Shown here: in pieces, positions 1 to 64,000 of the stretch
Layout of the letters: the number at the start of each line of letters is the position of its first letter
How positions within the stretch are numbered: position 1 is the stretch's first letter
NCBI GenBank assembly: GCA_025594325.1
Contig: JANHCV010000001.1
Coordinates: forward strand, 4,464,001 to 4,528,000
Direction of reading: 5' to 3'
DNA: 64,000 nucleotides
From: Blastocladiella emersonii ATCC 22665
Lineage: Eukaryota; Fungi; Blastocladiomycota
Notes under the pieces: generated by a model
The model's database searches: none
Told to the model about the DNA's origin: nothing
The model's input: the letters and a program-made list of their open reading frames with translations, nothing else
Position numbers and translations under genes: made by a program

Positions 1-245
1 GGCGGCATGGCACGCGGCTCGTGTTGTTGCTGCTGCTGCTGCTGCTGCTGGGGCGCGGCCGCCGCGTCGACGGTCTGGGCCCGCGGCGTGGTCGGGACGG
101 GGGCCGGGGCGCCGGGGAGGAAGTGCGGGAGGTAGCCCGCGTGCGTCTGCGTCGGCTGCTGTGGGGCCGAGCTACCCGACAGGCTGATCGTGCCCGTGGG
201 CGCCGCCGTCGTGGTCGTGGTGGTGGTGGTCGAGTTGCCCGACAT
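1..245 (-). CDS. 5' part of a hypothetical low-complexity protein (Thr-run, poly-Gln); runs off the window edge
   Basis: ATG at 245 in acaATG context. Manual translation MSGNSTTTTTTTTAAPTGTISLSGSSAPQQPTQTHAGYLPHFLPGAPAPVPTTPRAQTVDAAAAPQQQQQQQQQHEPRAMP is open to position 1 with GC3-rich codons. Confidence 0.55.
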   Translation of the reverse strand, partial: MSGNSTTTTTTTTAAPTGTISLSGSSAPQQPTQTHAGYLPHFLPGAPAPVPTTPRAQTVDAAAAPQQQQQQQQQHEPRAMP

Positions 246-875
246 TGTGGTGGCGACCAGTAGTCGGTCGACGGGCGGGCGGGGAGGCACGCGGGGTCAG
301 GATCGAGGAGGGCACGCGATCCCGATGATCGAACTTGATGGATAGATGTAGTCGCAGGAGCAGTCGATGATGGCTGCGAGGATACTTGATATCGTAGTAA
401 TAGGTCAAGGATATGACTTAGAGAGATTTGATGAGGGAGCAGAGCGGGAGTGAGGGAGGATGAGGCCGGCTCAAGGGCAGGGGGTCCTCCCACCCGAGCA
501 AGCTGTGCCCACGAGGTGTGATACATTTGGGCAATATCATAATACTGCGAGTGGAAACCGGGTCTCAACCGCTGCGGCGGACGCAGGTGATTGGTGGACC
601 GACCGACTGGGAAATGCGTCATGTCTCCAAGGTTTTCGCTCATGAATCAAGGTGGGAAACCTTGGCAATATAGCGGTTCGCCCGCCCGTTTTGCAAGCGA
701 AAACGAAACGCGTGATCGTGTCTCGCAGGCGCGTCTCGCAGCTGGCAGCGCGTTTCTCACGTGTGTGGCGGCCGATCGTGGCGCCTCTTCGCTTTCGCTT
801 CGTGGTCGCGGCCGTGCCGTATCAACAACCTCGGTCTTCCCTCCCTCGCTGCGAGCATCACACCCACGTAAGGCC

Positions 876-1551
876 ATGTACACTCTCCGCAACGCGATCA
901 AGCGCACGACCGCGGGCCCGTGCCGGTCGCTCCTGCTGCAGCGCGGCAAGCAGACGGCGTCCGAGTGGAAGGCGCACGGCCAGCGCGGCGGCGTGACGGG
1001 CTCCGGCACCCCGACCCTCGGCAAGAGCGTCGCCATGCTCACCGTGTTCGGCGCGTCCATGTTCGGCCTCACCAAGTACTTTTTGAACATGCAGCGCCGC
1101 AAGAACCGTACGCTTGCTGTCGCGGGGTCCCTCGCCGCTGAGAGACGCTCACCGTGATGGTTTCTAGTCGTCATGGACATTCTCATGTTCCAGCTGCGCA
1201 CGAACCCGACGCTCAAGGACGAGCTCGGCGAGAGCATCGACCTGGCCGGCTGGAAGTGGATCGACGGCGAGATTAACCAGCTGCGTGGTATCGTTGACGT
1301 CAAGTTTGACGTGACCGGCACCAAGGGTACTTCGTCAGTACCTTCGCCCCTTCACCGATCGCGATACTCACGTCCATGGCGCGCGCGTCCGTGTAGGCGG
1401 CGTCGCGACGATCGCCGTCAAGATGCAGCGGTACCCGCACGACCCGACGCGGTGGCAGACGGTCGACTACCACGTCGAGATGCCCGGCAAGTCGTGGAAC
1501 GGCTACGTCGACGACGAGTCGGGCACCCTCGTGCTCCAGGGCGGCCAGTAG
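876..1551 (+). CDS. COA1: Cytochrome c oxidase assembly factor Coa1-like mitochondrial protein (2 introns)
   Basis: Arg-rich presequence, one TM (VAMLTVFGASMFGLTKYFL), then MFQLRTNPTLKDELGESIDLAGWKWIDGEINQLRGIVDVKFDVTGTK, matching the Coa1 pattern. The last exon (GGVATIAVKMQRYP...QGGQ*) follows a GTACT..TAG intron. Confidence 0.75.
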
Positions 1552-1828
1552 TTTTAACCGTCCCGCGGGCTCATTTTTGCTTGATACAACCTCATCCCTG
1601 CTCGCATCCTTGTGGCCCTGTCTCGCACTTGGCCAGTTCTGAGCAAGGACGCGTCAGACTGACTCGGCCAATCGCCGCGATCACGGCGGGAGACGCGTCG
1701 CGCGCGCGAGGAACAAGCACGACGCAGCCGACGCGTCGCGTCCCTCGTCCGAACATGCGTCGAGCTGCCTCTCTTCGCGCCAATTATCCTCGCTAGACTC
1801 TGCTACACCTCAAACACAATCGCGAACC

Positions 1829-2856
1829 ATGCATCAACCCGCCATGCGCCGCCCCTTCCACAAGTTCCTGGCCGTCGCCGCCCTCACGACGCTCCTCCTC
1901 GCCGTCGCGACGTCGGTCCACGCGGCACCCGCCCTTCGGCGGCGCCACGGCGACGCATCGTCCGCCACCGCGCGATCGCTTGTGCTCAACCGGTTCGCGC
2001 GCGGCGTGTCCGACGACGCGAGTCCCGCGTGTGCCGCGGCGCGCGACCAGGTGTCGCGGTGGGCCGGGCTGACGTCGTGCTACGGGCCCGACCTCGAGCT
2101 CTTCTACGCGACGCCGTCAGTTGTGTGCCCCGCCGCGTGCCTGAACGCGACGATTGTCGCGTCGCAGATCATTGCCGCGTCGTGTAACCAGACGGTCGCG
2201 GTCGCGGGGTTCCAGCAGTCGGGCGTCTACCTCGTACGTTCCCTAGTTGTGTCCGCGTCGCGATGGACGGCTACTCACGCCCGTTCGTATCTAGGCGTGG
2301 GCGAACGAGACCAACGCGCGCCTCGCGTGCGCGACGACGCCGCCGTCGGCCGCGGACCTGGCCACCGCGGGTCCCGACGCGTCGGCTTCGCCGCAATCGT
2401 ACGCGATCGAGACCGTGTATAACGCGTACCTCGGGTGGAAGATGTCGTTGGCCGAGGTGCTCGCGGCGCAGGGCGCGTCGCCGTCGGCCGCGGTCCCGGC
2501 CAACCCCGTGTACCCCAAGGCCGTGCTCGCCGCGCTCGCCGACTCGCAGTGCACCGACACCAACCGCGCGTTCTGGGCGAGCACGCTCGGCGCGCCTGGG
2601 TCGCAGCCGACGCTGTGTACGGCTCGATGAGAGAACTTGATGACAGGAACCGTGGCTAACGAACGTGTGGCGTGTAGACTACTGGAGCGTGGTCGACGCG
2701 ACGGCGTACGTGGCCGCGCTGCGGACCATCTGTGGGCCGACCTTCTTCGACGTCAAGCCGGCCGCGACCACGACGGCCTCGAGCGCCGGCGCGGCTCCAC
2801 TGGCCCTGATGTCGGAGCCGCCGGCACAGTCCGCCGCCGGTACCTCGGCCTACTGA
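1829..2856 (+). CDS. Secreted Cys-containing hypothetical protein (2 introns)
   Basis: Signal peptide (KFLAVAALTTLLLAVATSVHA), basic propeptide-like LRRR, about 8 Cys and N-glycosylation sequons NAT/NQT/NET. Exons are joined across GTACG..TAG introns (ORFs 1829, 2415, 2665). Confidence 0.65.
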
Positions 2857-3056
2857 GCCGCCCGTCCGTGGCCGCCTTCAGTCAAATCACACACTCCCAC
2901 ATCATTCATTCATTCCCTGGCACACTCAATACACACGCACGCACGCATTGTCATACACTCGACTGGTTCCGACATCTAAGTCTTGGGATACATTTAAATA
3001 ACGCACAAAAAGGTGGAATGAACAGCACGCCCACGCCCGCAGCAGCCCGCACAGTC

Positions 3057-4774
3057 TCAGAAGTTGGTCCGGTACTCGTTTCGGCTGCGCTGCGACCCGC
3101 CGCCGTACTGCTGTTGCTGTTGATGCCCACTGTACGACGACTGGCTCGTCGTGCCGCTGTAGTACCCGCTCCCGGGCGGCGTCGGCGCGAGATGCTGGCC
3201 GTGCGAGAACCCGTTCCCGCTGCCCGTCTGGCTCCCGCCATTCGTGCTGCCGCCAAAGTTGGACCGGAACTGCTGCTGCGCGTACGAGTCCTGCGAGTAG
3301 AGGTGCGAAACGGCGGGCGCGATGGGTGCGCCGGACGCCGAGATGAACCCGGAGCTGACGGTCGTGGACGCGACGGGCGACGCGTACGCGGCCTGCGGGT
3401 ACTTGACGTCGATGATGCGTGTGCCCGGGATCGGCGACGGCACGTAGGACGACCCGACGCCGCCGACGCCCGACGGCGTGTACAGGGGCATCGGCACCGA
3501 GTCGGTATGGGCACCAGCGGAGCTCTCGTTGCCGCTCGTGTTCCACTGGTTGCCCGAGGTCCCCGACACGCACGCGGCGAGCTGCGACGAGAAGTACACG
3601 ATGGCGTTGAAGACGCCCGCGCCCGGGATCGTCAGGACGTGCAGGATGAAGAGCCCGTAGTAGGTCGTCTTGCCGTCGGCGGACAGCATGGTCGCGACGC
3701 GGTTGGTCGTCGCGCCGAAATAGGCGAGGAAGAAGGCCGCCATGTACAGTGACGTCTTGATGGCGAACCGCAGCCGCGCGCGGAACTGCTTGCGCGCGCT
3801 CGTCGGGTTGCCCGAGCTCGCGAGTGATGCACTAGACGGGGACGGGATGCGGGATCGGGAGTCAGATCACTGTGGCCATCACGGCGCCAACCGATCAAAG
3901 TGCAGACGTACGCGCTCTCCTGGAACGTGCGATGGATCTCGAGGCCGACCGCGACGTAGATGATGAAGCAGTACGCGAACACGATCCACAGCGGGATGAA
4001 GAACATGATCTACAATCGCGAGGGATGGGGCATGCGTCAGTCATGGTCGCGTCGCGCCACACATGAGGGGCCAAGCCACGGTGGAGGCGCCACCACCACG
4101 CCGGCCCCGAGGCTACGCCAGCGCCATACGCCATGGCGTGGCCAACCACGGCGCGGCGCGTCGAGTCAGGGCCTGGCTGGCTGGCTGGCTGGCTGCGCCG
4201 CAATGGCCGCGGTGGCGGCAGGGTGTGGCGAAGCGCGCGAAGGACAAGGGAGAGGTACGAGTCGGTACGACGCCCACTTGTCGCCAATCCAGCACCACTG
4301 GGTCGCGTTGCCGTAAAAGGACACGTCTCCGGTGCCGGCGAACATGGGGAGGAACAGCGGGGCGAGAACGACGGCCAGCGGGACGGTCCACGCGACCATG
4401 TGGTAGTACCGCTCGACGTGCAGGATGTCGGACATGGCGCGGCGGCCGCAGATCGCCAGGTAGATGTTGGTGGCCATGGCCGCGGCCCACAGGGACGAGG
4501 CGAGGAATCCCCACTGCATCGTCACAGCCTGGAAGACGCACAGGCCGCTCGGGTCCTCGCCCTTGGCGGGGACCTGCGAGTTGCCCAGCAGCATCGGCGG
4601 CATCGGGAGCAGGGACGCCAGCGTCCACCAGATCACGATGCGCGACGGCGCCGCTCGCACGCGGTACCAGTTGCGGACCACGTCGATGAAGATGCAGATG
4701 GACCCGAAGATCGACAGCGACGCCATGATCCGCAGCAACAGCTGCAGCGTGTCGAGCTGGTCCTTGGTGAGCAT
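3057..4774 (-). CDS. 7TM GPCR, cAMP-receptor-like (Dictyostelium CAR/Crl, Git3-related); 2 introns (4010-4258 and a ~78-nt intron)
   Basis: Seven hydrophobic helices with family motifs ASLSIFGS, LCVFQA..QWG, ERYYHMVAW.VP, YGNATQWCWI, MFFIPLW and GVFNAIVY, followed by a Gly/Ser/Gln-rich C-tail. Confidence 0.85.
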
Positions 4775-5896
4775 GGTTGCTGAGGCTTGCGAGGAAGGTG
4801 GATGGCGTGGAGGGAGAGGGGAGAAGGGGGAGGACGGCGAGGTCAAGGTGGTGGCCGTCGTGTGGAGCACAAGGAAGCAGAGGAGGGGGGTGGCTCAGCA
4901 GCCGGACGGAGGTGGAAGGCAAGAGGACGCTCGCTCGAGTCGATCGTGGCCCTCTGAGATAGATAACGAGTCGGCAGCAGCGGCGACGGTTTGCAGAGAG
5001 AACAAGGAGAGAGCCTTCTCCGTGAACGAACGACGGCGGTCAGATGCGGCGGCGCCCTGGGTCGCCTGAGGCAGAGGCGGCGGGGGCGGCGCCCGCACCG
5101 GCGTGCTGGCGTGGGCGAGGCCGAAACGAAACAACGAGGCCACCGGTCTCGAAGATCCAGCGGCAAGGCAGGGAAGAGTTGAACCGCAGCGCAAGAGCAG
5201 CGAGCCGCCGACCAGCGTCCATCGCGCGCTGCTCTGATTGGACGGCCGTGGTCGCGCGATGTCATTAGTTCCTGCATAAATAGGTCTCGTGCAGGTGCAT
5301 CTGCGTGCTCTAGGCCCGGTGCGCCCGCGTGGGCCCCGCCATCACTCATTCATCACGACTACGCCGACGTCGGCCGGCGACGATGGTCACCAATGATCGT
5401 GATGCGGCCATGATCTCGCGCGATTTACCCAGGAACCCGTCGTCGTCGACTGCACGCGCGAGTGCGGGTCGTGCGCGACGAGCGCGTGCTCGATCCGCGC
5501 GGGGCGGTTCAGCTCGCGTTGTGTCCGCGGCCAAACGCGGGCGACGTTTGAGGAGTATAAATGGACGTGGCACTCCCGTGGTGGTGGCGGAGGCGGAGGC
5601 GGAGGCGGCGCCCAGCTCGTCCGACCGACGAACGTGATGGTCCGCTCGGCGAGGCGACGCGTGAAAGCGGGGTTTGAAACGTGGCGAGCGAGCGAAGGCG
5701 GACGAGGGTCGAGAAATCAACGTGGTGTGTTACGAAACAAAGGCAGGAGGTATGGGGCGAGAGACAAGGGCGGTCTCCCTCCCGAGCAAAAGAGAGAAGA
5801 GGGGGGTGGGACGAGCGAGAGAGAGTAGACACAGATGAACGAGCGAACTGAACCGCACGCGCGACTGAGCCAGAACGCGCAGACGCGAGGGGGAAT

Positions 5897-7354
5897 TTAG
5901 CAGCACCCGCCCGAGGACTGCTGCTGCACCGACTCGCCGGGCTTGATGTTGACGGTCTGCTTGTTGTTCTGCTGCGGGTTCGAGTTGCTGCCCATGCTAG
6001 AGGTACGAGTGAGGAGAGTGAGACCCGTGGTCGAGGCACAGACACGACAGTGGAAGACGTACCGGTCCTTGATCTGCTTGGCCATGGTGACGAAGGCCTG
6101 CTCGACGTTGGTGGCGGACTTGGCCGAGGTCTCGAGGAAGGTGAGCTTGAGGCTGTCGGCAAACTCCTTGGCCTCGTTGTAGTCGACCACCTTCTTGCCG
6201 ACCAGGTCCGACTTGTTGCCGACCAGCAGCTTGTTGACGCCGTCGACGGCGTACCGGTCAATCTCGGCGAGCCACGTCTTGACGTTGGCGAAGGTCTCCT
6301 TGTCGGTCACGTCGTACACAACGATGATGCCGTGGGCGCCGCGGTAGTAGGTCGACGTGATGGTGCGGAAGCGCTCCTGGCCGGCCGTGTCCCACTACAC
6401 GTTGACATGGGTGAGCGAGGGGGACGCGTGTCGGGGGATGGGCAAGAGGAGTCGTACGATCTGGAGCTTGACGGTCTTGCCCTCGAGCTCGATGGTGCGG
6501 ATCTTCTACTCGGGGCGAAGCAATGCGCGTCAGCGACCGCAACAGGATCATCCAGTATCGGGAGAAGACGTACGAAGTCGACGCCGATGGTGCTGATGTA
6601 CGACTCGGTGTACGTGTCGTCCTACACGCGCAAAAATAGTGAGCTCGATGGTTCAAGCCACGAGGACGAGCGGGCGACGTACGGCAAAACGAAGGAGCAG
6701 GCACGACTTGCCGACACCCGAGTCGCCGATGAGGAGGAGCTTGAAGAGGTAGTCGCTAGACGAGAGGGGCGAGCGCGAGGTGAGACGGGTGCTCGAGGCG
6801 GACGCAAGTTGCGCGGCGCACGCGCGGTGGCCACCACCACCACGAGTTGGGTCAGGGAGGGATAGCTGGTCCATGGCGAGACACTCGTCGCGTCGAAGCA
6901 GGGCGTGGTGAGGGTCCAGATGCCCAGTCGCGAGCGGAGGCGAACGGGACGCGATGGCGGGATGAGCGTCGCGTCACCTCGGGGCCGGATGAGGCAGGCG
7001 GGGTCGATCGGGAGGCCGTTCGTCGCGACCCACGGCGCGCGAAACCGCGTGGTGGAATGTCGGAGTCGAGTAGAGTTGGCCGTGCGGCTTTCGGGGCCTC
7101 GTGAGGTGAGGGAAGCGCGCGCGCTTGGCGCAGCAGCCCGGATGTCGCGACTCGGCGTCTCCCACCCTCCATGCGCGCGTCCGATGAGCTCGATGCGTAA
7201 TTTGGTCGAGAGCGAGTAGGTCCCTCCTCGGCGCGAGCAGGAAAATGGGTGGCAGGCGAGGGAGGTGGTGGCGGATGGTGGTGGTGGTGGTGGCGCGCGA
7301 GCGCGAGCCCGGCGGGCGGGGCGGGCCGGCGGACACGCACTACTCGGGATTCAT
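5897..7354 (-). CDS. YPT1: Rab1/Ypt1 small GTPase (multi-intron; first intron 6756-7340)
   Basis: MNPEY|[68 protein letters not shown] and C-terminal GGCC prenylation motif. Confidence 0.97.
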
Positions 7355-7764
7355 GATGAGGGAAGGGCGTCGGGGTCCAAATGCATGCACTAGCGGGAGC
7401 GCGTGAGGATCGAGGAGGGCGAGCGACGAGAGGCGGGCGGGCCAGGCGGCCAGGCAGCGCGGCGGCGTGTGTGGCGGGCGCGACAGGCCGCAGGCCGACA
7501 TCACTCCTGTTCTGGCACCGCGAGGAACACGTTTAAACGCCTCCCGCCACACTGGAAAACCCGCGCGTGACGCGGCGTGACCACGCGTTTCGCGATGGTT
7601 TTGTCTCGCGCCGCTCGCGAGACACGACGGCGAGTGATGTAGTAAATTGCTCTATATTGGTACAAATTCTTCTTCCCACACACTATGCCGTGCACGGCGC
7701 ACGCGCGCGCGCGCGCCACTCGCCCGGTGACGCGGGGACTCGAGCGGACACGAACGCGGCGCGC

Positions 7765-9921
7765 TCACACGGAGCCCTGGGCGGCGCGGCCGACGTACTG
7801 GACGTAGTACATGACGCCGCCCATGGGCTGGCCGATGACGCAGAAGGCAGTCCACATGAGCAGGTTGCCGAACACGTTGATGCCCTCGGGGTGGCGCACG
7901 CGGTACCAGTTGTCGATGACCTGCGTGACGACGATGAGCGGGATCTGCAGGAACATGGCGTTGAAGGCGTGCAGCTGGAAGATCTTGACGGGCGGCGCGA
8001 TGATGTACTCGTGGAACACGGCCGAGATGAAGAAGATGGCCAGCGCCGCCTGGAACTTGGAGTACCCCGCCGCCTTTCCCTTGGCCGCCGCCGCCTCCTT
8101 GGCCGCGGACGGCGACACGTGCGGGTCTGGAAGGCCGCGGCCGGCGACCATCGGGATGTAGACGTGGCGCTTGAGCCAGTTGTGCACCGGAATGTTCCAC
8201 AGCCGCCAGTACGCCGCGATCGTCGACGCGTTCCACCACTCCTTGTAGAACTCGCGGTCGGCGAACCGCGTCACCTCGGCAACGAGGTTCACCCAACTAT
8301 GGAAGAGAGCCACAAACATGATGAGCCAGAAGGGTACCACAGCGAGCGAGAGCTTGAGCAGACGCTCGAGGAACGTGGCGGCCGTGAACCCGTCGAACTT
8401 GAGGTTGCCCGTCACCGGATCCGTGATGGCGCGCACGGTCCCGTCGAGAATCGGCTGCATGTGCTGGAACAGGATGATGTACATGAGCGAGACGCAGACA
8501 AACGTCTCGACTGCATGCTTGATCACCTTGCGAACCCGAACGCGCGGCGTGCGCGGGTACGACGGCTGGTAGCACAGCGTCGGGAACGTGAGGAATTCGA
8601 CGAGGTTGCCGAGCGAGATGTTGGTCGGGTACTGGCCGCGCGTGGACACGCCGCCCGACTGGTTGCCCGTGTAGGTGGCGATGCCGTAGCCGTACGCGTG
8701 GAAGTAGCGCAGCTCGGCGTTGACGAGGTGGTACGACGTGAGCTTGAGGAACAAGATCGTCGTGATCATGAGGAGCCCGATCCCGATGGCCGGGTGCCCC
8801 ACGGCCAACCACACCCACACGAGCGGCACGACCAGGATCGACGCCAGGTTGATGGCCGCGAGGCTGCGCCATGTCTTCTCCGAGAAGAAGAACACGACGC
8901 CCTGCTCGGCACCCTCGCGCTCGATCGCGTACGAGATGAAGATGTTGGCGGCGTGGAACGCGAGCAGGCCGATCGCGACGGCCACGTCGCCCGTCGGCAT
9001 CGACGCGCCGGTCGGGATCCCGATCAGCAGACCGTACTTGAGCAGGTTGGACAGGATCAGGCGCAGGTTGCTGACGACGAGCACAAGCGCAGCCACGTTG
9101 ACGAGCCCGCGGTACGACTGCTCGGGCGCCTCGGACGACAGCGGCGAGTGTGCGAGCTTGCGGTGCGCCGGCAGCGCGTGGATCGAGTACGGGTCCTTGG
9201 CGTACGGCTCGGGCGCGCGCACTACCCCGGGGGCCGCCGCGGCGGGGCGGACCGAGGCTCGGCGCACCGAGCTGCCGCCCGACTTGCGGATCGACGCCGG
9301 ACGCGGCGAGAATGCGGCGGCAGGCGCGGGAGCGATCGCATCGCGGCTCACCGTGACGGTCGCGGCGGCGTCCGAGTCGCCGCCCTGCACGACGCTGTCG
9401 CGGTTGGCCTTGGTGCGGCGGCGCACGACGCGGAGCGCGGTGGTGCCGTCGGCAGCAATCGTCGACTGCGGCGGCGAGGAGGAGGGCGTGCCGAGGTCGG
9501 ACCCTGACGCCGACCCGCTGCTGCGTCGCTCGACGGGGACGCCCGTGTCCTTGAGGACGAGGACGCGGCGGATGACCTTCTTGGTCTTCTTGACGGGCGC
9601 CGCCGACGACCCCTCGGCCGCGGGCGCCGTGGCGACGGTGATGTCAGACGCGGACACGGTGATGGTCGAGTCGTCGAGGGCGCTCCCAAGCTGGCTGCTC
9701 GACAGGCGGTCCACGTCCGTCTCGGGCGGCGTCGGCAGCGTGGCCTCGACGAGCATCAGCTTGCGCGTCTCGACGTCGGGCGTCGGCACGGGCGACGACG
9801 GCAGCGACGCGAACGACCCGTCGGCCTGGTGCGCCGACTTGCGCCGCTTCTGCCGCACGATCAGGCGCGGCGGAGCGGGCGCGGTCTCGGCCGTGGAGGC
9901 GTCGATGGCGGCGGAGGACAT
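7765..9921 (-). CDS. DGAT1: Acyl-CoA:diacylglycerol acyltransferase 1 (MBOAT), intronless, with long disordered N-terminus
   Basis: AH..L.HSPLSS...QSYRGLVN, SNLRLILSNLLKYG, FPTLCYQPSYPRT, FLERLLKLS, FADREFYKEWWN, WNIPVHNWLKRHVY and SAVFHEY. Likely start is MSSAAID at 9921. Confidence 0.92.
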   Translation of the reverse strand: MSSAAIDASTAETAPAPPRLIVRQKRRKSAHQADGSFASLPSSPVPTPDVETRKLMLVEATLPTPPETDVDRLSSSQLGSALDDSTITVSASDITVATAPAAEGSSAAPVKKTKKVIRRVLVLKDTGVPVERRSSGSASGSDLGTPSSSPPQSTIAADGTTALRVVRRRTKANRDSVVQGGDSDAAATVTVSRDAIAPAPAAAFSPRPASIRKSGGSSVRRASVRPAAAAPGVVRAPEPYAKDPYSIHALPAHRKLAHSPLSSEAPEQSYRGLVNVAALVLVVSNLRLILSNLLKYGLLIGIPTGASMPTGDVAVAIGLLAFHAANIFISYAIEREGAEQGVVFFFSEKTWRSLAAINLASILVVPLVWVWLAVGHPAIGIGLLMITTILFLKLTSYHLVNAELRYFHAYGYGIATYTGNQSGGVSTRGQYPTNISLGNLVEFLTFPTLCYQPSYPRTPRVRVRKVIKHAVETFVCVSLMYIILFQHMQPILDGTVRAITDPVTGNLKFDGFTAATFLERLLKLSLAVVPFWLIMFVALFHSWVNLVAEVTRFADREFYKEWWNASTIAAYWRLWNIPVHNWLKRHVYIPMVAGRGLPDPHVSPSAAKEAAAAKGKAAGYSKFQAALAIFFISAVFHEYIIAPPVKIFQLHAFNAMFLQIPLIVVTQVIDNWYRVRHPEGINVFGNLLMWTAFCVIGQPMGGVMYYVQYVGRAAQGSV

Positions 9922-10506
9922 GGGTGTGTGTGTGTGCGCCTGGACGAGAGCTGCGGGGGCGTGTGAGACTGGGTCGGGGCCGATGGAGGGCGTCGGACGG
10001 GCGTACAGCGGTCCTGACGGGAGATGCGCTGTGATGATTCGGGTGATTCGCCTCACCGCTCGGTCCCGCTCGACTGGTATAGATGCGTGGAGAGCAAGGA
10101 GAGCTTCGTTGCGATGGCGAGCATGCAGAGAGCGGGGAGAGAGGGAGAGAGGGCTCGAAGGGAGGAGCGCTGGGCGTCGGGCGTCGGCAGGGAGGGTTGC
10201 AAAACGACGTCACAGGCGCCACCTGGGGCCACATGAAACAGGACCCGCCCGGGGCCTCCAAAATGATGTCAGCCTGTCAGCCGTTGAATTTTTTTGACAA
10301 CCTGCGGGATATTAGCATTCTATCGGGATGGTTTCGGGATGGGAACCGGATGGCGCAGTTATGCACGTGGAGTGCATTCAGCGTGCATGTTGTCACCCCG
10401 CCGTCTCTCAAAAGGCGCGTTAGTGCGTCGCACTTCCATCGCCGCTCGCCGCTCCCCCATCAACGTATCTCGCATCGCACACTTGCTACGCATTCGACTA
10501 CACACC

Positions 10507-11027
10507 ATGCCCCGCAGCAGCAGCAGCAGCAGCAGCACCAAGTCGACGGCGTCCCGCCCCTCGGCCCCGGCCACGATCGCCGCGCCGATGCCGCCGGCGC
10601 TGCCCCAGCAGCAGTCGGAGACCATGGGCCTCTTCAAGCAGACGGCCGCCATCGCCGCAGGCAGCACCGTCGGCCACGTCGTCGGCCGCGGCACCTCGGG
10701 CGCCCTGTTCGGCCACGGCGGCGGCTCGTCGACGGTCACGCACGCGCCGGCCGGGTCCGTCGTGGTCGCGCAGTCGTCGGGCTCCGTCTTCAAGTACATT
10801 CTCGGCGCCGGGCTCATCGGCACCAGCGTCGGCGCCGTCGTCTGGCGCCAGCGCGCCATCCAGCTCGCCCGCGGGAACGCGGCTGCTGTCACGGCGGTTG
10901 CTGGGGGTACGCTCGGGCTCGTGGGTGAGTGCGAGGTTGGACATGGTCACTCACCCTCTCGCCCCTCTCGCCCGTTTGTTCTGTAGTGAGCGGCATCCTC
11001 GGCTTCGCGACGGTCCTGTCGTCGTGA
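10507..11027 (+). CDS. CHCHD2/CHCHD10/Mix17-like N-terminal module with hydrophobic C-terminus and no CHCH domain (1 intron)
   Basis: MPRSSSSS..SRPSAPA..PQQQ..GLFKQTAAIAAGSTVGHVVGRG..GALFG resembles the Mix17/CHCHD2 N-terminus. A GTGAGT..TAG intron joins the terminal exon (VSGILGFATVLSS*). The product has no Cys. Confidence 0.6.
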
Positions 11028-11272
11028 GGTCCCGCTGGACCTCCTGTCGCGACTGACTGTATACCATTCCACTCCAAGCTAATAAAAACCAAAACCGACT
11101 TTTCTGAAACACGACGCGTCGCATTCCTCACGTGAGCGCCGCGAGACGCGTTTCTCTCGCCGCGGGCTGGAGATCGGTCGTCGAGGGGCTTGGCTCCGCC
11201 TCTCCTCCTCCGTACCCCCTTGAGCAATAAAACCCATGAATCAGTCGTAGCAACGGACCCGCGACCACCACC

Positions 11273-13405
11273 ATGACCGCCGAGCACCGCCTCGCCGCCG
11301 CCCTCGAGGTCATTGACGAGATGCGCGCCGAGCGCGCCCGCGCCATCTCGGCGCTCAAGCTCGCCGAGGAACAGCTGAGCATCATGGCCGACGAGCGCGA
11401 CTCGATCGAGGCCGCCCACGCCGACACCGTGCGCAAGTGGCAGCGCGAGCTCGCCACGAAATGCATCGAGATGGAGGAGATCGCCAAGCGTGTCCCGACC
11501 TCGTCCGACCTGCAAAAGCTCCGCGCGTCGCTCGTCGAGGAGGTCCACGCCGAGGTCCGCTCCGAGATGGCGCGGATCAAGGACGAAGCCGAGCGCGCGA
11601 GCGCTACCGCGGCGAAGCTCCGCGAGGAGAACCTCGCGCTCGTCACGGACGCGGCGGCCAAGGCGCGTGTGCTCGAGGTGGAGCGCGAAAAGGAGCGCGT
11701 CGAGGCCATGACCAAGATCCGCGACCTCGAGTACCAGCTCGACCAGGCGCGTGCCGCGCTCGCGGTCAAGGGCGATACGGTGTCGCCGACGGCGACCAAG
11801 CTACAGACCCAGGTCGCTGAGCTTGAGCTTAAGATGACGCACCTGCTCGCCGAGAACGAAGATCTCCGGTACGTCCACTTGACCCGCACATGCTCGCACC
11901 CTGCTGACCGCCCACCCACGTGTAGCACCGCGAAAGCCGAGCTCGGCGCACAGCTCGACGCCGAGAAGCGCAACCACAGCCGCCAGCAGCTCGAGTACAA
12001 GTCGGCGCTCGAGTCGATGAAGGTGGACCGCGACCTGGTCACGGCCAAGCTGACGCGCGCGCACGAGGAGCAGCAGGTGCTCATCAACAAGTCGCACGAG
12101 CACGCCACCCACCTCGCCAGCGTGCAGGTCGAGCTCGCTGCCGCGCGCCGCGCCCTCGACGACAAGTCGCACCAGCACGCCGCCACCGTCTTCTCGCTCC
12201 AGTCCGAGCACGCCCAGGACCGCGTCAAGTGGGAGCGCGCCCACCGCGAGATCGAGGCGAGACGTGACGCGGCCGCCGCGGAGCTCGAGCTCGCAAACAA
12301 GACGCTCGAGGAGATGCGCACCGAGGCCCGGGTCCTCGAAGCGCGCGCGGCTGAGGCGGCGAGGGCGGCGCCGTTGCCTGAGCATCTCGAGGAGCTGCGG
12401 CATCTCCGCCAGCAGAACGCCGAGGTACGTCCCCAAGAGCTTGCTTACCGCGACCCTAGTTCACCGTCGTACCCCATCTCCAGCTCAAGTCGCAGCTGGG
12501 CTCGCTGCAGGGCCAGCTCGACGAGCAGCGCACGCACTTCCTGGCCGAAAAGGAGTCACTGCTGCACAAGCTCAACGGGCTCAAGGCCACGGTGGACGAG
12601 CTGCAGCACGATCTCGACGACACCAAGCGGCAGGCGAGCGACACCGAGGCCACACTCGCCCGGACGCGCGAGGTCGAGGCGGCGCTCCGCGAGGAGGCGA
12701 AGCGGACGCGCGCACAGCTCGACACGACCATGGACGAGCTAACGGCGCTGCGCGAGGCCGAGGCGTGGAACCGGTACGCGGTTGCCCGGCTGGCGGGGTG
12801 TCCCGTCATAGCTGATTTGTTTTGTGTGTAGTCCGCAACACGAAGAGGACGTCAAGCGGCTCGACGAGCTGCGGCACCAGGTGGCCGAGCTCAAGTCGAC
12901 GCTCAAGAACGAGCGCGACGAGGCGCTTGCGTCGATGCAGGACGCCAAGGTACGTCCTGGTCCACGCCCTCGTCCCGATCAGCTGGTGACTATGCGCACG
13001 CGTATCGTAGGCCGTGTGGCTCCAGTCGCAGCAGTCCCTGACGACCCAGCTCAACACGATCACGGCCGAGCACACACAGCTCAAGGACGCCTACTCCAAG
13101 GTACAACTCCTTGTAAACGACAATGCGTCCGTCTCCTCACCGTGACCGATCTTGTTTAGCTGAAGGCGACGGCGCAGGGCAAGCTGAGCCAGTACAAGTC
13201 AGCGGTGGCCGAGCTCGAGACCAAGCTGCACGCGTGCGAGGCGCGGTGCGCGCAACTCAGCGGCGAGCTCGCGGGGAAGCGCGAGCGCGAGGCCAGCTCG
13301 CGGCGGGAAACGTCCAAGCACCGCAAGGAGTTTCTCGACTTTCTGCGCCGCGAGATGTCGACGGGTGCGGCCGACGTGCGGCCACCGGCCGAGGGCGGCG
13401 TGTAG
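11273..13405 (+). CDS. CEP83: Centriole distal-appendage coiled-coil protein CEP83/CCDC41 (multi-intron)
   Basis: RELATKCIEMEEIAKRVPTSSDLQKLRASLVEEV..KLREENLAL matches my recollection of CEP83 (ELVEKTKDLEEMK..TPQKLELLRAQIQQEL..KLRYEHTFL), and VLINKSH matches FLINKLH. The protein is coiled coil throughout. Confidence 0.75.
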
Positions 13406-13647
13406 CCGTTGGGTGGACGGGATTAATAGACGCGAGCTAAAAGAAAGTGTCTCCCGCGGACGCGCCCTGAAACGTGCGAGACGCGTCGGGCTGCAGTTCC
13501 CACGCGTCGGTCATGTGAGCGCCTCCGCTCGCGATCCGTTTCCTGCGCGACGCGTCTCCTCCGCCTTCTCCCTCTCCTGCCGGCCAGAGAGTGCATGGGC
13601 TCGCCCTGCAACACACCACGCACCGAACCACACGCACGCACCATCCA

Positions 13648-16466
13648 TGACGTCCGCGACCGGCGCCGCGGCCCACTCGGCCATCCGGCGCACCGTGTCG
13701 TCGCACACGTCGCTCGCGGCGCGCTCGAGCGGGCTGTTTGACGGCGACGACGACCCACGCCCGCGCCACTCGTCCGAGACGCTGCACGCGCAGCTCCCGC
13801 CGCGGTCCGTGCGCCGCACCCGCTACACGAGCGGCGACACCACCGTGCTCGGCGGCAACTACGACGCGCTCGGCCGCGCCGACGACAACGCCGGCAGCGC
13901 GTGGGACCTCGCCGCGCTGATCCGGCTCGGCCGCGAGCAGTTTGACCTGATCCTCGGAATCACCGCGTCGCTGCTGTGGACCGTGACCACGTTCGCGCTC
14001 CTCAACACGGCCTCGGGGCTCGCCATTGGCCCGCTGCCCTCGGCGCTCGCCGTCGGCCACGCGTCGGCCCATGTTCTTGCGATCCTCGCGTGGCAGCTGT
14101 ACAATCACCGGTTCCTCGTGGCCAGCCGCCGCCGCCGCGGGCTCGCTGAGCCGCTCGCCCCGGCGCCCATCAAGGAGCTCGACGAGGATGAGGAGGATGA
14201 GGACTCGCCGGCCGAGAAGCGCCGCGACAAGGAGCCGCTCCTCCCGACATTCAACGTGTCCTCGTCGTCGTCATCGCGCAGCCGGTCCGATCTGCCCACG
14301 GCCACTACGCTCGAGGCGCGGCTCACGCAGCTCGTGCGCCAGGCCGGCCAGGTCTACGCGGTCCCGGTCTGCGTGCACGGCGTGCTCAAGGGCGGCGCGC
14401 TGCTCGCCACCGTGTGGTCGCTCGGACAGGGACAGATCCTGTGGTATGCGTTCGGCAAGGTGCGCGCTCACCCCCTGCTCCGATGCGTGTTGGAAAATGA
14501 TGCTGACGATTGATCCAACCAGATCGCCTTCACCGGGATCCAGCTCCTGACGGGCCCGCTCGCCACGGTTGCGCTCGCGACCATTGCCCTCCTGATCCAC
14601 TCGACAGCATCCGACAGCCTGCTGCGGCCCATCATGTGGGTCATGGCGAGCCTGCTGATGCAGCGGCTCGACCAGGTCCTCGCCGTTGTCCTCCCCGCTC
14701 CCTCGACCTCGCGCGCCTCGGCCGGCATCTCGGAACAGCAGCGGACCCGCGCCATTGCCGGGATCGCCCTCGGCACGACGCTCGCTGCGCCGTGGTGGAC
14801 CGGCGAGCTCGCTTCGCTCCGCGCCCCGCCGCTCCTGTGGCAGCTGCTCGCGCAGTGGGACGTGCTTGCGCTCAACCTCGCGGCCGCCGCGCTCATGGCC
14901 GTCACCACACACTCGCCCGTCGTGACGCGCGTCCGGCTCCCGTTCCGGTGCGTCGGCCAGCTCGCGCACGACGTGGCCGCGGTTCTCGGTACCATGGCGC
15001 TGCTGTCGACGACGGGCACGGCCGCGGAGCCGTCCGGCGACGAGACCGCGTCGCCGTGGGGCATGCTGTACGCGACCATGGTCATGCAGGTGGCCATGTT
15101 CATCCGCATGTTCCTGTGGAAGCCGCACTCGGTGCACATGGCGTCGATCCACCCGGCCACGGCCGGCGCCGCGTGGTGGATCTCCGGGTCGCTCGCCATG
15201 CGCCAGCGCCAGTGGCGACTCCGGTGCGTCGTGGCCGCGCTCGCCGCGACCGCCGCCGTCGTGTTCCGCATCGCCCTGCTCGGCGCCACCGACCGCGCGC
15301 ATCTCGGCGCTGGTAAGCTCGCCGACCCCGCCACGCAGCACGCGGTCCTGATGCCGATGCACGAGCCGTGGGTGAGCATGCACCGCGGCGCGAGCTGGGT
15401 GCTCCCTGTCGCCGAAACCACGGCCCCGGCGGCGGATGAGAAGCAGCAGGTAGACGCGGACGATGTGATCCTCGGCGTCATGGCGCCGTCGGTCGCGTCG
15501 GTCCCCGAGGGCCTCGCGATCGCGGGCCTGTGGACGTCGGCTTCCGGCGACTCGAGCACCGCCACCGCCACCACCAAGTCGCCCGACTGGCACCTGTACA
15601 CGTCGAACCAGGCGACGCTCAACGCGGTCAAGGAGGCGGGCCAGCGCGCGCGCATCCCGGGTCTCTCGCACATGGCGCTCGCCCCCTCGCCCGCGTCCGC
15701 GCTCAAGCAGATGCTCGACGACCGGCATAGCGGACACGGGCCGACCGCCAGCGGCGGCGGGCCGCGGTGGCTCGTGCTCGGCAGCGTGCACGACGTGTGG
15801 ATCCTGCCGACCCTGTACAAGCGCCTGTCGCAGCTCGCGCCTGACCGCGAGTGGTGGCTCGAGGCGGCGCCCGCACCCGCGTCGGCAGCGGACAAGAAAG
15901 GCGACGCGCCCGTCACGATCCTCTCGCGCAACCTCGCCGCACGCGTGCGGTTCCAGTGCAAGGACACGACCGAGTCTTTGGGCGTGTGTCTCGCGACGCG
16001 GCTCAACGCCACCCGCACGCTCCTCCCGACGGGGACTGCGCCCGACGCCGTCGCGTTCCGCGCGCCCGACGTCGCGCCCGTCCCGCTCGCGCTCGCGTTC
16101 CGCGTCGCGACCAAGCTCGGGCTCGCGGCCGCCGCGGCACGCGTCGACAGCGCGTGGGCGAGGGCGTGGACGTGGCCCGTGCCCGGGCACGCCGGGTGGT
16201 CGCTCGAGGTGACGCACGGTGTCCGCGCGCAGCTCGTCGGGCCTGCGAGTTCTCGGCCCGCTATCGCGTCGACGGCCGCGGACGCGGCAGCGCGGTACCG
16301 CCTCGCGGCGATCCTGCCGAACGGCGCGCTCGAGTACGCGCTCGACCCCGCGCCCGCGACAGCCGTCCCCGCCGGCTCGCCGCCCGTCTGGCCGCCGCAC
16401 CGGATCGTCGTCGACTGCTCGGCGGCGAGCGGGGTGCGCGGGTCGACCGTGTGCGTCGCGCCGTGA
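13648..16466 (+). CDS. Fusion: SLC35/TPT-like nucleotide-sugar-transporter membrane domain + type II anchor + Fringe/DUF604 (GT31)-like domain (1 intron)
   Basis: N-terminal ~10 TM with TPT-like W......LN....P..L..GH and THSPVVTRV. C-terminal VILGVMA, RWLVLGSVHDVW.LPTLYKRLSQLAPD, TILSRNL...QC....LGVCLA and WSLEVTHG follow the GT31/DUF604 motif order. Confidence 0.6.
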
Positions 16467-16512
16467 GCTGCGCGAAGGCGCGAGTTTTGTTGATCACATC
16501 TTTCACACTTCT

Positions 16513-16542
16513 CACATCACATCACATCACATCACATCACAT
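16513..16542 (+). repeat. (CACAT)n pentanucleotide microsatellite
   Basis: cacatcacatcacatcacatcacatcacat, downstream of the 16466 stop. Confidence 0.9.
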
Positions 16543-16808
16543 CGCCGAAAATGGAATCGAGTATCTGCGTCTGGAGGGGGTCATGCGGGCCATGCGCGGC
16601 ATGCATGGTCGGTTGGCGGGGTGGCGTCGCGGAGAGCGGGACGCGAGACGCGTCGGTGATGTCGGCGATCGCCACGTGACGGTCGCGCCGGGGCTTGCCG
16701 AAGCTTCAAGACGCGTGTTAGCGCCGCCGATAAAAGCGCAGCGCGCCCACGTATCCTCGCTCTCCCCAACTGCCCTTGTAGCAACGTTATCAACCACCTA
16801 ATCCAAAA

Positions 16809-17635
16809 ATGACCCGCAAGTTCTTCGTCGGCGGTACGATCGGCCTGCGACCGCCCTCCGTCTGCCAGTGGGAGCACGCACCAACAACCCGCCGTCGCCG
16901 CGTCTAGGCAACTGGAAGCTCAACGGCTCGACCAAGTTCAACGGCGAGCTGGTGCAGGTGCTCAACGACTCGAACATCCCCGCCGAGAAGGTGGAGGTCG
17001 TTGTGGCCCCGCCGGCCGTGTACCTGGCGCAGATCCGCGCGGCGCTGTCGGACTCGATTGCCGTGTCGGCGCAGAACTGCTACCACGAGCTGTCGGGCGC
17101 CTTCACGGGCGAGCTCAGCCCCGCCATGCTCAAGGACATTGGCGTCGCGTGGACGCTGCAGGGCCACAGCGAGCGCCGCGAGTACTTCAAGGAGTCGTCC
17201 GAGTTTGTCGCCAAGAAGACGCTGTTCGCGATCCAGCACGGCATCAAGGTGATCGCGTGCATCGGCGAGAAGCTCGAGGAGCGCGAGGCCGGCACCACCT
17301 TCGACGTGGTCTCGGCACAGCTCGCGCCCCTCGCCGCGGCGCTGTCCGAGGCCCAGTGGGCCGACGTGGTGCTCGCCTACGAGCCCGTCTGGGCCATTGG
17401 CACCGGCAAGGTGGCCACGCCCGACCAGGCCCAGGACGTGCACGCGTACATCCGCAAGTGGCTCGCCGACAACGTGTCGCCCGCGGTCGCCGACCACACC
17501 CGCATCATCTACGGCGGCTCGGTCAACGCCAAGAACTGCGCCGACCTCGCCACTCGCGCCGATATCGACGGGTTCCTCGTCGGCGGCGCCTCGCTCAAGC
17601 CCGAGTTTGTCAACATCTGCTCGGCCCGCCTTTAA
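16809..17635 (+). CDS. TPI1: Triosephosphate isomerase (1 intron)
   Basis: MTRKFFVGG|NWKLNG, GAFTGE, GHSERR, AYEPVWAIGTG, IIYGGSV, DGFLVGGASLKP. Confidence 0.98.
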
Positions 17636-17730
17636 GTCGCTCGTTTGTGGGATGCGTGCGCGAGTGTACATTTCAGATACAGCGTTTGATTCATATGAGC
17701 AACTAGAGCAACGGATCAGGTCGCGACCGC

Positions 17731-18575
17731 TTACGCGTCGACGGGGAACGGCGCGACGCCCATCCACGCCGGATCAAACTCCTCCATGGACTCGATCACG
17801 ACCCAGCACTTGGCCTCGAGCTCGGCGTCGCGCGGCAGCCGGGAGTCGCGCACCCAGACCACGGGCATGCCGGCGTTGATGCCGGCCAGGACGCCCGACG
17901 GCGCGTCCTCGAACACGATCGCCGTGGCGCGCTCGTGGTCGGCGCGGCCGAGCTGCGCGTGGCCCGCGAGGAAGAGGTCGGGCGCGGGCTTGCCGCGCTT
18001 GATGGCCGCGTCGTCGCCCGTCGTCACGTTGCCGTCGAACAGCGTGAACAGGTGCTGGTTGTTCTTGGTCTTGATCTCGAACGGCGCGCGGTGCGACGAC
18101 GTCGCCACGGCGATCGGCACGCCCTGCGCGCGGAGGTGCCTCACCAGGCGCACCACGCCGGGAAGGGGGACGCACTTTGGGAACAGCGACGCGTGCAGCG
18201 CGTGGCGCTCCACGAGGTACTCTTGTGCCGTCATTGGGATCCCCGTCTCCTTGATGAACAGCTCGGCCGCGTCTATCGGAAGCGGGTTAGCGCTGGCTGT
18301 CGGAGGGTCTCTTGAACAGTGAGTGCAGGCGTACCGTCCTCGCGCAGACCCATCATGCGCGCCTTGAGGCTCCAGTCGTACGTCTTGCCGTAGCGCTCGA
18401 GCACGATGAGCGACGCCTCGGTGTAGATGTCCTCCGTGTTCTATACATCCATCTCCATCAGACTGTGCTCGGTTGGGCTCAGGGACCGCTGGGGGGAACG
18501 GACCAGCAGCAGGCCGTCCATGTCGAACAGGCAGTGCGTCGCGGCAATGGGGCGCTCGGGAGCCTTGATGATCAT
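17731..18575 (-). CDS. HDHD1: HAD-family hydrolase, pseudouridine-5'-phosphatase (HDHD1/PUDP)-like (2 introns)
   Basis: CLFDMDGLLL|NTEDIYT, YGKTYDWSLKARMMG, AVATSS, GKPAPDLFL, IVFEDAPSGV.AGINAGM. Confidence 0.88.
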
Positions 18576-18736
18576 GGTTGCGATAGGTCTACGTTGCAAT
18601 TTCGGGGGAAACCTGAGGTTTGTCGGGAGGAGCGGCGGTGGAGGACATCAACAGCGGGAGGGCCGGTTGGTCGTGGCTGACTCGGCAGAACGCCGTGCTC
18701 CTCCCGCTCGCTCCACTCTGCGAAACGACACAGCTC

Positions 18737-20510
18737 ATGTACAAACGAATGGAATCAAACCCGATGCAGCAGCTGGAAGCCCTCCTGTTCCCAACCCCGC
18801 CCATGACCGTGGCGGCGCTCGAGTCGGACCTGGATCTGCAGTTCCGCATCACTGCGGCTCTCGCGCGGCCCATGTCGGCCGCGGCGTGGAAGCCCTTTCT
18901 GGAGCGCGTCATGGCGTGGGATTTGCGGGTACGCACTCGCTCCTGCGAGATCCGCTCCGAACGACGCTGACGCGGCGGCAGTAGGGCCCGTGCTTCTCGC
19001 TGCTCGCCATGGACTGGCTGCAGTTCCTCGTCCATTCCGCGTACCACGGCATCGAGAACGAGACCGCTGTTGTCGAGAGCGCGAGCTGGACGCCCGAGGA
19101 GCAGCTCGTCCTCACTACGGTGACGACCATGGTCGACGCGGACGGCGCAAGCCCGCGCGAGCTGCTTCTCGCGCTTAACCAGCTCTTCGCCGACGTGAAC
19201 AAGGTGCTCGATCGCGAGGACGAGGAGGACGTGTACAGCGAGGACGGCAGCGACGACGAAGGCCTCGGCGAGAGCAAACTCGACGTGTCGGTCATCTCGC
19301 GGCCGGTCGCGGTGCGGCAGCTGTACCTGCTTTACGCGGTCGGTCTTCAGCGTACGTTGCCCTCTGAAAACGCGATCCCAAGCCGGTTTGATGACCGAGT
19401 CTCCCTTGTAGTTGTTGCTGCCGTGCGCGCATCCAAGGCTCTCGAGCGGCACGTCGACGACCTGCTCGCGCAGTGGCGGCGCACGCAGCACCACTTGACC
19501 GACGTGCACGGGCCGGCGCGGCTTCTCGATGTCGTTGCGCAGCGCTGGGACGCGCTGACTGGCGAACGCACCAAGTGGCTCACGGCCGCCGTCGCGGGCT
19601 TCTCAATCGGCTTGCTTCCTGCTGCCGCAACGAGCGCGGTCGATCCTCTTCTCGCCCAGGCGTGGACAATTGACGAGCTCTTGTCGTCGGTCCTGCACTC
19701 GGATCACATCCTCTATGCCCGCTTGGCTTGCCGCGAGCTCGAGTCGTCAAGCGACCCGGCCGCGTTCGCGAGCGAGCATCTCGCTGACGTCCTCGATGTC
19801 GTTGCGCATCTCTACCAGTATGTCAGTTCCGCCTTCTTGCCGTGCCGTATCCGGCTGACCCTCGCGTCTCTAGATCGCCAATCTCGACGCACTGGGCCCA
19901 CGCAACCGCGCTGCTCACCGCGACCGTCCGCGCCCTCCCCGCGCGCTCCCTGGCCAGCACGCCCGCGCACCACGCCGTCATGGACTTTCTCGGCACCACG
20001 TGGTCCCCGTTTCTCGCCGCCGTGTGCGCCGATGCGACCCTGCGCCGCGACGCGTGGGACGCCGGGTCCGCGCTCATGACACGTCTCCCGCCCAACGTCG
20101 AGGCCGACGTCGTCGCGTCCATGGTCCACACGGCGCCGTACCCGAACCTCGTCGCGACGTTCATCTCGCGGATCCTCCAGGTCCGCATCGGCAGCGAGGC
20201 ACCCGGGTTCCACGCGGCGTTCATCGGGACCGCGCTCGTGCCGACCATGGCGCGCGACGTGCAGCGGCTCGTTGACGCGGCGGGTCGCGACGAAAGCGAC
20301 GAGGGGGGGCCGGATCCCGACGGCGCGCTGCGGGTGGCGGTCGCGTGGCTGCATCTCGCGTTCCTCGCGGTCCAGGTCGTCAAGGACAGCAAGAAGTCGC
20401 TCGCGGCCGCGATCCGCGAGCAGGTCGTCGGCCCGCTGCGCCGCGTCCAGGACCAGCTCCCGCCGCTCGTCCACTTTGCGCTCGACGAGATTGAGCGGGT
20501 GAGTCGCTGA
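18737..20510 (+). CDS. Alpha-helical protein, possibly Ybp1/glomulin(GLMN)/ALF4 family (multi-intron)
   Basis: Several GTACG/GTCAG..TAG introns. SPRELLLALNQL resembles glomulin NPKELLLGL; C-terminal LHLAFL..VKD..EQVVGPLRR resembles the GLMN C-terminus. Weak, motif-level match. Confidence 0.4.
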
Positions 20511-21744
20511 GTAATACAATTCCGCTATCAGCGATATGCTTTAACACGCCTGTATGACGAGTTGGAGGAACTTGCGCGTGTATCGTTGACAGGATTCGCA
20601 TACATGCCATGGCCGCCAAGAAATTCGCGCCTCTCGCAGTTCAAGTTGGCATGTCGACGCGGAAAACACGGTGGCAGCCCAGCAACGAGCGGTGATGGCC
20701 ACGGCCGCGACGAGGACCGCATCTGCACCGCGTTGCAGAGACGGCTTTGACGCAACCGTACCCAAGCTGCTCGTAGGCTTGTTGCACAGGATCCCGATCT
20801 GTTCACGGTCGTGCGGCACTACCATCGTGTGCCGGTCGCAGAGCTCAGCGGCTATCGTAAGAGTCCACAACGAGTCGTGGCCGTTGATCATAATCTGCGC
20901 GCGAACTCCTCCGCGGCGTTTCACAACGCGACATGGTCATTCACCATCATGTTGGCTCAGAAACATGCTGCACCGCGAGCAAACAGCGAAGTGGGAACCG
21001 CGACTGCGACGAGACACGGCCATCACGGTGGCCATCAAGCTGGCCATACCAGTTTTCGCGCGAATGCTTGCCACGCGCAAGCTGCCGGCCATGGCGACGA
21101 TGGCCAAGTCAGCCCGCCATGTCTTCGCAAGCAAACGGCAAGCAGAAGGTCACGGTGCACGGTGGCCAGACGCAGCGACGCGTCGACGACTGGCGCGCTG
21201 CGCCCCACCGCGCCGAGCAGCGTGGCCTGGGCGCGTGTCGCTGCGCCGCATGATGGAGGATCGTGGCCCCGCTGCCATGACGTGCGCCCAGCGATGGCCG
21301 CGGGAAAATTTCAGAGTCAGTCGTTACCTGGCGCTGCTGGTCGCCACTGCGCCCAAGGACTCTGTATTTCACAAACATTCAAACCACATGACAATCAAGG
21401 ACTCTGACGCGAAGCGCGTGCCAAGAAGACGACGTTTCAGGCTGTTCCGTTTACGTCGCCGCCCCCTGGCCATCGCCAAGCCCCGCGACGTCCAGGGCGC
21501 CGGGGCCATCTGGTGCTACAAGATTCTATGTGCGGGTCCAGCGTTCAAAAGGTCGCGTCTCCCACTTGTTTACCTTCCGGCCACTCGAACAAGTCGCGTC
21601 GTGCGCCACCACCGCCTCGAACGCCCGCCTGCCTGCCCAGCTGCCCCCGTCTCCCGGCTGCTTCCACTTCCCGCGCGCTCTCCACTCTCGCCCCCGCTCC
21701 TCCTCTCCTCGCCACCCCGCTCCGATCTATACCTAGACGCGCGC

Positions 21745-24700
21745 ATGGTGCAGCTCTTCGCCCAGACGGGCGCGCTCCTGCGCAAGAACGCGCTGATCCT
21801 GGCCCGGTCGCCGTTCCAGCTCGCGCTTGCCCTCCTCTTCCCGCTCGCGGCCCTCCTCATTGCCGTGTACTCGTCGGGCGCCATCACCTCGTCCTTCACC
21901 GGCGCCTCGGCCAGTCCCGTCACCGACCCCAAGCCGCTGCCCGTCACGCTCCCGAAATGCAGCGACCCGCTGGGCTCGTGCCGCCCGCGCGTCTTCTACG
22001 CGCCCAACGACGTCTACCACGGCAAGATCATCCGTACGCTGGCCGCCGACATCGGCCTGTCCTCGGGCTCGGACGTGGTCCCGTTCGACTCGGCCGACAA
22101 CCTCGCCGCGTTCGTCATCGACCGCCAGTCGACGCTCCTGGCCGAGCGCGAGCTCAACTTTGCCGTGTCCTTCACCACCTTCGCCTCGGTCTCGGCCAAG
22201 GACGGATTCGTCACGCCCGGCGCCTCGCCGTCGTTCCCGAGCACGCCCGCCGACCTCGCCGCTGCTGGTCGCCAGGTCGCCGCGGCCAACGGCACCCACT
22301 ACACGGTGTGGAAGATCGGCAGCTCGTCGTTCACGTCGGCCCTCGACCCGGTCCTGCCCAACATTGCCTACTCGTCGCTGCCGACCGTGTTCAAGCTACA
22401 CCTCGACAAGGCCATCATCAGGACGGTACGTGCTGCGAGCGGACGGAGTGGCGCAGCACGCGCTCGCGTGCACGCACATGACCACGATCAGAAAACTGAT
22501 CACGCACCCTCCCCGCGTCCCCCCGTGTAGCGCGCCGAGATGCAGAACGTGGCCGCGCCCACCATGCAGGTCTCCATGTCGCACTGGCCTCTGCCCGACC
22601 TCATCCAGGATTTCGGCGGCACCTCGGGTGGCAGCGGTAGCAACAGCAACGATCCCAATGCCAAGAAGAACGACCGCTCCACGATCCTCGGCAACTCGTT
22701 CACCTCGGCCTTCCTCATCCTCGGCTTCTGCCCCATGATGCTCGTCATGTGCACGCTCCTCGGCAACGAGAGTACGTTCTCTCACCTCGATCCGATCTGG
22801 ATCATCACGCTGACCTGCTCCTCCGTCCCCGCCTCCTCCAGAACACGCTGGGCTCGTCGGTGTCCTCCGCAAGCTCGGCATGCTCGAGTCGGCCTACTGG
22901 CTCGCGACCTTCATCACGGTCGTCGCCATGGTCGCCGCCGCGTCGCTGCTCCCGCTCCTCGCCGTGCCCGCCTTCCCCAACACGTTCCCCATGTACAACT
23001 GGTCGGTTCTCGTCGTGTTCGGCTTCCAGTTCCTCACCGGCTTCTACCTGGTCTCCCTCGGGCTCGTGTTCGTCGCCGGCTTCAACTCGCAGTACGCGAC
23101 CAACGTGTTTGCCGGGTTCCTGTCCATGGTCTGCATTCTCGGCAGCGCCCTGTTCGGGTTCCTCGACGGCATGTTCATGGCCGGCGTCATGGAGTCGAGC
23201 CCGTCGCAGTACCAGGCGCTGTTCAAGTCGCCCGACGTCGGATGGGGCACGGCCCTTGTCCCGTTCATCGCGCACGGCAAGGCCTACTTTGAGCTGTCGC
23301 ACATGGAGCCCAACGTCGCCACCACGCTGACGTGGTCGCATGCCAACATGACGCGCACGCCCACCTTCAAGTTCGACGGCGCCATGGTCGACGTCCCGAG
23401 CGCGCAGTCGACGCTCCTGTTCATGCTGTTCGTCGGCATGGCGTGGTACCTGGTCTGCGTCTACCTCAACCAGATCGTCGGCGGCCCGCACCCCGTGTGG
23501 TTCCCGCTCACCCCCGGGTACTGGGGCCTCACCAACGGCGGCGGCGACGCGGCGATCCACGCCGAGAGCAAGGCCAACGGCTCGCTGATCGTGCGCAACC
23601 TCAAGAAGACGTACCGGTCGTCCACGCTATTCTTCTTCAAGCGCCGCACCTTCGAGGCCGTCAAGGACGTGTCGTTCTCGGTCCGTAAGGGCCGCGTGCT
23701 GTCCCTACTGGGCAGCAATGGTGCGGGGAAGTCCAGTAGCCTATCGGCGATTACTGGGCTGTTCCGACCTACCTCGGGCACCGTGTCGCTGTGTGGGACC
23801 GGCAACCTCGGCGCGATCCAGCAGTCGATCGGCGTGTGCCCGCAGCACGACCTCGTGTGGCCGTCGCTCACGGCCGCCGACCACGTGCGCCTGTACGCCA
23901 TGTTCAAGGGCGTCAACGGCTCGGACGCGTACGTCAACAAGCTGCTCGAGCAGGTGGACCTCGCGGGGAACGCCGATCAGCCCGTCGGGTCCTTCTCGGG
24001 CGGCATGCGGCGCCGCCTCTGCATCGTCCTCGCGTCGGTCGGCCTCGGCACCAGTTCCTGCAGCCTCGTAGTCCTCGACGAGCCGTCGGCATCCCTCGAT
24101 TGCGTCAATCGCCTGAAGATCATCCAGTTCATCCAGAAGATCAAGCAGCACGCCGCCGTGGTGTTCACAACGCACCTGCTCGAGGAGGCCGAGCTCGGCG
24201 ACGAGATCCTCATTCTCGGGTCGGGCGAGGTCAAGGCGTACGACACCTCGCTCGCCCTCAAGAACAAGTACGGCTCGGGCTACGAGATCTCCGTGCTCGC
24301 GACCGAGGGAACCACGGCCGACGTGATCCGCGGCCTGATCTCGCGCCACGCGCCGCGCGCCACGGTCACGCAGCGGTCCAACGAGATGTTCAAGGTGACC
24401 GTGCCCAAGTCGGAGCCCATCACGCCCGTCCTCCGGTTCCTCCAGTCGGCCGCGCCCGAGCGCACCGCGCACGTCCGCGAGTGGCAGGTGTCGAATACGT
24501 CGCTCGAGAACGTGTTCGTCAACGTCGCGGCCGCCGACGCCGCCGCCAACAACGCCAAGTCGTCCGAGGACGAGGCCGCCAACGAGCAGCACGACACCCT
24601 CAAGCCCTTCGAGCTGCCGCAGTTCACGGCCAAGAAGACGCTCCCGAACCAGCTCGCCGCCGTCTTCCTCAAGAACGCGGCGTACCAGGCCAAGCAGCCC

Positions 24701-27559
24701 AAGACCACCGTCTGCGTCGTTTTCATGTCGGCCATCCTGCTCGGTATCTGCGTCTTCATGCTCTCGCAGGTCGGCGAGAAGATCTGCCCCGGCGGGTACC
24801 TGCGCGACCCGAGTGGCAACTGCGACCTGTCCAAGATGCGCGCCGAGTACGTGCGCGGCATGGCGCTGTGCGCGCCCGGCTCGCGGCTCGGGTGCATCGC
24901 CGGCGACTACCAGATCAACAAGCGCACCACCAACCGCGCCTACAACGGCACCCGGTACCTCGTGCGCGACCCGACGGGCAGCGCCGCGGGTTTCTTCTCG
25001 GGCAACCCCGTCGTCAACTGGACCGAGACCGTGCGCCGCGCCGTCGGCACCGGCGGCAGCAACCCGCGCGGCCAGTACCTGTTTAAGTCGCTGCCGACGC
25101 GGCCCATCAACGTCACGGCCGTGTCGAGCTCGCCGGCCGAGATCGTCAAGGCCAACCTCAAGCGCATGTACGCGGCGGCCAAGCCCGCGTCGAGCTCGTG
25201 CATCATGCAGTTCGGGTCCTCGCGCGCCGAGCGCAAGTACTACACGACGACCGCGGCCGACATTGACGCCGAGCAGATCTCGCTGTACCCCGATTTCGGC
25301 GTCGAGATCAACGCGTTTTCGGGCAAGGCCGCCGACGTGCACATGGTCGTGCCCTCGATCGTGTGGGGCGCGGACCGGTTCTTCAACGTCCTCAAAGACA
25401 CGGGCAGCACCTGCGACTACCGCGAGCTCAACACGTACAGCTCGCCGCCCGCCGCCAACCTGCTCGGGTACCTCGTCTCGGCGCTGGCCGAGTCCGCCGG
25501 CGAGGACTCGTTTGACTCGCTGCTGTACTCGATGGTCTCGGGCCGCTCCGCCGGCGACAACTCGGTGCTCAACGAGCTCCTGCACTCGTACGCCAACGCG
25601 CAGCTGCGCGCCACGCTCGGGTCCGCGTTCGCGTCCGAGGGCATCTACGGCAACGTGTTCTCGGCGCCCTCGCTCGACTCTCCCATGGGCACCTCGGCCG
25701 CCGTCGTGTTCACGGTCCCCATGGCGCTGTACCTCCTGTTCATCGTGTACCTCATGATCCCGTTCATCGAGCGCGAGGCCAACCTGTTCGAGTTCTACCG
25801 CATCAACGGGCTCTCGGTCGCCGCGTGCTGGCTCGGCCACTACCTGTTCGGGTTCCTCGTCACGGTCCCGTCGCTCATCCTCACCATGGTCGTCCTCGCC
25901 ATCTTCGTGCCGACCGTCAACCTTGGCGCGTTCCTCGTGATCGCGCTCATGGTCATTCACGGGATGATCTGCATGGCCTTTTTGCTCGCATCGGTCATCA
26001 ACTCGCTCGCCGTCGCCCGCCTCGCGTCGTTCGTGTTCCCGCCCATCGCGGGCGTGATCGCCGGCGCCATGGTCGTCACGGGCGGCTCGTTCGGGTGGGC
26101 CGCGGCGCTGTTCCCGCCGCTGCCGTTCGCCGCCAACCTCAAGACGCTCATCTACGGCGGCGGCGTCAACTGGGGCCTGTCCATCGGCAGCATCGTCGCC
26201 GGGTGCGTGTACATGGGCATCGCGCTCGCGCTCATGCAGTTTGCCGACCAGAGCCCGCTGCAGGTGCTCAAGGCCAAGGTCTTTGGCGGCGACAAGCAGC
26301 AGGTCGCGCCGTCTTCGCGCGCGGGCGCCGCTTCGCGCGACGCGCTCCACGACGGCGACGTCGAGATGGCGGACATGGACCGCGACGACGACGAGGACGA
26401 CGAGGTGGCCAAGGAGCGCGCCGACCTGCACAACCCGGCCACGCCGCGCGACAAGTACACGGTGCGCGTCGTCGACCTCGAGAAGTCGTTCGGCAAGCAC
26501 CGTGTGCTGCGCAAGCTCAACCTCGGCATCACGCCCGGCACCACGTACGCCCTTCTGGGCGCGAACGGCCAAGGCAAGTCGGTCCTCAACAATATCCTGA
26601 TCGGCAGCATCCGGCCGGATCGCGGCGACGCGACCGTGTGCGGAATCCCCGTCACGGACCGGTCGGCGAGCGCGGTCATTGGCGTGTGCCCGCAGCAGGA
26701 CATGGTCGTTGGCGATCTCTCGGTCGAGAACAACCTGCGCTTCTTTGCTCGACTTCGCGGTGCCCCGCTGCGCGGCAAGGTGCTCGAGAACCTCGTCGGG
26801 CGCTCCATCGAGCTTGTGGGCCTCTCGCACGCGCGCCACCGCCAGGCCAACCAGCTCTCGGGCGGGATGCGTCGCCGCCTTTCGATTGCCATCTCCGTCA
26901 TCGCATCTCCGACGATTTTAATCACCGACGAGCCATCGGGCGGCCTTGACACGCTGTCTAAAGTTGCGGTGTGGAAGCTGCTCGGCCGGATCCGCGAGCG
27001 CGGCGACACGACCACGGTGATCACGACCCACTACATGGACGAGGTCGAGGCGCTCAGCACGCGCGCGGGCATCATGGCGGCCGGCCGAATCCGTGTTCTG
27101 GGCTCCACGGTCGAGCTCAAGAACCAGTACGGTCGCGGGTACAACCTCACGGTGCAGCTGCCCGTCGCGCTCGCCGTGGGCAGCGCCCAGTCCAACGCCA
27201 TCGACCTCCGCGGGCCCGCGCTCGCCGCCGAGGACGCGGCCATCACGTCCATCACGACCACCATCTCGCGCGTCGTCGAGTCGACGATGGCGGCCAACGA
27301 CGGCACGGCGGTCCAGCTCCGCCCGACGCACGACCTGACCGACGCCCAGGTCGAGCAGCGCGTGCGCGGCGGCACCTGGAACGAGGTCAAGCAGACGTGG
27401 TCGTGGGAGATCCGGGTCTCGGTCCCGCTGCCGCCGGCCACGGACCTGCCGTCCGTCTTCGAGTACATGGCGCAGCAGTCCGCGATCGCCGACTGGGGCA
27501 TCAACCCGACGTCGCTTGAGGACGTGTTCGTGCGCGTCTCGACCAAGCACTACTCGTGA
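21745..27559 (+). CDS. Full-size ABC transporter, subfamily A (TMD-ECD-NBD x2; 2 introns near the 5' end)
   Basis: QTGALLRKNAL N-terminus. NBD1: GSNGAGKS, GVCPQHD, FSGGMRRRL, VVLDEP, TTH. NBD2: GANGQGKS, GVCPQQD, LSGGMRRRL, ITDEP, TTHYMDEVEAL, LKNQYGRGY. Ends with TSLEDVF. Confidence 0.95.
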
Positions 27560-27760
27560 AGGCGAATGATTTTGATCATGTCCGCTTTGTTGCGCAGAGT
27601 TGCTGCTGCCGTAGGTGTTTACCCTTGTAACATGAGATTTTGCTCTACATCATTCATTCATTCATTCAACTGGTCCGGTGTCTCACGCATTCTCAGTTGA
27701 GCTCCCTTGAGAAGCAAGCAAAACTGATCAAAAAGTTTGCGGTAAGCGACGAGGAGACTC
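27369..27760 (+). repeat. Left arm of long inverted repeat (last ~190 nt of ABCA CDS plus 3' flank)
   Basis: Reverse complement of 28034-28420. By manual comparison the arms differ by one substitution (27669) and one 5-nt indel (AAGCG near 27744). Confidence 0.97.
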
Positions 27761-28033
27761 GGGCGCAAAAATGGAAGTGGGGCTCAAAACAAAAGCTAAG
27801 CGCTCCGTTCAGCGCAGGCGGCGGCACCGTGTGAGGGCGCGGGGTCCTACGTGTCCTAGCTCACTCGACTCAGTGCGGGGCTGTTACCAGACGCGCGCCA
27901 TCGCTTAAATGGGTGATGGCGGCGCGCGGCGTGCGGCCGCGCGAGACAGTCACACGTGAGGTTCATGTGCACGTGATATCTCGACGCGTCGCGAAACGCG
28001 TCGCTCGGTCCAACGTGGAGAGCGAAAGCAGCT

Positions 28034-28420
28034 GAGTCTCCTCGTACCGCAAACTTTTTGATCAGTTTTGCTTGCTTCTCAAGGGAGCTCAACTGAGAAT
28101 GCGTGAGACACCGGACCAGATGAATGAATGAATGAATGATGTAGAGCAAAATCTCATGTTACAAGGGTAAACACCTACGGCAGCAGCAACTCTGCGCAAC
28201 AAAGCGGACATGATCAAAATCATTCGCCTTCACGAGTAGTGCTTGGTCGAGACGCGCACGAACACGTCCTCAAGCGACGTCGGGTTGATGCCCCAGTCGG
28301 CGATCGCGGACTGCTGCGCCATGTACTCGAAGACGGACGGCAGGTCCGTGGCCGGCGGCAGCGGGACCGAGACCCGGATCTCCCACGACCACGTCTGCTT
28401 GACCTCGTTCCAGGTGCCGC
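28034..28420 (-). repeat. Right arm of long inverted repeat (inverted copy of ABCA 3' end)
   Basis: ORFs 28239-28547 and 27856-28149 reproduce peptides of 26918-27550 and 27640-27834. Separated from the left arm by a 273-nt unique spacer. Confidence 0.97.
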
Positions 28421-28519
28421 TTTACGTCATTTAAGGAACGCGCACCCGCGCTTTCCCTTCCAATCGAGCTGCTTCATAAAATCGCCGAGAAAGCTCGCGG
28501 ACAGTGGGTCTGACAGTTT

Positions 28520-28980
28520 CAGTAACTCTCGTGCCCAGTCTTGTTGAGAGCAAAGTGGACAAGCGGCGGGGGCAATTGTTGGACACGGCGCAACGGACCG
28601 ACGAATTGCTCAAAGGTCGCAAGAACGAGCGAAGTCTCCCTTGACAAACTGGAGTGCGAGAAAGGCGAGGAATGCGAGATGCAATAACGCCACGGTCTTG
28701 TACAGCGCCGTTGGTATCTGGGGCTCCCCCGTCGCCCTCGTCGCCCCCATCGTGACCTGCCGCATCGACCATCCGCTGCACATAGGGTGTCATGGCCGGC
28801 ACGAGCGCCGCGCCAACGTACACTGCGTGGAACCCAGGAGCTTCGCTGACAAAGAGGGCTGCGCCAAAGTCATGCGTGCTGGAGGCGACTCGACTCCGCT
28901 CGAAGAAATGAAATCCGACAAAATGATCTGACTCCTTGATTATAGCCCGTACATGGTCCGCATTGCCTCTCGTCGGCGAA
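28520..28980 (-). pseudogene. Degenerate inverted fragment of the 3' end of the 18737-20510 gene
   Basis: SEAPGFHAVYVGAALVPAMTPYVQRMVDAAG vs SEAPGFHAAFIGTALVPTMARDVQRLVDAAG. After frameshifts, LHLAFL and EQFVGPLRRVQQLPPPLVHFAL vs EQVVGPLRRVQDQLPPLVHFAL. Roughly 70% nucleotide identity by eye; the left part (28850-28980) is weaker. Confidence 0.85.
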
Positions 28981-29243
28981 CGTTGTAGCACGGAGCAGAT
29001 TCATTGTCAAATAGCGTCTCCTAGTAGCTCAACCTTCTTTGTGTCTGTTGCATAGAGTCTGCTTCATATTCGCGATCCATCTTCGTGGAGGAGCTGGGCC
29101 GTCGCCGTTGCCATGGAGAAGGTCGCGGTCAGCTGACCGCGTCAACTTCGCGACTCGCCTCGAAAGGTCGGCCGTGTGTTCAGTCGTCGTTCGCCCACTC
29201 CTCTCCGCTCTGGACCATCGCACAAACCATACCATACCCAACC

Positions 29244-31229
29244 ATGGATCCGCACTTGGTGAAAATGTATGCGCATGCACTCCCGTCGCACCCGTGCGCT
29301 CCACCGCTAACCTGCGACCGGACCATCCCCGCGTGTAGTCTCGTCATCGGCAACGTGAGCGGCAACCTCGACAAGCTCGCCGCCAAGCTGCCGAGCCTGC
29401 ACAAGCAGGCGGGCTTCTCGCACGTCTTCTGCGCCGGCCGCTTCCTCGCCAAGGAGACGGCCGCGACGGGGCCCAACCCGCTGACCGACCAGCTGCTCGC
29501 GGGCGAGCTGGCGTTCCCGTGCCCCGTGTACTTCACCGCCGGCAACGTGCCCCTGCCGCAGCGCGTGCTCGACGCCATCACCGCGGCCGACACGGCCAAG
29601 GACGGGTCGCCCGTGCAGCTCGCGCCCAACGTGTACTACCTCGGCACGACTGGCGCGTGGACGGCGCCCGACGGCCTGCGCGTCGCCTTTATTGGCGGCT
29701 CGTGGGTCCCGACCAAGTTCAACGCCGCGCCCGATGCCGCGCACCCGGAAATGTACCACACGGCGCAGCTCGAGGCGCTGTGCTCGCCCGACGTTGCACC
29801 CGTCGACCTGCTCATCTCGTTCGACGCGCCGCAGCGCATGTCCCCTGCGAGCGCCGGCCCGCTCAAGACCGAGACCCCCGTCCTGAACGCGGTCGTCCAG
29901 CACCTGCGCCCGCGCTACCACTTGTGCGGCGGGCCCGCCACCTTCTACGAGCGCGCGCCGTACGCTCACGCGTCTGGGTCCGAGGTCACCCGGTTCCTCT
30001 CGCTCGCGGCCTTCGGCAACGTGCGCAAGGAGAAGTGGGTCTACGCGTTCAAGATCCGCCCGCTCGCGCACAAGCCCGCGGGTAACGGCGCGGAGGCGGT
30101 CCCCGCCAACACCACCGTGAACCCGTTCACGGCCGAGTCGCTCGAGGCCGCGAGCGCGCTGTTCGTCTCCCCGACGCCGGCGCCTGCTCCCACCGCCGCC
30201 GCGGGCGCCAAACGTGCGCACCCGGACGGCGACGCCGAGCCGGCCGCGAAGCGTGCCCGTAACCTCGGCGATGACGCGCGGCCGCAGCGGCGCGAGCGCG
30301 ACCCGCGCGACGAGCAGCAGCAGCCGGGCAAGCCGGGCCCGTCGTACATTTGCCGCATCTGCAAGGAGCCGGGTCACTACATCACCGACTGCCCGAGCAA
30401 GTCGGACGCACCCGTCGACCCGGCGCGGTCGTGCTGGTTCTGCGTCGAGTCGCCCAACGCCGAAAAGTCGCTCATCTTCGCGGTCGGCGCCCACGCGTAC
30501 GGCGCCGTGGCCAAGGGCTCCCTCACGCCGCACCACCTGATCGTCGCGTCGACCCCGCACGTGCAGCACTGGCACCGCAGCGCCAACACGTCGGCGGCGC
30601 AGCTCGCGCAGGCGTCGGCCATGGCCGAGGTGACCAAGTTCGCGCACCGCGCCGCGCAGGTGTTCGAGCGCAACGGCCGCGTCCCCGTGACGTTCCAGAT
30701 CGCCCGCACCATGGCGGGCGGCGGCGCGCACGCGCACATGCAGATGATCCCGGCGACGCCCGACCAGGCCGCCAGCGTCGCCGCCGCCATGCTCGCCAAG
30801 CTGCAGGACGCGGACCACGCGCACCTCAACCTGACGGCGCACCGCATCGCGGTCCCCGCGACCGATGCCCGCAGCCTGCCGACGGCGCTCGAGGCCGCGC
30901 ACCGCCAGGACCCCAACGCGATCCGGTTCACCGATAACCACGTGGCCGTGCTCGCGGGGACCGACCTCGTGTTTGTCCCGCTCCCGCGTGGCGCGCGGTT
31001 CCCCGCGCAGCTCCCGCGCGAGGTGATCGGGACCGTGCTCGGCGAGGTCGCCAAGGCCAAGGACTGGCGCGCGGGCATCGATGAGGCCGCGGAGGCCGGG
31101 TACGCCCGCGAGCTCGCCGAGGCGTTCCGCGACCTCCACACGGTCGAGGTCGCTGGGATCAACCTGCCCGTGCCCGGCGCCGCTGCGGCTGGCGGGGAGG
31201 CGGCTGAGGAGGGCGAGACCAAGGAGTAG
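29244..31229 (+). CDS. CWF19L1: CWF19-like protein 1 (Drn1/CWF19L1), debranching-enzyme-associated, with zinc knuckle (1 intron)
   Basis: MDPHLVKI|LVIGNVSG metallophosphoesterase-like start, FPCPVYF, VDLLIS, LRPRYH, FYERAPY, TRFLSLA..KWVYAF, CCHC knuckle CRICKEPGHYITDC, CwfJ CWFC..SPN..K.LI, HAHMQMIP, FPAQLPREV and DWR. Confidence 0.9.
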   Translation: MDPHLVKMYAHALPSHPCAPPLTCDRTIPACSLVIGNVSGNLDKLAAKLPSLHKQAGFSHVFCAGRFLAKETAATGPNPLTDQLLAGELAFPCPVYFTAGNVPLPQRVLDAITAADTAKDGSPVQLAPNVYYLGTTGAWTAPDGLRVAFIGGSWVPTKFNAAPDAAHPEMYHTAQLEALCSPDVAPVDLLISFDAPQRMSPASAGPLKTETPVLNAVVQHLRPRYHLCGGPATFYERAPYAHASGSEVTRFLSLAAFGNVRKEKWVYAFKIRPLAHKPAGNGAEAVPANTTVNPFTAESLEAASALFVSPTPAPAPTAAAGAKRAHPDGDAEPAAKRARNLGDDARPQRRERDPRDEQQQPGKPGPSYICRICKEPGHYITDCPSKSDAPVDPARSCWFCVESPNAEKSLIFAVGAHAYGAVAKGSLTPHHLIVASTPHVQHWHRSANTSAAQLAQASAMAEVTKFAHRAAQVFERNGRVPVTFQIARTMAGGGAHAHMQMIPATPDQAASVAAAMLAKLQDADHAHLNLTAHRIAVPATDARSLPTALEAAHRQDPNAIRFTDNHVAVLAGTDLVFVPLPRGARFPAQLPREVIGTVLGEVAKAKDWRAGIDEAAEAGYARELAEAFRDLHTVEVAGINLPVPGAAAAGGEAAEEGETKE

Positions 31230-31353
31230 GTAGTGTAGGAAGAGAGTGCGCGAAGCGTGGGTTTTGATATATGGATATGTGCAGGAACAAACAAGAGTGT
31301 CGTGGGAGTGGGGAATCATCATCGTCAACAACGGTTTGCCATCATCGTCATGG

Positions 31354-34032
31354 TCATGCTTCGCCGGTCGTGGCCGCGACCCAGTCGCGCACCGCGCTGC
31401 ACCCGTGCTCCTCGCACCCTGCGAGAAACGGTAACCCGCCCAGCTCGCGCGCCGCGGGCCGTTGGGCGGGGTCGACGCGGACACACGCGCGGTACCACGC
31501 GACGCCGTCCTCGCCCAGCAGATCCGCGGCCGCGGGCTCGAGCGCGGGCGGTTTCCGCGCGCGCGCAATCGCCGCAACCGCCTCGTCCTCGCCCAGGTCC
31601 GCGTGCGGGTACGCGCCGGCGTGCGTCAGCTCGACCAGCGTGATGCCGAGCGCCCAGACGTCCGCCGCGGGGCCGGACGCCGTGGGGTGTGGCGTATCGG
31701 GAGAGGCGACGGCGGCCGCGACCTCGGGCGCCATCCAGTACGCGGTCCCGCGGACGTCCCGCGCGGTGCGGGTCGCCGGGTCGAGCGCGCCGGCGGCGCC
31801 CCAGTACGCGAGCTTGGCGGTGCCGGCGCGCGTGAGCAGGATGTGGTCGGACCGGACGTCGCGGTGCACGACGCGCAGGGTGTCGTGGAGGTACGCGAGC
31901 GCGGCGGCGATGGGCGCGAGGATCCCGCGGACGACGGCGCGTGTGACGGGCGCGGGCGTGTCGGCGAGGAGGACGTCGGCGAGGGTGCCGGCGTCCATCC
32001 ACTCGGACACGATCCAGATGTTGTCGTTGACGAGGTGCGCGGCGACAAACTCGACGAGCGCGGCGTGCCGCGCGCGCTGCATCCACTGGATCTCCTGGAC
32101 GATGCGCTGCTCGTCGTCGCAGCACTCCGCCCGCGGGATCACCTTAACCGCGACGCGCGTGTGAACCGCGGCGTGCGTCGCGCGGTGCACGGTGCCGCGG
32201 TTGCCCTCGGCCCACGGCCGCATGTCCGTGTACGCGTCTGCGGGCGAGCAGGGGCCGGAGTCGACGACATCGGCGAGCGTGAGCGGGGCGGCAGACGCGG
32301 CGCGACCCGCCTCGAGCATCGCGGCGAGTGTCGGGAGCGAGACCGAGGTGCGCTGCAGCCGCGTGAGCCGGCGCGCGCGCATCGCGTCGTTGGGCGGTAC
32401 GGCGCCGGTCCCGATGGCCGCGGTCTGCGCCGGGTCGCGCGCTTGCCGCTCGGCGTTCTGGATCAGCTCGGCGAGGAGCGGGTGGATCACGGGGACGACG
32501 ACGGCGGGCGGGGCTGACTTGGCCGCTGGTTCGGATGGCGCGGCGGCGGGTTCTGGGACTGTGACGACAGCGAGCGCCTGCGTCGCCGCCGGCGGTGCCG
32601 ACGCGGGTGTTGCTGGCGACGGGACCCGGTGCCGCGCGAGCGTAGCAACGGGCGACTCGAGCGCCTCGTCGTTGAGGACCTCGGGGATCGCGGGGACCGC
32701 AGGCACGGCGGGCGGCGAGCGCAGGTCGTTGCTGTCGATACTCTTGCGCCCGGTACCGGCCGCGGCGGGTTTCGCGGGCGACCACTGCGCGTGCTTGGCG
32801 GCGAGGTTGGGCGCCGAGAGCGTGCGCGGGAGCAGGACGGGGGGCGCGACGCCCGCGAACGAGGGGGTTGGGGCGCGCGCGTCGCGGTCGCGGAGCTTGC
32901 TGCTGCCGGAGCTCTTGCCGCGGCGGTGGAACAGCGAGGACAGGGACGGGAGGCGGGTGTGTTTGGTCGAGCCGTCGTCGTCGGCGGCGGGGGCGGTCGC
33001 GTGCGTGTCCATGGACCGCCGCGTGCGGATGCTGCTCGGGACGGGCGGGACGCGCGACGAGCGCGACGAGGACGTCGAGGAGCGTTTCGTCCAGCTGCCC
33101 GTCTTGCGGTGGCCCTTATGACGCGGGACGGGCCACGAGGGGAGGAGCGACGGCGTCGAGGCGGACGTGAAGAGGCCGAGCGGCGTTAGGCGGCGCGGGT
33201 CGAGGTCGTCATCGCCCTCCTCCTCCTCGTCATCCTCGTCCTCGGCCTGCGGGAACATGTGCGGGTCGGGCGACGCGAGTCCCTCGAGCATCGAGTCGTC
33301 CTGGTTGGTCCAGCTCGGGAACGCGGGCCGCCAGACGCTCGGCACGCCGCGGAACGAGCCGAGGTCCGCGTCCCACTCGACGTGCAGCAGCTGGCGCACG
33401 TTGGTCGGGTACGAGATGGACGCGTCGCCGTCCTCGGCCTCGGCGGCGGCCGCTGCCGCGGCGCTGGGCGTCGCCAAGTTCTCGACGGGTTTCGCGGGGA
33501 TCGAGTCGTCGGCGCGGGCCGACCCGGTGCGCTGGCGGTGGCGCGAGATGCTGCGCAGCGGGGCCGAGGCCTTGCGCACGAGGCGGCGCGACTTGGTGCG
33601 GACGAGCCCGATGACCGAGTCGACGGGCGAGACCACGGCGGGGTCGTCGGACTCGGTGACGCCGCCGAGGTACAGGGGCACGTCGCCGTCGGCCGGGATC
33701 GGCGGCATGGGCGGGAGCTCGGCGACGACAATCGGCGACATGCCCGGGACGCCCGTGTGGAAGGTGACGGGTTTCGAGGCCGCCTTGGGCGATGCAGAGG
33801 CGGTGTTGGTCGTGGGCTCACTCGGCGGAGCAGCCGTCGTCGCGGTCGGCTTGAGGACGACGACAGCGACGCCCGAGTCGTTTCGGGCGGGCATGATGCG
33901 CTTGGGCGGGACCTCGAGCGGGGCGGCCGAGTCGGGCGAGGCGGGCGGCGGCGGCGCGCCCTTGGCCTTGATCTTCTTGCCCTTCCGCGCCAGCTTGGCT
34001 GGGTCGAGGGCGGTGGACTGCGTCTGGCCCAT
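31354..34032 (-). CDS. STE20/PAK-family kinase-like protein with CRIB domain; probable pseudokinase; intronless
   Basis: MGQTQS N-terminus, CRIB-like ISYPTNVRQLLHVEWD..GVPSVW, VAVK, HRDVRSDHILL, KLAYWG (DFG position), GTAYWMAPE and DVWALGITLVEL. Confidence 0.88.
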   Translation of the reverse strand: MGQTQSTALDPAKLARKGKKIKAKGAPPPPASPDSAAPLEVPPKRIMPARNDSGVAVVVLKPTATTAAPPSEPTTNTASASPKAASKPVTFHTGVPGMSPIVVAELPPMPPIPADGDVPLYLGGVTESDDPAVVSPVDSVIGLVRTKSRRLVRKASAPLRSISRHRQRTGSARADDSIPAKPVENLATPSAAAAAAAEAEDGDASISYPTNVRQLLHVEWDADLGSFRGVPSVWRPAFPSWTNQDDSMLEGLASPDPHMFPQAEDEDDEEEEGDDDLDPRRLTPLGLFTSASTPSLLPSWPVPRHKGHRKTGSWTKRSSTSSSRSSRVPPVPSSIRTRRSMDTHATAPAADDDGSTKHTRLPSLSSLFHRRGKSSGSSKLRDRDARAPTPSFAGVAPPVLLPRTLSAPNLAAKHAQWSPAKPAAAGTGRKSIDSNDLRSPPAVPAVPAIPEVLNDEALESPVATLARHRVPSPATPASAPPAATQALAVVTVPEPAAAPSEPAAKSAPPAVVVPVIHPLLAELIQNAERQARDPAQTAAIGTGAVPPNDAMRARRLTRLQRTSVSLPTLAAMLEAGRAASAAPLTLADVVDSGPCSPADAYTDMRPWAEGNRGTVHRATHAAVHTRVAVKVIPRAECCDDEQRIVQEIQWMQRARHAALVEFVAAHLVNDNIWIVSEWMDAGTLADVLLADTPAPVTRAVVRGILAPIAAALAYLHDTLRVVHRDVRSDHILLTRAGTAKLAYWGAAGALDPATRTARDVRGTAYWMAPEVAAAVASPDTPHPTASGPAADVWALGITLVELTHAGAYPHADLGEDEAVAAIARARKPPALEPAAADLLGEDGVAWYRACVRVDPAQRPAARELGGLPFLAGCEEHGCSAVRDWVAATTGEA

Positions 34033-34737
34033 GGTGGTGGACGACGGGGGTGGAAGGGTGGGTAGTGGGTGTGGGCGGTATGCGACCGGCGCGTGCGGGT
34101 GGTGCAGAACGAAGGTCGGGTGCCGATGCAGCGAGTTTCATATGCAAATGTGCCAGTCGAGTGTTGTGTGGTTCTGCGGAGAGGCGGTCGGGGAGAGGGG
34201 ACGATTTGTGGCGCGGCGCGACGCGTCGTGTTTCGACTTCAGCTCGAGGTCGGCGACCAGGCCGGCGACCAGGCCGGCGACCGCGTCACTCGTCGCCCGC
34301 CGCCGCTGGCCGCTGCAGACATCAACAAGAAGCGGCACGTCGCGCGCCAAGGCGACGTCTGCGCTGGGGGAGGTGATCGAGCTCCCCTAGAACAACGCCG
34401 AGCAGGACCCCACGCGGGCGCCCCTGGGAAATTCGAAGCCTTGCGTTAGAGTTCTACAACTCCTCTCGCGCGGGGTTCCTCGAACCCTTCCGCCGATGTG
34501 GCGGCTGACCAGAGCATCCGCGCTCCTGACTCAAGGCGCGGTGTCGGCCGCGGAGTCGTCTCACAAATCGGATTTCAGCAGGGCGGCGGTGCCACACGGC
34601 TGAGCTCAGCCACGACGCTCTCGATCGGATCGGCGGGACGTCGTTCTTCCTTTCAAAAGCGTCGCGCTGGCCTCGTCCACCTTCCTCTCTCTCACAACCA
34701 ACAACACCTCTGCAACGTAACTTAACGCACCTACACC

Positions 34738-35358
34738 ATGGGCCTCTTCTCGTCTGCCGCGCCCGTCGCGACCTCGTTCAAGCTGATGCAGGACGTGAAC
34801 CTGATCCCGGTCGATGCGCCCACGTCCGATGCGCCGCTGCAGGCGCCCGGCATCAAGTCGCAGACGCTGTGGGCCGACCGCCCGACGCTGATCGTGCTCA
34901 TCCGCCGCCCGGGCTGCCTGCTGTGCCGCAACGAGGCCTTCACGCTCGCCGGCCAGCGCGACCTCATCCAGAACGAGCTCGGCATCCGCATGGTCGCCGT
35001 CGTCAACCAGGAATTCGGCGCCAAGGACTTTGCCGACAACTTCTGGAAGGGCGAGGCCTACTTTGATAAGGACCTCGGCCTGTTCAAGGCCATGGGCGAC
35101 GGCAAGGTCCGCCGCGGGTCCCTCCTCTCGCTCATGTTCCCCTCGGTCCTCGCCCGCTTCTCCGAGGCCAAGAAGAGCGGCCTCGACAGCAACCTGGCCG
35201 GTGACGGCACCATGCTCGGCGGCCTGCTCATCGTCCGCCCTGGCAACGACGGCGTCGAGTACGAGTACCCCGAGACGACGTTTGGCGACCACGCGCCCCT
35301 CGACACGGTCCTCGAGACGTGCAAGAACCTCGCCGCCAAGTACCCCAAGAAGGCGTAG
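34738..35358 (+). CDS. Peroxiredoxin-like 2 (FAM213/PRXL2, AhpC/TSA-2 family) paralog 1, intronless
   Basis: LIRRPGCLLCRNEA (CxxC), G.G..LGG.LIV, FGDHAP. Confidence 0.88.
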   Translation: MGLFSSAAPVATSFKLMQDVNLIPVDAPTSDAPLQAPGIKSQTLWADRPTLIVLIRRPGCLLCRNEAFTLAGQRDLIQNELGIRMVAVVNQEFGAKDFADNFWKGEAYFDKDLGLFKAMGDGKVRRGSLLSLMFPSVLARFSEAKKSGLDSNLAGDGTMLGGLLIVRPGNDGVEYEYPETTFGDHAPLDTVLETCKNLAAKYPKKA

Positions 35359-35544
35359 TTGTGTGGCTATTTCTTGTCATGGCGTGTAAAACAAACAATC
35401 GTTACCCTCAAAGTTTCACATGGTGCGCTGGCCGCAGCCTCGGAAGTCGCGGCGTAGTCAGCGGCGGCGACCAACCTTGCGCGTCGCTTCGCGGCAGCTT
35501 CTTCTCTCTCCCCACACCACCAGTATCTGCAACGTATCAACACC

Positions 35545-36304
35545 ATGGGAATCTTCGATCTTATTACCGGCGCTGGCAAGAACGGCAAGACCAACTTCGA
35601 CCTGCTGCACGACGTGCCGCTCGTCCCGGTCGCCTCGCTCGACGACCCCGCCGCCGCGACGCCCGTCCTCTCGCACACGCTGTGGGCCGACCAGCCCGCG
35701 CTCATCGTGCTCATCCGCCGCCCGGGCTGCCTGCTGTGCCGCCAGGAGGCGCACATCCTCGCCGGCAAGCGCGACCTCATCGCGCAGCAGTACGGCATTC
35801 GCATGGTCGCCATCGTGAACCAGGAGTTTGGCGCCAAGGACTTTGTCGACAACTTCTGGGGCCGCGGCGAGGCCTACTTTGACAAGGAGCTGGGTCTGTT
35901 CAAGGCCATGGGCGACGGCCAGGTCCGCAAGGCGTCCATGCTCCAGCTCGCGTACCCGAGCGTCATCGCGCGGTACCAGCAGGCCAAGAAGAGCGGGCTC
36001 GACTCCAACTTCCAGGGCGACGGCCTGATGCTCGGCGGGCTCCTCGTCATGCGGCCCGGCAAGGGCGGGATCGACTACGAGTACTCGGAGACCGAGTTCG
36101 GCGACATTGTACGTTCCTTAGACCTGCGACTGTCGCCAGATCGCTTATACTGACCCTCTCTATCGTGTGTAGGCTCCCATCGAGGACGTGCTCGCCGCGT
36201 GCCAGCGCGTCGCCGTTCCGACCCGCGAGGCTACTGCCGCCGAGGCCGAGGACGCCGCTCCCGCCGCGACTGAGCCTGCTGCCGAGGTCAACGCCACGGC
36301 CTAG
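35545..36304 (+). CDS. Peroxiredoxin-like 2 (FAM213/PRXL2) paralog 2, tandem duplicate with 1 intron and acidic tail
   Basis: LIRRPGCLLCRQEA, GDGLMLGGLLV, then FGDI|APIEDVL across a GTACG..TAG intron; stop at 36302-36304. Confidence 0.88.
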
Positions 36305-36523
36305 GCGCTGTATCTGTACTTATATACGTTCTGTACCCGTCCGCCAGCAGCGATCCCGACCGTCAGCGTGGCGCAACGCGCTTCGATCGCGCGAAGGCGT
36401 GACGAAGCTCGTGCTTCCTCCCCTCACCCTTCGATCAGCAACGAACACGCCGGTACACTTCACGTTTGCCATGAAAGCTGTTCATTGAATCCCGCTGCAC
36501 TCCTTTTAATGAAGCGTGGTCTA

Positions 36524-37790
36524 TTACGCGTCCAGGCACCGCCACTTGGTCGCCGCGGGGTCGGGGCTCGCGGACCGGCCGCGCGCCCGCTTCGCGCTGG
36601 CCAACACGGGCGCGGGCACGACGCTCGCCAGGCCCGACTTGCCCACGTTCTTGACCTCAACGGTCGGCCGGCGGATGCCAAAGTACATCTCCTCGACGAT
36701 AAACGGCGCGCCGGCCAGCGCCTCCGCCAGCTCGTCAAACGTCGGAAACCGCTTGAGCCCAAGATCGCGCGCAGCCTGCGTGCGCGGGTTCCCGCGGGCC
36801 CACTGCTCCGTGGCCGATCGCGGCCGGCCGGGCGTCGCGTAGAGGTACACGCGGCCGTCGTGCTCGTACACGATCGCGTACGCGGGCTCGCCGTCGTTAC
36901 GGGCCTGCATGGGCAGGAGACGGTTGTCGATGCGCGGCGTCGCGCGCGGCCGCTCGCCACGCGCCTCGGCTGCCGCACACTGCTCGTCCTTGGTCTGCGT
37001 GCGCTGGTGCCGGGCACGGTTCTCAGACGTCCTGCGTGCTGCGAGGTCGTCGGCCGTGGCGGGGGGCGCATGTGCAGCGGCGGCGGAGGCGGCGTGGGTC
37101 GAGGTCGGGACACGTTGCGGCGGGGCAGGGACCTCGTCCGCGGCGGGACGGGAGCTGAGCCGGAGGATGTACGCCAGGTTGGCGGCGTTGAGCTCGGGCG
37201 AGCCCGTCTCGGTGAGCACGAGCGGGCGCTGCGGCGGCACGGAATCCGCCTCCCCGCCGGGACTGTCGTCGGCCGTCGCGCCGTCTTTGGCCGAGCCGTC
37301 AAGGGGCACGACCGTCTTGACCGTACCATGGAGGATCGGGTAGACCTTGAGCACAACGCACTTGAGGCTCGCGACACTAGCAGGGCGAGCGGGATGGGGA
37401 GGTTAGCGGGGTTCCTGCGGGTGATCCGTGGCGGGAACGCGTACCCGCGCAGGACCTCGATCTCGGCGTTCATATCGTAGGCCGTGTACGACCGCTTGGA
37501 CTCAGCGACGACGCTCGCCTGCGACGGCGCTGGGGTCGCGTCGGGGAGCTGCCACGAGACCCTGTTGAGGTGGGCGCGGACGGCAGAAATGACAAGACGG
37601 GCGAGCGCGGGGACGCCGCCGTTCCGGGTACCGGCCAGGACGGTCTTGAGGACGCTGGTCATGGCCACGACGCGGGCGAGGTGGGCCGCGGGGGTCTCGT
37701 CGGCGGGCACGACGAGGTGCGACCATTTGTAGGCGCCGTCGGTGGCGGCGAGCAGGTCCTCGACGACGGGCAGGGTGACGTTATGCTTAT
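36524..37790 (-). CDS. Hypothetical protein (at least 1 intron; start codon not resolved)
   Basis: Two GC3-rich coding blocks (…[21 protein letters not shown]…EIEVLR and [11 protein letters not shown]…KWRCLDA*) joined by a GTACG..TAG intron. C-terminal NLS-like KRAR. No family recognised. Confidence 0.55.
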
Positions 37791-37946
37791 CCGCCCTCGA
37801 AGTACGCTCGTTCAGCCGAAGCCTATCCCTTGCTCTCGGTGTGGCGCAACGCGCGCCGATCGGTCACGCCAGGTGGCGCTCCTCAGCTCGATCGCCCGCT
37901 CTCTCTCCTTGGACTCCCCAACAAGCCCATGTACACTACGACTACC

Positions 37947-38896
37947 ATGCACCGACTCGTCGCAACTCGCTGCACTCCGCTCCGCTCAGCGCTGTCCACC
38001 TTCTGCCGCCTTCCCGCCCCCGCGGCCGCGGCCGCCGTCGCCCCGCGCTTCGCTCGGTGGCAGTCGACTTCCGCCGAACCGCCCGGCACGATCGTCGAGT
38101 CCTCGCAGGCCGTGCGCCCGACGGCGGCATCGTCGAAGCGGATCCACATCTACACGCGGACCGGCGACAAGGGCACGTCGGCGCTGTTCACGGGCGAGCG
38201 CCGCGCCAAGGACGACCAGGTGTTCGAGGCGCTCGGCGCCACGGACGAGCTGTCGAGCGCGCTCGGGCTCGCGCGCGAGTTTTGTGTCGAGGCGGGGAAC
38301 GGGCTTGAGGGGAAGCTCGAGACGGTACTGCGACTCTCAATTTCCGTGCTGGTCAGCGCGGGCTGACATGTTACGACGGTGTAGATCCAGTGCCTCCTGC
38401 AGGACGCGGGCGGCAACATTGCGACGCCGCGCGACTGCGGGTCGGATCCGCACCTGAGTACGCTGATCTCGTCGCTCTCATCGGACCTCGATCGAGCCTG
38501 ACGCGCGCGTATCGATCCGTAGAGCGCACCGAGTTCGACTCGCACGGCGAGCACGCTGCGTCGCTCGAGAAGTGGATCGACGAGCTCGAGGACCGCGGTC
38601 TCCCGCCGCTGCGCAACTTCATTCTTCCCGTACGTCTCCACCGCCACGATTCCATTGTCGCCACTCACACCGCGAGCGCGTAGTCGGGAGGCAAGGCCGC
38701 GTCGACGCTTCACCTCGCGCGGTCCATCTGCCGCCGCGCCGAGCGCCGCGTGGTCCCGCTCGTTCTCGAGGAGGAAGTGAGCCCGACGGTCGGGCGGTAC
38801 CTCAACCGGCTCTCGGACTTTTTGTTCACGGCGGGCCGGTACGCGGCCTTCCACGAGGGCAAGCCCGAGCAGGTGTACAAGAAGCTCAAGCACTGA
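37947..38896 (+). CDS. MMAB: Mitochondrial ATP:cob(I)alamin adenosyltransferase (PduO-type) (3 introns)
   Basis: Presequence, then [57 protein letters not shown]|[14 protein letters not shown] and [10 protein letters not shown]. Confidence 0.95.
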
Positions 38897-38957
38897 GTTG
38901 CGAAAGACACGCGTAATAAGCGAAGAGGGGGGAATATATGTGCAAGAATACCCGGCC

Positions 38958-40616
38958 TTAGTTGGTCAGCGCGGGCGGGGCCGTGGTCACGGCGCGCGGC
39001 GCGACGTTGTTGACCGAGTTGGCGAGGTGCTTGAGCCGCTTGCCCTGGTGGAACTCGGCAATGTTTTTGAGCGTGACGCCGGCGATCTCGCGCAGCGCCT
39101 CCTCGGTGAGGAACGCCTGGTGAGCCGTGATCATGACGCGGTTCTGGAACGAGAGGAGATGGGCGAGCTGGTCGTTGGTCACCACCGAGTCGCTGCAGTT
39201 CTCGTAAAAGTAGTCGTTCTCGCCCTCGACAACGTCGAGGCCGCACGCGCCGACCTGGCCCGACTTGAGCGCCTCAATGAGGGCCTTGGTGTCGACGAGC
39301 GGGCCGCGCGACGTGTTGATGATCAGGACGCCGCGCTTCATCTTGGCCAGCGTCGTCTCGTTGATGAGGTGGTGCGTCTCGGGGAGCAGCGGCGCGTGGA
39401 TCGAGATGATGTCCGACTGCGCGAGCAGCGTGTCCATCTCCACGTACTGCACCTGCGGGTTGGCGAGCAGCGCCGGGTTCTTGTACACGTCCTGGCAGAT
39501 GACGCGGCACCCGAAGCCCAGCATGATCGACACGAGGCACGCGCCGATCTTGCCCGTGCCGATGATGCCGACCGTCTTGCCCTTCATGTCGAACCCGACG
39601 AGCCCATCGAGCGAGAAGTCGCCGTTGTGGACGCGCGACGACGCCCACACGAGCTTGCGGTTGAGCGCCATCATGAGCGCCGCCGCGTGCTCGGCGATCG
39701 CGTTGGGCGAGTACCCGGGGACGCGCGCGACCGAGATGCCGAGCTTGTCGCACGTCGGGACGTGGCACGTGTCGAAGCCGGCGCACCGGTAGGCCACCAT
39801 CTCGATGCCCATGTCGGCGAGCGCCTGCGCCACCTCGGGGTTGACCGAGTCGTGCACGAACACGCACACGGCGTGCGCGCCCTTGGCGAGGTGCACCGTG
39901 GCCGGCGACAGCTTGTCCTCGAGGAACTCGAGCTTGAAGCCGAAGCCCGGCAGCGCGTTCTGCTCAATGAACAGCTTGGTCTGGTACGGCTTGCTGTCGA
40001 ACACCTTGACCACGAGGTTGGCCGCGTCGCGCGGCAGGCCGTTGGGCTGCACGTCGACCGTGGGCGTCGTCGCGGTGGCCGCGTTGCCCGCCACGACCGA
40101 CGTCGACGACTTGACCGAGGGCGCGACCGCGTCGGGCACGTGCGCGGCGAGCGCGGGGAGGAGGGCGAGGGCGAGCGTGGGCTCACGCGCGAGCAGGGCC
40201 TGGAAGGGCGCGCGCGAGATCTGGACCAGGAAGCACGACGCGGCGCCGGCGGCGAGCAGCGTCGAGGGCGAGCGCGAGTCGGCAAACAGGTTGCCGAAGC
40301 CGAACGAGTCGTACGGGTGCAGCGCGCCCGCGTGCTTGCCGGCCTGGTGCACGTGCAGCTCGCCCTGGACCAGGATCGCGAAGATCTGCGGCGTCTGGCC
40401 CTCGGACACGACCACCGTGCCCTTGCCGACCTTGATGGGCTCGGCCACCGCCGCGAGGAGGGCGAGGTGCGCGTCCGACAGCTGCGCGAACAGGCGCGTC
40501 TTGGTGAGCACCGCCTGCAGGCCCGCCGGCGTCGTCACGTCCACCTTCTTGGCGGGCGAGCTGGGCATGCTGACCGTGGGCGCGGGCGCGAGCGAGTCGA
40601 CGGTGTTGGGCGACAT
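38958..40616 (-). CDS. ldhA: NAD-dependent D-lactate dehydrogenase (LdhA type) with N-terminal cyclic-nucleotide-binding-like domain; intronless
   Basis: N-terminal LFAQLSD..L..LA..GTVVVSEGQ....FAILVQGEL.V…FG (cNMP fold). C-terminal VFDSKPY, CVFVHD, RCAGFD, RVPGYSPNAIAEHA, GIIGTGKIG, SIHAPL, INTSRG.LVD, GLDVVEGE and MITAHQAFLT. Confidence 0.92.
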   Translation of the reverse strand: MSPNTVDSLAPAPTVSMPSSPAKKVDVTTPAGLQAVLTKTRLFAQLSDAHLALLAAVAEPIKVGKGTVVVSEGQTPQIFAILVQGELHVHQAGKHAGALHPYDSFGFGNLFADSRSPSTLLAAGAASCFLVQISRAPFQALLAREPTLALALLPALAAHVPDAVAPSVKSSTSVVAGNAATATTPTVDVQPNGLPRDAANLVVKVFDSKPYQTKLFIEQNALPGFGFKLEFLEDKLSPATVHLAKGAHAVCVFVHDSVNPEVAQALADMGIEMVAYRCAGFDTCHVPTCDKLGISVARVPGYSPNAIAEHAAALMMALNRKLVWASSRVHNGDFSLDGLVGFDMKGKTVGIIGTGKIGACLVSIMLGFGCRVICQDVYKNPALLANPQVQYVEMDTLLAQSDIISIHAPLLPETHHLINETTLAKMKRGVLIINTSRGPLVDTKALIEALKSGQVGACGLDVVEGENDYFYENCSDSVVTNDQLAHLLSFQNRVMITAHQAFLTEEALREIAGVTLKNIAEFHQGKRLKHLANSVNNVAPRAVTTAPPALTN

Positions 40617-40770
40617 GGTGGCGGTGGTGGTGGGTGGGGGTGATGCGATTGGTGATGATGAGTGAGCGAATGCGATGAGTTGACGAGACTAGTTGGTCGT
40701 CGTCGTCGTAGCAGCAGCGAGGGTTGGTTGGTGGTGAAGGGAGAGGGGAGTGGTCGGGGGGCGGCGCGCG

Positions 40771-40777
40771 TTTTATA
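40771..40777 (-). promoter_or_regulatory. TATA-box candidate (TATAAAA) for the D-LDH gene
   Basis: + strand ttttata at 40771-40777, ~155 nt upstream of the ATG at 40616, standing out in GC-rich context. Confidence 0.5.
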
Positions 40778-41128
40778 GGCGTCCCGACGCGTGTGCGGAT
40801 CGGATCCGCGCCAACGTGTTTGGGTTATCGCGTCGCGCCGCTCATGTCGCGCCCGCGGTGCGAGACATGGATACGGGCGAGAGACACTTGCCCGGCGCGT
40901 CGACGCGACGTGACGCGCTTTGACGATTTCTGCATCGACGGAGTGGGGCTCCGCCATGTGCAGGGACGCGTGCAAGAATGGTGGCTCAGCTCGCGTCACG
41001 GTGCGTCAACCCGCTATCGCAGTCCCGTCCCCCACCGCGACGAGAACCGTCTCCCACCCAGCAGCCGATCGACTTGCTTCTGCCCGCTTTGCGATAGGGG
41101 GAGAGCCAGCACGTTTATTCACTGCTGA

Positions 41129-42567
41129 TCACGATGACATGGCCGCGCGCCGCGCCGACCGCGTCCGCCGGCCGATCTCGGGCGACTCGCCGCCGTCACC
41201 ATCTCCGCCGAGCGCCGCGACCTCGTTGCGCATGGCCGCAATCAGGTCCGCGTCCTCGGGCACCATGGTGGCCGCGTCCTCGTCGTCGGTGCCCGACCCC
41301 GAGTCGCTGTCGCTGTCGCTCTCGCCGCCCTCGTTGACGTCGTCGTCGTCCTCGGCCGCCGCGGTCGTGGTGGTCGGGATCACATCCATGCGGTCGTCCT
41401 CGTCCGACGAGTAGGACGGATCGTCGTCCTCGCTGTCGCCGAGGTCGCCGGCCGCGAGAAGCGCCGCCGCGCCGCGTCCCACCACGACGACCGGGCGTGC
41501 CGCCGCCGCCGGTTCCTCAGCGGCCGCGGTGGACTGGATGATACTCGCGCGGTGCGCGCGGATGTACGCCTCGATCGGTCCCGCGTCCTCGACATCGATC
41601 ATATCGAAGCTGACGACGCGCTTGCCGTCGGCGTCGCCGCCCTCGCCTGCCTCGACGTGCGCCGTGACCTGGAGGTCGACCTTGCTGCGCCCGTTGGCGA
41701 CGACGGCGAGCGCGTGGACGCGCGCGTGCGGGATCCACAGGAACGGCTTCTTGAGCCCGAACACGAGCCCGTCGGGCAGCAGCCACAGGAACCCGTCCTT
41801 GCCGCGCAGGTAGCACTCGACGTACGCGTGCCCCGCGCGCTTGCCCATGGCCGACTTTTTGGTCGACGTGAAGTCGGCTGGCGTCGCGACGGGGACGCCC
41901 GTGATGCGCTCGAATGCGGCTACGTTAGGCGCGTGTCAACAACTCTGCTTCCCACCGCTCCGCCTCAAAACGGACCAGCAAACGACTCGCTCCCGCCAGG
42001 CACCTGCGCGAGCGCGGCCTCGGGCACCGTGAGCGCGACGACCGCGGGCTCGAGCGCGCCAAACGCCGCCGCGTGCGCGGTCCCCGTCGCCTCGGGTTTG
42101 CCGAACAGCAGCACCATGCTCTGCTTCTTGGTCTTCTCGGGCACCGACACGACGACGGCCTTGCCGAGATCCGCGTGTGCGACGTGGTGCACGACCGCGC
42201 CGTCCGCGCCCACCAGGTACACGCGCGCCGCGTCCAGCACCACCGTGAGCTTGCGGCGCACGGGCGCCGACACGGACACGTCCGGGATCCGGACCAGCGG
42301 GTCCGTCGGCGCGTCGACAGGCGTGGTGGTGCGCGCGCGTTTCGCCGCGGGCGTGCCGGGCGCCGAGTCGTCCTCGGGCACGGCGCCGCGTTTGTTGGAG
42401 CTGGAGAGCGCCTGGATTACGTCCGTCACGACGGCGGCCTGGTCGGCCGACAGCGCGGCGACCAGCGACTCGACGCGCGCGAGGAGCGACGGGTCGTGCG
42501 CCAGCGCGGCTTGCCACGTCCGGCCCGGGGACGACGGGGTGCTGCTTGATGATGCGGTTTGTTCCAT
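41129..42567 (-). CDS. RTT106: Histone chaperone Rtt106-like (tandem PH domains, acidic tail; 1 intron)
   Basis: VSVSAPVRRKL, YVECYLRGKDGFLWLLPDGLVFGLKKPFL, SFDMID..D and Asp/Glu-rich C-terminus. Confidence 0.8.
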
Positions 42568-42705
42568 GGTCGCTGCTGTGTGTGAAGGGAGAGAGGAGAA
42601 GCGTCGCGAGTGGGACTCGACGCTTCAGCGCGACCGACCTCGCTTCCATGAATCCGCGCACCGCCGCGTAACTTGCTGCAACTTATTGATCTCTCGGACT
42701 CGACC

Positions 42706-43456
42706 ATGGCCACCATCGTCTGCCAGGACGCTGAGTTGAAGGGCTCCATCACGCTGGGTAAGTCGCGGTAGTGCGCGAGTCGAGTCGAGTCGGGGCGACG
42801 CCACTGACCGCGCCGAGCGCGCCGACCTCAGGCGTCGGGACCATCATCCACCCCAAGTGCAAGATCATCTCGACCGCGGGCGGGCCCATTCTGATCGGCC
42901 GCAACAATATCTGCGAGGAGGGCGTGACTATCATCAACAAGTACGGCTGGGCCGCGGGGTGCATGCGCGTTGAGGGCGGGAGTTGACGCGCGCGCGGTCC
43001 GTGTAGCTCGAAGAGCGGCATGGTCATTGGCGACGACAACCTGTTCGAAGTCAACTGCTGTACGTAGCACAAAGAACGCGCCGGCGTGCACCGCGCTGAC
43101 ATCGCTGCGACGTGTAGACGTGGCGAGCAAGTACATTGGCCACCACAACGTGATTGAGCCCAAGGGTACGCCCTTCCCCACTCCTCCCCTGTCCCTCGAC
43201 CCGTCCACTCACCCCCGAACCCCTCTCAGCCGTGATTGGCGAGAACACGACCATCGGCGAGAACTGCGTGATCGGGGCCATGTGCACGACCGCGTCGGAC
43301 GAGGTGATCCCGTCCAACACGGTCATCTTCGGCAGCGACAACCAGCGGCGCACGCAGCGCCGCGAGGCCGCCGAGGAGCGCGCCGCCCTGCACGCGCGCC
43401 ACCTCGAGTACCTCCGCGAGACGCTGCCAAAGTACAACCACACCAAGCGCCTGTAA
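42706..43456 (+). CDS. DCTN6: Dynactin subunit p27 (4 introns)
   Basis: IVCQDAELKGSITLG.GTIIHPKCKII...GPI.IG.NNI.EE hexapeptide repeats and C-terminal HLEYLRETLPKYNH. Confidence 0.92.
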
Positions 43457-43496
43457 CTCTTTGACAATTGCAACTGTGTATATATAGAGAATCTGC

Positions 43497-44816
43497 TCAC
43501 CCGACGCGTGCCCGCTTCGAGGAGGACTCGGGAACAACAGCAGCGATGCCCGCGGCAGGCCACATCCACCCGCGCGGGTCCTCGACGTTGCCGCGCTGAA
43601 TGTCGCGCAGGCGCTGCGCGAGGTCGGCGAGCGGGTCGGCCGCAGGATCGGCGCCGTCCTTGACCTCGCCGTCCGCGTCGACGCCGGCCTTCCACGCGTC
43701 CACAATCACCGTCTCGGTCTTGCCGCTCACCTTGCGGTCGATGCGGTACACGGGCGTCACGACGACGGCCGTGCCCACAGCGCCGACGGCCACGATCGTC
43801 TCGCCCTCGACGGTCCCGTCGGCGATCTCGGCGTAGGCAATGGGCCGCGTCACGGGCGTCAGGCCGGCGTCGGCGGCGAGGTCCATGAGCGAGCGGCGCG
43901 TGACCGAGTTGAGGACGGACGTGGATTCCGGGGTGATGACGCGGGTCTGGGTGACGGCGAGGAAGTTGGAGGTGGCAAACTCGTCGACATGGGTGCGGGT
44001 CGCCGGGTCGAGGTACAGCGTGATCGGGTACCCCTTCGCCTTGGCGTCGCGCGCGGGGAGCAGCGTCGGGGCGTAGTTGCCCGCGAGCTTGTACGACCCG
44101 ACGCCGCGGGGCGCCGCGCGGTCAAAGTCGTCGCAGACCAGCGCCTTGACGGGCTTCCCGCCGCCCGAGTAGTACTCGCCGACGGGCGAGCACGTCACGA
44201 TGAACGTGAACTCGGTCGCCTCCTGCAGCCCGAGCTGCGGCCCGCTGCCGAACAGGAACGGCCGCACGTACAGCGACCCGCGCGCGCCCGCCGGCGGCAC
44301 GTACGCGGCGTTGCGCTCGATGCACGCCTCGATCGCCCCCAGGAAGATGGCCTCGGTCGGCGCCGCCATGAGCGCGCGCTCCGCACTGCGCACCATGCGC
44401 GCCCAGTTCTCGCGCGGGCGGAACACGCGCACCTTCCCGTCGCGCGCGTGCCGGTACGCCTTGAGGCCTTCGAAGCACGCCTGCCCGTAGTGCAGCGCCG
44501 TCGCCAGGATGCTGAGTGGGAGGTCGTGGCCCGCGACCCACGCGCCGTCGTCCCACCCGCCCGCGTCGCGACGCCACGTGTACCGGATGTGGCCCGCCGT
44601 CGCGATCAGGCCGAAGCCGAGGTTGTCAAAGTCGAGCGACGACGGGTCCGTGGGAGCGAGCGGCAGCGGCGCGTGCACCTTGCCGCCGGCGCGCAGCGGT
44701 TGCACGGCGGCCGTGGTCGCGGCTACGGCCTCGGCCTCGGGTGCATCGACGTCCGAGTGGGCGCGCTTGCCGGGCTTCGCGGTGATTGGGTAGGTCGAGG
44801 AGGATCCCTTGGCCAT
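43497..44816 (-). CDS. Branched-chain amino acid aminotransferase (PLP class IV), intronless
   Basis: LHYGQACFEGLKAY, VRVFRP.EN, SLYVRPF, SPVGEY, DRAAPRGVGSYKLAGNYAP, YLD..T...DEF...NF and G.GTAVVVTPV. Confidence 0.93.
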   Translation of the reverse strand: MAKGSSSTYPITAKPGKRAHSDVDAPEAEAVAATTAAVQPLRAGGKVHAPLPLAPTDPSSLDFDNLGFGLIATAGHIRYTWRRDAGGWDDGAWVAGHDLPLSILATALHYGQACFEGLKAYRHARDGKVRVFRPRENWARMVRSAERALMAAPTEAIFLGAIEACIERNAAYVPPAGARGSLYVRPFLFGSGPQLGLQEATEFTFIVTCSPVGEYYSGGGKPVKALVCDDFDRAAPRGVGSYKLAGNYAPTLLPARDAKAKGYPITLYLDPATRTHVDEFATSNFLAVTQTRVITPESTSVLNSVTRRSLMDLAADAGLTPVTRPIAYAEIADGTVEGETIVAVGAVGTAVVVTPVYRIDRKVSGKTETVIVDAWKAGVDADGEVKDGADPAADPLADLAQRLRDIQRGNVEDPRGWMWPAAGIAAVVPESSSKRARVG

Positions 44817-45263
44817 GGTGGTTGATTCGTTTGGTTTACGTTACACTTCCACGGCCGGGCAGCGGGCCTCGGTCCCTTCTTGTACCCCCTCCAACGGCCC
44901 CGGCCGGGCCCTCCCACGGAGCCCACGGCGTCGTTGGGGACCGCGGCCACAGGTGCTGTGACTCCAAGCCGTATCTGCGGGCCGTGGCGCGACGCGGCGC
45001 GCCGTGGCGAATTCATCGCATCTCGCGGCGTGGTGCTGCTTTTCACGCCGCGAACACTTTTGATATCCGCTCAGCCGACCGCATTTCCGTGATTGGCCGG
45101 GCGTCACGCGATGTGCGGCCACTCGCCGCGTCCAGCGACGCGCGGCTGCGAGTCAGCCCGGGTCGGCTGACCGCCGTAAACAAGTTTCGCGGCGCCTGCG
45201 CGCGGAGACGCGTGAGGACGCGACCAGTGTCCATTTTGGCACACACCAACGTCGACGTATACC

Positions 45264-47351
45264 ATGTATCGCACTCTATGCAGCAGGCGCACGGCCGCTG
45301 CCGCCTCGGGCTCCCTCGCGTCGCCGTCGCCGCTGGCGCCGCCCGCGCTGGCCCGTGCCGCGAGCACGCGCGCGCGCGACCGCGCCAAGCTCGCCAACAA
45401 GCTGTCGCCGCGCCGCGACCATGCCGCCGCCAAGGGCAAGGGCAAGCAGCAGCGCGAGGCTGCCTCGTCCTCGTCGTCGCCCATCCCCGCAGCGGTCGGG
45501 ATCGGCATGGTGGGCGGCGCCGCGGCGGCGCTGCCGTCGTTCGGGATGGGCGGTGCCGCGGTGGATCCGTGGGCCGCGGGGTTTGAGGTGAGCTCGGCCA
45601 GTAAGAGCCACAAGGCCGCCAAGCAGCAGTCGTCGAACCGCATGGAGTGGGTCACGATCAGCGGGACCGACTTCAAGTACGACATGGTCAAGCCGCCCGC
45701 CGAGGTCCGTGTCGCGGAGCTGCGGCACGGGCTCGATCGCGTGCTCTTCAAGTACGCTCCTCTCTCTTTTTCGGGAGTGAGACCCGCAGCTGACACGCTG
45801 AGTGTAGCCCCGGCGTGCACTTTCTGCAGGACCCGCGGTCGGGCGTGTACAACTTTGACCCGTACCTGCAGCGCATCGCGCACCCGGACGACGTCAACTT
45901 TGACACGTTCCCGCCGTACATCACGGCGTCCAAGGACCCGCAGCTGCGCGCCATGGCCAAGCGCGAGGGCTGCTCGTTCGTGTCGTCGACCTCGTCCATT
46001 TCCGGCGCCATGTCGCAAATGTACTTTATGATGACGGGCGGGAAGCCGCTCGATATCAGCAAGCTGTCGCACGACTTTATCTCCCAGGTACGTCGGCTGC
46101 GGTGACTGAGGCGAGCGAACGCTGACAATGTTGTGTGTCTAGTCGACCGCCTTTACCCGGATCATGCGCTCGCCAACGTCGGTGGTGCTGACGCGGCAGG
46201 AGAACGGCGTGTACTCGGTGGACGCGGACAAGTCGTACGACAAGCGCGAGACGATCCTGACGCGGCTCGGCAAGTCCATGGAGCGGATGCTGACGACGAC
46301 GCGCGACGAGTTTGCGTCGCAGCACCTGATCAAGAACGTGGGCGCCGCGAAACCCGCGCAGTCGTCGGTCCCCGAGGAGGCGTACGCGTACGGGCGCGCG
46401 GGCGGGATGCTTCTGCGCGCGCAGCTCGACTGCTACGACCCGCGCCTGCCGCGCAAGACGTTTGATCTCAAGACGCGCGCGACGCTGGCCGTGCGCATGA
46501 ACGCCGACAACGTCGACGACAATGTCCTGTACCACATCAAGTACGCGCACGGCCTGTTCGCGTCGTACGAGCGCGAGTACTACGACATGATCCGCGCCGC
46601 CTTCCTCAAGTACTCGCTGCAGGTGCGCATCGGGCACATGGACGGCATCATGGTCGCCTTCCACAACACGGCGCGCATCTTCGGGTTCCAGTACATCTCG
46701 CTCGAGGAAATGGACAGCTCGCTGTTCGGCGGGTCCGCCTTCGCCGACCAGACTTTCGCCCTGTCGGCACAGCTCCTCGAGGCGATCCTGCGCCGTGCCG
46801 TCGACACGCACCCGGACGCGCGCGTCCTGCGCGTCACGTTTGACACGGAGCGCGGCGAGAACGCCGTGTACGTCGAGGAGGTGCCCGGCGGTAACGCCGA
46901 CGACATGCACCTCGACCGGCTCAACCCGCGCAACGCCAGCAAGTTCAACCCGCCGCCCATGTCCCGGTTCCGCGTCTACTCGGCCGGGTCCGTCAACGGC
47001 GAGCCCCTCGCCGACGATACCGCGCACCCGCGCTACCTCAACCCCACGGACGAGTGGAAGCTCCGGTACGCGATCACGACCGAGGGCGCCAGCGACCACC
47101 TCGCCTTCGACTACTTCAAGCTCCGCCGCGCCCAGGACGAGGCCCGCCGGTCCCGCCCCGAGCCCGTTCCTGGAGCTGACGACCGAAACAAGTCGGGCAG
47201 CCTCATGGCCAAGGTCCGCCGCCATTTCGTGTCCGAGGACGAGGCCGCGCTCGACGCCGAGGCCACCAAGGTCATGTACAAGTCGCGGTTCCCCGTGGCG
47301 GTGCCCATGACCAAGCGGGGCGAGGTCAAGGACGCCGGGTGGGATCTGTGA
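45264..47351 (+). CDS. PET127: Mitochondrial 5'-3' exoribonuclease Pet127 (2 introns)
   Basis: V..L.HGLDRVLFN|PGVHFLQDPRSGVYNFDPYL, YIT.SKD, SSTSSISG, LLRAQLDCYDPRLPRKTFDLKTRA, SYEREYYDMIRAAFLKYSLQVRIG.MDGI.VA.HNT..IFGFQY. Confidence 0.95.
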
Positions 47352-47447
47352 GCGGTTGTGGTGATTTATAGTAGGTAGATATGCAAAATAATTACTTTCG
47401 TTTATGTACACGGTGTCGATCGAGTTGCGCGCTCCCACGCGCGCCGA

Positions 47448-48104
47448 CTACACGGGCAGGCCGCCAAAGTCGGACTTGCTGCCGCCTCCGCCGCCGTTGG
47501 CCGCGGACCGGCGGCGCCGGCGGTGGCCGTGGCCGTTGTGCCGGAGCAAGCTCCGCGCGTAGGCCCAGTACACGCCCGACCACGCGGCAGCCACGGCCAT
47601 GCCCGTCCACCAGACCGCGGGCGGGATCGGGTCGGGCGGCGGGACGCCGTTGAGGACGAGCACCAGCACCGCGATGAGCCACGCCGCGACGTGCATCCCG
47701 GCAAACCACTGCAGCTGCACGCCGTGCCTCCGGACCGCCGACCGCACGGCCCACGCGTAGAAGACCGCGGGCACCGCGAGCGCCAGCGCGCAGATCAGCC
47801 ACAGGAACCCGCGCGACGGCGGCGGGTTCGTCGGCAGCGTCGTGTCTGGCCGGCTCGGGTCGTCGGTGATCAGGTCCACGGCGTTCCAGATGCCGAGCGC
47901 GAGGCACGCGGTCAGGGAGAGGGAGAGGCCCACGAGCGTGGCCGTGTGGAGGAGGGAGGAGGAGGACCGAGGGTGCGAGGAGCTCAAAGAGGAGGTTGGT
48001 GATGGCGGCTGCGAGCCCGCGTAGTCGTCGCCCGGCGCGGTGCGCGAGCTGGCCGAGGTGTCGCACCGCGACGGTGGTGGGATGCCGCGCGCGAGCTTGG
48101 CCAT
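47448..48104 (-). CDS. Small 4-TM hypothetical membrane protein
   Basis: accATG at 48104. Ser/Pro-rich N-terminus and four hydrophobic segments (TLVGLSLSLTACLALGIW; FLWLICALALAVPAVFYAW; FAGMHVAAWLIAVLVLVL; WWTGMAVAAAWSGVYWAY). Confidence 0.6.
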   Translation of the reverse strand: MAKLARGIPPPSRCDTSASSRTAPGDDYAGSQPPSPTSSLSSSHPRSSSSLLHTATLVGLSLSLTACLALGIWNAVDLITDDPSRPDTTLPTNPPPSRGFLWLICALALAVPAVFYAWAVRSAVRRHGVQLQWFAGMHVAAWLIAVLVLVLNGVPPPDPIPPAVWWTGMAVAAAWSGVYWAYARSLLRHNGHGHRRRRRSAANGGGGGSKSDFGGLPV

Positions 48105-48461
48105 GGTCGGTCGGTGGTTGTCGGTGATGGGTTGTCGGTTGTCGGTGGTGGTGGCGCGCGAGGGCCCGTGGGAAGCGCGAGGGCGGAGGTCGGCGCGGCG
48201 AGTTGATGGCAATGCACACAGTCGCGGCGGGCGAGGGACGGGCGGAGGCTATATACCGCCAGCGCGAACGTATGGCAAGGGAATCCGATGCGGCGCCGGC
48301 ACGGCCCACGGGGGCGCTCCCCGCGACGCCAAGACCGGCGGTGCGTGTGGCGCGCGCGCCCTCGCCATACCACACCCGTGCGCATGGCCATCGCGATAAA
48401 TATCTCCCCGCGTTCTTGTTCCTATCGCGATATTTAACCCGCTACTAGTGTGTATTCCTAC

Positions 48462-50320
48462 CTAACACGTCACCCGGTACTCGAGCCCGTCCACCGCCGT
48501 CGTGTACCGCACGCCCTGGTACACCTTGTACTCCTCGCGCCGCACGCCGACGCGCGCCACCTTGAGCCCCGTCGCCGTCTGCCCGACGACCGCCCCCGAC
48601 AGCGCCGCCGTCACGACGCACGGCACACGCGCGGTATCGGCCCCCGCGCCGCCGGCGCCGAGCACGGGCGTCGCCGCGTCGACCTGCGCGGGCGCCACAA
48701 ACAGCGTGAGCGTCGGCACACTCGCGGCCGCGGACGACGCTGAGGAGGTGCCGAGGAGCGCGCGCCCGTTGCCGTTGGTCGCGCCCGTCGAGCTGCTGAC
48801 CATGCCGCCGACCGCGGCCGCCGTCGACGAGATGCCCGCCGCCGCGGCGCCCAGGCCGCGCGCGAGACTCGGTGCCGCGGCCGCGGGCGCAGAGACAGCG
48901 AGCTTGGACAGCGCGGCCGCTGCGACCCCACCGACGGCCACCGCCGCGCCGCCGCTCGCCCCGTTCCCACCACCGTTCGCGGCCCCCGCCGCCGCCGCGG
49001 CGTTGGGTCGCCAGTCGACGACCGTGGCCGTATTCGCGCGCGTGGTGCCGCGCGAGCACCGGTGCGTGGTGACGGCAAACTGTGGCGGGACCGTGACGCG
49101 GAGGGCGACGTGGTCGGCGGCGGTCCAGTCCCACGACGCCGCCGCGGGACCCGACCCGACGCGTGCGCCCGTCGGGTCGCCCAGCGTCACGGTCACGGTG
49201 ATGCGCGCGGGCGATGCCGGGTCGCGTACGGCTTTCACGCGGACCCACGCGGTCGCGGACGCGAGCAGGTCCGCGTCCAGGTCGTCTGGCGAGGTCGTTG
49301 GGTGGTGCGCGTACTCGACGAGGGTGGCTTTGCCCTCGGGCGGCGTGCACGCGAGTTCGGCGGGCAGACCCGACCCGGGCAGTGCGGTCGCAGGGCGGGG
49401 GTGCTTGGACCCGGCCACCACGCAGTCGTGCTGCGCCGCGAGCGACAGGGACCGCAGCGGCGCGCCGGCGAGCGCCACGTCCAGGATCGGGAGCCCCGAC
49501 AGCTTGGTGTTGGCGTGCAGGTACCCGTGGACACGGATCGACCCGCGCGCGCCGGTCGCGGGCGACCGCTTCTGCCCTTGGTGGGATGGCTGCGAGGACA
49601 GGTGCACCGTCCCCGAAATCCGCTCGTCGACGTCCACGTACACCTCGTTGGCGGTATGCTTGACGAGGGCGCGGCGCCACGGCGCGCTGACGGACGTGCG
49701 CGCGGCCGCGGGCCCCGACGCCGGCGCCATGACCTGGCCCATGACAGTCGTCGCGAGCCTTGACAGCAGGTCGGGGACTGGCAGCGTCGCCGTCAGCTGG
49801 TTCGCGTACACGTGCACGGGCAGCCCGCCGCACGCCAGCTCGTCCACAATCAGCGCCACCTGCACCGCCTCGCGCGCCAGCACAGCGGGCGTCAGCGGCG
49901 TCCAGTAGTGCGCGAGCGCCGATACCCAGTCGTGCAGGAACTGGCCCGCCGCGACAAACGCCGACCCGATGTCGGTGGTAGGGGATAGCAGGACCGCCCA
50001 GTGCACGCCGCACCCGCGAAGGTACACGACGGCGCGGCCCGTCGACTCGTGCGTGTGCAGCAGCGGCGCCAACAGCGTCCCCGCCACGGCGCCGCTGGGC
50101 GACTGCGGGATTGCGGCGGCGGAGCGCGAGGACGGGTGCTGGTCGAGCGCCTGTTCTAGCAGCGCGCGCAGGCCCGGCGCGTCGGGCGCCGCGGATGGCG
50201 GGCGGAGTTGCCGGTGGAAGAGCACGCCGCTACACGGTCGACCGGGTCAGGGACGGGGCGGGCGTGGCACCAGGTGTGTGTGTGCACTCACTTTTCTCCG
50301 CGGATCAGGACAGCTTCCAT
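48462..50320 (-). CDS. APM3: Adaptor complex medium (mu) subunit, most like AP-3 mu (1 intron)
   Basis: MEAVLIRGEN|GVLFHRQ longin start, WRR..VKHTANEVYVDVDE, TKLSGLP.L, HDCV, CTPPEG..TL..Y and terminal TGLKV..V.V..EEYKVYQGVRY.T....EYR. Confidence 0.75.
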
Positions 50321-50524
50321 TGCAGCAAGCGAGGGTTTGGGTGTAAGAGAGAGAGAGAGAGAGGTGCGGTAGGGGGTCGTTGACTTAGAGGGAGGCGACC
50401 GAAAGGTTGAGCCACACGGCGTCCTGTGGTCACGCCGCCCCGCGTGGGGGTGCGACGCGACGCGTCGGTCAGCGCGCCGATCGCTGCTCGTCCCTGTTCG
50501 CTCCCCACCGACGCACCGTACGCC

Positions 50525-52877
50525 ATGGAATCGCTCGTTGCCAACGTCCAACTCGCTGCATCGCTCGGCGCGTCGCCCGCCCTCGCGCTTGCCGCGATCC
50601 AGCGCGAGGTATCGGCGGCCGTCGAGAGCGCGGCCCATGCCGACAGCGAGGACGGCGCGCGCCGCAAAGTCGACCGCGTCAAGCAGGAGCTCGCAGCGTC
50701 AGGCGTTCTCGATCAGCTCGCGCGCTCTCTTCGTTCCGCACAACCCGGTTCGGCTTCACGAGAGCCGCGGAAGAGCCGCGAGGCCGACCAGGTCATTGGC
50801 GCGCTGAGCAGGATGCTCCTGTCTCGGCCCGCACCTCCACCACCATCGCGCCAGGCACCCCTTTCTCGCCGTGCTCGTGAACAGCCCGCGCCGTCGCCAC
50901 CTCCCCAACCGCGCAGCCCGGCTCCCGCTCCGCTGCTCCCAGCAGTCGACGTCCCGGCCAACTCGCACTCCGAGTCGACCTTTGACGAGCCGCTGACTCG
51001 CTGCGCCGCTGTCCTGCGAATCTCTCAGCTGAGCGAGCTCACGGCCGAGCTGCCCGCCGGTGTACGTTCGCTCGCGCTCCCCCTCATCGCCAACAAACTC
51101 ACACACAACCGAGTAGACCACCGTCGCCGTCCACGCTCTGGTCCACGGGCACACGGCCGAGTCCGTCGTACTCGTATCCGAGACCCGAAATCCACCCCTC
51201 GACCTCGCCCTGCCGCTCCCAAGCGACGCCCCGCCCGGCCCACCGCTCGCCGCGACGCCCTCGGACGGCGGCCTGCTCGCCGTGTCCGCGTGGAAACCCG
51301 GCGCCCGCGGCCCGCTCCTGCTCGGGTGCGCGCCCATCCCGTGGCCCGCGCTCCTCGACGAGGCCCCGCACACCATCCCGGTCGTCGACAACGAGACGCA
51401 CCAGGTCCAGTGCCGCGTGACTCTCGCACTCGAGTCGACGCCGACCTCGACCGGCCGCCTCCCCGTCTCCGCGGCCGCACCCTCCCCCGGCCTGTGGACC
51501 CCAACCGCTGTCGCGCGGTGGTGGCAGACGCACGTCCAGACGCACGCGCGCCGGTTCGGCCGCCCGCCCGCGTGCGGGGCGCACGTCCCGCCGGGGATCT
51601 GGGTCACGGACGAGACGGGGGACCGCGTGCCCTTGCCGCTCCTCCTCGCGCGCGCCGTCGGGCCGTTACCGGGCATCGCGACGGCGGCCGCCGCGGCGCG
51701 GTTCGTCGCCACGCTCCCGCTCCTGTCTGGCGGGTGCGACGCGAGCGCGCACCGGTGGCAGTCGCCGAAATTCACGCTCGCCGTGGGCGCCGTCGCGCAC
51801 GACCACGACCGCGCGGTCCTCCTCGCCGCGCTGCTCCGCGGGATCCGGCGCGAGGCGCTCATCGTGCTCGGGTCCTCGCACGAGTTTGGGGGAGCGAGCA
51901 GCGGCGGCGGCGGGTGCTGGGTCGCCGTCATGGACCACGATCCCGCGACGCGCCGCGTCGTGCCCGGCACCGTCCGCGTCGCCAACCTTGCGGCGGGGGC
52001 GCTCGACGCGCGGATCCCGTGGCGCGGGCCCAACGAGATCCCCGGGTGGACCGTCACCGCGGCCGTCGCGTGGCACGGCGTCTACGCACACGAGGGCGCC
52101 GGCGCAGTCCACGGCGCGGATATCGCGTCGTGGGATGTGCGCGCGAGCGGCGCCGGCTGGCGTGCGCTCGCGCTCGACCCGGCGACGGTCGCGCTCGAGG
52201 CGACGACGGGCGCCGTGGCGCGAGTCCAGGGGAGCGGGACGAGCGGGTTCCAGCACACTGTCGTCGAGCCGCTCTGGCGCACCCGACGAGTCCGCCCGCT
52301 CCCCGCGGTTTGGGTTCCTTCGACGGCGGCCGCGGCCGAGGTCGCGCTCGCGACGGCGCTCCAGGCGTGGGTCGCCGAGCACCGCGGGTTCCTCGACCTC
52401 GACACCGCGTGGGACCCGGTCCTGTGCTGGGCCATGCATTCGGCGCTCGCCGCCATGGACGCTCGTGCCATCAACGCCTCGGGTGCAACCGACTTTGACC
52501 TCGCGGCCGCCGTGCGCGCCTCGATCCCCGCCGGCTGGCTGTTCCGCGCGGCCCCGCTCGCCACGCCAGCGCGCCTGTTCCCGCCAGGGACCGCGGCCGC
52601 GACGCACGTCACGGAGACGGTTCGGCGCGCCATGGGCGAGTGGTCGCGGCACGCGCCCGCGGCATCTATGCTGCGCGAGGCCAGCGCCGCGGCCGTGTGG
52701 GCGGGCGCGGTGTACGTCGGCGGGTCGGGCGCCGCGCGGTGTTTGTGGGTCATGGTCGGCGTGGCTGTCAGCGAGGAGGATGGCGATGGCGATCGCACGG
52801 CGGCGGCCGGGTCGTCGTTCATGGGCGACTTTGATGAGACTAGCGTCGACGGGAGTATGCTCTCCTTCACGACGTAG
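50525..52877 (+). CDS. CEP76: Centrosomal protein CEP76-like (C2 + transglutaminase-like fold; introns in 5' part)
   Basis: WQSP.FTL......HD.A.LLAALLRG...EAL.VLG, CWVA, LDLDTAWD..L...M..AL, F..AV...IPAGW.F..AP and LWVMVGV resemble CEP76/CC2D2A C-terminal motifs. Confidence 0.7.
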
Positions 52878-53159
52878 CGTGAGACGGTAATACATGCGGG
52901 GCGCGACGGGCCCCGGTTCGACGCGTCGCGCGTCATTGCCTGCCCCACGTGATGATTAGGTTAAGTCCGCTTGCCCTCTTTCCCTCGTCGCCGACCCCCT
53001 CTCTCACGACCTTTCTAGCATTCCACCGAGCGCCGCGGCCCTCGTAACGTAGCTACACTCGGCCGACTTGTTGCATCGGCACCGCGCACACCCGCCCGTT
53101 GCGTCTCAGCCTCCATCGCATCGCACAAGCTCGCTCGCATTCACGGACTCGGATTCGAC

Positions 53160-56113
53160 ATGGTGCAGCTCATGCCGCTCCTCGGCAGCCCGCTGCCCGC
53201 GCCGCCCGCCGCCGCCATGGACGGCTCCTGCCCCGCGCCACACTCGGACGCTGGACTCGTCTTCTCGACGCTCCTGCTCGCCGGCATCGTCATCTCTTAC
53301 GTCCCTCAGGTCCGCTACCCCGGGGTTTCTCGTCCGACGAGACGCTTACAACTTTTGGTGACCTGTGTAGCAAGCGAAAATCGTGCTGCGCAAGTCGTCC
53401 GAGGGCCTGTCGCCGTGGTTCCTCCTGCTCGGCGCCATCGCGACCATCTCGACGGTCGCCAACGTGCTGCTGCTTCAGTTTGGCGTCCTCGCGTGCTGCT
53501 CCGTGTGGTCGCCGCTCGCGTGCTTTGAGAACTCGCTCGGCCTCATCCAGGTCGCGGCCCAGGCCGTCATGTTCCTCGTCATGTACGCTGCCCATGGCTT
53601 CCGCGGTTGGACGACGCGCGCTCACACCTCTCGCGCGTAGCCTGGCCCTGTACATGGCCTACTTCCCGACCCACCTCAAGGCGTGCGACGCGTCCGAGGT
53701 CGCCCCGCTGCTGACCGAGGACCCGGACGTGGTCGAGGTGCTTCCGCCCGCGACCAAGGCCAACCTGTGGCGCGTGTCGCGCGCCGTCGCCGCCACGGTC
53801 CTCGTCTACCTCGTCGCCGTCATCGCGGGCGTCGCGGGTCTCCTCTACTGGACCGTGCAGACCTCCCGCCCGACGCCCACGCAGCCGCCGACGCCTGGGT
53901 CCGACCCGTTCGCGCCCTCGGCGCTCCTCACCGCGGTCGCCGGCGGACTCGGCGCCATCGCCACCGTCATGAGCTGCTGCCAGTTCCTCCCGCAAATCGC
54001 CGCGACATACGCGGCCAAGACGCCCGGCGCGCTGTCCATCGGCACCATGGCCATGCAGACCCCCGGCACCCTGCTCCTCATCTACTCGCTCGCGTCGCGC
54101 CCCGGAACCAACCTCTCGACGTACCTCTCGTACGTGGTCTCGGCCACGTGCCAGGGCACCCTGCTCGCGCTTGCCGTGTTCTACACGTGGCGCGCGCGCC
54201 GGTCCGCCGCTGCCGTCGGCGACTCGGGCGAGAGCGGTCGGCGCCGACTCTTCACGTACGGCGACCTCGCGGTCCAGGACGAGGAGGACGGCGTGCCCAG
54301 CCTGCACCACCGGTCCGGCAGCATCGACGCTACGGGCACCGCGTTGCCTGCCGGCGCGAACGACGAGGACGAGCCGCTGCTCGAGGAGACGGTCGTGGTC
54401 GGCGGTAGCGCTGCCGCCCCCGCAACTACGTCCATTGCGTCCGGCGCCACCACCGCCGTCGCCGCACCGCCGTCGTCCACCCACTTTGCGATCCCGAGCC
54501 ACGGCCAGCCCGGCATGGCGTCGCCGCCGCAGTCGCCGCTCGGGTCGACCGTCGCCGTCCGCTCGCTGTACCTCGGCGGCGACGCGAAATCCGTCACGTC
54601 CGCGTACGGCGGCGGCGTCGGCAGCACGGTCCTCGGCAGCGAGGACATGGCCGACGGCGTCGTACCGCCGATCCCGCCGTTGCCCGAGGTCGCCGCGGAC
54701 CTGATCCAGATCGATACCACGCCAACGACGGCAGCGCCCGCCGAGGAGGTGGTGCAGCTCGAGCAGCAGCACATGGCGGGCCCAACGCCGATCCCGCCCG
54801 TCGTCCTGTCGTCGCTCCTCAACGGGCTGTTCGGCGCCGACGTCGCCGCGCCTGCGCCCGCGCCCGCACCCGCGCAGCTCGAGGAGCCCAAGGAGCCCGC
54901 CGCTGCCGCCATCGTCCCGACCGCCGACCTCGCCCCCGCCGAGGACGTCCCCGCGCCCGCCGCGCTGTCGATCGATACGGCCGTGCCCGCGCACCGCCCG
55001 CCGCTCTCGCCCATCGGCGAGGTCGCCGAACCCTCGTCCTCGTCCGGCTCGACCGTCGCTGACGGCGCCGAGTCGCCTGCGCCTGCGTCGCCCGTGTCGC
55101 CGTCCACGTTCCTCGGCCGCGAGGCGGAGGAGGACGACGCGGCGGCGATTGCGGAAGCTACGCGACTGCCCGAGTCGGAGGCGGACGCGGCGTCGATTCG
55201 CCCGAGTCTTTCGGCTGCGACGCTCGCTGACGAGGGCGAGGAGGAGGTCGAGGAGACGGCGGTGGGCATCCCCACGATCGAGATCACTCCGCCCACGCCC
55301 GCCGTCGAGGTCGACATCGACGCGGCGGCGTCGGCGTCCGGGCCTGTCGTCGCTCCCGTCGAGCCCGCCATCGCCGAGGAGGAGGAGGACGCGACCCCCG
55401 TCGTCGTGGAACCCGTCCCCGCGCCGCCGACCGAGGAGCCCGCTGCCCTCGCCGACCCCGTCGAGCCGCAGACGACCATCGAGATGGCCGTCGTCACGGC
55501 CGCCGTCGAGCCCTCGTTCGACGCCGGGATCATGTTCGCGCCCAGCGTCACGGCGACTGAGACGGAGACGGAGGCCGAGTCAGAGGAGGTCGATGATGCT
55601 GCCGCGGCCGAGGTCATCGAGCGCGTCGAGCCCACGGCCGCCGAGTCGGTGTCCGAGGATGATGCGTTCACCGCTGCTCCCGCCGACGCCGAGGCCGAGC
55701 CGCAGCTCGCGCCCGAGCCCGCCGCCGCTGCACCCGAGGCCGACGACGACGCGGTGCCGCCAACCGTCGAGGTCGAGTCCACCACCACCAACATCGACGC
55801 CGTCCCGCGCCGCGACGCCGCTGCCGAGTACCTGGTCCGCGCCAGCTCGCCCGTCGAGGACCTGCCCGCCGAGGACTTTGCGTCCATGGCGGCGGCCGTC
55901 GAGGTCGAGTTTGCCCCGTCCACCGCTACGCTGTCGTCCCTCACCGAGTCGGGCGACGGCGACGGCGACGGCGACGACAACGAGGCCGAGGACACGTCGG
56001 CGTCGACGCCCGCGCCCGCGGCCGCCAAGAAGCAGGCGCCGGGCGGCAAGAAGAAGGCGGGCAAGACGGGGAGCCAGCGGAGCAAAAAGGGTAAGAACCG
56101 GCCTAAGTGGTGA
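53160..56113 (+). CDS. PQ-loop repeat transporter with very long acidic low-complexity C-terminal tail (2 introns)
   Basis: ISYVPQ|..KI..RKSSEGLSPWFLLLG and CQFLPQI..TY.AK.PGALSI..M.MQTPG give two PQ loops over 7 TMs. The tail is Ala/Glu/Pro/Asp-rich and includes EDEPLL. Confidence 0.88.
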
Positions 56114-56465
56114 GTGAGCGAGCGGGTTGGTGATGGTGACGAGGAGGCGGATGTATATGATCTTATGTATTGGTTTACGCTCGCACACGCGAAGGGGAGG
56201 ATTTGGTGAAGTCTCGGCGAATGGCAGCAACGGGCGGCCATGACCACGGGCGCGATGGTCGCGACCATGGCCAACGCGCGACCAAGTCACTGATCTCAAC
56301 GGGACACCCGTGCACACAGGACCGAGTTGCTAAGAACGAGAGTTTTATCAAGTACAAAAGGTTGTGGTTATCAAACGAGTAGTAATGGCTTCCTCCTCCA
56401 GCGGGGACACAAGACAGAGACACACCCAGAGCACGACGAGCGAGCGTCGGGCCGAGCCGAGCAGC

Positions 56466-57725
56466 TTAGAAGTCGTCGTCCATGGAGAAGGAGTGGGACG
56501 ACGAGGACATGACGTTGGCCTTCTGGTACTCGCCGACCTTCTTCTCGAAGAAGTTGGTCTTGCCCTGGAGCGAGATCATCTCCATGAAGTCGAAGGGGTT
56601 CTCGGCGTTGTAGACCTTGGGGCAGTCGAGGGCGACGAGCAGGCGGTCCGCGACAAACTCAATGTACTTGGCCATGAGGTCCGAGTTCATGCCGATGAGC
56701 TTGACGGGGAGCGCGTCCGTCAGGAACTCGATCTCGATGGCCACGGCCTCCTTGATGATCTTGGTGACCGTGGAGACGGGCGGCTTGTGCTTGAGGTGCG
56801 AGAAGAGCAGGCACGCGAAATCGCAGTGCAGGCCCTCGTCGCGCGAGATGAGCTCGTTGGAGAAGGTGAGGCCGGGCATCATGCCGCGCTTCTTGAGCCA
56901 GAAGATGGACGCGAAGGCGCCCGAGAAGAAGATGCCCTCGACGGCGGCGAAGGCGACGAGGCGCTCGGCAAACGACGTGTTGCGGTCCTCGATCCAGCGG
57001 CAGGCCCAGTCGGCCTTGCGCTTGATGCACGGGATGGTGTCGATGGCGTTGAAGAGGTGGTCGCGGTACTGCGGGTCGCGGATGTACGTGTCGATGAGCA
57101 GCGAGTACATTTCGGCGTGGATGTTCTCGATCATGATCTGGAAGCCGTAGAAGCAGCGGGCCTCGGGGACCTGCACCTCCTGCGAGAAGCGTTCGACGAG
57201 GTTCTCGTTGACGATGCCGTCCGAGGCGGCGAAGAAGGCCAGGACGTGGGCGATGAACTTGCGCTCGTCGTCGTTGAGGCGGTTCTCCCAGTCGTTGTAG
57301 TCCTTGGTCAGGTCCACCTCCTCGGCGGTCCAGAACGACGCCTCGGCCTTCTTGTACATCTGCCAGATGTCGTTGTACTTGATGGGGAACAGCACGAACC
57401 GCTTCTTGTTCTCCATGAGGATGGGCTCCTCGAGCTCGACGTTGGACAGCAGGCTGCGCACGGGGCCGCGGACTGCGGACGTCGACGGCGCGTCCTTGGC
57501 GGCAGCAGCAGCCGCGGTTGATGGCGTCGCGGCGGCGGCCTTGCCGTTGGCGGCAGCGACGACGGCAGCACCGGCCGACTTCTTCTGCGAGTCGACCTCG
57601 AGCGTCTCGAGGTTGCCTGTCAGCTTGGTGCGCGGCGTGTCGTCGAGCAGCGGCGTCGGTGGCGCGGCGGCCGAGGCCTTGACGGGCGACTTGCGGGCAG
57701 CAGCGGTGGTCATCTTGTTGGGCAT
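56466..57725 (-). CDS. RNR2: Ribonucleotide reductase small subunit, intronless
   Basis: [72 protein letters not shown]-like [11 protein letters not shown] and MDDDF*. Confidence 0.98.
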
Positions 57726-58696
57726 GTAAGAGTGACGTGGAGGGGGGAGTTTTCTACTCGCAAGCAGCGGGTCGGCGTGAGTGCCAGCTGAGGGCGGAGA
57801 GAGAGCGGGAGGGAGGGGCGCGGGGCGGGGCAGCGGAGGAGAGGGTGAGCCGTCGTCCCAGACCCCGTGAGCGTGAACGTGAGCGACTCGTCCCGACCCG
57901 AATGGAAGGGACGGCCGGGCGCGCGGCTCACAGGGCGAACATGAGCGTTACATGGTGCAAGAGTCGATACATACGCGAAGGGAGGGGGGTAACGGGTTCT
58001 AGGAGTGCTCTGCAGCGAGGGAGACGCGAGCGAGGTGTGCGAGGGGAGACGAGCTTCGGGTGACGGCGGAGAGAGAGCGAGCGAGCGGCGCGGCGGTAAA
58101 GAGTCAGAGCGCGCGGACGGGCGGCCGTGTGAAGCGCCAGGAGCAGCCGGACCCGATGGCAGGATAGCGGCGTCGAAGGGCCGGCCGAGATGACCGGCGA
58201 GCCCGATCGCACGCCTTCTCGTCTGTCAGTCGTTGGTTCGCCGCGGCAGCGGCTTGCTCGCGAGTTCAGTCACCCCGGCCGGCGGGTTCTGCTGCTCACC
58301 GCGAATAAAATCGGACCACCGTGCCAGCGATGACGCACATCGGATACCGGGTCGCGTCGTGGTGCGCGAGGACGTCGGGTGCCGGGTACGCGGCATTCAT
58401 GCAGCCGGACCCGGAGAACGCCGCGTCCGGACCGGCAGGACGCGTCGTTCACGGCCAACATTTTTGGAGCTAGCTCGCCGGCCTCGCCGAGCATTTCAAG
58501 GACGCGTTTCTCGATCGACAGACGACACTCAGAACGAGGAGGGACAACGGTTGAGACGATAAAGTAGAAATGCGTAATGACCAAGATTCATTCGATCCCC
58601 TCGGCTCGCGCCACGACCGACGCACCGCACCGAAGCGCACGCCGCCGAACCGCAACAAAACCGACACCGAGGCTCGCGCGAGACCTCGACCGCCTC

Positions 58697-59779
58697 TTAC
58701 TGCTGAGCGGGGGCGGCAGCACCACGGCCAACACCGCGGAACTGGGGGCGGTAGTCGCCGGTGGCGCCCTCCTTCTTGTCCGAGCGGCGGTACTCCTCGC
58801 GGTCGCCGGTGGGGCGGGGGCCGCGGCGCTCACCCTCGGGGCGGGTGGTGCGCGTGGGGGCGCGGGTGGCCTTCTTGAACGTGTTGGGGAAGATCTCGGC
58901 GGGGATGTTGAGCTCGTTGCGGAGGAACTCAATACCTAGCGAACGCGCGCGATAGAGCGACGTTAGCTCCTCGCTCATTCGACGAACGGAGGGGTTGCGA
59001 GTGGGAGGGATTGCGCCACGCGTGGAACGAGGGACGCGGCTGCAACGTCAGGCGCGCTGGAGGGAGCTCCGCGCAGCGATCGGCGGCCGAGACGGCGAAA
59101 CGGACGGACGGACGGACAGACGGGCGTCATCGATGCGGAGAGGAAAGACGGCGGAGCTGTCAGCGATCGTGTCGTTGCGACGGGATCCGCAGCTATCGCG
59201 GCGTCGCGACGGATAGTCGCCACAGGGCGGGCGCGCAAGTCCGCGTGTGCAGCAAACCGGACGCGCAGCGTTCCTTCAGGCGAGGAAATAGCGCGACAGC
59301 GCCGGCGCAGAAATCGATCGGGCAGAGGTTCCCCGTGCTAGCGAGAAAATGCAGGGTGCTGGTGCCGGGAGCGAAATAGCAGCAAGAAACGGCGTTTCGC
59401 GCCGGTGTGCACGGCAGTCCATCCGTCCGTTCCGTCGTCATGCGTGTTGTCGATACATGGTTTTGCGCGCGGAGCTCCAGCCAGGCGATCGGCGAGCGTT
59501 TCATTCCACCCGGGCGGCGTGTAGGAGGCAGGGGGCGAGTGAGCGTGCGACAGCGGCGACCGTACCGGCGTCGGTCAGCGTGTAGTAGTAGTACTGCCAC
59601 GAGAACTGCGACTTGACGTAGCCGCGCGACTCGAGCGACTGCATGGTCTTGAGGACCTGCAGGTTGGGGATGGGGATGTCCTTGTGGCGGGGCTGCTCGA
59701 AGTCCTTGCGCGCAACCAGCACACCCTCGCGGAAGAGGTAAGTGTAAACGAGCTTCCGGTTTGTCTTAGGGATGAGCAT
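58697..59779 (-). CDS. RPS10: 40S ribosomal protein eS10 (intron 58936-59565)
   Basis: MLIPKTNRKLVYTYLFREGVLVARKD, PNLQVLKTMQSLESRGYVKSQFSWQYYYYTLTDAG|IEFLRNELNIP and RREEYRR..KKEGA.GDYRPQFRG. Confidence 0.97.
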
Positions 59780-60088
59780 TTCGGTGATTCGTCGGTGCGT
59801 CGAGTAGCGTGTAGGCCCAGAACGACGGAAGAGAGCGAGCACCAATTGTAATGCTGGCTGGTTGAGCGTGGCGACCAACGGCTGGTGGAGGGAGTGGCGC
59901 AAACCTCGAATTCGACGTCACCTGACCTCAAACGCCACACTGTGGCCTGCCTGAGCCTCAGACGGCCCTCAGGTCAACCTGCAGGTGGAACCCCGTTGGC
60001 GCCCTCGCTCTCCGAAACAAGTACGACGTGCCAAACACCGCACCCGGAAGCAACGTAACTTGGAGCAAACCACTTTCTTGCACCTATC

Positions 60089-60860
60089 ATGGCCCAGGGA
60101 CTCGTTAAGAACAACAAGGCGGCTGCCTCGATCACCAAGCACCACCGCAAGCCTGGTCCGGTCGCCTCGCTCCCCTCCAATCCTGCCGCACCCCTACACT
60201 CCACTCATCCAACCCGACCGCTTCAGAGACTTTCCATGATCCTATTTCACGTTCCATGACCCAATTTCACGTGTCTTGTCCCTGCCTCTACCCCGCGCAC
60301 TCCTCCACGCGGCGGTCAAGGTTCCGAGTTCTTACGAGGGCCATCCTCCGCTCCTTTACACTGGCCACTCGCACCTGGCTTAGCCCTCCTGCCTGATTGT
60401 CCCCAAAGCCGGCGCAAAACTGAGTCCTTTTGATCACCTTGCTCTCTGGCCCAGCGTGACAATTCGCGTCCCCGCCAACTCCCCCCCCCCCTCTGACGGT
60501 CATCCTTGACCTGCCTGCAATCTCGTCCCCGCTACTGAGAGTTAGTTCAATGACCTAACCGGTGCTGTCTCTTGTTTTCTCAGAGAAGGCCAAGGTCGGC
60601 AAGGGTGGCGTGGCCAAGAACTCGAAGCTGCAGAAGGTACGATCATCCGCGCCCATTCTCGGCTGCCCATGCGCTGACGACAACCATCGCGCCCGGCCGA
60701 GTAGAAGCTCAAGGCGCAGAGTGTCAACGACATCGAGCGCCTGATGGCGACCCGTGCCGCCGCGACGGGCAAGCTCAACATGATGAAGAAGCTCGCCGAC
60801 CCGTCGGCTCTCAACAAGAAGAACAAGAAGGGCACGAAGGCCGCGAAGAGCACCAAGTAA
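60089..60860 (+). CDS. Small basic protein, UPF0390/DUF2462 (C19orf53/LYDG10-like) (2 introns; first 60156-60583)
   Basis: MAQG.VK.. start, Lys-rich, KLQK|KLKAQSVNDIERLMATRAA. The donor GTCCGG for intron 1 is inferred from frame continuity; a similar GTCCGC donor is used in the PQ-loop gene. Confidence 0.7.
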
Positions 60861-60953
60861 GTTCTCACATCGAGGATAGTCTCTCTCTCTCTCTTTCGTG
60901 CGGCCCGAACGATCGGGAACAGCCTTTGTACAAATTTCTTCATCATAGCATCA

Positions 60954-61727
60954 TTAGGTTTTCTTGTTAGACTCTTCTCCTCCCCGCCCTCGCTCCGTGA
61001 GAAGCTCGGCTGGGCCCGTCCCGTTGACCCAGTGGTAGGCGAGCTCGGCGGCAGGCTCTGCGTCAAGCTCCATCTTCACAACTGACTCGCTCAAGCCCAG
61101 CCTCGCGGCGAGGAGGCCGGCGAGCACATGTGGACACTACATGAGATGTATGTCAGCTGTCATCTGGGGCCAGGAGCGATGAGTGTGAGAGCGTACCATG
61201 ACGGTCTCAGCGCGTGTGATGACCTTGGTCGAGAACAAGGAGCAGGTGCAGTGCCGCCCGTTGAGTGAGCACGCCGCGGGTTGCGCCAATGCTCGTTCTG
61301 TTGACGTGGACGAGGAAGTGCCGCTGCGCCGGGACCTGGACGGAGGTGTAGTGGCCTTCTCCAACGTCCGCTCAAGCAGGTGTTCGAGGTCCTCGAGATC
61401 GGCGATGCACAAGGGCCCATCATTCCGCAGGGCAAAGTCGTAGAGCGTCGGTTCCTCGCCATCAACAATCGCGAGGGGATTGAGCGGAGGAAGAACGAGA
61501 GCAAACTGGACATCGGGCCGCGGCGTCTTGAGGACGACGAAGAGCGAGCGGTGCAACAGGGCGAGCGCATCCTCGAGCAGCTGCCCGTCGAGGATCACTG
61601 CGAGCCGCAGTAGCGCCTGGTCGCTCAGCTTGGAACTCGGTGCGAGCGGCGAGGTCTCGCCGCTTCGGAGCTCATAATCAGCTATTTGATTGATTGCATG
61701 GAGTACTGTGGAAAGGAGCGTTGTCAT
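60954..61727 (-). CDS. ZSWIM7: SWIM zinc-finger Shu-complex subunit Sws1/ZSWIM7 (1 intron)
   Basis: LSDQALLRLAVIL..Q.LEDALALL.R N-terminus; SWIM motif HCTCSLF....TRAETVM|CPHVLA (CxC..CxH) spans a GTACG..TAG intron at ~61137-61196. Confidence 0.85.
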
Positions 61728-61959
61728 GGTGGCTCAGCGGGGAGCGGTCGAAAGGGGCGGGTCACCCTTGTCGAGATCAGCCCGCGCCTGCCCGCGTGCC
61801 ACGTCAGCTGATGGCGCGACGCGTCTCCAACTCGGCGCGACGCGTCGTGTCCCGCAAAGGCCATCCAAGTCGAGCCCGCTTTGGTCGGTTTGGATCTAAG
61901 ACGACTTTCATGCAGCCATACTTGCCGACGTAGCGGACTTCTCGCAGCATTGCTTCATC

Positions 61960-64000
61960 ATGAGCTCCGAGAGCGGGACCGCAAGTCGGGCCAACCTGAG
62001 CCGCGGCGCTGGCGCCGGCGCCGGTATGGACGATCGTCATCACGTTTATCCAGTAGAATGAACTCATCAATCCAACTATCTAGGCCCACCGCTCCCGGCA
62101 CAGCCCGTGATCAACGTGCTGGCCGAGGACGGCAGCAAAGCGACGCCGGCGTTCGACCGCTACGCCTCGACTGGATCGTCGGCTTCTCTGACCGCGGGGC
62201 TCGCGACAACATCTCGTAAACCGCCCTCATCGTCAGCGCGCGCCAGCGGGCTTCGGTCGCACATGGACCTTTCGCCCGCGGGCAGCACCCGCGGCTCGGC
62301 GGTGGGACTCGCGCGCTCCACGCGCGATCTCAACAAGTCGGTGCTCGCGGTCCACGGCGGTGGTAGAGGCGCCCGCGGCCAGCTGGCATCCACGTCGAAC
62401 CTGCACCGGACGCCCTCGAGCCGGCTATCCACGCCACAGACGGGTGGCTCCCGCTCGCGCATGTCGCTCCGGTCTCCGTCGTCTGCGCGCGTCGACGTGA
62501 GCCGGTCCGAGCTGCAGCAGTGGGGCAACTTCTACCGCGGCTTTCACGACGGCATGTCCAACATTGACCGTGTGCTCGCCAACCTGTCGTCCGCCAAGCA
62601 CGTCCTCGGCAGCGCGTCACCCCTCATCGAGGTGCCGACGCCCGCCAGCAACAACACGGCCGCCCCTTCGCGCGAAAACCTTGCCTCGCGGTCGCCGAAC
62701 CGGAGCACCATGGCGCCTTCGGCGGGCCCGAGCCGCACGAACGAGTCGTACCTCCGCCTCGATGCCGACGGGTCTCGCCATAGTCAAGGGGGGTCGACTT
62801 CGCCGCTCGGCCACCACAGCACCTCGCTCGCCTCGGCCGCTCACGGCCAGGGCACCTCCCTCACCAACCTCGCCCTCTCGCCCGTCCGTCACACGCCGGT
62901 CCCGACTGAGCCGTACACGCCGATGCACGCGCGCCCGACCACGCCCGCCGACCAGAACCAGTCTCCGCAGAACGGCTCGCCCGTCGCCGGTTCCATGGCT
63001 TCTGTCGTACGTCTCCTTTGCGACCCACTGCCGTGACCCTCGACTCACTCGCTCCATCTATACAGGGTCCCGAAACCAACACGTCGTACCGGCTCATGGG
63101 TCGCGACGAGGGCGGCGACCCGCACGGCTCCGAGATGTTCCTCGCCTCGCACCAGCCGTCATCTTCGTCTCCTGTGCGTCGGTCGCAGGCCAACATGGCG
63201 GCTCTGTTCGCGTCCGACATTTCGCCCGACCGGAACGCTACCCGCCGCTCGAATCTCGCCCTCAACTCGCGCTCCCCCGGCGCCGGCGACCGCACAGCGG
63301 CCACCGCTGCCCGACAGCCATCGCGCTCGCCGAGTCGCTCACCCGCTTCCCCGGGCATCAGCCGTCGCTCTCCCCGCCGGCCCTCGGCCGAACCGCCCGC
63401 GCCGCCGCCCCCGCCCGCCGTCGACCCGAACGAGGCGACCATCATGCGCCTGCAGAAGCGCATCGCCGAGAAGAACAACACCATCTCGAACCTTAGCTTC
63501 CGCGTGCGCCAGATGGAGCGCGAGATGCAGTGGGCGCGCGTACAGGGCCAGGCGAACGCGGCGGCCGCGGGCCACGACGCGCAGCACCGCACGCGGATCC
63601 GCGAGCTCGAGGGCCGGCTCGCGCGCGACGGCCGCGAGATGGCGGCCATGGCGCAGCAGCTCGACCTCGTCCGCACCGAAACCCGCCGTTTGATCGAGGA
63701 GCGCGGGGCGTACCTCGAGGCTGCGTCGGCGACGCCCGTCGTCGAGGTCGTCGCGCCTGCTCCCGTCGTGGTCCAAGCTCACTCCGCCCCCAAGTGGCAC
63801 CCGAACACCGCGGCAGCGGCAGCTGCCCTCGACGCCGTGGTCCAGTGCCAGACCCACGGCCTCGAGTCGCCCTACTTCCCGCAGTTCGCGCCGCTGCTCA
63901 CCCGACTCTCGGCGTTCTGCGCGTCGCTCGCCAAGCCGACCACCGCGGCCGTCGACCCGGTCCAGATGCTCGAGCGGCCCGCGCTCAGCCTCGTCGGCGA
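61960..64000 (+). CDS. Hypothetical Ser/Pro/Arg-rich protein with coiled coil; truncated at window end (at least 2 introns)
   Basis: MSSESGTAS..GAGA|GPPLPAQPVINVL across a GTATGG..TAG intron; second intron at ~63007-63065; coiled coil IMRLQKRIAEKNNTISNLSFRVRQMEREMQ. Confidence 0.65.

Follow-up and report, generated by a model that had tools for sequence, protein, structure and literature searches.

A locus of Blastocladiella emersonii ATCC 22665 is a two-exon gene on the plus strand that encodes a 918-residue membrane protein. The protein is a lineage-restricted orphan without detectable relatives, and its tail, which is predicted to be lumenal, may be a degenerate and probably inactive relic of a GT31 glycosyltransferase of the Fringe type. 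The body that carries this tail is a multi-pass membrane module. The locus lies in a contiguous stretch of 64,000 nucleotides, which is termed the window here. An exhaustive phmmer search of the full protein against 1.84 billion representative proteins retrieves the protein itself only. A word-index search with exon 2 and with residues 560-918 in 5.8e9 clusters yields either the protein itself or no match, and a locus search of JGI metagenomes returned 599 pattern matches, none of which was confirmed.

Gene structure and coding frame

The gene is real and is read in a single coding frame that is interrupted by one short intron. Its parts are as follows:

13647-14459, plus strand: exon 1, residues 1-271; its translation equals residues 1-271 of the database protein
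14460-14522, plus strand: intron of 63 nt with a GTGCGC donor, a CTGAC branch-like site and a CAG acceptor
14523-16466, plus strand: exon 2, residues 272-918 and the stop codon

The start ATG occupies 13647-13649 and the stop TGA 16464-16466. The joined product was taken from the database entry (P0001 = H9P43_001693), and removal of the intron gives exactly this protein. The spliced product is thus identical to GenBank H9P43_001693, which has 918 aa and is annotated as "hypothetical protein". An earlier reading of the letters alone (the sequence-only reading) had proposed one spliced ORF from 13648 to 16466. The single plus-strand frame, the identity to the database entry, and the codon composition bear out the ORF; the end position holds as well, while the start lies one base earlier.

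The G+C content at third codon positions (GC3) follows the gene model closely. It amounts to 0.93 for the reading frame, with a sharp onset at the ATG at 13647 and a drop at the stop codon, and it is still 0.92 at the junction where the membrane half passes into the C-terminal half. The unbroken value of 0.93 through both halves argues for one coding sequence. The 63-nt intron contains an in-frame TGA and has a GC3 of 0.62, whereas the exons on either side have 0.92 and 0.89. In exon 2, the 111 nt that precede the first in-frame ATG (14634) already show a GC3 of 0.89, which indicates that coding of this exon begins at the splice acceptor. The gaps to the neighboring genes measure ~240 and ~340 nt, and no such gap separates the two halves. 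An additional intron starting at GTAAG 15313 was rejected, as the candidate acceptors would give lengths not divisible by three and the region keeps a GC3 of 0.88-0.92 throughout. Antisense coding by minus-strand ORFs of 548 and 709 aa was likewise rejected, based on GC1 being lower than GC2 or a wrong phase and on Arg/Gly-rich translations.

The gene model could still be wrong if two transcription units, one for a multi-pass protein and one for a type II protein that begins with Met497, shared one open frame, or if the intron were spliced otherwise. The stretch from Met497 through RQRQWRLR into the next helix does resemble a genuine type II N-terminus, the public annotation of the gene is ab initio, a search for RNA runs listed none, and DNA of 72% GC easily yields long open frames such as the 709-aa antisense ORF. 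Two units are contradicted by the sequence from 14523 to 16463, which contains neither an in-frame stop nor a dip in GC3, by a GC3 of 0.98-1.0 immediately upstream of Met497, and by the low-GC3 spacers of 240-340 nt that set neighboring genes apart and are missing here. Different splicing is contradicted by the canonical intron signals and by the coding-type composition that returns exactly at the acceptor. We consider a wrong gene model improbable.

Layout of the protein and its membrane half

The protein can be divided into a tail, a multi-pass region with one large loop, an anchor-like helix, and a soluble C-terminal domain. The last two lines below give segments of this domain that are taken up in the next section:

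within exon 1, plus strand: N-terminal tail of ~95 aa, rich in Arg, Ser and Asp, followed by TM1-TM2
within exon 1, plus strand: loop of 89 aa between TM2 and TM3, acidic and Ser-rich with RRRR at its start, followed by TM3 onward
13947-15281 (intron included), plus strand: multi-pass membrane region, aa 101-524, from hydropathy and rough insertion-energy scans
15198-15281, plus strand: Met497-RQRQWRLR and helix 506-524, from sequence, hydropathy and insertion energy
15282-16463, plus strand: C-terminal soluble domain, aa 525-918 (394 residues), candidate degenerate GT31/Fringe-like domain
15765-15860, plus strand: aa 686-717, RWLVLGSVHDVWILPTLYKRLSQLAPDREWWL, placed by hhalign onto the DxD strand and helix of the family
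16194-16235, plus strand: aa 829-842, GWSLEVTHGVRAQL, second-best hhalign match, onto the WtfSVSwGYsVqi block of the family

The hydropathy and rough insertion-energy scans find 9-12 hydrophobic or helical segments in the membrane region. The multi-pass region followed by a type II-like anchor that the sequence-only reading had described is present; its count of about ten helices plus one is not firm. At the proposed anchor, helix 506-524 is preceded by four Arg and is the most hydrophobic of the late helices (KD 2.39), with the lowest insertion-energy estimate among them. Met497, RQRQWRLR and the helix together resemble the beginning of a type II Golgi protein that stands by itself. The charges beside the helices are compatible with an N-in, C-out topology. 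From the basic cluster and the loop charges, we infer that the N-terminal tail is cytosolic, that some ten membrane helices follow it, one large loop between them also lying in the cytosol, and that the final helix 506-524 after RQRQWRLR most likely places the 394-residue C-terminal domain in the lumen or outside the cell. This domain shows an alternation of strands and helices and contains 4 Cys and one NAT sequon (Asn766).

All motif strings that had been quoted for the two halves are found in the protein (LLW at 109, THSPVVTRV at 400, RQRQWRLR at 498, VILGVMA at 586, RWLVLGSVHD at 686, TILSRNL at 736, and WSLEVTHG at 830). Those of the membrane half (LLW..., THSPVVTRV) had been taken as SLC35/TPT hallmarks, and no test gives them statistical support. 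The expected match to the TPT family PF03151 is absent at E<=10 for the whole region and its fragments; in searches with exon 1, exon 2, and residues 95-300, 230-530, and 95-530 at this threshold, no family of the DMT clan (PF03151, PF08449, PF04142, PF00892) is matched. A phmmer search of the membrane half against all PDB chains (E<=10) finds no solved transporter, its Atlas language-model features give no usable neighbor, and the exhaustive phmmer search among 1.84e9 representatives retrieves none of the abundant SLC35 proteins. A 5+5 split of the 9-12 segments is possible; the test for such an internal repeat gives a Smith–Waterman score of 36, equal to the mean of the shuffles (36), which is uninformative because repeats of this type can seldom be recognized from sequence. 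The AlphaFold single-sequence model of this half, made without an alignment, contains 12-13 helices at a pLDDT of 45. In these comparisons, the membrane half matches no recognized family, and they do not justify the name nucleotide-sugar transporter for it.

The C-terminal domain and the GT31 family

The comparisons weakly suggest a GT31/Fringe identity of the C-terminal half. Its Atlas language-model features match Fringe/Galactosyl_T clusters with a value of 0.93, and essentially all listed neighbors are GT31 proteins. The number of shared features (168) lies just below the level typical of true family members, in the range termed "chance or distant", and according to the Atlas calibration 4-10% of shuffled proteins obtain a first match of at least 0.9.

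For hhalign, a profile was built from Pfam-verified DUF604/Fringe proteins. The best match is aa 686-717, where RWLVLGSVHDVWILPTLYKRLSQLAPDREWWL faces RWFVMGDDDTvF..NLV.VLsKYDH.q.YYI of the family. It scores 25.3-25.9 with P values of 0.015-0.018 and an hhalign probability of ~3%; over all profiles, P ranges from 0.015 to 0.06 and the probability from 1 to 3%. This score is reached by 0 of 400 and 3 of 320 shuffles, and by one of 32 natural control pieces, which were taken from unrelated genes of the window. Three different profiles and a phage Fringe family pick this same segment, and a giant-virus Fringe protein aligns to another one. The second-best match, GWSLEVTHGVRAQL, scores 15.2 (P 0.41 alone) and is colinear with the first; the chain of both reaches 40.5, a score that is attained by 1 of 320 shuffles.

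Other searches return nothing of the kind. At E<=10, Pfam gives no PF02434, PF04646 or PF01762, whether the query is the complete exon, the C-terminal half or any of four sub-fragments, so the PF02434/PF04646 match that had been expected is absent from halves and fragments alike. Across exons, halves, and eight fragments, the same threshold yields noise only, with PhoR, CinA, and chorismate synthase all failing to reach their cut-offs. With hmmsearch --max and a DUF604 profile of 80 sequences, the domain is not matched and ranks below many shuffles. A chain test with an 8-block PSSM is not significant (z = 0.95, with 95 of 600 shuffles as good), phmmer of the C-terminal half against PDB chains finds none at E<=10, and a second viral scan for C1GALT1-like seeds gave too few new sequences to help. 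The AlphaFold single-sequence model of the C-terminal half (pLDDT 39, pTM 0.28) alternates between strands and helices without a reliable three-dimensional arrangement, and the Foldseek comparison of this poor model with the PDB, which had been proposed as a check, returned only noise.

None of the four Fringe/DUF604 motifs named for this domain is confirmed beyond chance, and only the segment RWLVLG...REWWL is picked by a profile of real family members (P ~0.02). The GT31 reading of the tail retains the Atlas value, the hhalign match on the DxD strand, and the colinear WS.SVSWG match, set against an hhalign probability of ~3% and the negative Pfam and hmmsearch results. More generally, a by-eye motif assignment in an Ala-rich orphan of 72% GC reaches only P ~0.02 against real family members.

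One difference to the family concerns the metal site. In the hhalign alignment, RWLVLGSVHD stands opposite RWFVMGDDDT, so that S-V-H occupies the place of D-D-D, in agreement with the loss of the DxD (SVHD) that had been read from the letters. The only D.D in residues 525-918 is the DAD at 582-584, which precedes the first strand. As the aspartates are replaced by S-V-H, the C-terminal domain probably does not work as a canonical Mn-dependent transferase, and whatever function it has would be non-catalytic, such as binding or scaffolding.

Origin of the protein and comparison with known systems

The explanation that we prefer, at a little under even chances, is an orphan polytopic protein with a tail that descends from a GT31 enzyme and degenerated, probably to a non-catalytic state, in fusion with an upstream multi-pass module. 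From Met497 onward, the chain agrees in size and in the succession of its elements with a type II Fringe/DUF604 protein that stands by itself, with a basic tail, an anchor, a stem of ~60 aa, and an α/β domain. Most likely, such a protein became fused to the upstream module and its descendant has degenerated strongly. GT31 ancestry, fusion origin, and loss of activity are what we infer for this domain. If true, a glycosyltransferase was joined to a polytopic module and then became a pseudo-enzyme, which bears on the organization of the Golgi glycosylation machinery and on the re-use of dead enzymes. The pseudo-glycosyltransferase that the sequence-only reading had offered as its alternative fits better than channelling. 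The GT31 signal itself stays below ordinary significance.

A C-terminal domain without any GT31 ancestry is a serious competitor, if a less probable one. The Fringe-like strings and the language-model neighbors would then reflect chance or the composition of an orphan that is rich in Ala and evolves fast. All formal homology tests are negative or marginal, which fits this explanation, as do the natural control piece with an equal hhalign score, the shuffled proteins that reach Atlas values of at least 0.9, and the position of the 168 shared features in the chance/distant range. It does not readily account for the convergence of motif reading, Atlas features, and profile alignment on one family, for a best profile match that falls on the single most conserved element of this family with a second match colinear to it, or for the layout of Met, basic residues, TM, and stem that is found in type II glycosyltransferases. 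A decayed paralog of a blastoclad-specific nucleotide-sugar-transporter/GT31 fusion family is unlikely; both halves would have lost their chemistry, with neither a transporter signature nor a DxD left, and the protein could serve as a multi-pass Golgi scaffold or a glycan-binding pseudo-enzyme, a membrane-embedded counterpart of Cosmc. Slightly less likely again is a working nucleotide-sugar transporter joined to a working or pseudo GT31 domain, in which the imported donor sugar is passed straight to the lumenal domain. Helix count and charge pattern would allow for 10 TM and an anchor, and the tail carries its weak GT31 signal, but the TPT, EamA, UAA, and Nuc_sug_transp families are all unmatched at E<=10 in the whole region and in fragments, and solved transporters (E<=10), Atlas neighbors, and SLC35 proteins from the exhaustive phmmer search are equally missing. 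The 89-aa insert between TM2 and TM3, the lack of an internal repeat signal, and the absence of the DxD for canonical GT-A catalysis also speak against it. Since the transporter reading failed all tests run, substrate channelling by an active transporter-transferase pair, the import-and-transfer unit of the sequence-only reading, is unsupported.

Compared to SLC35/TPT transporters such as Vrg4 and the CMP-sialic acid transporter, the membrane half has a roughly similar number of helices, and on the topology proposed here, its first ten helices would begin and end on the cytosolic side. It has no sequence, profile or language-model similarity to them. The known transporters are compact (~320 aa), whereas this half comprises ~425 aa with the 89-aa insert and lacks the Lys of the SLC35 N-K motif.

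In bacterial AT3-SGNH acyltransferases such as OafA and OafB, a single chain holds ten membrane helices and an eleventh that links them to an extracytoplasmic α/β domain. They are analogs in architecture only, without sequence relation; SGNH blocks and an AT3 Pfam match are absent here.

Cosmc (C1GALT1C1) is a GT31-like, DxD-less chaperone of T-synthase. The likeness would consist in a GT31-derived lumenal domain that has no metal-binding DxD and performs no transferase chemistry. Cosmc crosses the membrane once, as a type II protein, and its sequence is clearly homologous to C1GALT1, whereas the protein described here is multi-pass and its homology putative.

The plant and fungal Fringe-like DUF604 proteins (PF02434 + PF04646, CAZy GT31), represented here by the Pfam-verified metagenome ORF L092:230-1969 and by P0008-P0051, differ from this protein by a short cytosolic tail in place of the approximately ten extra membrane helices, and by their D-D-D at the site of S-V-H; as noted, Pfam and hmmsearch do not match them to the domain, and hhalign does so at ~3%. 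In both, a type II-like anchor is followed by a stem of ~60 aa. In L092, 65 aa lie between the anchor and the first strand-like motif, compared to 62 aa here. The same strings follow in the same order and at similar spacing, from a hydrophobic, G-containing first strand through RW-V-G, LS...D...aromatic pair, -ILSR-L-, and two Cys to W[ST].xV[ST].G, with motif spacings of 100/50/94 aa in the B. emersonii protein and 91/55/120 aa in L092.

Coding evidence for a two-exon gene

The gene lies on the + strand, in surroundings where the GC content of the window is 64-77%, and consists of two exons that share one frame.

Features of the gene, with the late helix of its membrane half
13647-14459, + strand: exon 1, frame opened by the ATG at 13647
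14460-14522, + strand: intron of 63 nt; donor GTGCGC, branch-like site CTGAC, acceptor CAG, one TGA in frame
14523-16466, + strand: exon 2, same frame as exon 1, TGA stop at 16464-16466
15198-15281, + strand: Met497-RQRQWRLR and the strongest late transmembrane helix, looking like the retained N-terminus of an independent type II Golgi protein

Joined, the exons reproduce exactly the 918-aa GenBank entry P0001 ([quoted passage not shown]), the sole protein returned by the word search with exon 2; this entry was the one used in all analyses of the full-length protein. The published annotation was produced ab initio with funannotate (PMC9730499). The sequence-only reading had the start off by one base; the rest of its gene model is right, as is its layout of a membrane region followed by an anchor and a tail.

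Codon positions 1/2/3 have GC contents of 0.69/0.54/0.93 (exon 1) and 0.70/0.58/0.93 (exon 2), similar to the neighbouring triose-phosphate isomerase gene (0.64/0.45/0.94). Outside the exons, GC3 is 0.65 (111 nt before the ATG), 0.62 (intron) and 0.51 (past the stop). It amounts to 0.89 over the 111 nt from the acceptor to the first in-frame ATG of exon 2, which therefore truly starts at the acceptor. Across the junction of the membrane half (residues ~101-524) and the tail (residues 525-918), GC3 stays at 0.92-1.0, and no spacer divides the two, compared with ~240 and ~340 nt to the neighbouring genes. That both halves form one coding sequence is thus well supported by composition.

Two antisense ORFs of 709 aa and 548 aa (14271-16400, - strand) were rejected: GC is distributed wrongly over their codon positions and their translations are rich in Arg and Gly, which marks them as by-products of the 93% GC3. 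The gene is flanked by a long coiled-coil protein (11273-13405) and triose-phosphate isomerase (16810-17635), neither with an evident link to glycosylation, and a short (ACATC)n microsatellite (16510-16545) lies in the 3' flank right past the stop codon.

Membrane half and relatives

Residues 1-100 are polar. The stretch 101-524 that follows holds 9-12 membrane segments, a count based on hydropathy, on rough estimates of insertion energy and on the helices that AlphaFold places there at low confidence (pLDDT 45 for this half). TM2 is followed by an acidic, Ser-rich loop of 89 aa that starts with RRRR, and Arg-rich loops (149-237, 328-347, 399-413, 498-505) alternate with neutral or acidic ones (435-450). 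These loop charges fit a predicted N-in topology with about eleven helices, which would put the last 394 residues on the non-cytosolic side.

The proposal of a nucleotide-sugar transporter (SLC35/TPT) in this half is not borne out. Searches with the exons and with residues 95-300, 230-530 and 95-530 gave no Pfam match to TPT, UAA, EamA or Nuc_sug_transp at E<=10, phmmer against every PDB chain returned nothing at E<=10, and Atlas, a language-model feature search, yielded no usable match. The putative five-helix halves show no similarity to each other, in a comparison that is itself uninformative. The assignment is compatible with the helix count only and has no computed support.

No other late helix is as hydrophobic as 506-524, which directly follows Met497-RQRQWRLR; from Met497 onward the chain resembles an independent type II Golgi protein. 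The segment suggests an old gene fusion or, possibly, an internal start at Met497.

An exhaustive phmmer search with the full-length protein, covering 1.84 billion representatives, recovered only the protein itself and no paralogue. A word-indexed search of 5.8 billion clusters returned only the protein itself when queried with exon 2, residues 560-918 drew no match at E<=10, and a JGI metagenome scan confirmed no relatives. A literature search found no paper on natural transporter-glycosyltransferase fusions.

The tail and the Fringe/DUF604 family

The tail contains four Cys and one NAT sequon and has no match in Pfam or the PDB, which leaves the expected Pfam families (TPT; Fringe/DUF604) unmatched in either half. 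Its AlphaFold model (pLDDT 39) alternates strands and helices in a fold that is not trustworthy, and Foldseek with this model gave noise. In Atlas, the clusters that rank highest contain Fringe (PF02434) or Galactosyl_T (PF01762), at a score of 0.93 with 168 features in common. Judged by the calibration that comes with the tool, this match to GT31 is a lead and does not amount to proof.

Fringe-type genes were fetched from viral and metagenome contigs with a degenerate DNA pattern for W-F-x-x-x-D-D-D-T, and representatives were verified with Pfam (L001, Fringe 1e-10; L092, DUF604 3e-103 and Fringe 1e-17). One non-plant ORF used as seed led to 50 further DUF604/Fringe proteins. While hmmsearch --max with DUF604/Fringe profiles found nothing in the tail, the best local hhalign alignment places residues 686-717 (RWLVLGSVHDVWILPTLYKRLSQLAPDREWWL) on the family's RWFVMGDDDTvF..NLV.VLsKYDH.q.YYI (score 25.3-25.9, P 0.015-0.018, probability ~3%). 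This is the DxD strand with the next helix, the very element picked out in the sequence-only reading. The segment was also recovered with the non-plant profile (P 0.059) and a phage Fringe family (P 0.35); a giant-virus Fringe protein aligned elsewhere. The second-best alignment, GWSLEVTHGVRAQL on WtfSVSwGYsVqi, is colinear with the first. Shuffles matched the single score in 0/400 and 3/320 cases and the two-match chain in 1/320. Among pieces of other genuine genes in the window 1/32 scored equally high, and the honest significance is therefore ~0.02-0.03. A further test that chained the family's eight best-conserved blocks gave no significant score (95/600 shuffles did as well). At the aligned position the D-D-D triad reads S-V-H, and the only D.D anywhere in the tail is DAD 582-584, in agreement with the apparent loss of the DxD in the sequence-only reading.

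Several Fringe-like proteins encountered on the way deserve mention. A 974-aa ORF on the salt-marsh metagenome contig Ga0181568_10023057 (L082:1357-4278, + strand) carries two tandem Fringe/DUF604-like domains, of which the first reads RFFALGDASTVF, a naturally degraded DxD, next to an intact second copy with WFVVGDDDT. Small proteins of ~216 aa with WFIIADDDTW on phage contigs (IMG/VR, 10-39 kb; L002, L005, L007, L008, L011, L012) match Pfam Fringe at E 1e-4 to 4e-6 and are Fringe-like glycosyltransferases in viral contigs. The Spatholobus suberectus protein P0032 is named “DNA polymerase eta” in NCBI, probably wrongly, as it carries DUF604 and Fringe and matches as a DUF604 protein.

Origin of the tail

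The most economical account, to which we give somewhat less than an even chance, sees here a lineage-restricted multi-pass protein with a tail that would descend from a type II Fringe/DUF604-like protein. The latter would have been fused to the upstream membrane module, and its metal site and most signatures of the family would have disappeared. A tail without any GT31 ancestry would agree with the null hmmsearch and block-chain results and less well with the hhalign and Atlas matches; it is a doubtful reading that nonetheless carries real weight. A working or former transporter-transferase unit has the helix count on its side and the failed transporter searches against it, and is quite unlikely. 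A working transferase in the tail is improbable, given S-V-H for D-D-D, and the proposed GT31 half survives weakly, as a pseudo-enzyme. A faulty gene model would be conceivable for an ab initio annotation, but in view of the continuous coding composition it is very improbable.

The motifs named in the sequence-only reading are all real features of verified DUF604 proteins, and the tail, inspected by eye, has them in the same order and with similar spacing. The anchor and the first strand, too, lie about as far apart in the tail as in those proteins. This comparison by eye serves as a description rather than as a test.

Follow-up and report, generated by a model that had tools for sequence, protein, structure and literature searches.

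The reverse strand of the window (the whole stretch of 64,000 nucleotides that was analysed) carries a gene in which a domain of the cyclic nucleotide-binding (CNB) fold precedes a D-lactate dehydrogenase (D-LDH) of the LdhA type (Table 1). The coding sequence is a single unbroken open reading frame with an ATG start and no internal stops, and its product matches its own database entry (P0001) at 100% identity. A preliminary description of this DNA had recognised one intronless gene, and this is borne out by the unbroken 552-aa frame and by the alignment of 98% of its length with the 541-aa protein of Catenaria anguillulae (P0002). The chosen ATG is supported because the protein opens with MSPNTVD, which pairs with the opening MSPITHD of the Catenaria orthologue. 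The context of the start codon, GCCACCATG, is that of a putative translation start by consensus resemblance only.

Table 1. Features of the CNB-LdhA gene, with positions in the window.
Feature	Position	Strand	Basis
Complete single-exon coding sequence	38958..40616	(-)	552 aa, plus stop codon 38958-38960
TATAAAA element, putative core promoter	40771..40777	(-)	About 155 nt upstream of the ATG; consensus resemblance only
N-terminal tail, aa 1-29, predicted disordered, no recognised domain	40530..40616	(-)	AF2 pLDDT <50 for aa 1-21
CNB-fold domain, aa 30-160: N-terminal helices, eight-stranded beta barrel, B/C helices	40137..40529	(-)	Pfam, AF2, Foldseek
Pro76 at the beta2-beta3 loop Gly position (Gly169 of PKA RI-alpha)	40389..40391	(-)	Family alignment
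Non-canonical phosphate-binding cassette FGFGNLFADSRSPSTL, aa 105-120	40257..40304	(-)	Family alignment and ungapped comparison
Ala/Thr/Ser-rich interdomain linker, aa 161-199	40020..40136	(-)	AF2 pLDDT <50 for aa 162-186
LdhA-type D-lactate dehydrogenase, catalytic and NAD-binding domains, aa 200-533	39018..40019	(-)	PF00389, PF02826, PDB, Foldseek
NAD-binding glycine motif GTGKIG, aa 353-358	39543..39560	(-)	G353, G355 and G358 invariant in the 69-sequence alignment
Catalytic Arg437 in INTSRG (aa 433-438)	39306..39308	(-)	Invariant column; NTSRG Arg of E. coli LdhA (3wx0)
Catalytic Glu466	39219..39221	(-)	Invariant column; second Glu of YENE in E. coli LdhA
Catalytic His499 in AHQAF (aa 498-502)	39120..39122	(-)	Invariant column; GHQAF in E. 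coli LdhA

Since many of its relatives are bacterial, we weighed whether the fusion was an annotation artefact, made of two neighbouring genes or of contaminating bacterial DNA. No support for this was found, and the idea is effectively refuted: the frame runs without a stop, the locus lies in a chromosome-scale contig with a GC content matching its surroundings, and four blastoclad genera carry the same fusion, a grouping that the tree of LDH domains follows. The blastocladian origin proposed earlier is likewise supported by the homologue matches, which include Catenaria, Allomyces and Sorochytrium. The 32.65-Mb genome, probably that of Blastocladiella emersonii, holds no other LdhA-type gene; the next match is 31% identical and covers aa 269-464 only.

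Both Pfam domains of the dehydrogenase part score over their cut-offs, PF00389 at aa 212-533 (85.6 bits) and PF02826, which interrupts it, at aa 313-501 (173 bits). The PDB sequence matches 3wx0, 5z20 and 4cuj reach E values of about 1e-89; with a best D-LDH match at 1.6e-89 and full-length orthologues in other genera, both the D-LDH assignment and the fusion are far beyond chance. Foldseek aligned the LDH part with the D-LDHs of P. aeruginosa and E. coli at TMt 0.90-0.96 and 42-47% identity. The substrate-side Tyr302 is invariant, together with R437, E466 and H499, among 69 homologues, and all of these align with their counterparts in E. coli LdhA. The matches, the invariant residues and the structural similarity uphold the earlier assignment of a complete LdhA-type enzyme with intact GxGxxG, INTSRG and H-Q-A motifs. 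The best-scoring NCBIfam D-LDH models stayed below their cut-offs (vanH_gen, 238 versus 540; PRK08605, 177 versus 356); these are tuned to bacterial subgroups, and closeness to validated LdhA structures is the better guide. Asp376 in ICQDVY, read from the translation, follows strand beta-B and by its position may be the acidic residue that favours NAD over NADP. We read the gene product as a soluble D-lactate dehydrogenase that uses NADH, an LdhA-type pyruvate reductase that is presumably active in the cytosol. The LdhA enzymes of E. coli (3wx0/5z1z), P. aeruginosa (5z20/6abj) and Salmonella (4cuj) have the same two-domain fold, catalytic Arg/Glu/His and NAD motif, but these Gram-negative enzymes are about 330 aa long and lack the N-terminal sensor domain of the window protein. 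Their known allostery is homotropic.

In the N-terminal part, Pfam placed PF00027 (cNMP_binding) at aa 62-144 with a score above the cut-off (32.8 versus 27.5 bits; E 7e-8), and AF2 modelled aa 24-165 with a pLDDT of 94.3 and a pTM of 0.86. The CNB domains of PKG, PKA-R, CRP, MlotiK1 and SthK were the top Foldseek matches to this model (TMq 0.64-0.80), and all of the best 50 matches were CNB-type domains. Modelling, which had been suggested as a check, thus returned a true CNB fold, and the cNMP/CAP-type beta-barrel first placed at about 40140-40500 (aa ~40-159) agrees with the AF2 domain at aa 30-159. The domain resembles canonical CNB domains in retaining the FG that opens the cassette and the Thr and Ala anchors of strand beta7; those domains, however, sit on a kinase, channel or DNA-binding domain, whereas this copy sits on a metabolic dehydrogenase. 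Judged by conservation, constraint on the domain persists in blastoclads, because it is 45-56% identical among their genera and the cassette helix is its best-conserved block. Among the 9-mers of the domain, that in the first half of the cassette (aa 103-111) shows the highest conservation in this group (0.69 versus a domain mean of 0.44), and the C-terminal helices (aa 148-160) are also highly conserved; conservation is poor in the cassette's second half.

The domain architecture PF00027 with PF00389/PF02826, for which a search had been proposed, recurs among the homologues of the window protein in fungi and several bacterial phyla. About 95 of the best 120 matches carry all three domains, at 87-98% query coverage. 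Blastoclads, several chytrids, a probable ichthyosporean and many bacteria have the fusion; the fungal genera include Catenaria, Allomyces, Sorochytrium, Borealophlyctis, Fimicolochytrium and Podochytrium, and the bacterial records include Opitutaceae, Hydrogenedentes, Spirochaetales and Planctomycetes. Domain order is the same, and alignment full-length (91-98% of the query), in C. anguillulae PL171 (P0002; 68% identity), Allomyces macrogynus AMAG_08720 (P0004; 61%) and an Opitutaceae MAG (P0032; 44%). A full-length alignment of the fusion family comprised 69 sequences, and residue counts for the cassette and the beta2-beta3 Gly were taken over 92. In a quick, unrooted ML tree of 131 LDH domains, sampled from the best matches only, the LDH domains of fusion proteins form one group (SH-aLRT 88), and those of the blastoclads group together (99), sister to two chytrids (94). 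Among the genes next to P0034 and P0101 in bacteria, no cyclase, transporter or fermentation gene recurs as a conserved partner.

Some public records of the fusion are already titled 'cyclic nucleotide-binding domain-containing protein'. Literature searches returned irrelevant co-occurrences and no paper describing a CNB-LdhA fusion; the B. emersonii genome paper mentions neither lactate nor such a protein, and a 2007 census of 30 CNB families mentions no dehydrogenase or lactate (PMC2246266). The fusion is therefore a known but biochemically uncharacterised database architecture and is not unique to the window. The preliminary description knew of no characterised enzyme with this architecture, and the literature searched agrees; the architecture itself is not rare, given how many of the best matches share its domains.

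In the canonical cassette, FGE[LIV]AL....[PV]R[ST/A]A, the Arg anchors the phosphate and the Glu contacts the ribose (PMC2246266). An ungapped comparison with a PKA-R-like cassette of the same genome (FGELALMYNAPRAATVVA versus FGFGNLFADSRSPSTLLA), anchored at the FG, Thr119 and Ala122, puts Phe107 in place of the Glu and Ser116 in place of the Arg, with Arg115 at -1 and Pro117/Ser118 at the small-residue (Ala) positions. The window protein thus has no canonical cassette, and the atypical form reported at first sight, with the Glu lost and the Arg shifted by one, is confirmed. Nor does it have the beta2-beta3 loop Gly, which is replaced by Pro76. This Gly co-evolves with the cassette Arg, and joint loss of the two is the pattern of non-canonical CNB families, tied to a changed ligand or signal; it is seen in CooA, FNR, NtcA and others, although these are bacterial transcription factors and the window protein is a dehydrogenase fusion (PMC2246266). 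Of 92 members of the CNB-LdhA family, 75 have the cassette Arg and 64 the Gly; both occur together in 64, neither in 17, and the Gly without the Arg in none. All 17 Arg-less members are also Gly-less, and every member of the eukaryote clade is among them. The divergence is specific to the CNB-LdhA gene, because the PKA-R-like gene of this genome has two canonical cassettes.

Canonical binding of cAMP or cGMP by the window copy has probably been lost or much weakened. Epac proteins lack the cassette Glu, and loss of this residue alone does not preclude cAMP binding. Residual cNMP binding by the fungal domain may persist, because Blastocladiella, Catenaria, Allomyces and Sorochytrium all share Arg115 and HMMER can place it on the canonical Arg by way of a one-residue gap. 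Close environmental relatives and chytrids have an Arg at neither position, so that this site is without the constraint expected of a phosphate anchor.

These observations bear on the earlier proposal of second-messenger control, in which the CNB domain would bind cAMP or cGMP and the messenger would directly switch lactate fermentation and NAD+ recycling, for example downstream of zoospore cyclases. The organism has abundant cyclic-nucleotide machinery, in line with the signalling that had been stated for blastocladian fungi: its genome holds class III cyclases at 15 or more loci and, besides the window domain, CNB domains at 16 or more. The true CNB fold, the Pfam score over the cut-off and the conserved Arg115 next to the canonical position also favour the proposal, as does the near-canonical cassette of bacterial fusion members (GEMSLF....RSATL), which are probably cAMP/cGMP-responsive. 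The window domain is, however, among the weakest PF00027 matches in its genome (36.9 bits versus up to 78), and the cassette Arg and Glu, the small Ala and the coupled Gly are all replaced; together with the missing Arg in environmental relatives and chytrids, this makes direct switching by cAMP or cGMP doubtful, and we regard it as unlikely.

The CNB fold might instead, in keeping with the other purine-nucleotide control that the preliminary description had allowed for, have been re-tuned as a metabolic sensor for a purine nucleoside triphosphate (GTP/ATP), another nucleotide, a keto-acid or a glycolytic intermediate. CNB folds with a non-canonical cassette bind other ligands, such as heme in CooA, and provide a precedent (PMC2246266). 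That blastoclads conserve aa 103-111, which form the cassette helix and the entrance of the pocket, more than any other part of the domain points the same way. GTP reportedly acts as an allosteric inhibitor of fungal D(-)-lactate dehydrogenases, according to the title of a 1971 article in J Biol Chem cited in PMC2768740, which would fit a nucleotide ligand; searches of the literature on fungal D-LDH allostery yielded nothing usable beyond this title. Oomycete D-LDH relatives among the matches (e.g. Phytophthora P0020) have no CNB domain, however, so D-LDHs of fungus-like organisms could be sensitive to GTP by other means. The poor conservation in the latter half of the cassette also weighs against a re-tuned pocket, which we consider possible but not probable.

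The linker between the domains is relevant to a further alternative. Described at first as an Ala/Thr/Ser linker, it corresponds to aa ~161-199 and is predicted to be disordered. Relative to bacterial homologues it has insertions at aa 166-179 and 186-193, in columns that are gapped in 81-90 of 92 homologues; the bacterial fusion proteins have a short conserved linker, whereas the blastoclad ones have a long disordered one. Such a blastoclad-specific, Ser/Thr-rich tether, the loss of all three canonical ligand or relay residues and the high conservation of the C-terminal helices would be consistent with a ligand-free structural module that serves dimer or tetramer assembly, localisation, or autoinhibition relieved by a partner or by linker phosphorylation. 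The cassette helix, though, is more conserved than the rest of the barrel and is not obviously needed structurally, and no partner or modification is known; a purely structural role can be put forward only tentatively. With a long, disordered linker and an overall pTM of only 0.69, the full-length AF2 model gives no predicted CNB-LDH interface, and even the existence of allosteric coupling is thus an inference. Prediction of a complex between aa 24-165 and aa 195-540 scored 0.00, which speaks neither for nor against an interface.

Taken together, we moderately favour the explanation that the protein is a D-LDH with a regulatory CNB-fold module from which canonical high-affinity reception of cAMP/cGMP has gone, leaving another ligand or none. 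The gene belongs to an old and widespread CNB-LdhA family common to zoosporic opisthokonts and several bacterial phyla, and its N-terminal domain is carried on a disordered tether of about 40 residues. The fungal clade has replaced the Arg that anchors the phosphate, the Glu that contacts the ribose and the beta2-beta3 Gly coupled to that Arg; what it has kept best are the cassette helix, FGFxNLF, and the helices at the C-terminal end of the domain. The domain may still act on the dehydrogenase, as a conformational switch or as an autoinhibitory or oligomerisation module, and would either sense a different small molecule or work without a ligand.

A more specific and rather improbable version of this explanation is that the CNB domain on the D-LDH of zoosporic fungi senses a non-cyclic ligand (e.g. 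GTP/ATP), and that the bacterial homologues are gated by cAMP/cGMP. If so, the fungal domain would be the physical site of the allosteric nucleotide inhibition reported for fungal D(-)-lactate dehydrogenases in 1971, and the family would provide the first CNB module that directly gates a terminal fermentation enzyme, with a switch of ligand within one family.

The usual regulators of lactate dehydrogenases are substrates or sugar phosphates, and a sensor of the second-messenger type on a terminal fermentative enzyme would be a new coupling of signalling to redox balance. Blastocladiella is a model for cGMP-based phototaxis and a lactate-producing fungus, and regulation of its CNB-LdhA protein would bear directly on NADH handling, because this is the sole LdhA-type gene. 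The family is large, extends across fungi and bacteria, and is accessible yet unstudied. Bacterial members with an intact cassette are the obvious first candidates for cAMP-gated LDH activity, and the fungal members offer a natural contrast, a CNB fold after loss of the phosphate anchor.

Pat, the mycobacterial cAMP-regulated protein acetyltransferase, likewise has a CNB domain N-terminal to its enzyme domain, and its cAMP site is functional. Pat is a mechanistic analogue of the window protein in that it joins a CNB domain to an enzyme, although the catalytic domains differ. The NCBIfam Pat model gave a weak match to the window protein at aa 42-95 (E 0.0029; 16.5 bits versus a cut-off of 460).

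The window contains an intact, real gene for a D-lactate dehydrogenase (D-LDH) of the LdhA type with an N-terminal domain of the cyclic-nucleotide-binding (CNB) fold. The motifs quoted for it in the preliminary description, including an Ala/Thr/Ser-rich stretch between the CNB and LDH domains, are all present in the translation. A TATAAAA ~155 nt upstream of the ATG and the GCCACCATG context of the ATG itself are, on reading the sequence, consensus resemblances only. An antisense ORF of 581 codons was discounted as the usual opposite-strand open frame in GC-rich coding DNA. Upstream of the LDH gene lies a neighbouring ORF whose product has an acidic, Asp/Glu/Ser-rich C-terminal half.

Coordinates of the CNB-LDH gene, its neighbour, and the domains and motifs of its protein
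Feature	Position	Basis
CNB-LDH gene	window 38958-40616 (-)	ORF listing; single uninterrupted ORF, 552 codons, ATG start
Neighbouring ORF	window 41129-41848 (-)	239 codons
cNMP_binding	aa 62-144	Pfam, 32.8 bits (cut-off 27.5), E 7e-8
Cassette FGFGNLFADSRSPSTL	aa 105-120	translation
2-Hacid_dh	aa 212-533	Pfam, above curated cut-off
2-Hacid_dh_C	aa 313-501	Pfam, 173 bits, above curated cut-off
GTGKIG	aa 353-358	translation
INTSRG	aa 433-438	translation
AHQAF	aa 498-502	translation

In its enzyme half the protein is an unremarkable LdhA. By sequence, the closest solved structures (E ~1e-89, aa 201-527) are fermentative D-LDHs of the LdhA type from E. coli (3wx0), P. aeruginosa (5z20) and Salmonella (4cuj). 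A full-length AlphaFold2 model, built with 69 homologues as input, has a mean pLDDT of 88.9. Superposed on these structures, its C-terminal two-thirds give TM-scores of 0.90-0.96 (normalised to the target), with sequence identities of 42-47%. In the alignment of 69 sequences, no variation occurs at R437, E466, H499 and Y302, the counterparts of the catalytic residues in E. coli LdhA, or at the three glycines of the NAD motif. The curated D-LDH models of NCBIfam give strong matches that stay below their cut-offs, which we attribute to bacterial tuning of the models. When the whole assembly was searched in six frames, this gene was the only LdhA-type locus; the second-best match (31% identity) covers part of the NAD domain only.

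The sensor half has a CNB fold of the kind with a non-canonical cassette. A separate model of aa 24-165 (pLDDT 94.3, pTM 0.86) has as its top Foldseek matches the CNB domains of PKG, PKA regulatory subunits, CRP-family regulators, MlotiK1 and SthK, with query TM-scores of 0.64-0.80 and at least 500 matches at E 0.001 or better; the cNMP fold proposed in the preliminary description therefore stands. A mechanistic precedent is the mycobacterial cAMP-regulated acetyltransferase, an enzyme with an N-terminal CNB domain; the NCBIfam model for that protein matches the window protein far below threshold. The linker (aa 162-186) is predicted to be disordered, and at a whole-protein pTM of 0.69 the placement of the domains relative to each other is not predicted with confidence. 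A ligand-independent role of the CNB domain, in assembly, autoinhibition or as a linker-phosphorylation switch, is a tentative option.

Between blastoclad genera, identity is 45-56% in the CNB domain versus 74-82% in the LDH half. The most conserved 9-mer of the CNB domain is DSFGFGNLF (aa 103-111; 0.69, with 0.44 as the mean of the domain), corresponding to the first half of the phosphate-binding cassette, short helix included, followed by the C-terminal helices (aa 148-160); the half of the cassette that bears the Arg is less conserved than average. Judged by this pattern, the CNB domain is still constrained. The reading in which it has no regulatory role at all receives whatever probability the other readings leave.

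The canonical cassette motif is FGE[LIV]AL...[PV]R (ref. PMC2246266), and the consensus of 92 fusion-length homologues, aGEMSLFxxxxRSATL, is near to it, with Arg in 75, Ser/Thr in 80, Ala in 80 and Thr in 75, but Glu in only 33. Eukaryotic members depart from this consensus. A PKA-R-like gene in the same genome has two cassettes of textbook form, FGELALMYNAPRAATVVA and FGELALLSDKPRVATIRA. The cassette attached to the LDH, FGFGNLFADSRSPSTLLA, aligns with FGELALMYNAPRAATVVA ungapped and retains the FG, Leu, Thr and final Ala anchors; Phe107 replaces the Glu, Ser116 occupies the Arg position, Pro117 and Ser118 replace the small residues, and Arg115 falls one position early; the lost Glu and the shifted Arg agree with the preliminary description. 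Arg115 occurs in the window protein, in Catenaria and Sorochytrium, and in both paralogue groups of Allomyces; the nearest environmental relatives and the chytrids lack it. HMMER, with a one-residue gap, can place it on the canonical Arg, so its spatial role is not settled by sequence alone.

According to a 2007 census of CNB domains (PMC2246266), the Arg of the cassette and a Gly of the beta2-beta3 loop have evolved together. In the fusion family, 64 sequences have both residues, 11 the Arg only, 17 neither and none the Gly only (nominal Fisher p 1.5e-11, uncorrected for relatedness and best taken to describe a pattern rather than a probability). All members of the eukaryotic clade are among the 17, and the window protein has Pro76 at the Gly position. 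This co-occurrence is a second, independent signal on the putative ligand site, and the cassette of the fungal clade has lost the canonical ligand and relay residues. We infer that the CNB domain regulates the dehydrogenase, in B. emersonii not as a canonical cAMP/cGMP receptor; binding of cAMP or cGMP by the window protein is unlikely. CNB families whose cassettes are non-canonical respond to other signals (PMC2246266), and another small ligand is a tentative option here. One could also place in this domain, on thin ground, the site of GTP inhibition of fungal D(-)-LDHs; the oomycete relatives among the matches are without a CNB domain, which speaks against this. Such inhibition was reportedly described in a 1971 paper.

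A word-based protein search returned 4300 relatives, and the three Pfam domains are shared by ~95 of the best 120 (query coverage 87-98%). The architecture is not rare, and the window protein is a member of a widespread fusion family. The best matches are blastocladian, including a partial Blastocladiella britannica D-LDH (78% identical) and a 541-aa protein of Catenaria anguillulae (68%). Besides this Catenaria protein, the same architecture occurs in the blastoclads Allomyces arbusculus, A. macrogynus, A. javanicus and Sorochytrium milnesiophthora, in the chytrids Borealophlyctis, Fimicolochytrium and Podochytrium, in bacterial MAGs (Opitutaceae, Hydrogenedentes, Spirochaetales, Planctomycetes) and in a probable ichthyosporean, a EukProt entry with the prefix Awhi, which we read as Abeoforma. 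Some relatives are already titled 'cyclic nucleotide-binding domain-containing protein' in public records; the architecture is visible in databases, not discovered through this window, and functionally unexplored. A search of 8.4 million papers and preprints found no description of the fusion, the B. emersonii genome paper (PMC9730499) mentions neither lactate nor this protein, and the census describes no CNB-LDH fusion (PMC2246266), in agreement with the earlier remark that no characterised enzyme of this architecture is known.

In a quick maximum-likelihood tree of 131 LDH domains, the fusion proteins form one group (SH-aLRT 88), with a few standalone bacterial LdhA proteins nested inside. 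Blastoclads group together (99) as sister to two chytrids (94), with most of the bacterial fusions as the sister group of this pair. The tree is unrooted and samples best matches only, and is therefore not used to choose between vertical descent accompanied by losses and transfer, whichever its direction. A fusion deposited as from the beetle Zophobas morio (P0086) groups with the probable ichthyosporean (P0081; SH-aLRT 98); its source may be a symbiont or a contaminant present in the beetle assembly. Many eukaryotic homologues of ~660-960 aa (P0008, P0010-P0015, P0020-P0025), from sources including MMETSP transcripts, Durusdinium, Phytophthora and the basidiomycete Gymnopilus dilepis, have two or three tandem LdhA-type domains and lack a CNB domain; the halves of most tandem proteins fall in separate sister clades, pointing to an old internal duplication. 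Allomyces spp. also have a second CNB-LDH paralogue group (P0005, P0006, P0007, P0009; 695-801 aa) with an N-terminal extension of ~170 residues that starts MPVLALAAQLAPRAARRA and is Arg/Ala/Ser-rich like a mitochondrial presequence, which suggests a differently targeted copy.

Two bacterial fusion loci have ordinary bacterial neighbourhoods with no informative partner gene. On a JGI metagenome contig, two genes for SulP-STAS-CNB transporters are found less than 6 kb from the CNB-LDH gene (P0101), and CNB domains are therefore present on several unrelated effectors in that organism. The B. emersonii genome encodes at least 16 further CNB-domain loci and at least 15 class III nucleotidyl-cyclase loci. 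Three of the latter lie within ~18 kb on contig 13 (6942-25258), two with identical scores, consistent with the tandem duplication described previously (PMC9730499).
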